Of a stretch of DNA of 22,826 nucleotides, positions 1 to 22,826 are shown in pieces. The notes beneath the pieces are model-generated. The model was not told the DNA's origin, searched no databases, and was given only the letters and a program-made list of their open reading frames with translations. The position numbers were made by a program, and so were the translations under genes. How positions within the stretch are numbered: the stretch's first letter is position 1; the number at the start of each line of letters is the position of its first letter. The stretch comes from a virus (taxonomy: Duplodnaviria > Heunggongvirae > Uroviricota > Caudoviricetes): IMG/VR virus record IMGVR_UViG_2724679293_000023, one strand, 5' to 3'.

Positions 1-8147: not shown

Positions 8148-8498
8148 GTGTCTAGCATGAAATTGGCCTAAGTTTAATATTAAACGTCTTGCGGGACGCG
8201 TAATGTTAACTGGGCTTTTCTCTATCTGCCGTTGGTGTTCATGCCCGAGGCAGATAGCCTCAAGCACACGCAGCAATTTTACTTAACTATTTTTCCGAAA
8301 AATTAATTATTACTAATGCATAGTTTATAAATCACACGATGATATTATAAATCTAGTGTAAGGGAACATTTAAGTTAAGAATCACATTTTACTAGCCAAA
8401 AACATAAAACAGATCTCTTAATAATAAGCAGCTTTTATATAAAAACCACGATGTGTTTTCATAATAATATGCAGTACCAGCTACTCAGCAATATGAGG

Positions 8499-9017
8499 TT
8501 ATTCAGTCAAGCTTTTGCGCCCGTACGCACTTCTCAAACTTGCACATGTTTCTCTAATCCTAACAATTTGCATACAATCAGGTCTTAGAGGTCGGTTGTG
8601 AACATCACTATCATATGTCATGGCTTGGCGTAATTCCTTAAACAATTTTGCCTTATATTTTTCACCACCGGCCCTTTCAATTTCTTTAGCGATAGTAGTT
8701 AAACTCTTAACCTCCCTACTCATTTTTGCTAACGCCAGTGTAGGTTCTTTATTATTATCTTCAGCCCAGAACTCTAAGGCAAAATCCTCAAGCAACTCCA
8801 GTTTTTGTCTAAACTCACCGATCCATTCATTATGAGCATCTTTAATAGCATCTCCTCTACTTTTTGTGGTTTGGAGATAAGCAATATATGCCGTAATCCC
8901 CCATCCAACTAAAACTAAAAACCAAGTTACATACTGATTTTCATCTTTAAACAAAGAAAAAAACTTACACCAAAAGTCTGCACTCCAAGTACAGACCTGG
9001 ATACTTGAATTAGCCAT
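8499..9017 (-). CDS. Single-pass membrane protein (172 aa), third gene of the low-GC cassette
   Basis: Predicted TM helix VTWFLVLVGWGITAYIAYL followed by a charged helical region; start ATG overlaps the upstream gene stop (ATGGCTAA at 9010-9017); low GC. Confidence 0.6.
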   Translation of the reverse strand: MANSSIQVCTWSADFWCKFFSLFKDENQYVTWFLVLVGWGITAYIAYLQTTKSRGDAIKDAHNEWIGEFRQKLELLEDFALEFWAEDNNKEPTLALAKMSREVKSLTTIAKEIERAGGEKYKAKLFKELRQAMTYDSDVHNRPLRPDCMQIVRIRETCASLRSAYGRKSLTE

Positions 9018-9324
9018 GAGATACCTTTATAGCGTCCTCGATATATTCATTTATCTCGTCAATTAACTCAGGTTCTTCTTCTGAGATAAATTTAATCCCT
9101 TTAACCTTATCAGGACTCACGCCACGCCTAATCAATCCGCCAAAGCACTCCTCCAAGAAAGAAGAACCATACCCCTCCGTTCCATCAAGGTCTATTGTTA
9201 GATCTGGTGAATGTTTAAGCTCTCTTTCTACCCACTCACGAAACTCCTCACCAGAAGCGGGCCCCAATCTTTTAAAACGAGGTCCTGGGCAAGGATAACG
9301 ACTGGCTACTTTTATAATTTTCAT
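9010..9324 (-). CDS. Small STAS-like (DUF4325-type) protein, second gene of the cassette
   Basis: About 104 aa from Met MKIIKVAS (ORF extends to 9363); motif LTIDLDGTEGYGSSFLEECFGGLIRRG resembles STAS-like/anti-sigma-antagonist folds; ATG at 9322-9324 lies 1 nt after the upstream TAG stop. Confidence 0.55.
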   Translation of the reverse strand: MKIIKVASRYPCPGPRFKRLGPASGEEFREWVERELKHSPDLTIDLDGTEGYGSSFLEECFGGLIRRGVSPDKVKGIKFISEEEPELIDEINEYIEDAIKVSHG

Positions 9325-9325
9325 A

Positions 9326-10492
9326 CTACTCAGTTTCCACCTCACAAGGAATTGTCCATTCAATTATAGTACCATTAACAGAGCTTTTGTAATCTCTAAG
9401 CACTTCGTTAATAATGCCAGTTTTCCCTTTGTAAATATAGCGCCCTTTTGATGAAAAAATCCCCATAAAACCATCACCTATTGAATCGATTACCGATTTG
9501 ATATCATTCAAGCCTTTACCTCGGTTCAGCTCCCCAGTCCTCGTTTCCTGAAGTAACGTGGAAGCCTTTATATAAGTAGAATCCTTTACATTTGCTAATG
9601 GAACTCTAAGTTTTTTGAAGATGTTCATTAGCACACTTACACCTTGTGTTTTAGGCAATGTTGAAGGTATTCCCACTCCTTTATCACATATTACCACTGT
9701 AAGATTTTTGTCATGTATGCCAGCAAAGGTCCACCACTTAGCTGTTTCGTCATCTTCCGTATGCATAAAATCATCAACATAAGCATGCTCGACAGAATTA
9801 GACATGGCCTCAGTAAAGCCACGGTATAATTTTTTTGATGATTTTCTTTCTAACTCTTTTTTTATTTCCACCATCATTTCTTTTGCTAAAAGAGGCTCAG
9901 AACAAGAACCTGATGTATATTTCCAAAAAGTCACATCATCATAACTTTCAGTTTCTCTTTTAGGTTTCCTTAATAGATCATAGAAACCGACTTGATTCAA
10001 AATGCTTTCAATTTTCTTGTCTTTCGGATGTGAAAACCCTATGGCATTTACTCCAAATTCACTTTTCTTAATAAGCACATCAACTTCAGCGAGAAAAGAT
10101 AACATAGCAGCTGCACTTATATATTTAGTTGAAGAAAAATCTATATAAACACGATTATTCTTCAACACGCAATCGCGTAAATTATTTAAAAATTTATTCA
10201 TGATTTCAAAATCACGATCGTTGTAATAATTAATAGATATCGGAGCAGAAAAAACCACCCTTTTATTACTTGTTGTCAACTTTTTCTTCGAGACTCGTAG
10301 CTTACGAGTGCGTTTGTAATATTCCAGTTTTCTCTTCGCATTTTCTACTCCTTCCCAATCCGTGCTTTTCAGAGAATTAAATATCCCCCTCTTCAGTTTC
10401 GAAACTTGCCCGCGATAGTTTAGTTTTTGAACTTTTCTTCTTTTTTGCAGATTCATAAATATTTTCACATTTGATAACATCGCAGATATCAT
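9326..10492 (-). CDS. GHKL-superfamily ATPase, RsbW/SpoIIAB-like serine-kinase type, with basic N-terminal region and internal STAS-like segment
   Basis: 388-aa ORF; Bergerat-fold motifs in the C-terminal half: N-box TEAMSNSVEHA (ExxxNxxxHA), G1 ICDKGVGIP (DxGxG), G2 NRGKGLNDI (GxGL); middle segment VYIDFSSTKYISAAAMLSFLAEVDVL is STAS-like; K/R-rich N-terminus; start codon uncertain (no clear SD); low GC. Confidence 0.6.
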   Translation of the reverse strand: MISAMLSNVKIFMNLQKRRKVQKLNYRGQVSKLKRGIFNSLKSTDWEGVENAKRKLEYYKRTRKLRVSKKKLTTSNKRVVFSAPISINYYNDRDFEIMNKFLNNLRDCVLKNNRVYIDFSSTKYISAAAMLSFLAEVDVLIKKSEFGVNAIGFSHPKDKKIESILNQVGFYDLLRKPKRETESYDDVTFWKYTSGSCSEPLLAKEMMVEIKKELERKSSKKLYRGFTEAMSNSVEHAYVDDFMHTEDDETAKWWTFAGIHDKNLTVVICDKGVGIPSTLPKTQGVSVLMNIFKKLRVPLANVKDSTYIKASTLLQETRTGELNRGKGLNDIKSVIDSIGDGFMGIFSSKGRYIYKGKTGIINEVLRDYKSSVNGTIIEWTIPCEVETE

Positions 10493-10728
10493 ATTTCACA
10501 TGAAAAATTTTTTGTAGCCCCTCCATCAAAGAAAATCGCTGCCTTTATCAAAAACATTTCGAAATTGTCAGCAACTTAACGTCCCCCCACCCCAACAGTA
10601 AAATTGATCCCACTAGCTCAAGTGAAAGTCACCCCGTAACATCCTGTTGATACCCAGCGCCTGCGCTTTCGCTCTTACAGCATAACAAGAACGATCGATC
10701 CCCCATATGCTTTCTACCGTCAACGTGC

Positions 10729-11190
10729 CTACACACTGCCCTGAGTGCCATGATTTCCCTCATGCATAACCTGTTCACCGAATATCTCTCGAAAACCATT
10801 CTGGTAAAACGCCAGTACGCGCTGCATAGCTTCGCTCCTCCGACACTCGCGACAGATTATGTTCAGACGCCTGTCATAGCGGCGTATTTCTCCGTCTGGT
10901 AATGAATAAACCAGGTCCGGGTCGCTCTTTTTTTTCACTGCTGCTTTCGACATCTTTTTGCGGGCCTTTATCCAGTCCTTACGTGCCTGTTCAGACGGAA
11001 ATAACCCGTAGCCGGAGTTGTATAAATCGCCACTGGCAACCAGCTCTCTGGCAAGAACACTCATCAGATACCTTGTCGCACCTGTCTTAGCTTCCAGTTG
11101 TCGTAACGTCTCGCGCCCACTCTGGCGCACGAGCTCAACAACCTTCCCCTTAATTTTTTCCCGCTCTTCTTGTGTAAATACTTTTGCCAT
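10729..11190 (-). CDS. Hypothetical phage protein with possible winged-helix segment (153 aa)
   Basis: Start at Met MAKVFTQ with SD GGAGG 6 nt upstream; lysine-rich middle; no confident family. Confidence 0.4.
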   Translation of the reverse strand: MAKVFTQEEREKIKGKVVELVRQSGRETLRQLEAKTGATRYLMSVLARELVASGDLYNSGYGLFPSEQARKDWIKARKKMSKAAVKKKSDPDLVYSLPDGEIRRYDRRLNIICRECRRSEAMQRVLAFYQNGFREIFGEQVMHEGNHGTQGSV

Positions 11191-11205
11191 AAGCGCCTCC
11201 GGCAA

Positions 11206-11814
11206 TCACTTTTCCGATGCAACATGGCGGGAAGAATCAGTAATCTGTCGTACAATATCCCTGTGCTTGTTCAACTCACGCAGCGCGGCGCAGACACGCT
11301 CCCACTTCTGGACATGATTTTTCGCCCGACGCAGTTCGCGGTTTGCCATATGCAGTGATGGTAAAACCAGGTCATCCGCTCGCGTTTCAGTAAACGATGG
11401 CAGCGACTGCACAATGTCCGCCACAGTTTCTGTTTTAATATCTTCCTGTGTTGCAGCCTCCTGTACTGGTAACGCAACACCTGCGGGCTGAGGAAAGGCC
11501 TTACCATCAGTTTCCGCTACCGATGCTGCTTTCGGCTCTGCTGGTAAATTATCGCCCGGTATGCAGTAACGAAATTTACCGCCCTGATTTACGCGAATCA
11601 GACGACCTTTGCTGATTGCCATTGCCAACGTTGAAGCCACTTTGCGTGATGTGGTACCAAACAATGTAGCCAGCTCATCCGCCGTTTGTGGTCCACGTTG
11701 TTCAATCGTCGCAGTTAAATCGCTCTCTGAAATTTTCGCGACTGTTGCCGTGGTAGTTTCTTCCGGCAGTTCTGCCGGCGCTGGCTGTTCCTGCTGAACG
11801 TTGTTATCAGCCAC
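11206..11814 (-). CDS. Hypothetical acidic phage protein; likely the 3' part of a gene frameshifted at an A-run
   Basis: ORF begins with GTG and has no SD; its reading frame stays open upstream exactly to the A6 run at about 11852-11857 where the upstream ORF frame arrives. Confidence 0.4.
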
Positions 11815-11836
11815 ACGCCAGGTATACGCGCTTTTA

Positions 11837-11968
11837 TCAACGAAACCAGCCTTTTTTCAGTTCCCATAGTTCGTTCAGCACTTTTTCACGACTGATATCA
11901 AGTCGCGCAGCAAGTTCTATGGATGTGGCTTTTCCCATCGCTTTCAGTGCGTCAAAAACAGTCTCCAT
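11837..11968 (-). CDS. Small HTH-like protein (43 aa), probably the 5' part of the frameshifted gene
   Basis: Start at Met METVFDAL with strong SD GGGAGGAAA; sequence [27 protein letters not shown] looks like a winged-helix recognition region; ends 7 codons after the A6 run. Confidence 0.4.
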
Positions 11969-11990
11969 TAAAATTTCCTCCCGGTAAAAA

Positions 11991-12737
11991 TCACTTCGCA
12001 ATTCCTGGCTGGACGACATTCGGACGCCAGCTCTCCCAGTTAAAATTCACCCATCGCCCGCCGTTCATGGTCATGCGATCCATAATCCGCTCGCCGAGCA
12101 ATGTTTTCATGGCCTCATAGTTCAGGTTTGTCAGCATCCCCACGCTGCGCATCGACGCTGTCCGGCGATCAACAATCTGGTGCAGCACCACCTGCTCGTT
12201 TTTCGTCTCGCGCTGAATGCCAATTTCATCAAGAACCAGCAGATCTACTTCGCACAGCTCCCGCAAAAATTTTTCGCCTGACTGCCCGTCGTCATAGCTG
12301 GCGTGCAGGGCGCTCATAACATCAGCCACGGTAACCACAATCACTGTCTGACCGTCTTTCAGCAGGCGATTCCCGATAGCTGCCGCTAAGTGATTCTTCC
12401 CGGTACCAGGTTTTCCGCTGAACGCAAAATTTGTACACCCGGTCATCAGTTCATCGGCGATGGATTTCGCCTGGCTTAACGCGTATCGCTGGCCGTCGTT
12501 CTGCACCTGGTAATTCGCAAACGAGCATTTACGGTGCAACGGCTGGATGCCTGAACGATTCAGAATTTTTTCCACCCGCAACTGGCGATTCAGGCGGTTG
12601 ATCTCCTCGCTACGTTTCTGGCCTTCAGCAAGTTGCCACTCGCGCCACTCCGCTACCGTTCTGAATGGGGCGGTTACATGTGGCGGGGTCAGTCGGCGGA
12701 TGCGTTCCAGAACGCCGCCTGTCGCAATATTTTTCAT
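11991..12737 (-). CDS. DnaC-like helicase loader (AAA+ ATPase), phage replication protein
   Basis: 248 aa; Walker [18 protein letters not shown], Walker [10 protein letters not shown] and overall similarity to E. coli DnaC / Rac YdaV as I recall them. Confidence 0.85.
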
Positions 12738-12743
12738 GGTCCG

Positions 12744-13532
12744 TTACCCCCTGAAGCCTGGCGGGATCGCACTGTCCGGCAACGAGACAGTGTTAACCTG
12801 TCGGAGCAACGTCTCAGGCCGAACACCTTTCGGCGCGAACAGGCCCTGGTATTCATTGGCGATGCTGTGTCGAATCACCTGCTCAGGTGTAAAACCCTGC
12901 TGACGGAATTTTTCCAGCTCCCGTATCGCCCCGTTAGCGCCCTGCTCCGTTCGAATCGGTTTTCGCAATGCCTGCCTGAACTTAACCCACTCATGCCAGA
13001 GTGTTTCCGGCAACCAGTCAGGCAGCTCGATAGCCTCCGGCTCGAATTTTTTAGACGCTCGTTTTTGGCGAGGGGGATTTAGGGGGAGATCAGTATTTAT
13101 ATCTTCCTCTTCCTCTTCCTCTGGTAACGCTTTTTGATCCGTTTGTGTAACGCTGCCAGCGTTACCTTTTCGTTTCAGTTCGCGTATTTTTGTAACTCGC
13201 TCGTTTGTAACCGCCCGTTTTTTAGAGCTTTTTCCGTTATGACGTTCAAAGTTAGGTAGAGAAAGCCCACCGTCATTTTCGACCAGCCATCCAACCTGAA
13301 TTAACGCATCAGCAAAACCAGCCATAAAAGTGATGCGGTCTATTGCACTTTTTGTAACGCCGCGAGCGTTACAATCTGCATTACCGTCTATCATTTGTTG
13401 ATCCGCCCATGCCCAGAAGCGAATAACCTTCCCTAATGCGGCATCTGGATCAATATTCAGAATCTCAGCAAGCCTGAATATTTCCGGCTTATCCGGCGTA
13501 ATAACCTCGAGCTTTATCCAGTTTGAAGCCAT
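12744..13532 (-). CDS. Replication initiation-associated protein (YdaU-like / O-like partner of the DnaC-like loader)
   Basis: 262 aa directly upstream of the DnaC-like gene; acidic interdomain linker PEEEEEEDINTD; gene body contains palindromic iteron-like sites. Confidence 0.55.
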   Translation of the reverse strand: MASNWIKLEVITPDKPEIFRLAEILNIDPDAALGKVIRFWAWADQQMIDGNADCNARGVTKSAIDRITFMAGFADALIQVGWLVENDGGLSLPNFERHNGKSSKKRAVTNERVTKIRELKRKGNAGSVTQTDQKALPEEEEEEDINTDLPLNPPRQKRASKKFEPEAIELPDWLPETLWHEWVKFRQALRKPIRTEQGANGAIRELEKFRQQGFTPEQVIRHSIANEYQGLFAPKGVRPETLLRQVNTVSLPDSAIPPGFRG

Positions 13533-13565
13533 TTGTTTTCACCTTGTAACGCTCGCAGCGTTACA
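13146..13565. repeat. Three copies of a palindromic motif TGTAACGC-N5-GCGTTACA (13146-13165, 13352-13374, 13545-13565), plus extra TGTAAC half-sites at about 13191-13212
   Basis: Read directly; arms are exact reverse complements in each copy with a 5-nt spacer; copies are about 200 bp apart, two inside the YdaU-like gene and one in the upstream intergenic region. Confidence 0.7.
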
Positions 13566-13609
13566 TTTAACTGATACCGAACAAAACAATCCGGCACGAT
13601 CAATTTCAA

Positions 13610-14032
13610 TCAATGCACTACGACAGAATCGCCGGGCGACCCACCACCGCTGAAATGTGCTTTCCGGTAAACGGCCTGGACTGCATCATCATGCGCATCA
13701 ATTGCCGTACTCAACGCTTCCTGCGCCGCCAGTAATGCACGGCGTTCCAGGGTATCGAAGATACGGAGTCGGTGACGCAGCTCGCGCGGAAGAATTGCCA
13801 GAACCGCAGGGATCAGTTTCTGAATTTTTTCCCTTTGCGCTTTCGTTTCACCTTTCAACCAACGGTGATAGATATTCTGCTGATTGTTCCAGTCCTTGCC
13901 TGGTACAAGGGGCAATTCGCCGCCCCCCTGGCGCAGATATTCTTCAGTAATTGCGTTAGCGACCCACGCCTGCCCTTTTTCGGCTGCCAGGGCCAACAAC
14001 ACTGATTCGATATGCTCATGCCTGATTTTCAT
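13610..14032 (-). CDS. ydaT: YdaT-like (CII-like) protein
   Basis: 140 aa MKIRHEHIESVLLALAAEKGQAWVANAITEEYLRQ... matches my recollection of Rac YdaT; ATGA overlap with the upstream Cro-like gene. Confidence 0.6.
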   Translation of the reverse strand: MKIRHEHIESVLLALAAEKGQAWVANAITEEYLRQGGGELPLVPGKDWNNQQNIYHRWLKGETKAQREKIQKLIPAVLAILPRELRHRLRIFDTLERRALLAAQEALSTAIDAHDDAVQAVYRKAHFSGGGSPGDSVVVH

Positions 14033-14271
14033 GAATCAACCGCTCCTATGCTGTTTTCGCTATGCTTACCGTCTGGGGGGAATACATCGTCAAGTCCACA
14101 ATGAGCGCCAAGCCGATTAAGGGTAGAAACAATTTTTCTGCACTCCTCTAGCCCAGGGGTACGAAAATTTGCTTCGTAATTTGCCAGTCGGCTTTGTATC
14201 CACCCTAACTGAACAGCGAGTTGTCTTTGAGACAACCCAAGCTGTTTTCGATATGTTGAAATTTTGTTCAT
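14029..14271 (-). CDS. Cro/YdaS-like HTH (XRE family) DNA-binding protein
   Basis: 80 aa with HTH LGLSQRQLAVQLGWIQSRLANYE; divergent from the repressor gene; SD GGAGG upstream. Confidence 0.7.
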   Translation of the reverse strand: MNKISTYRKQLGLSQRQLAVQLGWIQSRLANYEANFRTPGLEECRKIVSTLNRLGAHCGLDDVFPPDGKHSENSIGAVDS

Positions 14272-14295
14272 TGAAAACCTCCGATGACAATTTTA

Positions 14296-14356
14296 AACAC
14301 ACCTTGTGTTATATGGTCAAGCTGTTTTGTGTTTTATGTAAATCACGATTCGTGAT
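14296..14356. promoter_or_regulatory. Candidate operator region between the divergent cro-like and repressor genes (palindromes AACACA-CCT-TGTGTT at 14296-14310 and ATCACGA-T-TCGTGAT at 14342-14356)
   Basis: Two perfect 15-bp palindromes in the 96-bp divergent intergenic region; the second ends 12 nt before the repressor ATG. Confidence 0.5.
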
Positions 14357-14367
14357 ACAAGGATGCA

Positions 14368-14787
14368 ATGGAAAAAGAAAACGAAAAAATTGCCGCTAGT
14401 AGGCTCAATGACAAAATTGCAATGCGTCTTAAAGAGCGCAGGCAGAAGCTTGGTTTATCTCAAGGAAAACTTGCTGAAATCTGCGGATGGACGCAATCGC
14501 GTATAGGTAACTATGAGGCGGGCAGCAGAAATGTTGGAGTGCATGACGCTGTCGTATTGGGAAAGGCACTTGGCATATCTCCTCCTGAGCTCCTCTTTGG
14601 AGAACAGGAATCTTCTGAATTGTGGTTAAATGAATCCCAACGAAAACTTCTTGAGTTGTTTAACCAGCTACCGGGCTCAGAACAACAACGAATGATTGAG
14701 TTATTTGAAGTCCGGCTAAAAGAAATCGATGAGTATGTAGAAAAATATTTGAGAGGCAGGCTTAAAGATAATCCCCCACCGGAGTAA
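14368..14787 (+). CDS. Prophage repressor, XRE/DicA-like HTH protein without peptidase S24 domain
   Basis: 139 aa; HTH LGLSQGKLAEICGWTQSRIGNYE; C-terminal LLELFNQLPGSEQQRMIELFEVRLKEI resembles DicA as I recall it; no Ser-Lys autocleavage module. Confidence 0.75.
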   Translation: MEKENEKIAASRLNDKIAMRLKERRQKLGLSQGKLAEICGWTQSRIGNYEAGSRNVGVHDAVVLGKALGISPPELLFGEQESSELWLNESQRKLLELFNQLPGSEQQRMIELFEVRLKEIDEYVEKYLRGRLKDNPPPE

Positions 14788-14817
14788 TGATCTTGCTATC
14801 ACAGTAATATGCCAATC

Positions 14818-14841
14818 AGCCCGCTATCAGCGGGCTTTTTT
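14818..14841 (+). terminator. Intrinsic terminator after the repressor gene
   Basis: 8-bp stem agcccgct/agcgggct with 3-nt loop followed by T5. Confidence 0.6.
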
Positions 14842-14883
14842 GTACCATCATCATATGACACCCACCACAAAACACATTTCGTG

Positions 14884-14912
14884 TTGACACAAGAAAACGT
14901 ATTGTGTTTAAT
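14884..14912 (+). promoter_or_regulatory. Candidate early leftward promoter (pL-like): -35 TTGACA 14884-14889, 17-bp spacer, -10 TTTAAT 14907-14912
   Basis: Consensus -35 and 5/6 -10 with optimal spacing; flanked and overlapped by AACAC/GTGTT and CACAA/TTGTG inverted motifs (14871-14906) similar to the half-sites near the repressor gene. Confidence 0.5.
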
Positions 14913-15092
14913 AAGCATATCCAAACAACGCCCCACCAGAGAACGGCAGGACAATACCTCGAGTTATCCAGCCACTGAACAGGGCTAAGTAGCCAGCCTG
15001 AGGCATACGAACATGACGGCAGTTGTTGATTGATACAAAGCGCAGTAGATAAAACGTTCCGCCACCCGGCGTTAAGGGGAAATGAGGTCAAC

Positions 15093-15245
15093 ATGGATAC
15101 TATCGATCTTGGCAACAACGAATCTCTGGTATGTGGCGTGTTTCCCAATCAGGACGGCACATTCACCGCCATGACGTATACCAAAAGCAAAACGTTTAAA
15201 ACCGAAGCTGGCGCACGTCGCTGGCTTGCCAGAAATACTTGCTAA
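15093..15245 (+). CDS. YdaF-like small protein (DUF1391-like, 50 aa)
   Basis: MDTIDLGNNESLVCGVFPNQDGTFTAMTYTKSKTFKTEAGARRWLARNTC from an internal Met with SD; resembles Rac YdaF from memory. Confidence 0.5.
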   Translation: MDTIDLGNNESLVCGVFPNQDGTFTAMTYTKSKTFKTEAGARRWLARNTC

Positions 15246-15641
15246 TCCATTATTTGGATTAATTCAATATTCTCGCTGTAGGGGTATAGCAGAAACCACC
15301 AAAGCCCGGAGGTGGTGAAATAAAACCGGGCACAACACGAAGGCGCATTTCCGATATCCATAAAGAGTCGGTCTTGTCTGTTAAATTTAAATGGTGGGAG
15401 TGCGCCTCCGGTTGTAAATAACGACATTGCTATGTGTAGTCTTTGGCGGCATCAGTTCTACTCCGTGGCTGCCCTGCCGCCCCTTTTTAAAGTGAATTTT
15501 GTGATGCGGTGAATGCGGCTAAGCGCACGCGGCACAGTTAAAAGCATCAGTGTTATGGGTGGATTATCCGGCGTTAATTGTTAACTGGTTAACGTCACCT
15601 GGAGGCACCAGGCACCGTATCGACAAAATTCATTTGTAAAA

Positions 15642-15875
15642 ATGGAGATAATTATGATTGCTCATCACTTCGGAACTGATGAAATACCACGTCAGTGTGT
15701 GACCCCTGGCGATTATGTTCTTCATGAAGGTCGGACATATATCGCCTCGGCAAACAATATTAAAAAGCGAAAACTTTATATTCGTAGCCTGACTACAAAA
15801 ACATGCATTTCTGACTGCATGATTAAAGTCTTCCTCGGTCGTGATGGTTTACCTGTAAAGGCGGAGTCATGGTAA
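15642..15875 (+). CDS. kilR: KilR-like cell-division inhibitor
   Basis: 77-aa ORF (track) [39 protein letters not shown]... matching my recollection of Rac KilR; start may be the second Met. Confidence 0.65.
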
Positions 15876-16045
15876 TAACTAAGAAAATAAAATGTGCTTA
15901 TCACCTTTGCAATAAAGAAATTGAAGAAAGCAAAATCATTACAAGACCACTTCATTTCATGCGTGGAGTTATACCAACGACGGAAATGAAAAAATATTGT
16001 AGTGAAATCTGTGCCGAAAAAGACCAGATGGCACACGAACTTTAA
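15869..16045 (+). CDS. YdaE-like small Cys-rich (putative Zn-binding) protein, about 58 aa
   Basis: Hand-translated ORF below the track threshold: [24 protein letters not shown]...[18 protein letters not shown]; start overlaps the kilR stop; coordinates approximate (plus or minus 1). Confidence 0.45.
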
Positions 16046-16119
16046 TTAACTGACTATCCGAAACTAAATTTATGCCAGCAATGGCAGGGATTCGCTCAAC
16101 CTTAATTAAGGAGAAAAAC

Positions 16120-16395
16120 ATGATTACCAGTTATGAAGCCACTGTTGTAACGACCGATGACATTGTTCACGAGGTTAATCTGGAAGGAAAGCGTATTGGC
16201 TACGTGATTAAAACAGAAAATAAAGAAACCCCATTCACTGTGGTTGATATCGACGGTCCATCAGGCAACGTAAAAACACTTGATGAAGGTGTCACAAAAA
16301 TGTGCCTGGTTCACATCGGAAAGAATCTGCCCGCAGAAAAAAAAGCCGGATTTCTGGCAACTCTGATTGCAATGAAATTAGGCGGTGAAATCTGA
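16120..16395 (+). CDS. racC: RacC-like protein (91 aa)
   Basis: Internal Met MITSYEATVVTTDDIVHEVNLEGKRIGY... preceded by SD AAGGAG; resembles Rac RacC from memory. Confidence 0.55.
   Translation: MITSYEATVVTTDDIVHEVNLEGKRIGYVIKTENKETPFTVVDIDGPSGNVKTLDEGVTKMCLVHIGKNLPAEKKAGFLATLIAMKLGGEI

Positions 16396-22826: not shown

What the first reader, a model, noticed from the sequence alone, without database searches (positions are those of the whole stretch)
8499..10492. Low-GC three-gene cassette: RsbW/SpoIIAB-type GHKL ATPase + STAS-like protein + membrane protein (candidate novel defence or partner-switching module)
Three minus-strand ORFs are translationally coupled: TAG-T-ATG at 9322-9328 and an 8-nt ATGGCTAA overlap at 9010-9017. 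They lie in a visibly AT-rich block (about 8280-10510) between the replication/nin genes and hok, a classic moron position. The 388-aa protein has Bergerat-fold motifs (N-box EAMSNSVEHA, G1 DKGVGIP, G2 GKGL) of the anti-sigma-factor serine-kinase class, a basic N-terminus and an internal STAS-like stretch. The second protein is a STAS-like fold and the third has one TM helix and could be an effector. Partner-switching kinase/antagonist pairs are well known for sigma-factor control, but I cannot match this trio to a named anti-phage system from memory.
Basis: partly seen in the sequence, partly recalled or inferred. Interest (0 to 1): 0.85.

Follow-up and report, generated by a model that had tools for sequence, protein, structure and literature searches.

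The report
Kinase–STAS–membrane protein prophage cassette
A low-GC three-gene cassette in an E. coli Rac-like prophage encodes a SpoIIAB-like serine kinase, its small STAS-like substrate and a one-helix membrane protein; it looks like an unnamed, widespread membrane-effector relative of the VapKSC anti-phage toxin-antitoxin system described in 2026, but no function has been tested.

Summary

The A-B-C order recurs in nearly every one of about 85 loci whose contig extends far enough, across several phyla; none has a PIN toxin. Carriers include prophages, satellites, plasmids and defence islands. In Marinobacter phage AS1 the trio follows cI, where rexAB sits in lambda.

The nearest described systems are CapK/CapS and VapKSC (EMBO J 2026), and the kinase homology to them is remote. 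PADLOC has no match.

Best reading (about 0.55): the kinase phosphorylates B on infection and releases the membrane protein C, causing abortive infection. This rests on analogy and context only. I class it as a new variant of a known kind.

The parts
8280..10560 (.). Low-GC foreign block holding the cassette. It fills a hypervariable cargo slot of Rac-like/lambdoid prophages, between the DUF977 gene and hok/sok.
   Evidence: GC is 0.31-0.41 against about 0.50 in the flanks; the cassette ORFs (8499-10492) are 36.6% GC against 49.1% for the window outside this block. The block is present in only 24 of 5426 complete E. coli genomes, all at >=99.9% identity. In other genomes the same slot holds QueH, an alpha/beta hydrolase, beta-protein+sce7726, DUF4209, DUF5677, FRG, DUF7167, a methyltransferase, the paa adhesin, or nothing.
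9326..10456 (-). Gene A: 376-aa STAS-GHKL protein, a putative serine kinase. The open frame extends to an alternative ATG at 10492 (388 aa).
10259..10456 (-). A residues 1-66: very basic region with a helical hairpin (helices 3-31 and 34-52) and a low-confidence linker (residues 54-63). It occupies the place of the HTH domain of CapK.
   Evidence: AF2 secondary structure, pLDDT about 85-90 for the helices. Net charge +19, with 23 K/R in 66 residues. Basic character is kept in distant homologues.
9902..10258 (-). A residues 67-185: internal STAS-like alpha/beta domain. The position of the phospho-serine is occupied by alanine (ISAAAM), so this is a sensor or pseudo-substrate domain rather than a substrate.
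9329..9901 (-). A residues 186-376: GHKL (Bergerat) ATP-binding domain of the anti-sigma-factor kinase type. N-box 9782-9811 (EAMSNSVEHA), G1 9665-9685 (DKGVGIP), G2 9509-9523 (RGKGL), G3-like 9356-9382 (SVNGTIIEW).
   Evidence: Invariant E216, N220, H224, D258, G260, G262, R312, G313, G315, G362, T363 in 26 homologues. Coordinates checked. The N-box aligns to RsbW 'SEACTNAVQHAY'. Pfam HATPase_c and HATPase_c_2 only reach E about 0.02, below threshold. hhalign to the VapK GHKL domain gives probability 92%.
9010..9324 (-). Gene B: 104-aa STAS-like protein (DUF4325), the putative kinase substrate and antitoxin-like partner. It carries a G-Y-G-S54-S55-F-L-E-E motif (9136-9174) and an acidic C-terminal helix.
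   Evidence: PF14213 E=5.6e-12, 45.6 bits against a cut-off of 23. VapS is also PF14213, E=2.7e-17. S55, F56, L57, E59 and F61 are invariant in 20 diverse homologues. hhalign places S54 opposite VapS S48. In a non-significant alignment (probability 0.8%) the SSF motif lies opposite CapS DSSF, which would put S55 opposite the phospho-site S54. The last 25 residues have net charge -8.
8499..9017 (-). Gene C: 172-aa single-pass membrane protein, the putative effector. It has a short N-terminal segment with two conserved Cys (8967-8993), a TM helix (about 8862-8936) and a cytoplasmic four-helix bundle.
   Evidence: No Pfam, NCBIfam or PADLOC family; weak phrog_34309 match. AF2 pLDDT 79, with a long helix 28-85 plus a bundle. 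In a jackhmmer search, 80 of 81 hits among 4909 ORFs lie directly after a B gene. Flank charges (+2.3 on the C side, -0.5 on the N side; 61 of 67) indicate N-out/C-in topology. C9 and C17 are nearly invariant in enterobacterial homologues.
9322..9328 (-). A-B junction: TAG-T-ATG (stop of A, one base, start of B).
   Evidence: Read from the sequence. Short gaps or overlaps between A and B are seen across loci.
9010..9017 (-). B-C junction: ATGGCTAA, where the start of C overlaps the stop of B by 8 nt. This suggests translational coupling, as in toxin-antitoxin pairs.
   Evidence: Read from the sequence. B-C gaps of about -7, -3, 0 or +1 nt recur in many loci.
10457..10728 (-). 272-nt region upstream of A. 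Any cassette promoter would lie here, and none was found.
   Evidence: The consensus scan found no minus-strand sigma-70-like site here. DNA homology to a 75%-identical cassette stops at 10456, so this region is not part of the conserved unit.

Best explanation
The cassette is an accessory three-gene module carried by mobile elements. It is built on the same logic as VapKSC: a sensor kinase, a STAS-type inhibitor and an effector.

A is a SpoIIAB/RsbW-like serine kinase. Its extra domains, the basic hairpin and the non-phosphorylatable STAS-like domain, would sense an infection or DNA-damage cue, possibly single-stranded nucleic acid as for CapK. B is its small DUF4325 substrate.

In the resting lysogen, B would bind the cytoplasmic helical bundle of the membrane protein C and keep it inactive. 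On activation, A would phosphorylate B on the invariant serine at the start of helix 2 (S55, or the adjacent S54). B would then let go, and C would act at the inner membrane. The likely action is oligomerisation and collapse of membrane potential, which stops growth of the infected cell and so protects the population (abortive infection).

Shown here: the domain identities, the invariant catalytic and serine motifs, the strict A-B-C linkage, the topology of C, and the mobile and defence-type contexts.

Inferred by analogy only: phosphorylation of B by A, binding of B to C, toxicity of C, the trigger, and phage protection.
For: Domain identities:
- A has the fold and invariant N, G1 and G2 boxes of anti-sigma serine kinases, plus a STAS-like domain.
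- This is the architecture of VapK and CapK, to which A is remotely related (hhalign probability 92% and 90%).
- B and the experimentally characterised antitoxin VapS fall in the same Pfam family.
- B has an invariant Ser in the motif GSSFLEE. Its S54 aligns with VapS S48, and its SSF resembles the DSSF around CapS S54. The paper maps CapS phosphorylation to S54 and supports VapS S48 by S48A and S48E mutants (PMC13373217).

Linkage:
- In 87 loci from Gamma-, Beta- and Alphaproteobacteria, Desulfobacterota and Campylobacterota, and from 52 viral contigs, A is followed by B in every locus where the contig continues.
- In all but one of those loci a TM-bearing ORF follows B. In most it belongs to the C family; five divergent loci (L022-L025, L027) have a TM protein that the C profile does not detect.
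- The start and stop codons often overlap. No VapC-like gene follows in any locus.
- No phosphatase gene is part of the cassette, which fits a one-way switch.

Context:
- In E. coli the cassette fills a hypervariable prophage slot.
- In Klebsiella/Raoultella it is cargo of a P4-like integrative element, next to putAbiC in one case.
- In one metagenome contig it sits in an integrase/capsid satellite-like element.
- A Vibrio fluvialis island carries tandem copies beside HipA.
- A 14-kb Acinetobacter plasmid carries it beside RelE/ParE.
- In Marinobacter phage AS1 it lies directly downstream of the CI repressor gene and divergent from cro, the position of rexAB in lambda.
- Neighbours within 8 kb in 26 genomes include Drt4, DISARM-I genes, MzaC/E, PD-T4-6, PDC-M68, HEC-09 and R-M methylases.

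Horizontal transfer: low GC and presence in 24 of 5426 E. coli genomes at >=99.9% identity.

Precedent: VapKSC gives about 2 logs of protection against phage Bas42 (PMC13373217).
Against: - No experiment exists for this family.
- Homology of A to VapK and CapK is remote: 7-12 bits with a plain HMM, detectable only by profile-profile comparison.
- The Pfam HATPase models are not passed.
- The fold of C is a generic four-helix bundle without a specific structural relative. Nothing shows that it is toxic or pore-forming.
- No complex prediction could be run for A-B or B-C.
- No promoter was found upstream of A. In the E. coli prophage the genes are co-oriented with the CI-repressed early operon, so expression in the lysogen is unproven.
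- Defence neighbours were counted over pooled ORFs without a background rate, so enrichment is not quantified.
- None of the three proteins matches a PADLOC model.
Confidence: 0.55

Rival explanations
1. Classical partner switch with the roles reversed. A, like an anti-sigma factor, sequesters C or another target. Unphosphorylated B displaces that target from A when kinase activity falls, for example when ATP drops during infection. Phosphorylation of B would then be the OFF state and loss of phosphorylation the trigger.
For: The best structural matches of A are SpoIIAB and RsbW. In established knowledge these work by binding sigma factors and being displaced by unphosphorylated SpoIIAA or RsbV, and RsbW-RsbV responds to ATP level. 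No phosphatase is encoded.
Against: In the nearest characterised relative, the STAS protein binds the effector directly and the phosphomimic releases it (PMC13373217). The tight B-C start/stop overlap suggests a B-C pair. A carries extra sensor-like domains that SpoIIAB lacks.
Confidence: 0.15
2. A stress-response or addiction (toxin-antitoxin) module of mobile elements. It responds to DNA damage and stabilises its carrier, and phage defence is at most a side effect.
For: It is found on a small plasmid next to RelE/ParE and next to hok/sok in the window. It also occurs on satellites and islands. The authors of the VapKSC work themselves note that the line between immune and stress pathways is blurred.
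Against: The position directly after cI in phage AS1 and the defence-gene neighbours fit a role against incoming phages. VapKSC does protect against a phage.
Confidence: 0.15
3. A prophage-serving function other than abortive infection. One option is superinfection exclusion, with C blocking DNA entry at the membrane under A/B control. Another is regulated control of lysis or induction timing.
For: C is an inner-membrane protein with a short periplasmic N-terminus carrying two conserved cysteines. The cassette is prophage-borne in 52 viral contigs and co-oriented with early genes in E. coli.
Against: The same trio occurs outside prophages, on plasmids, satellites and chromosomal islands. The bulk of C is cytoplasmic. 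No link to lysis genes was seen.
Confidence: 0.1
4. The ORFs are decaying or functionless hitchhikers, and the motif matches are coincidental.
For: Pfam HATPase scores are below threshold. One viral contig has A split by a frameshift (L047).
Against: All three proteins are conserved with invariant motifs down to 23-30% identity across phyla and keep their order. There are thousands of homologues.
Confidence: 0.02

Closest known systems
VapKSC (VapK kinase, VapS STAS antitoxin, VapC PIN toxin), Chambers et al., EMBO J 2026 (PMC13373217)
   Same: Three-gene operon in the order kinase, small STAS protein, effector. The kinase has a STAS-like domain plus a GHKL domain. The small protein is Pfam DUF4325 with a conserved serine at the start of helix 2 and a short C-terminal helix. 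No phosphatase is encoded. It is found near defence genes and on mobile elements.
   Different: The third gene is a single-pass membrane protein with a four-helix bundle, not a PIN nuclease; 0 of 87 loci have a VapC-like gene. A has an extra 66-residue basic N-terminal region with a helical hairpin and is only remotely related to VapK (11.9 bits with a plain HMM). Nothing has been tested experimentally.
CapK-CapS regulators of immune operons (same paper)
   Same: STAS-GHKL kinase followed directly by a STAS-domain substrate. The SSF serine motif is shared with CapS (DSSF, phospho-site S54), although the alignment is not significant. hhalign between A and CapK over the STAS and N-box regions gives probability 90%.
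   Different: A has no HTH domain and B has no winged-HTH DNA-binding domain. No immune operon follows: a single membrane-protein gene follows, then hok/sok. This is therefore not a transcriptional regulator pair.
SpoIIAB-SpoIIAA and RsbW-RsbV partner-switching modules (sigma-factor control)
   Different: No sigma factor or PP2C phosphatase is in the locus. A is 2.5 times larger, with a fused STAS-like domain and a basic hairpin. B belongs to DUF4325, not the canonical STAS family. The output appears to be a membrane protein.
Lambda RexA-RexB (functional analogy only; from established knowledge)
   Same: A prophage-encoded cytoplasmic sensor plus an inner-membrane effector. In phage AS1 the cassette occupies the rexAB position directly after cI.
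   Different: No sequence similarity was found: the PHROGs hits are all families of unknown function. RexB is polytopic, whereas C has one TM helix. No kinase/STAS step is known for Rex.
Csx28, the Cas13b-associated membrane pore protein (PDB 8gi1)

Membership tests
GHKL / Bergerat-fold ATPases, anti-sigma-factor serine kinase class (SpoIIAB, RsbW) | N-box with a Glu and the Mg-binding Asn (E-x-x-x-N) | tested here: met
   E216 and N220 (plus H224) are invariant in 26 homologues down to 23% identity. The motif is at window 9782-9811 and aligns to the RsbW N-box.
GHKL / Bergerat-fold ATPases, anti-sigma-factor serine kinase class (SpoIIAB, RsbW) | G1 box (D-x-G-x-G) and a glycine-rich G2 box / ATP lid | tested here: met
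   D258, G260 and G262, and R312, G313 and G315, are invariant.
GHKL / Bergerat-fold ATPases, anti-sigma-factor serine kinase class (SpoIIAB, RsbW) | Bergerat fold closest to the anti-sigma kinases | tested here: met
GHKL / Bergerat-fold ATPases, anti-sigma-factor serine kinase class (SpoIIAB, RsbW) | Passes the curated Pfam or NCBIfam model (HATPase_c_2, HATPase_c, RsbW, SpoIIAB) | tested here: not met
   15.8 and 15.4 bits against cut-offs of 27.4 and 26.4. RsbW and SpoIIAB NCBIfam models score 13.4 bits against 145 and 135. A is therefore a divergent branch, not an orthologue of RsbW or SpoIIAB.
GHKL / Bergerat-fold ATPases, anti-sigma-factor serine kinase class (SpoIIAB, RsbW) | Serine kinase activity on the STAS partner; binding of a sigma factor | not testable with these tools
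   Needs biochemistry. No sigma factor gene is in the locus.
DUF4325 / STAS-like (PF14213) | Passes the Pfam gathering score | tested here: met
   B scores 45.6 bits against 23, E=5.6e-12. All 120 listed homologues of the B profile carry PF14213.
DUF4325 / STAS-like (PF14213) | Conserved Ser/Thr at the N-terminus of helix 2 (the phospho-acceptor of STAS substrates) | tested here: met
   S55 is invariant in 20 diverse sequences, and S54 is present in all but the Campylobacterota sequences. S54 aligns with VapS S48. The SSF motif lies opposite CapS S53-S54-F55 in a non-significant alignment.
VapKSC toxin-antitoxin defence system | VapK-like kinase with STAS and GHKL domains | tested here: inconclusive
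   The architecture is the same and hhalign probability is 92% over the GHKL domain. A plain HMM gives only 11.9 bits, and A has an extra basic hairpin. It is a remote relative in a separate clade.
VapKSC toxin-antitoxin defence system | VapS-like DUF4325 protein encoded directly after the kinase | tested here: met
VapKSC toxin-antitoxin defence system | VapC (PIN-domain) toxin as the third gene | tested here: not met
   The third gene is a TM protein with no PIN hit. A jackhmmer search with VapC found no hit among 4909 ORFs of 87 loci. The cassette is therefore not filed as VapKSC.
VapKSC toxin-antitoxin defence system | ssDNA-activated kinase; phosphorylation releases the toxin; protection against phage | not testable with these tools
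   Requires experiments or multimer and nucleic-acid structure prediction.
CapK-CapS transcriptional regulators | N-terminal HTH in the kinase and C-terminal winged HTH in the STAS protein | tested here: not met
   The N-terminus of A is a two-helix basic hairpin with no HTH family hit. B is 104 aa with only the STAS-like domain.
CapK-CapS transcriptional regulators | Located directly upstream of a multi-gene immune operon (CBASS, Bub, Thoeris and others) | tested here: not met
   Only gene C follows, then sok/hok. The pattern is the same in the other loci.
Any system in PADLOC-DB v2.0.0 | Significant match of any of the three proteins to a defence-system model | tested here: not met
   The best E-values are 0.026-0.039, to unrelated models.

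The most novel reading that the evidence does not exclude
The trio defines a large, still unnamed family of phosphorylation-gated membrane-effector immune systems. A SpoIIAB-like kinase with its own sensor domains would release a single-pass four-helix-bundle protein from a DUF4325 inhibitor to kill or arrest the infected cell. That would be the first partner-switching-type circuit known to drive a membrane effector in phage defence. Judging by 1246 cluster representatives at E<=1e-30, it may be commoner than the VapC-type that has been described, although the two counts come from different databases.
Probability: 0.45. Interest if true: 0.72.

Novelty: new variant of a known kind. Interest (0 to 1): 0.6.

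Why it matters
This cassette suggests that the same switch also drives a membrane protein.

The version seen here is widespread and is often carried by prophages, satellites and plasmids. In one phage it sits where lambda keeps rexAB.

If confirmed, three things follow:
- A new effector class would join a modular sensor.
- E. coli would offer an easy model, because the cassette is native to E. coli prophages.
- About two kilobases of 'ATP-binding protein / STAS-like / hypothetical protein' annotation in thousands of genomes would be explained.

Tried and rejected
- PADLOC, NCBIfam and Pfam gave no named system. The only PHROGs hits are families of unknown function.
- Megablast of the block against GenBank phages found nothing.
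- A sequence search of B against PDB chains gave only chance hits. The VapS and CapS entries were either absent from the copy or too distant.
- A profile search of A against PDB sequences gave only a marginal RsbW N-box hit, E=0.37.
- The promoter and terminator scan found nothing convincing upstream of A or downstream of C. By eye, only weak -10-like hexamers appear.
- The repeat search found only short matches that are probably chance.
- Literature searches found no paper other than the CapK/VapK work and its preprint. They used the terms DUF4325, STAS with HATPase, GHKL or abortive infection, SpoIIAB with anti-phage, and the three RefSeq accessions. The DefensePredictor paper has no STAS system.
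- I could not locate the ssDNA-stacking aromatic residue of VapK (F54) in the sequence extracted from the PDF. No residue-level comparison of the proposed DNA groove was therefore made.
Full report
**What is in the window.**
The window is a Rac-like lambdoid prophage of E. coli, 99.97% identical over window 4197-22554 to strain F2_407_2_2.

The three ORFs are A (9326..10492 as an open frame), B (9010..9324) and C (8499..9017). The start of A is most likely ATG 10456, giving 376 aa. RefSeq uses it, homologues start there, and DNA homology to a 75%-identical copy ends exactly at 10456.

It is present in only 24 of 5426 complete E. coli genomes, always at >=99.9% identity.

**Protein A.**
Pfam sees the GHKL domain only faintly (E about 0.02, below threshold). 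Even so, an alignment of 26 homologues down to 23% identity keeps the catalytic motifs invariant: E216, N220 and H224 (N-box), D258, G260 and G262 (G1), R312, G313 and G315 (G2), and G362 and T363.

The first 66 residues carry a net charge of +19. In the internal STAS-like domain the position of the phospho-serine appears to be alanine (ISAAAM). This comes from my hand alignment to the SpoIIAA motif and is inference; it would make the domain a sensor or pseudo-substrate rather than a substrate.

**Protein B.**
B is a clear DUF4325 'STAS-like' protein (45.6 bits against a cut-off of 23). Twenty diverse homologues share G-[YF]-G-S-S-F-L-E-E-[AS]-F-G-G, with S55, F56, L57, E59 and F61 invariant. 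The last 25 residues form an acidic tail (net -8).

**Protein C.**
C has no family in Pfam, NCBIfam or PADLOC. The model (pLDDT 79) is a long helix that includes the TM segment, followed by a helical bundle.

Flanking charges across 67 distinct homologues average +2.3 on the C-terminal side and -0.5 on the N-terminal side. The C-side is the more positive in 61 of the 67, which puts the bundle in the cytoplasm. Two nearly invariant cysteines in the short N-terminal segment of enterobacterial homologues fit a periplasmic location.

**The trio is a conserved unit.**
- In 26 genome loci found with the A profile, every A gene is followed at once by a B gene (Gamma-, Beta- and Alphaproteobacteria, Desulfobacterota and Campylobacterota). 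In all 25 of those loci whose contig continues, a 130-198 aa ORF with an N-terminal TM helix comes next.
- Adding 52 IMG/VR viral contigs and other loci gives 87 loci. The same order holds wherever the contig continues, with one exception: L073 has no third ORF at my thresholds. In the five most divergent loci the TM protein is not recognised by the C profile.
- A jackhmmer search seeded with C against all 4909 ORFs of these loci returned 81 hits, 80 of them directly downstream of a B gene. A search seeded with VapC returned none.
- B-C overlaps of a few bases recur.
- DNA similarity between the E. coli copy and a 75%-identical copy covers exactly start-of-A to stop-of-C, so the three ORFs are the mobile unit.
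- The A family has 1246 cluster representatives at E<=1e-30 and 3725 at E<=1e-3 in a library of 1.84 billion representatives. The B profile finds 4954 clusters.

**Where it lives.**
- In E. coli the slot between the DUF977 gene and hok/sok is hypervariable. Other genomes carry QueH, an alpha/beta hydrolase, beta-protein plus sce7726, DUF4209, DUF5677, FRG, DUF7167, a methyltransferase, the paa adhesin, or nothing.
- In Klebsiella/Raoultella the trio is cargo of a P4-like element (integrase, AlpA, D5 primase), once next to putAbiC.
- A metagenome copy sits in a small element with an integrase, a capsid gene and a protease gene.
- A Vibrio fluvialis island beside HipA holds two complete tandem cassettes and the start of a third, which is cut by the locus end. 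One of them has a 187-193 aa kinase made of the GHKL domain alone.
- A 14-kb Acinetobacter plasmid carries the trio beside RelE/ParE.
- In Marinobacter phage AS1 the trio (genes 41-40-39) follows a CI-type repressor gene (Phage_CI_repr, 32 bits) and is divergent from a Cro/YdaS-type gene. From established knowledge, that is where lambda keeps rexAB.
- Among 250 neighbouring ORFs within 8 kb in 26 genomes, PADLOC recognises Drt4, a DISARM class I gene set, MzaC/E, PD-T4-6, PDC-M68A/B, HEC-09, PDC-S13 and several methylases. This count is pooled and has no background control, so it shows association but not enrichment.

**Comparison with what is known.**
The only paper in the library that joins STAS, GHKL and phage is Chambers et al., EMBO J 2026. 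It makes two relevant findings.
- CapK (HTH-STAS-GHKL) is activated by ssDNA and phosphorylates CapS (STAS-wHTH) on S54, which de-represses immune operons.
- In VapKSC, VapS binds and inhibits the PIN toxin VapC, and the S48E phosphomimic abolishes both binding and neutralisation. The authors infer that VapK phosphorylates S48, but could not show it directly. The system gives about 2 logs of protection against phage Bas42.

That paper does not mention a membrane-protein variant.

Using the published sequences, I tested the relationship directly.
- VapS is DUF4325 (E=2.7e-17), the family of B.
- The B profile aligns S54 with VapS S48.
- The SSF of B lies opposite the DSSF of CapS, which would put S55 opposite the mapped phospho-site S54; that alignment is not significant (probability 0.8%).
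- The A profile matches the VapK GHKL domain (probability 92%) and the CapK STAS plus N-box region (90%). With a plain HMM the scores are only 7-12 bits.

A is therefore a separate, distant clade with the same architecture. The cassette fails the defining third feature of VapKSC, because it has no PIN toxin. It also fails the defining features of CapKS: it has no HTH domains and no downstream operon. I do not file it under either.

**Mechanism.**
The best-supported reading transfers the VapKSC logic. B holds the cytoplasmic bundle of C inactive. A cue sensed by the accessory domains of A activates the kinase. Phospho-B lets go, and C acts at the membrane to arrest or kill the infected cell.

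The parts, their conservation, their linkage and the contexts are shown. Every interaction and the phenotype are inferred. I put this at about 0.55.

The main rivals are:
- a reversed, SpoIIAB-style partner switch in which A sequesters the target and falling ATP is the trigger (0.15);
- a stress or addiction module without a primary anti-phage role (0.15);
- a prophage function such as superinfection exclusion (0.10).

Two weak points should be kept in view. No promoter was found upstream of A, and in E. coli the genes are co-oriented with the repressed early operon. Also, the fold of C is uninformative.

**Verdict.**
The finding is not categorically new, because the kinase plus STAS principle in immunity was published in 2026. 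It is an undescribed and apparently widespread variant, with a different kinase clade and a membrane protein as the third component, and it is absent from PADLOC. Interest is 0.6.

Noticed in passing
L032 10001-13455 and 19973-21134 (Vibrio fluvialis genomic island): The island holds two complete tandem kinase / DUF4325 / TM-protein cassettes and the start of a third, which is cut by the locus end. The middle cassette has a 187-193 aa kinase made of the GHKL domain alone (HATPase_c E=3e-5), so the fused STAS-like domain and hairpin are dispensable in some variants. HipA, RadC, DUF2787 and a Beta_protein gene are neighbours.
   Followed up: partly
L088 4115-6493 (Marinobacter phage AS1, MK088078, genes 42-39): The cassette lies directly downstream of a CI-type repressor gene (Phage_CI_repr, 32 bits) and divergent from a Cro/YdaS-like gene. 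This is the lysogeny transcript position that rexAB occupies in lambda.
   Followed up: partly
L047 7965-9132 (IMG/VR contig of an E. coli prophage, otherwise identical): Gene A is split into two ORFs (227 + 159 aa) by an apparent 1-nt insertion, while B and C are intact. If real and not a sequencing error, loss of the kinase is tolerated, as expected if the kinase is the trigger and not the antidote.
   Followed up: no
window 7946-8269: A hokD toxin ORF (7946..8158, minus strand) and a sok antitoxin RNA (Rfam RF01794, 97.6 bits, 8096-8269) sit immediately downstream of the cassette. Two membrane-acting killer modules are therefore adjacent.
   Followed up: partly
window 7000-12000 compared with 5426 E. 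coli genomes: The slot between the DUF977 gene and hok/sok is a hypervariable cargo site in lambdoid prophages. Alternative cargo includes QueH, an alpha/beta hydrolase, beta-protein+sce7726, DUF4209, DUF5677, FRG-domain, DUF7167, a SAM methyltransferase and the paa adhesin. It is empty in BL21(DE3). Several of these are themselves uncharacterised candidates.
   Followed up: partly
window 4550-4805, 5726-5927, 15431-15482, 20480-20658, 22220-22364: The prophage carries many known small RNAs: AgvB and STnc100, C4 antisense RNA with its a1/b1 targets and isrK, DicF, and RalA (the RalR antitoxin). SraC/RyeA-SdsR/RyeB at the right end marks the host chromosome next to the integrase side.
   Followed up: no
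window 4892-4951: Rfam reports a tRNA (37.3 bits) and RefSeq annotates tRNA-Met at the matching place of the related genome, but ARAGORN finds no tRNA in the window.
   Followed up: no
window about 4197-4206 compared with L001 6862-7917: The related strain F2_407_2_2 has an IS903B insertion, splitting DUF1737/DUF6645 genes, that is absent from the window. The window therefore comes from a different strain carrying the same prophage.
   Followed up: no
protein B against PHROGs (window 9013-9324): B matches positions 344-439 of the 441-position profile phrog_5816. This suggests that some phages encode a long protein with a C-terminal DUF4325 domain, possibly a kinase-STAS fusion.
   Followed up: no
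window 9068-9085 and 9896-9913: An 18-nt inverted repeat, 94% complementary with arms 810 nt apart, has one arm in B and one in A. It is probably chance.
   Followed up: no

Follow-up and report, generated by a model that had tools for sequence, protein, structure and literature searches.

In phage lambda, the replication origin lies within the gene for the initiator, at the part encoding the linker between two protein domains. It contains four tandem iterons, 20–24 bp apart, followed by an easily melted, purine-rich stretch. Iteron plasmids use their initiators in two ways; as monomers, Rep proteins occupy iterons that are direct repeats and, as dimers, they occupy an operator. The Rac prophage of E. 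coli K-12 has a genetically defined origin, oriJ, that to our knowledge has not been mapped to sequence. Here, we analysed a 22,826-nucleotide stretch of DNA from a virus of the Caudoviricetes, referred to throughout as the window. The original prediction placed a candidate origin at iteron-like palindromes in and upstream of a YdaU-like replication gene. We consider it probable, from sequence comparisons, that these palindromes are sites for dimers of the initiator of this Rac-like prophage and that the site closest to the linker, with a neighbouring half-site and a polypurine tract, makes up an origin core inside the initiator gene. Our search of the literature found no description of the candidate origin or of the family to which the initiator N-terminal domain belongs.

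Palindromes and the initiator gene

The sequence GTAACGC-N5-GCGTTAC occurs three times in the window, at positions 13146–13166 (site 1), 13353–13373 (site 2) and 13545–13565 (site 3). In shuffled sequences, 0.13 copies are expected and three were reached in none of 100 shuffles. A longer pattern, TGTAACGC-N5-GCGTTACA, matches all three sites, with one mismatch at site 1 (the last base is C). It has no further match in the 22.8 kb, even if up to three mismatches are allowed. The window has nine GTAACGC heptamers and 13124–13564 contains seven of them, including a half-site at 13124–13130 that the original description did not list. The palindromes had been described as three exact copies. This is correct for the arms of the 19-bp core, which are exact at all three sites. 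The 5-nt spacers all differ (TGCCA, CGCGA and TCGCA) and, hence, only the arms are exact copies. The sites are 207 and 192 bp apart, in agreement with the interval of about 200 bp first noted. Sites so far apart do not form a tandem iteron array. As predicted, two palindromes are within a coding sequence (sites 1 and 2, in the open reading frame at 12744–13532 on the minus strand) and one is in the intergenic gap upstream. They are also distinct from the operator palindromes near the repressor, the repeats at 14272–14367.

The open reading frame encodes a protein of 262 amino acids comprising a putative winged-helix-like N-terminal domain, a disordered linker and a DnaT-like C-terminal domain. 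We call this protein the initiator. The name is an annotation, taken from the match of residues 1–262 of 262 to phrog_2509, "replication initiation protein" (E 1.5e-89). Several homologues are annotated "primosomal protein I". Residues 170–262 (93 amino acids) match the C-terminal domain of DnaT (2ru8, a weak match with E 1e-4, and 9zbt). The gene immediately downstream (11991–12737, minus strand) encodes YdaV, which matches NF009043 at 1.7e-153. YdaV is a DnaC-like helicase loader and the presumed partner of the initiator C-terminal domain.

The "YdaU-like" label fits half of the protein. Using BLASTP, we found 81% identity to K-12 YdaU over the C-terminal 124 amino acids, and ydaV is adjacent. 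However, similarity is confined to residues 139–262 and the N-terminal half does not resemble YdaU. PF07120 (DUF1376) had no match in the window initiator or 13 homologues, even at E ≤ 1. Alignment of an N-domain profile with the K-12 YdaU N-terminus, using hhalign, gave a probability of 0.1%, indicating no relation. The Pfam scan and hhalign thus exclude the YdaU/DUF1376 family for the N-terminal half. No Pfam family was assigned to the N-terminal domain in scans of the initiator (E ≤ 0.01) and 13 N-domain homologues. Membership of the Phage_rep_O family of lambda O was also rejected; there was no Pfam hit at E ≤ 0.01 and comparison with lambda O by BLASTP gave E 1.5, which is no detectable similarity. 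Only residues 77–236 match phrog_678, "replication initiation O-like". The predicted secondary structure suggests that the N-terminal domain has a winged-helix-like fold. A Foldseek search of the PDB with this domain returned nothing below E 1.4; the weak matches are mostly to winged-helix proteins and we do not treat them as evidence. In an AF2 prediction built with database homologues, residues 97–160 are disordered.

On the gene strand, site 1 reads GGTAACGC-TGGCA-GCGTTAC and corresponds to codons 123–129 (GNAGSVT), in the disordered linker. It is eight codons upstream of the sequence EEEEEED, so the first palindrome does adjoin the acidic linker, as had been noted. An extra half-site (GCGTTACC on the gene strand, 13124–13131) follows the 3′ arm of site 1 after 23 bp. 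Together, site 1 and this half-site occupy codons 123–137, just ahead of EEEEEED. The half-site abuts a polypurine tract, CAGAGGAAGAGGAAGAGGAAGA (13102–13123, minus strand), that encodes the EEEEEED sequence and is the local variant of a family-wide element, C[CT]AGAGAAGAGAAGAGAAGAGAAGA. Next, at 13088–13101 (minus strand), is a brief run of AT-rich sequence, TATAAATACTGATC on the gene strand, that lies in low-stability DNA and may be where unwinding starts. The 30-mer at 13076–13105 is the least stable in the replication genes (−33.6 kcal/mol, compared with a mean of −41.1 and standard deviation of 3.3). The polypurine tract and TATAAATA adjoin the last half-site. However, G+C content is about 42–47% and the tract, at about 45%, is not classically AT-rich. 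Further downstream is the element CCCCC-TAAAT-CCCCC (13072–13086, minus strand). K-12 Rac, PAN70, Raharianne, CBW1004C and numerous loci from metagenomes have similar C5–7-N4–6-C5–7 elements, often with a G-run after them.

The interval first proposed for the origin, 13146–13565, includes site 1, and the candidate core (13072–13166) is at and beyond its low end. Upstream of site 1, at 13191–13211, is a pair of incomplete half-sites that read GTTACA on the gene strand. These lie at 13191 and 13206, 15 bp apart, and correspond to the TGTAAC half-sites noted nearby; they are weaker matches that may be relevant. Good proximal half-sites are few in the window; there are three, compared with four full iterons in lambda. 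A terminator scan flagged site 1 as an intrinsic terminator on the antisense strand. We regard the flag as incidental, since coding sequence rich in Lys/Arg explains the T-run and site 1 is part of a conserved cluster.

Site 2 reads TGTAACGC-TCGCG-GCGTTACA on the gene strand and forms codons 54–60; the peptide encoded, CNARGVT, falls in a loop within the N-terminal domain. According to AF2, sites 1 and 2 both sit in tolerant regions of the protein; a disordered linker and a low-confidence loop, respectively. A further half-site, degenerate in sequence (GGTAATGC on the gene strand, 13378–13385), is 12 bp upstream of site 2. It is part of four codons inserted by comparison with TL-2011b, and in Rac phage MN652886 its counterpart is a perfect GGTAACGC. 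Site 3 reads TGTAACGC-TGCGA-GCGTTACA on the gene strand. It is in the 77-bp gap between ydaT and the initiator gene, ends 13 nt before the ATG and overlaps the ribosome-binding site, AAGGTG.

The sites are conserved, co-vary, are phased and are selected as DNA

Conservation in orthologous replication modules was the comparison chosen beforehand as able to refute the original prediction. The sites are conserved and the reading is not refuted. Homologous initiator genes in phages of E. coli, Klebsiella, Xanthomonas, Ralstonia and Pseudomonas have the same palindrome at the same positions, as do genes in Planctomycetota and Verrucomicrobia genomes. In phage homologues with N-domains 43–70% identical to that of the window, the GTAACGC palindrome is found at +149 and +358. 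More distant homologues have other palindromes (GTCCGC, GTCACG, GTAGAC) at those positions. For instance, Raharianne and Vibrio 1.211.A have other palindromes (GTAGACG, GTCACA) at the same gene positions, and phiPSA1 has GTCCGC palindromes at +65 and +365. Site 3 is present in the window and its Rac-like relatives; it is absent from that position in 13 of 13 other phage homologues examined.

To assess co-variation we used loci found by a DNA pattern scan for the polypurine tract. A proportion of the genome matches were simply (GAGAA)n microsatellites with no relation to the module. Next to one near-identical 25-nt tract, at least seven classes of half-site were found. The following counts are for the matches listed. 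The cognate distal palindrome, made up of the half-site of the locus itself, was found in 74 of 95 non-redundant viral loci, at tightly clustered distances. As a control we used the half-sites of other classes, and these non-cognate palindromes were found in 3 of 665 cases. Half-sites in the same orientation are spaced by 11 bp in 113 cases and by 12 bp in 39, their order is usually > > < <, and the last abuts the tract in 78 of 107 loci (gap of −1 or 0). The N-domain family was present in 83 of 86 loci bearing the tract, compared with only 24 of 86 for the window-type C-domain. The class of half-site was that of the nearest N-domain neighbour in 71 of 94 loci, so tracking is imperfect. In all the palindrome-bearing phage loci examined the initiator is the only gene in common, and neighbouring genes differ. 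For this reason we read the palindromes as linked to the initiator. Overall, the layout of palindromes and initiator recurs, with matching changes in the sites, in hundreds of phages. Of 5426 complete E. coli genomes, 1628 matched parts of a 1.7-kb query covering the replication region, and 125 of these contain it at nearly full length. Among plasmids, the N-domain was found in only two records, both phage-like, a result too sparse to indicate that the module sustains a replicon by itself.

Near-identical E. coli relatives, the only ones returned by a related-locus search, were used to compare variation in arms and spacers. In 61 distinct close relatives the arms of site 1 are invariant, whereas position 3 of the spacer varies in 77%. 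Synonymous codons within the arms of site 2 are also fixed. GGT, GTT and AAC were each found in 19 of 19 cases, in open reading frames of 36–62% G+C. The background frequency is 27% for GGT (P ~1e-11) and 41% for GTT. In the Vibrio phage, where Asn has become His (AAC to CAC), the dyad is regained through a silent substitution, GTT to GTG. The equivalent of site 1 in TL-2011b and Klebsiella phi3.2 is translated in another frame (VTPTALQ). Likewise, the 25-nt tract is read in two frames, in 70 and 16 of the loci listed. Since the tract is used in two frames, synonymous arm codons are fixed and half-sites are phased by 11–12 bp, we conclude that selection maintains the DNA and not the protein.

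The proposed origin and alternative explanations

The best-supported model is that dimers of the 262-amino-acid initiator bind the palindromes via the N-terminal domain. Site 1 and the half-site at 13124–13131, which abut the polypurine tract and AT-rich stretch in the linker-coding part of the gene, would form the origin core. Initiator assembled on the phased half-sites would then melt the adjacent tract. Subsequently, the DnaT-like C-terminal domain may hold single strands and/or recruit the DnaC-like YdaV with host DnaB. Site 2, which is present throughout the family, would be an auxiliary site and probably cooperates through looping of the DNA. We found site 3 in the Rac-like lineage alone, where its role is probably either further looping or autoregulation of the replication genes.

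Alternatively, the palindromes could be operators only. The initiator, or another phage regulator, would repress or roadblock the replication operon, perhaps by means of loops, and the origin would be elsewhere. We regard this as unlikely. All of the sites are palindromes of the dimer type, separations of 192 and 207 bp are suitable for looping, and site 3 overlaps both the ribosome-binding site and the 5′ end of the initiator gene. Autoregulation through inverted repeats is also common among plasmid initiators. However, site 3 has the only operator-like placement and is missing outside of the Rac-like lineage. The copies that are conserved instead form a phased cluster, abutting a conserved low-stability polypurine tract in the linker-coding region, as at lambda ori. 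In addition, a promoter scan found no promoter-like site near any of the three palindromes. Autoregulation is, in any case, compatible with origin function.

It is more doubtful that the sites are bound by a protein unrelated to the initiator, such as the CII-like YdaT, a Cro-like protein, the repressor or a host factor. In favour of this, the recognition helices of YdaT-family proteins are variable (PMC9986795). Characterised YdaT proteins bind TTGATT-N6-AATCAA (PMC9986795, PMC11879457). This box is present in the window at 14022–14039, apart from the palindromes, which differ in sequence and have a spacer of 5 rather than 6 nt. We rejected YdaT as the binder because its box differs and occurs elsewhere. 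Furthermore, phages with an identical GTAACGC palindrome have unrelated neighbouring genes (methylases, Roi, KilAC and hypothetical proteins) and lack YdaT. A host factor would explain neither the phage-specific classes of half-site nor the same GTAACGC in hosts from Enterobacteria to Planctomycetota.

We give slightly less weight again to the possibility that the palindromes are RNA hairpins, with a role in stability, processing or translation of the replication-gene mRNA. All three sites are transcribed, and stems are invariant while loops vary among close relatives. The RNA from site 3 folds as a stable 9-bp hairpin; this is part of a structured leader (z = −2.9) and stops 3 nt short of the ribosome-binding site. 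TL-2011b has an unrelated hairpin at the equivalent place. Yet one arm sequence is shared within genomes and across phyla, an identity unnecessary for a hairpin with a purely structural role. Single half-sites are also repeated directly, every 11–12 bp, and in this arrangement form no hairpin. Moreover, the imperfect copies inspected have C-C or G-G clashes instead of G-U pairs. A role at the RNA level could co-exist with DNA binding at site 3. Finally, it is very improbable that the repeats arose by chance or as a by-product of a GNAxxVT peptide, without function in cis; although sites 1 and 2 share a frame and specify similar peptides, and G50 is invariant and N51/A52 common to all GTAAC-class homologues in the phage alignment, the number of copies far exceeds the chance expectation, site 3 is non-coding, site 1 changes frame between phages, synonymous third positions are fixed and the Vibrio phage dyad is restored by a synonymous change.

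Returning to the proposed origin, we suggest, with some hesitation, that the window belongs to a very widespread and apparently undescribed phage origin module. The module would consist of an origin-binding domain without a Pfam family, whose gene contains its own sites; a palindrome in a loop of the DNA-binding domain and phased half-sites in the linker. This would be fused to a nearly invariant (GAGAA)4–5 polypurine element, kept as DNA in two frames. Hosts would range from Enterobacteria to Planctomycetota, Verrucomicrobiota, Acidobacteriota and Saccharibacteria. If so, the polypurine element might be a universal site for melting or single-strand capture, or a triplex-prone mirror repeat. 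It could also be the joint at which modules for origin specificity and helicase recruitment are swapped. For the Rac-like prophage lineage, the proposal provides a testable origin map, with bases to mutate and a domain to purify. More broadly, it offers a putative function for a large family of "hypothetical" phage proteins and a simple rule for locating origins in uncultivated phages; cognate half-sites beside a (GAGAA)n tract inside the initiator gene. It would also illustrate clearly how DNA that acts in cis can dictate the residues of the very protein presumed to bind it.

Comparison with known replication systems

The origin in the window would most likely be of the lambda type, within the initiator gene. 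The analogy drawn at the outset is borne out by the anatomy of the locus. In both cases, dyad sites of 18–21 bp for initiator dimers (TCCCTC-N6-GAGGGA in lambda and, presumably, GTAACGC-N5-GCGTTAC in the window) are found where the initiator gene encodes the linker. They precede a purine-rich stretch, which melts easily in lambda and probably does so in the window. Gene order is also alike; a cII-like gene, the initiator and the loader. Both proteins are modular, in that the N-terminal half is specific for ori whereas the C-terminal half can be exchanged and suits the partner that loads the helicase. There are also differences. In place of tandem iterons, the window has one full palindrome with phased half-sites; two more palindromes are located upstream, at distances of 207 and 399 bp. 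Lambda has an A-rich run where this family has a tract of (GAGGAA)n or (GAGAA)n repeats. The loader is a DnaC-like AAA+ protein (YdaV) rather than P, and the two initiators share no detectable protein similarity.

Iteron plasmids (pSC101, F, P1 and RK2) provide a plausible model for site 3, in that a single initiator serves the origin and also autoregulates, by binding as a dimer to an inverted repeat close to the start of its own gene. In the window, however, every strong site is a palindrome and the protein families differ. In iteron plasmids, Rep also binds the unwinding element on one of its strands (PMC4081077), and the conserved polypurine strand may be comparable. E. coli DnaT is like the window initiator in its single-strand-binding C-terminal domain, to which residues 170–262 have the weak match described above. 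DnaT, however, has no sequence-specific origin-binding domain and functions in PriA-dependent restart, not at an origin.

The K-12 Rac prophage has the gene order of the window (repressor, Cro-like, YdaT, initiator, YdaV and YdaW) and an initiator C-terminal domain that is 81% identical. It also has repeats upstream of the linker (two copies of TGTTCAAACA and one of TGTTTGAACA), followed by a purine-rich/AT stretch and C7-TAAAT-C7. In contrast, the DUF1376 N-terminal domain is unrelated to that of the window, and the repeats are of another sequence, without GTAACGC palindromes. Judged by their sequences, K-12 Rac and the window are module swaps that join at the linker.

Palindromes in and upstream of the initiator gene

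The window, a Rac-like prophage of E. coli, is identical (100%) to NZ_CP074819 over 1.7 kb. Parts of this 1.7-kb region match in 1628 of 5426 complete E. coli genomes, 125 of them near full length. Briefly, an HTH repressor is encoded on the + strand (14368-14787). The - strand encodes a Cro-like HTH protein (14029-14271), a YdaT/CII-like protein (13610-14032), a 262-aa initiator (12744-13532) and the DnaC-like loader YdaV (11991-12737).

The initiator has a full-length match to phrog_2509 'replication initiation protein' (1.5e-89), and its C-terminal 93 residues match the DnaT single-strand-binding domain (2ru8, E 1e-4). A Pfam scan assigned it no family. The original prediction labelled the gene YdaU-like. 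Identity to K-12 YdaU is 81% from residue 139 on; there is no relation before this residue, and neither hhalign nor Pfam gave a DUF1376 signal. Hence, the label is confined to the C-terminal half. In an AF2 model the N-domain has the order helix, helix, loop, helix-turn-helix, beta hairpin. This is compatible with a winged helix; a Foldseek structure search with the N-domain gave no significant match. Only two PLSDB records encode the N-domain: CP088505.1 (E. coli, 52 kb) and NC_015459.1 (Pusillimonas sp. T7-7, 41 kb), which looks like a circular phage or phage-plasmid. Both are non-mobilizable. Separately, NC_015459.1 and IMG/VR contig 650716078_000002 are both 41,205 bp long.

The palindrome TGTAACGC-N5-GCGTTACA matches at 13146-13166 (site 1; one mismatch, at the last base), 13353-13373 (site 2) and 13545-13565 (site 3). 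No match with up to three mismatches occurs elsewhere in the 22.8-kb window. In shuffled sequences 0.13 matches are expected, and none of 100 shuffles reached three. The copies had been described as exact. This is so for the arms of the 19-bp core, identical in all three sites; the 5-nt spacers and the last base of site 1 depart from it. Distances between copies are 207 and 192 bp, in line with the proposed spacing of about 200 bp. As also predicted, two copies are in the coding sequence, at codons 123-129 (GNAGSVT; site 1) and 54-60 (CNARGVT; site 2), and one is intergenic. The intergenic copy, site 3, is in the 77 bp that separate ydaT from the initiator gene, where it overlaps the ribosome-binding site AAGGTG. 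Seven of the window's nine GTAACGC heptamers fall within 13124-13564. The TGTAAC partial half-sites reported nearby are at 13191 and 13206, and an extra half-site, absent from the original prediction, is at 13124-13130.

Other repeats lie near the repressor gene. The divergently transcribed Cro-like and repressor genes are separated by a promoter region (14272-14367) with TTGTGTTATATG and TTGTGTTTTATG as direct repeats (14304 and 14327). The palindrome ATCACGAATCGTGAT is at about 14342-14356 and CAAGCTGTTTT is repeated at 14238 and 14318. The repeats of this region are presumably immunity operators, unrelated to the GTAACGC sites. About 30 nt past the repressor stop is a clean intrinsic-terminator-like hairpin, AGCCCGCTATCAGCGGGCT then TTTTTTG (14818-14836, + strand).

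Conservation of the sites and the adjoining polypurine tract

The N-terminal 137 aa of the initiator were used in a tblastn search of 50,697 phage records. Sixty records matched, with 26-96% identity. We compared 14 of these, with the gene start set at position 1501, giving 15 genes with that of the window. GTAACGC-N5-GCGTTAC occurs at +149 in TL-2011b, Klebsiella phi3.2, Xanthomonas Olaya and CP2, Ralstonia QkW1 and CBW1004C-Prop1; several of these also have the +358 copy. Among more divergent phages, the palindromes at these positions are of other sequence: GTAGACG-N6-CGTCTAC in Raharianne (+154 and +370), GTCAC...GTGAC in Vibrio 1.211.A (+149 and +358) and TGTCCGC-N7-GCGGACA in phiPSA1 (+65 and +365). 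Hence, orthologous modules, in which the original prediction had sought its refutation, carry identical or class-specific palindromes at corresponding gene positions. The comparison argues in favour of functional sites.

Between +300 and +480 of the 15 genes, at the linker, a phage-specific half-site cluster is followed directly by a near-identical polypurine run, C[CT]AGAGAAGAGAAGAGAAGAGAAGA (CAGAGGAAGAGGAAGAGGAAGA in the window). A few A/T base pairs follow, often then a C5-7-N4-6-C5-7 element. Searched as an exact 25-mer, C[CT]AGAGAAGAGAAGAGAAGAGAAGA was present in at least 120 contigs of IMG/VR and, across many phyla, in at least 120 species-representative genomes. Some of the genome matches are (GAGAA)n microsatellites, unrelated to the origin module. 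Among the matches listed, GTAACGC half-sites adjoin the 25-mer in Planctomycetota, Verrucomicrobiota, Acidobacteriota, Saccharibacteria and Proteobacteria; this breadth across phyla is the unexpected aspect of the module. As a mirror-repeat polypurine tract, the 25-mer could be triplex-prone; the window has a variant of it at 13102-13123.

Architecture was assessed at 114 non-redundant viral loci among the matches listed. Half-site classes, named by their core, were GTCCG (44 loci), GTAAC (26), GTCAC (16), GTAGA (3), CTAAC (3), GTCCC (2) and GCAAC (1). In this set, half-sites of the same orientation are spaced by 11 bp (113 cases) or 12 bp (39 cases) and the commonest order is > > < <. Inverted pairs are 14 bp apart, start to start, which is the geometry of the window's palindrome, and the last half-site abuts the tract. 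On the gene strand of the window, site 1 (13166 to 13146; GGTAACGC-TGGCA-GCGTTAC) is followed by a 16-nt spacer, the extra half-site (13131 to 13124; GCGTTACC), the tract (13123 to 13102), an A/T stretch (13101 to 13088; TATAAATACTGATC) and a C5-N5-C5 element (13086 to 13072; CCCCC-TAAAT-CCCCC). The least stable 30-mer of the replication genes is 13076-13105. The C5-7-N4-6-C5-7 element lies 10-30 bp downstream of the tract (window 13072-13086; compared loci L008, L010 and L013, K-12 locus L215 and many metagenomic loci). It encodes PLNPP or PPNPP and is often followed by a G-run able to pair with it. Its likeness to the lambda iteron (TCCCCTAAAACGAGGGA) is superficial.

Distal palindromes were sought as core-N5-11-reverse-complement(core) from -700 to -85 relative to the tract. 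Among the matches listed, 74 of 95 loci had a palindrome of their own half-site, while those of any other class appeared in 3 of 665 tests. Positions were tightly grouped. GTCCG palindromes lay at -308 to -343, and those of the GTAAC, GTCAC and GTAGA classes at -220 to -285, apart from one GTCAC locus at -401. Site 2 of the window is the family's distal palindrome. No second upstream copy was found in this interval at the loci listed, and in all 13 non-Rac homologues from phages the region ahead of the gene lacks one. Hence, site 3 looks particular to the Rac-like lineage.

Rac-like initiators have a 12-bp (4-codon) insertion beside site 2 (window 13374-13385, compared with loci L002 and L003 at +147). 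This duplicates the half-site in helical phase; the added copy is perfect in MN652886 (GGTAACGC) but degenerate in the window (GGTAATGC). A DNA site seems to have been gained by extending the protein loop. The ydaT-initiator leader (13566-13609, - strand RNA) folds into two hairpins (z = -2.9), the first of which (AUUGAUC...GGUAUCAGU) is outside the palindrome set. In TL-2011b the corresponding leader position, just 5' of the ribosome-binding site, holds an unrelated hairpin, TGCAC-N6-GTGCA. The site 3 hairpin, also just 5' of a ribosome-binding site, may have an RNA role.

Selection on DNA and the candidate binder

Our comparisons indicate that selection at the sites and tract acts on DNA, not protein. 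The site 1 palindrome is read as GNAGSVT in the window versus VTPTALQ or VTLAALQ in TL-2011b and phi3.2. The 25-nt tract is translated as REEKRRE at 70 loci and [PL]EKRREEK at 16, among the matches listed. At 19 loci with the peptide GNAxxV[TS] (ORFs 36-62% G+C), the arm codons GGT, GTT and AAC are each used in 19/19 cases, against background frequencies of 27%, 41% and 68%. The two spacer codons vary freely. Binomial P values for the arm codons are indicative only, because the 19 loci are phylogenetically non-independent. In the Vibrio phage, AAC has become CAC (Asn to His), and a synonymous change of GTT to GTG restores the dyad. Comparison of 61 distinct close relatives showed essentially no change at the 48 arm positions of the three sites; most differences fall in the spacers, where variation at one position reaches 77%. 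In the AF2 model, site 2 maps to a loop between helices that is modelled with low confidence (residues 49-60), and site 1 with the tract to a disordered region (97-160). Both regions, as modelled, can absorb DNA-imposed sequence. The DNA element visibly shapes the initiator's own sequence.

Only the initiator gene is common to all compared phage loci (14 records). The gene upstream varies, encoding YdaT, a methyltransferase, Roi, KilAC or an unknown protein, and where a downstream partner is present it is DnaC-like, DnaB-like or P-like. Among the matches listed, 83 of 86 tract-bearing loci have the N-domain family and only 24 of 86 the window-type C-domain. By a crude class assignment, half-site class is that of the nearest N-domain neighbour in 71 of 94 listed loci. 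Agreement of class with N-domain relatedness is imperfect. YdaT is excluded as the palindrome binder. Its footprinted box, TTGATT-N6-AATCAA (PMC9986795, PMC11879457), differs, and a one-mismatch copy (CTGATTTTCATGAATCAA, 14022-14039) overlaps the ydaT start codon. The footprinted box of K-12 Rac is likewise placed at the ydaT start (PMC11879457).

From comparison between loci, we infer functions for the sites, tract and initiator. Initiator dimers would occupy the palindromes and phased half-sites. The proximal complex would distort and melt the adjoining polypurine/AT stretch, and the DnaT-like C-domain could capture single strands and/or recruit YdaV with DnaB. Cooperation of site 2 probably involves looping. 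Site 3 may be a third anchor, or repress the replication genes.

Comparison with K-12 Rac and lambda

K-12 YdaU differs in its N-domain, and its gene has repeats of its own. In K-12 Rac ydaU (L215, NC_000913.3, 2512-2651), TGTTCAAACA occurs at 2512 and 2545 and TGTTTGAACA at 2568, upstream of a purine/AT-rich stretch and C7-TAAAT-C7-GGGGG. On sequence grounds, this repeat region makes a plausible candidate for oriJ, the Rac origin. Identity of K-12 ydaU to the window starts exactly at the linker/tract joint, which supports the linker and tract being a joint between exchangeable modules. No publication describing the sites, tract or N-domain was found in literature searches thin on subscription-journal papers.

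An origin within the initiator gene is a classical idea. The lambda ori annotated in NC_001416 has four dyad-symmetric iterons, TCCCTC-N6-GAGGGA, mid-gene O, then a polypurine A-rich run. The proposed analogy with gene O holds in anatomy: in both, sites within the initiator gene precede a polypurine stretch. Anatomy and modular logic are alike. However, lambda has four tandem iterons, whereas in the window phased half-sites accompany one palindrome, and further palindromes lie at -207 and -399 bp. No protein similarity of the initiator to lambda O was detectable. Hence, given shared anatomy but proteins of no detectable relation, we file the candidate origin as lambda-type in its predicted working and outside the O family.
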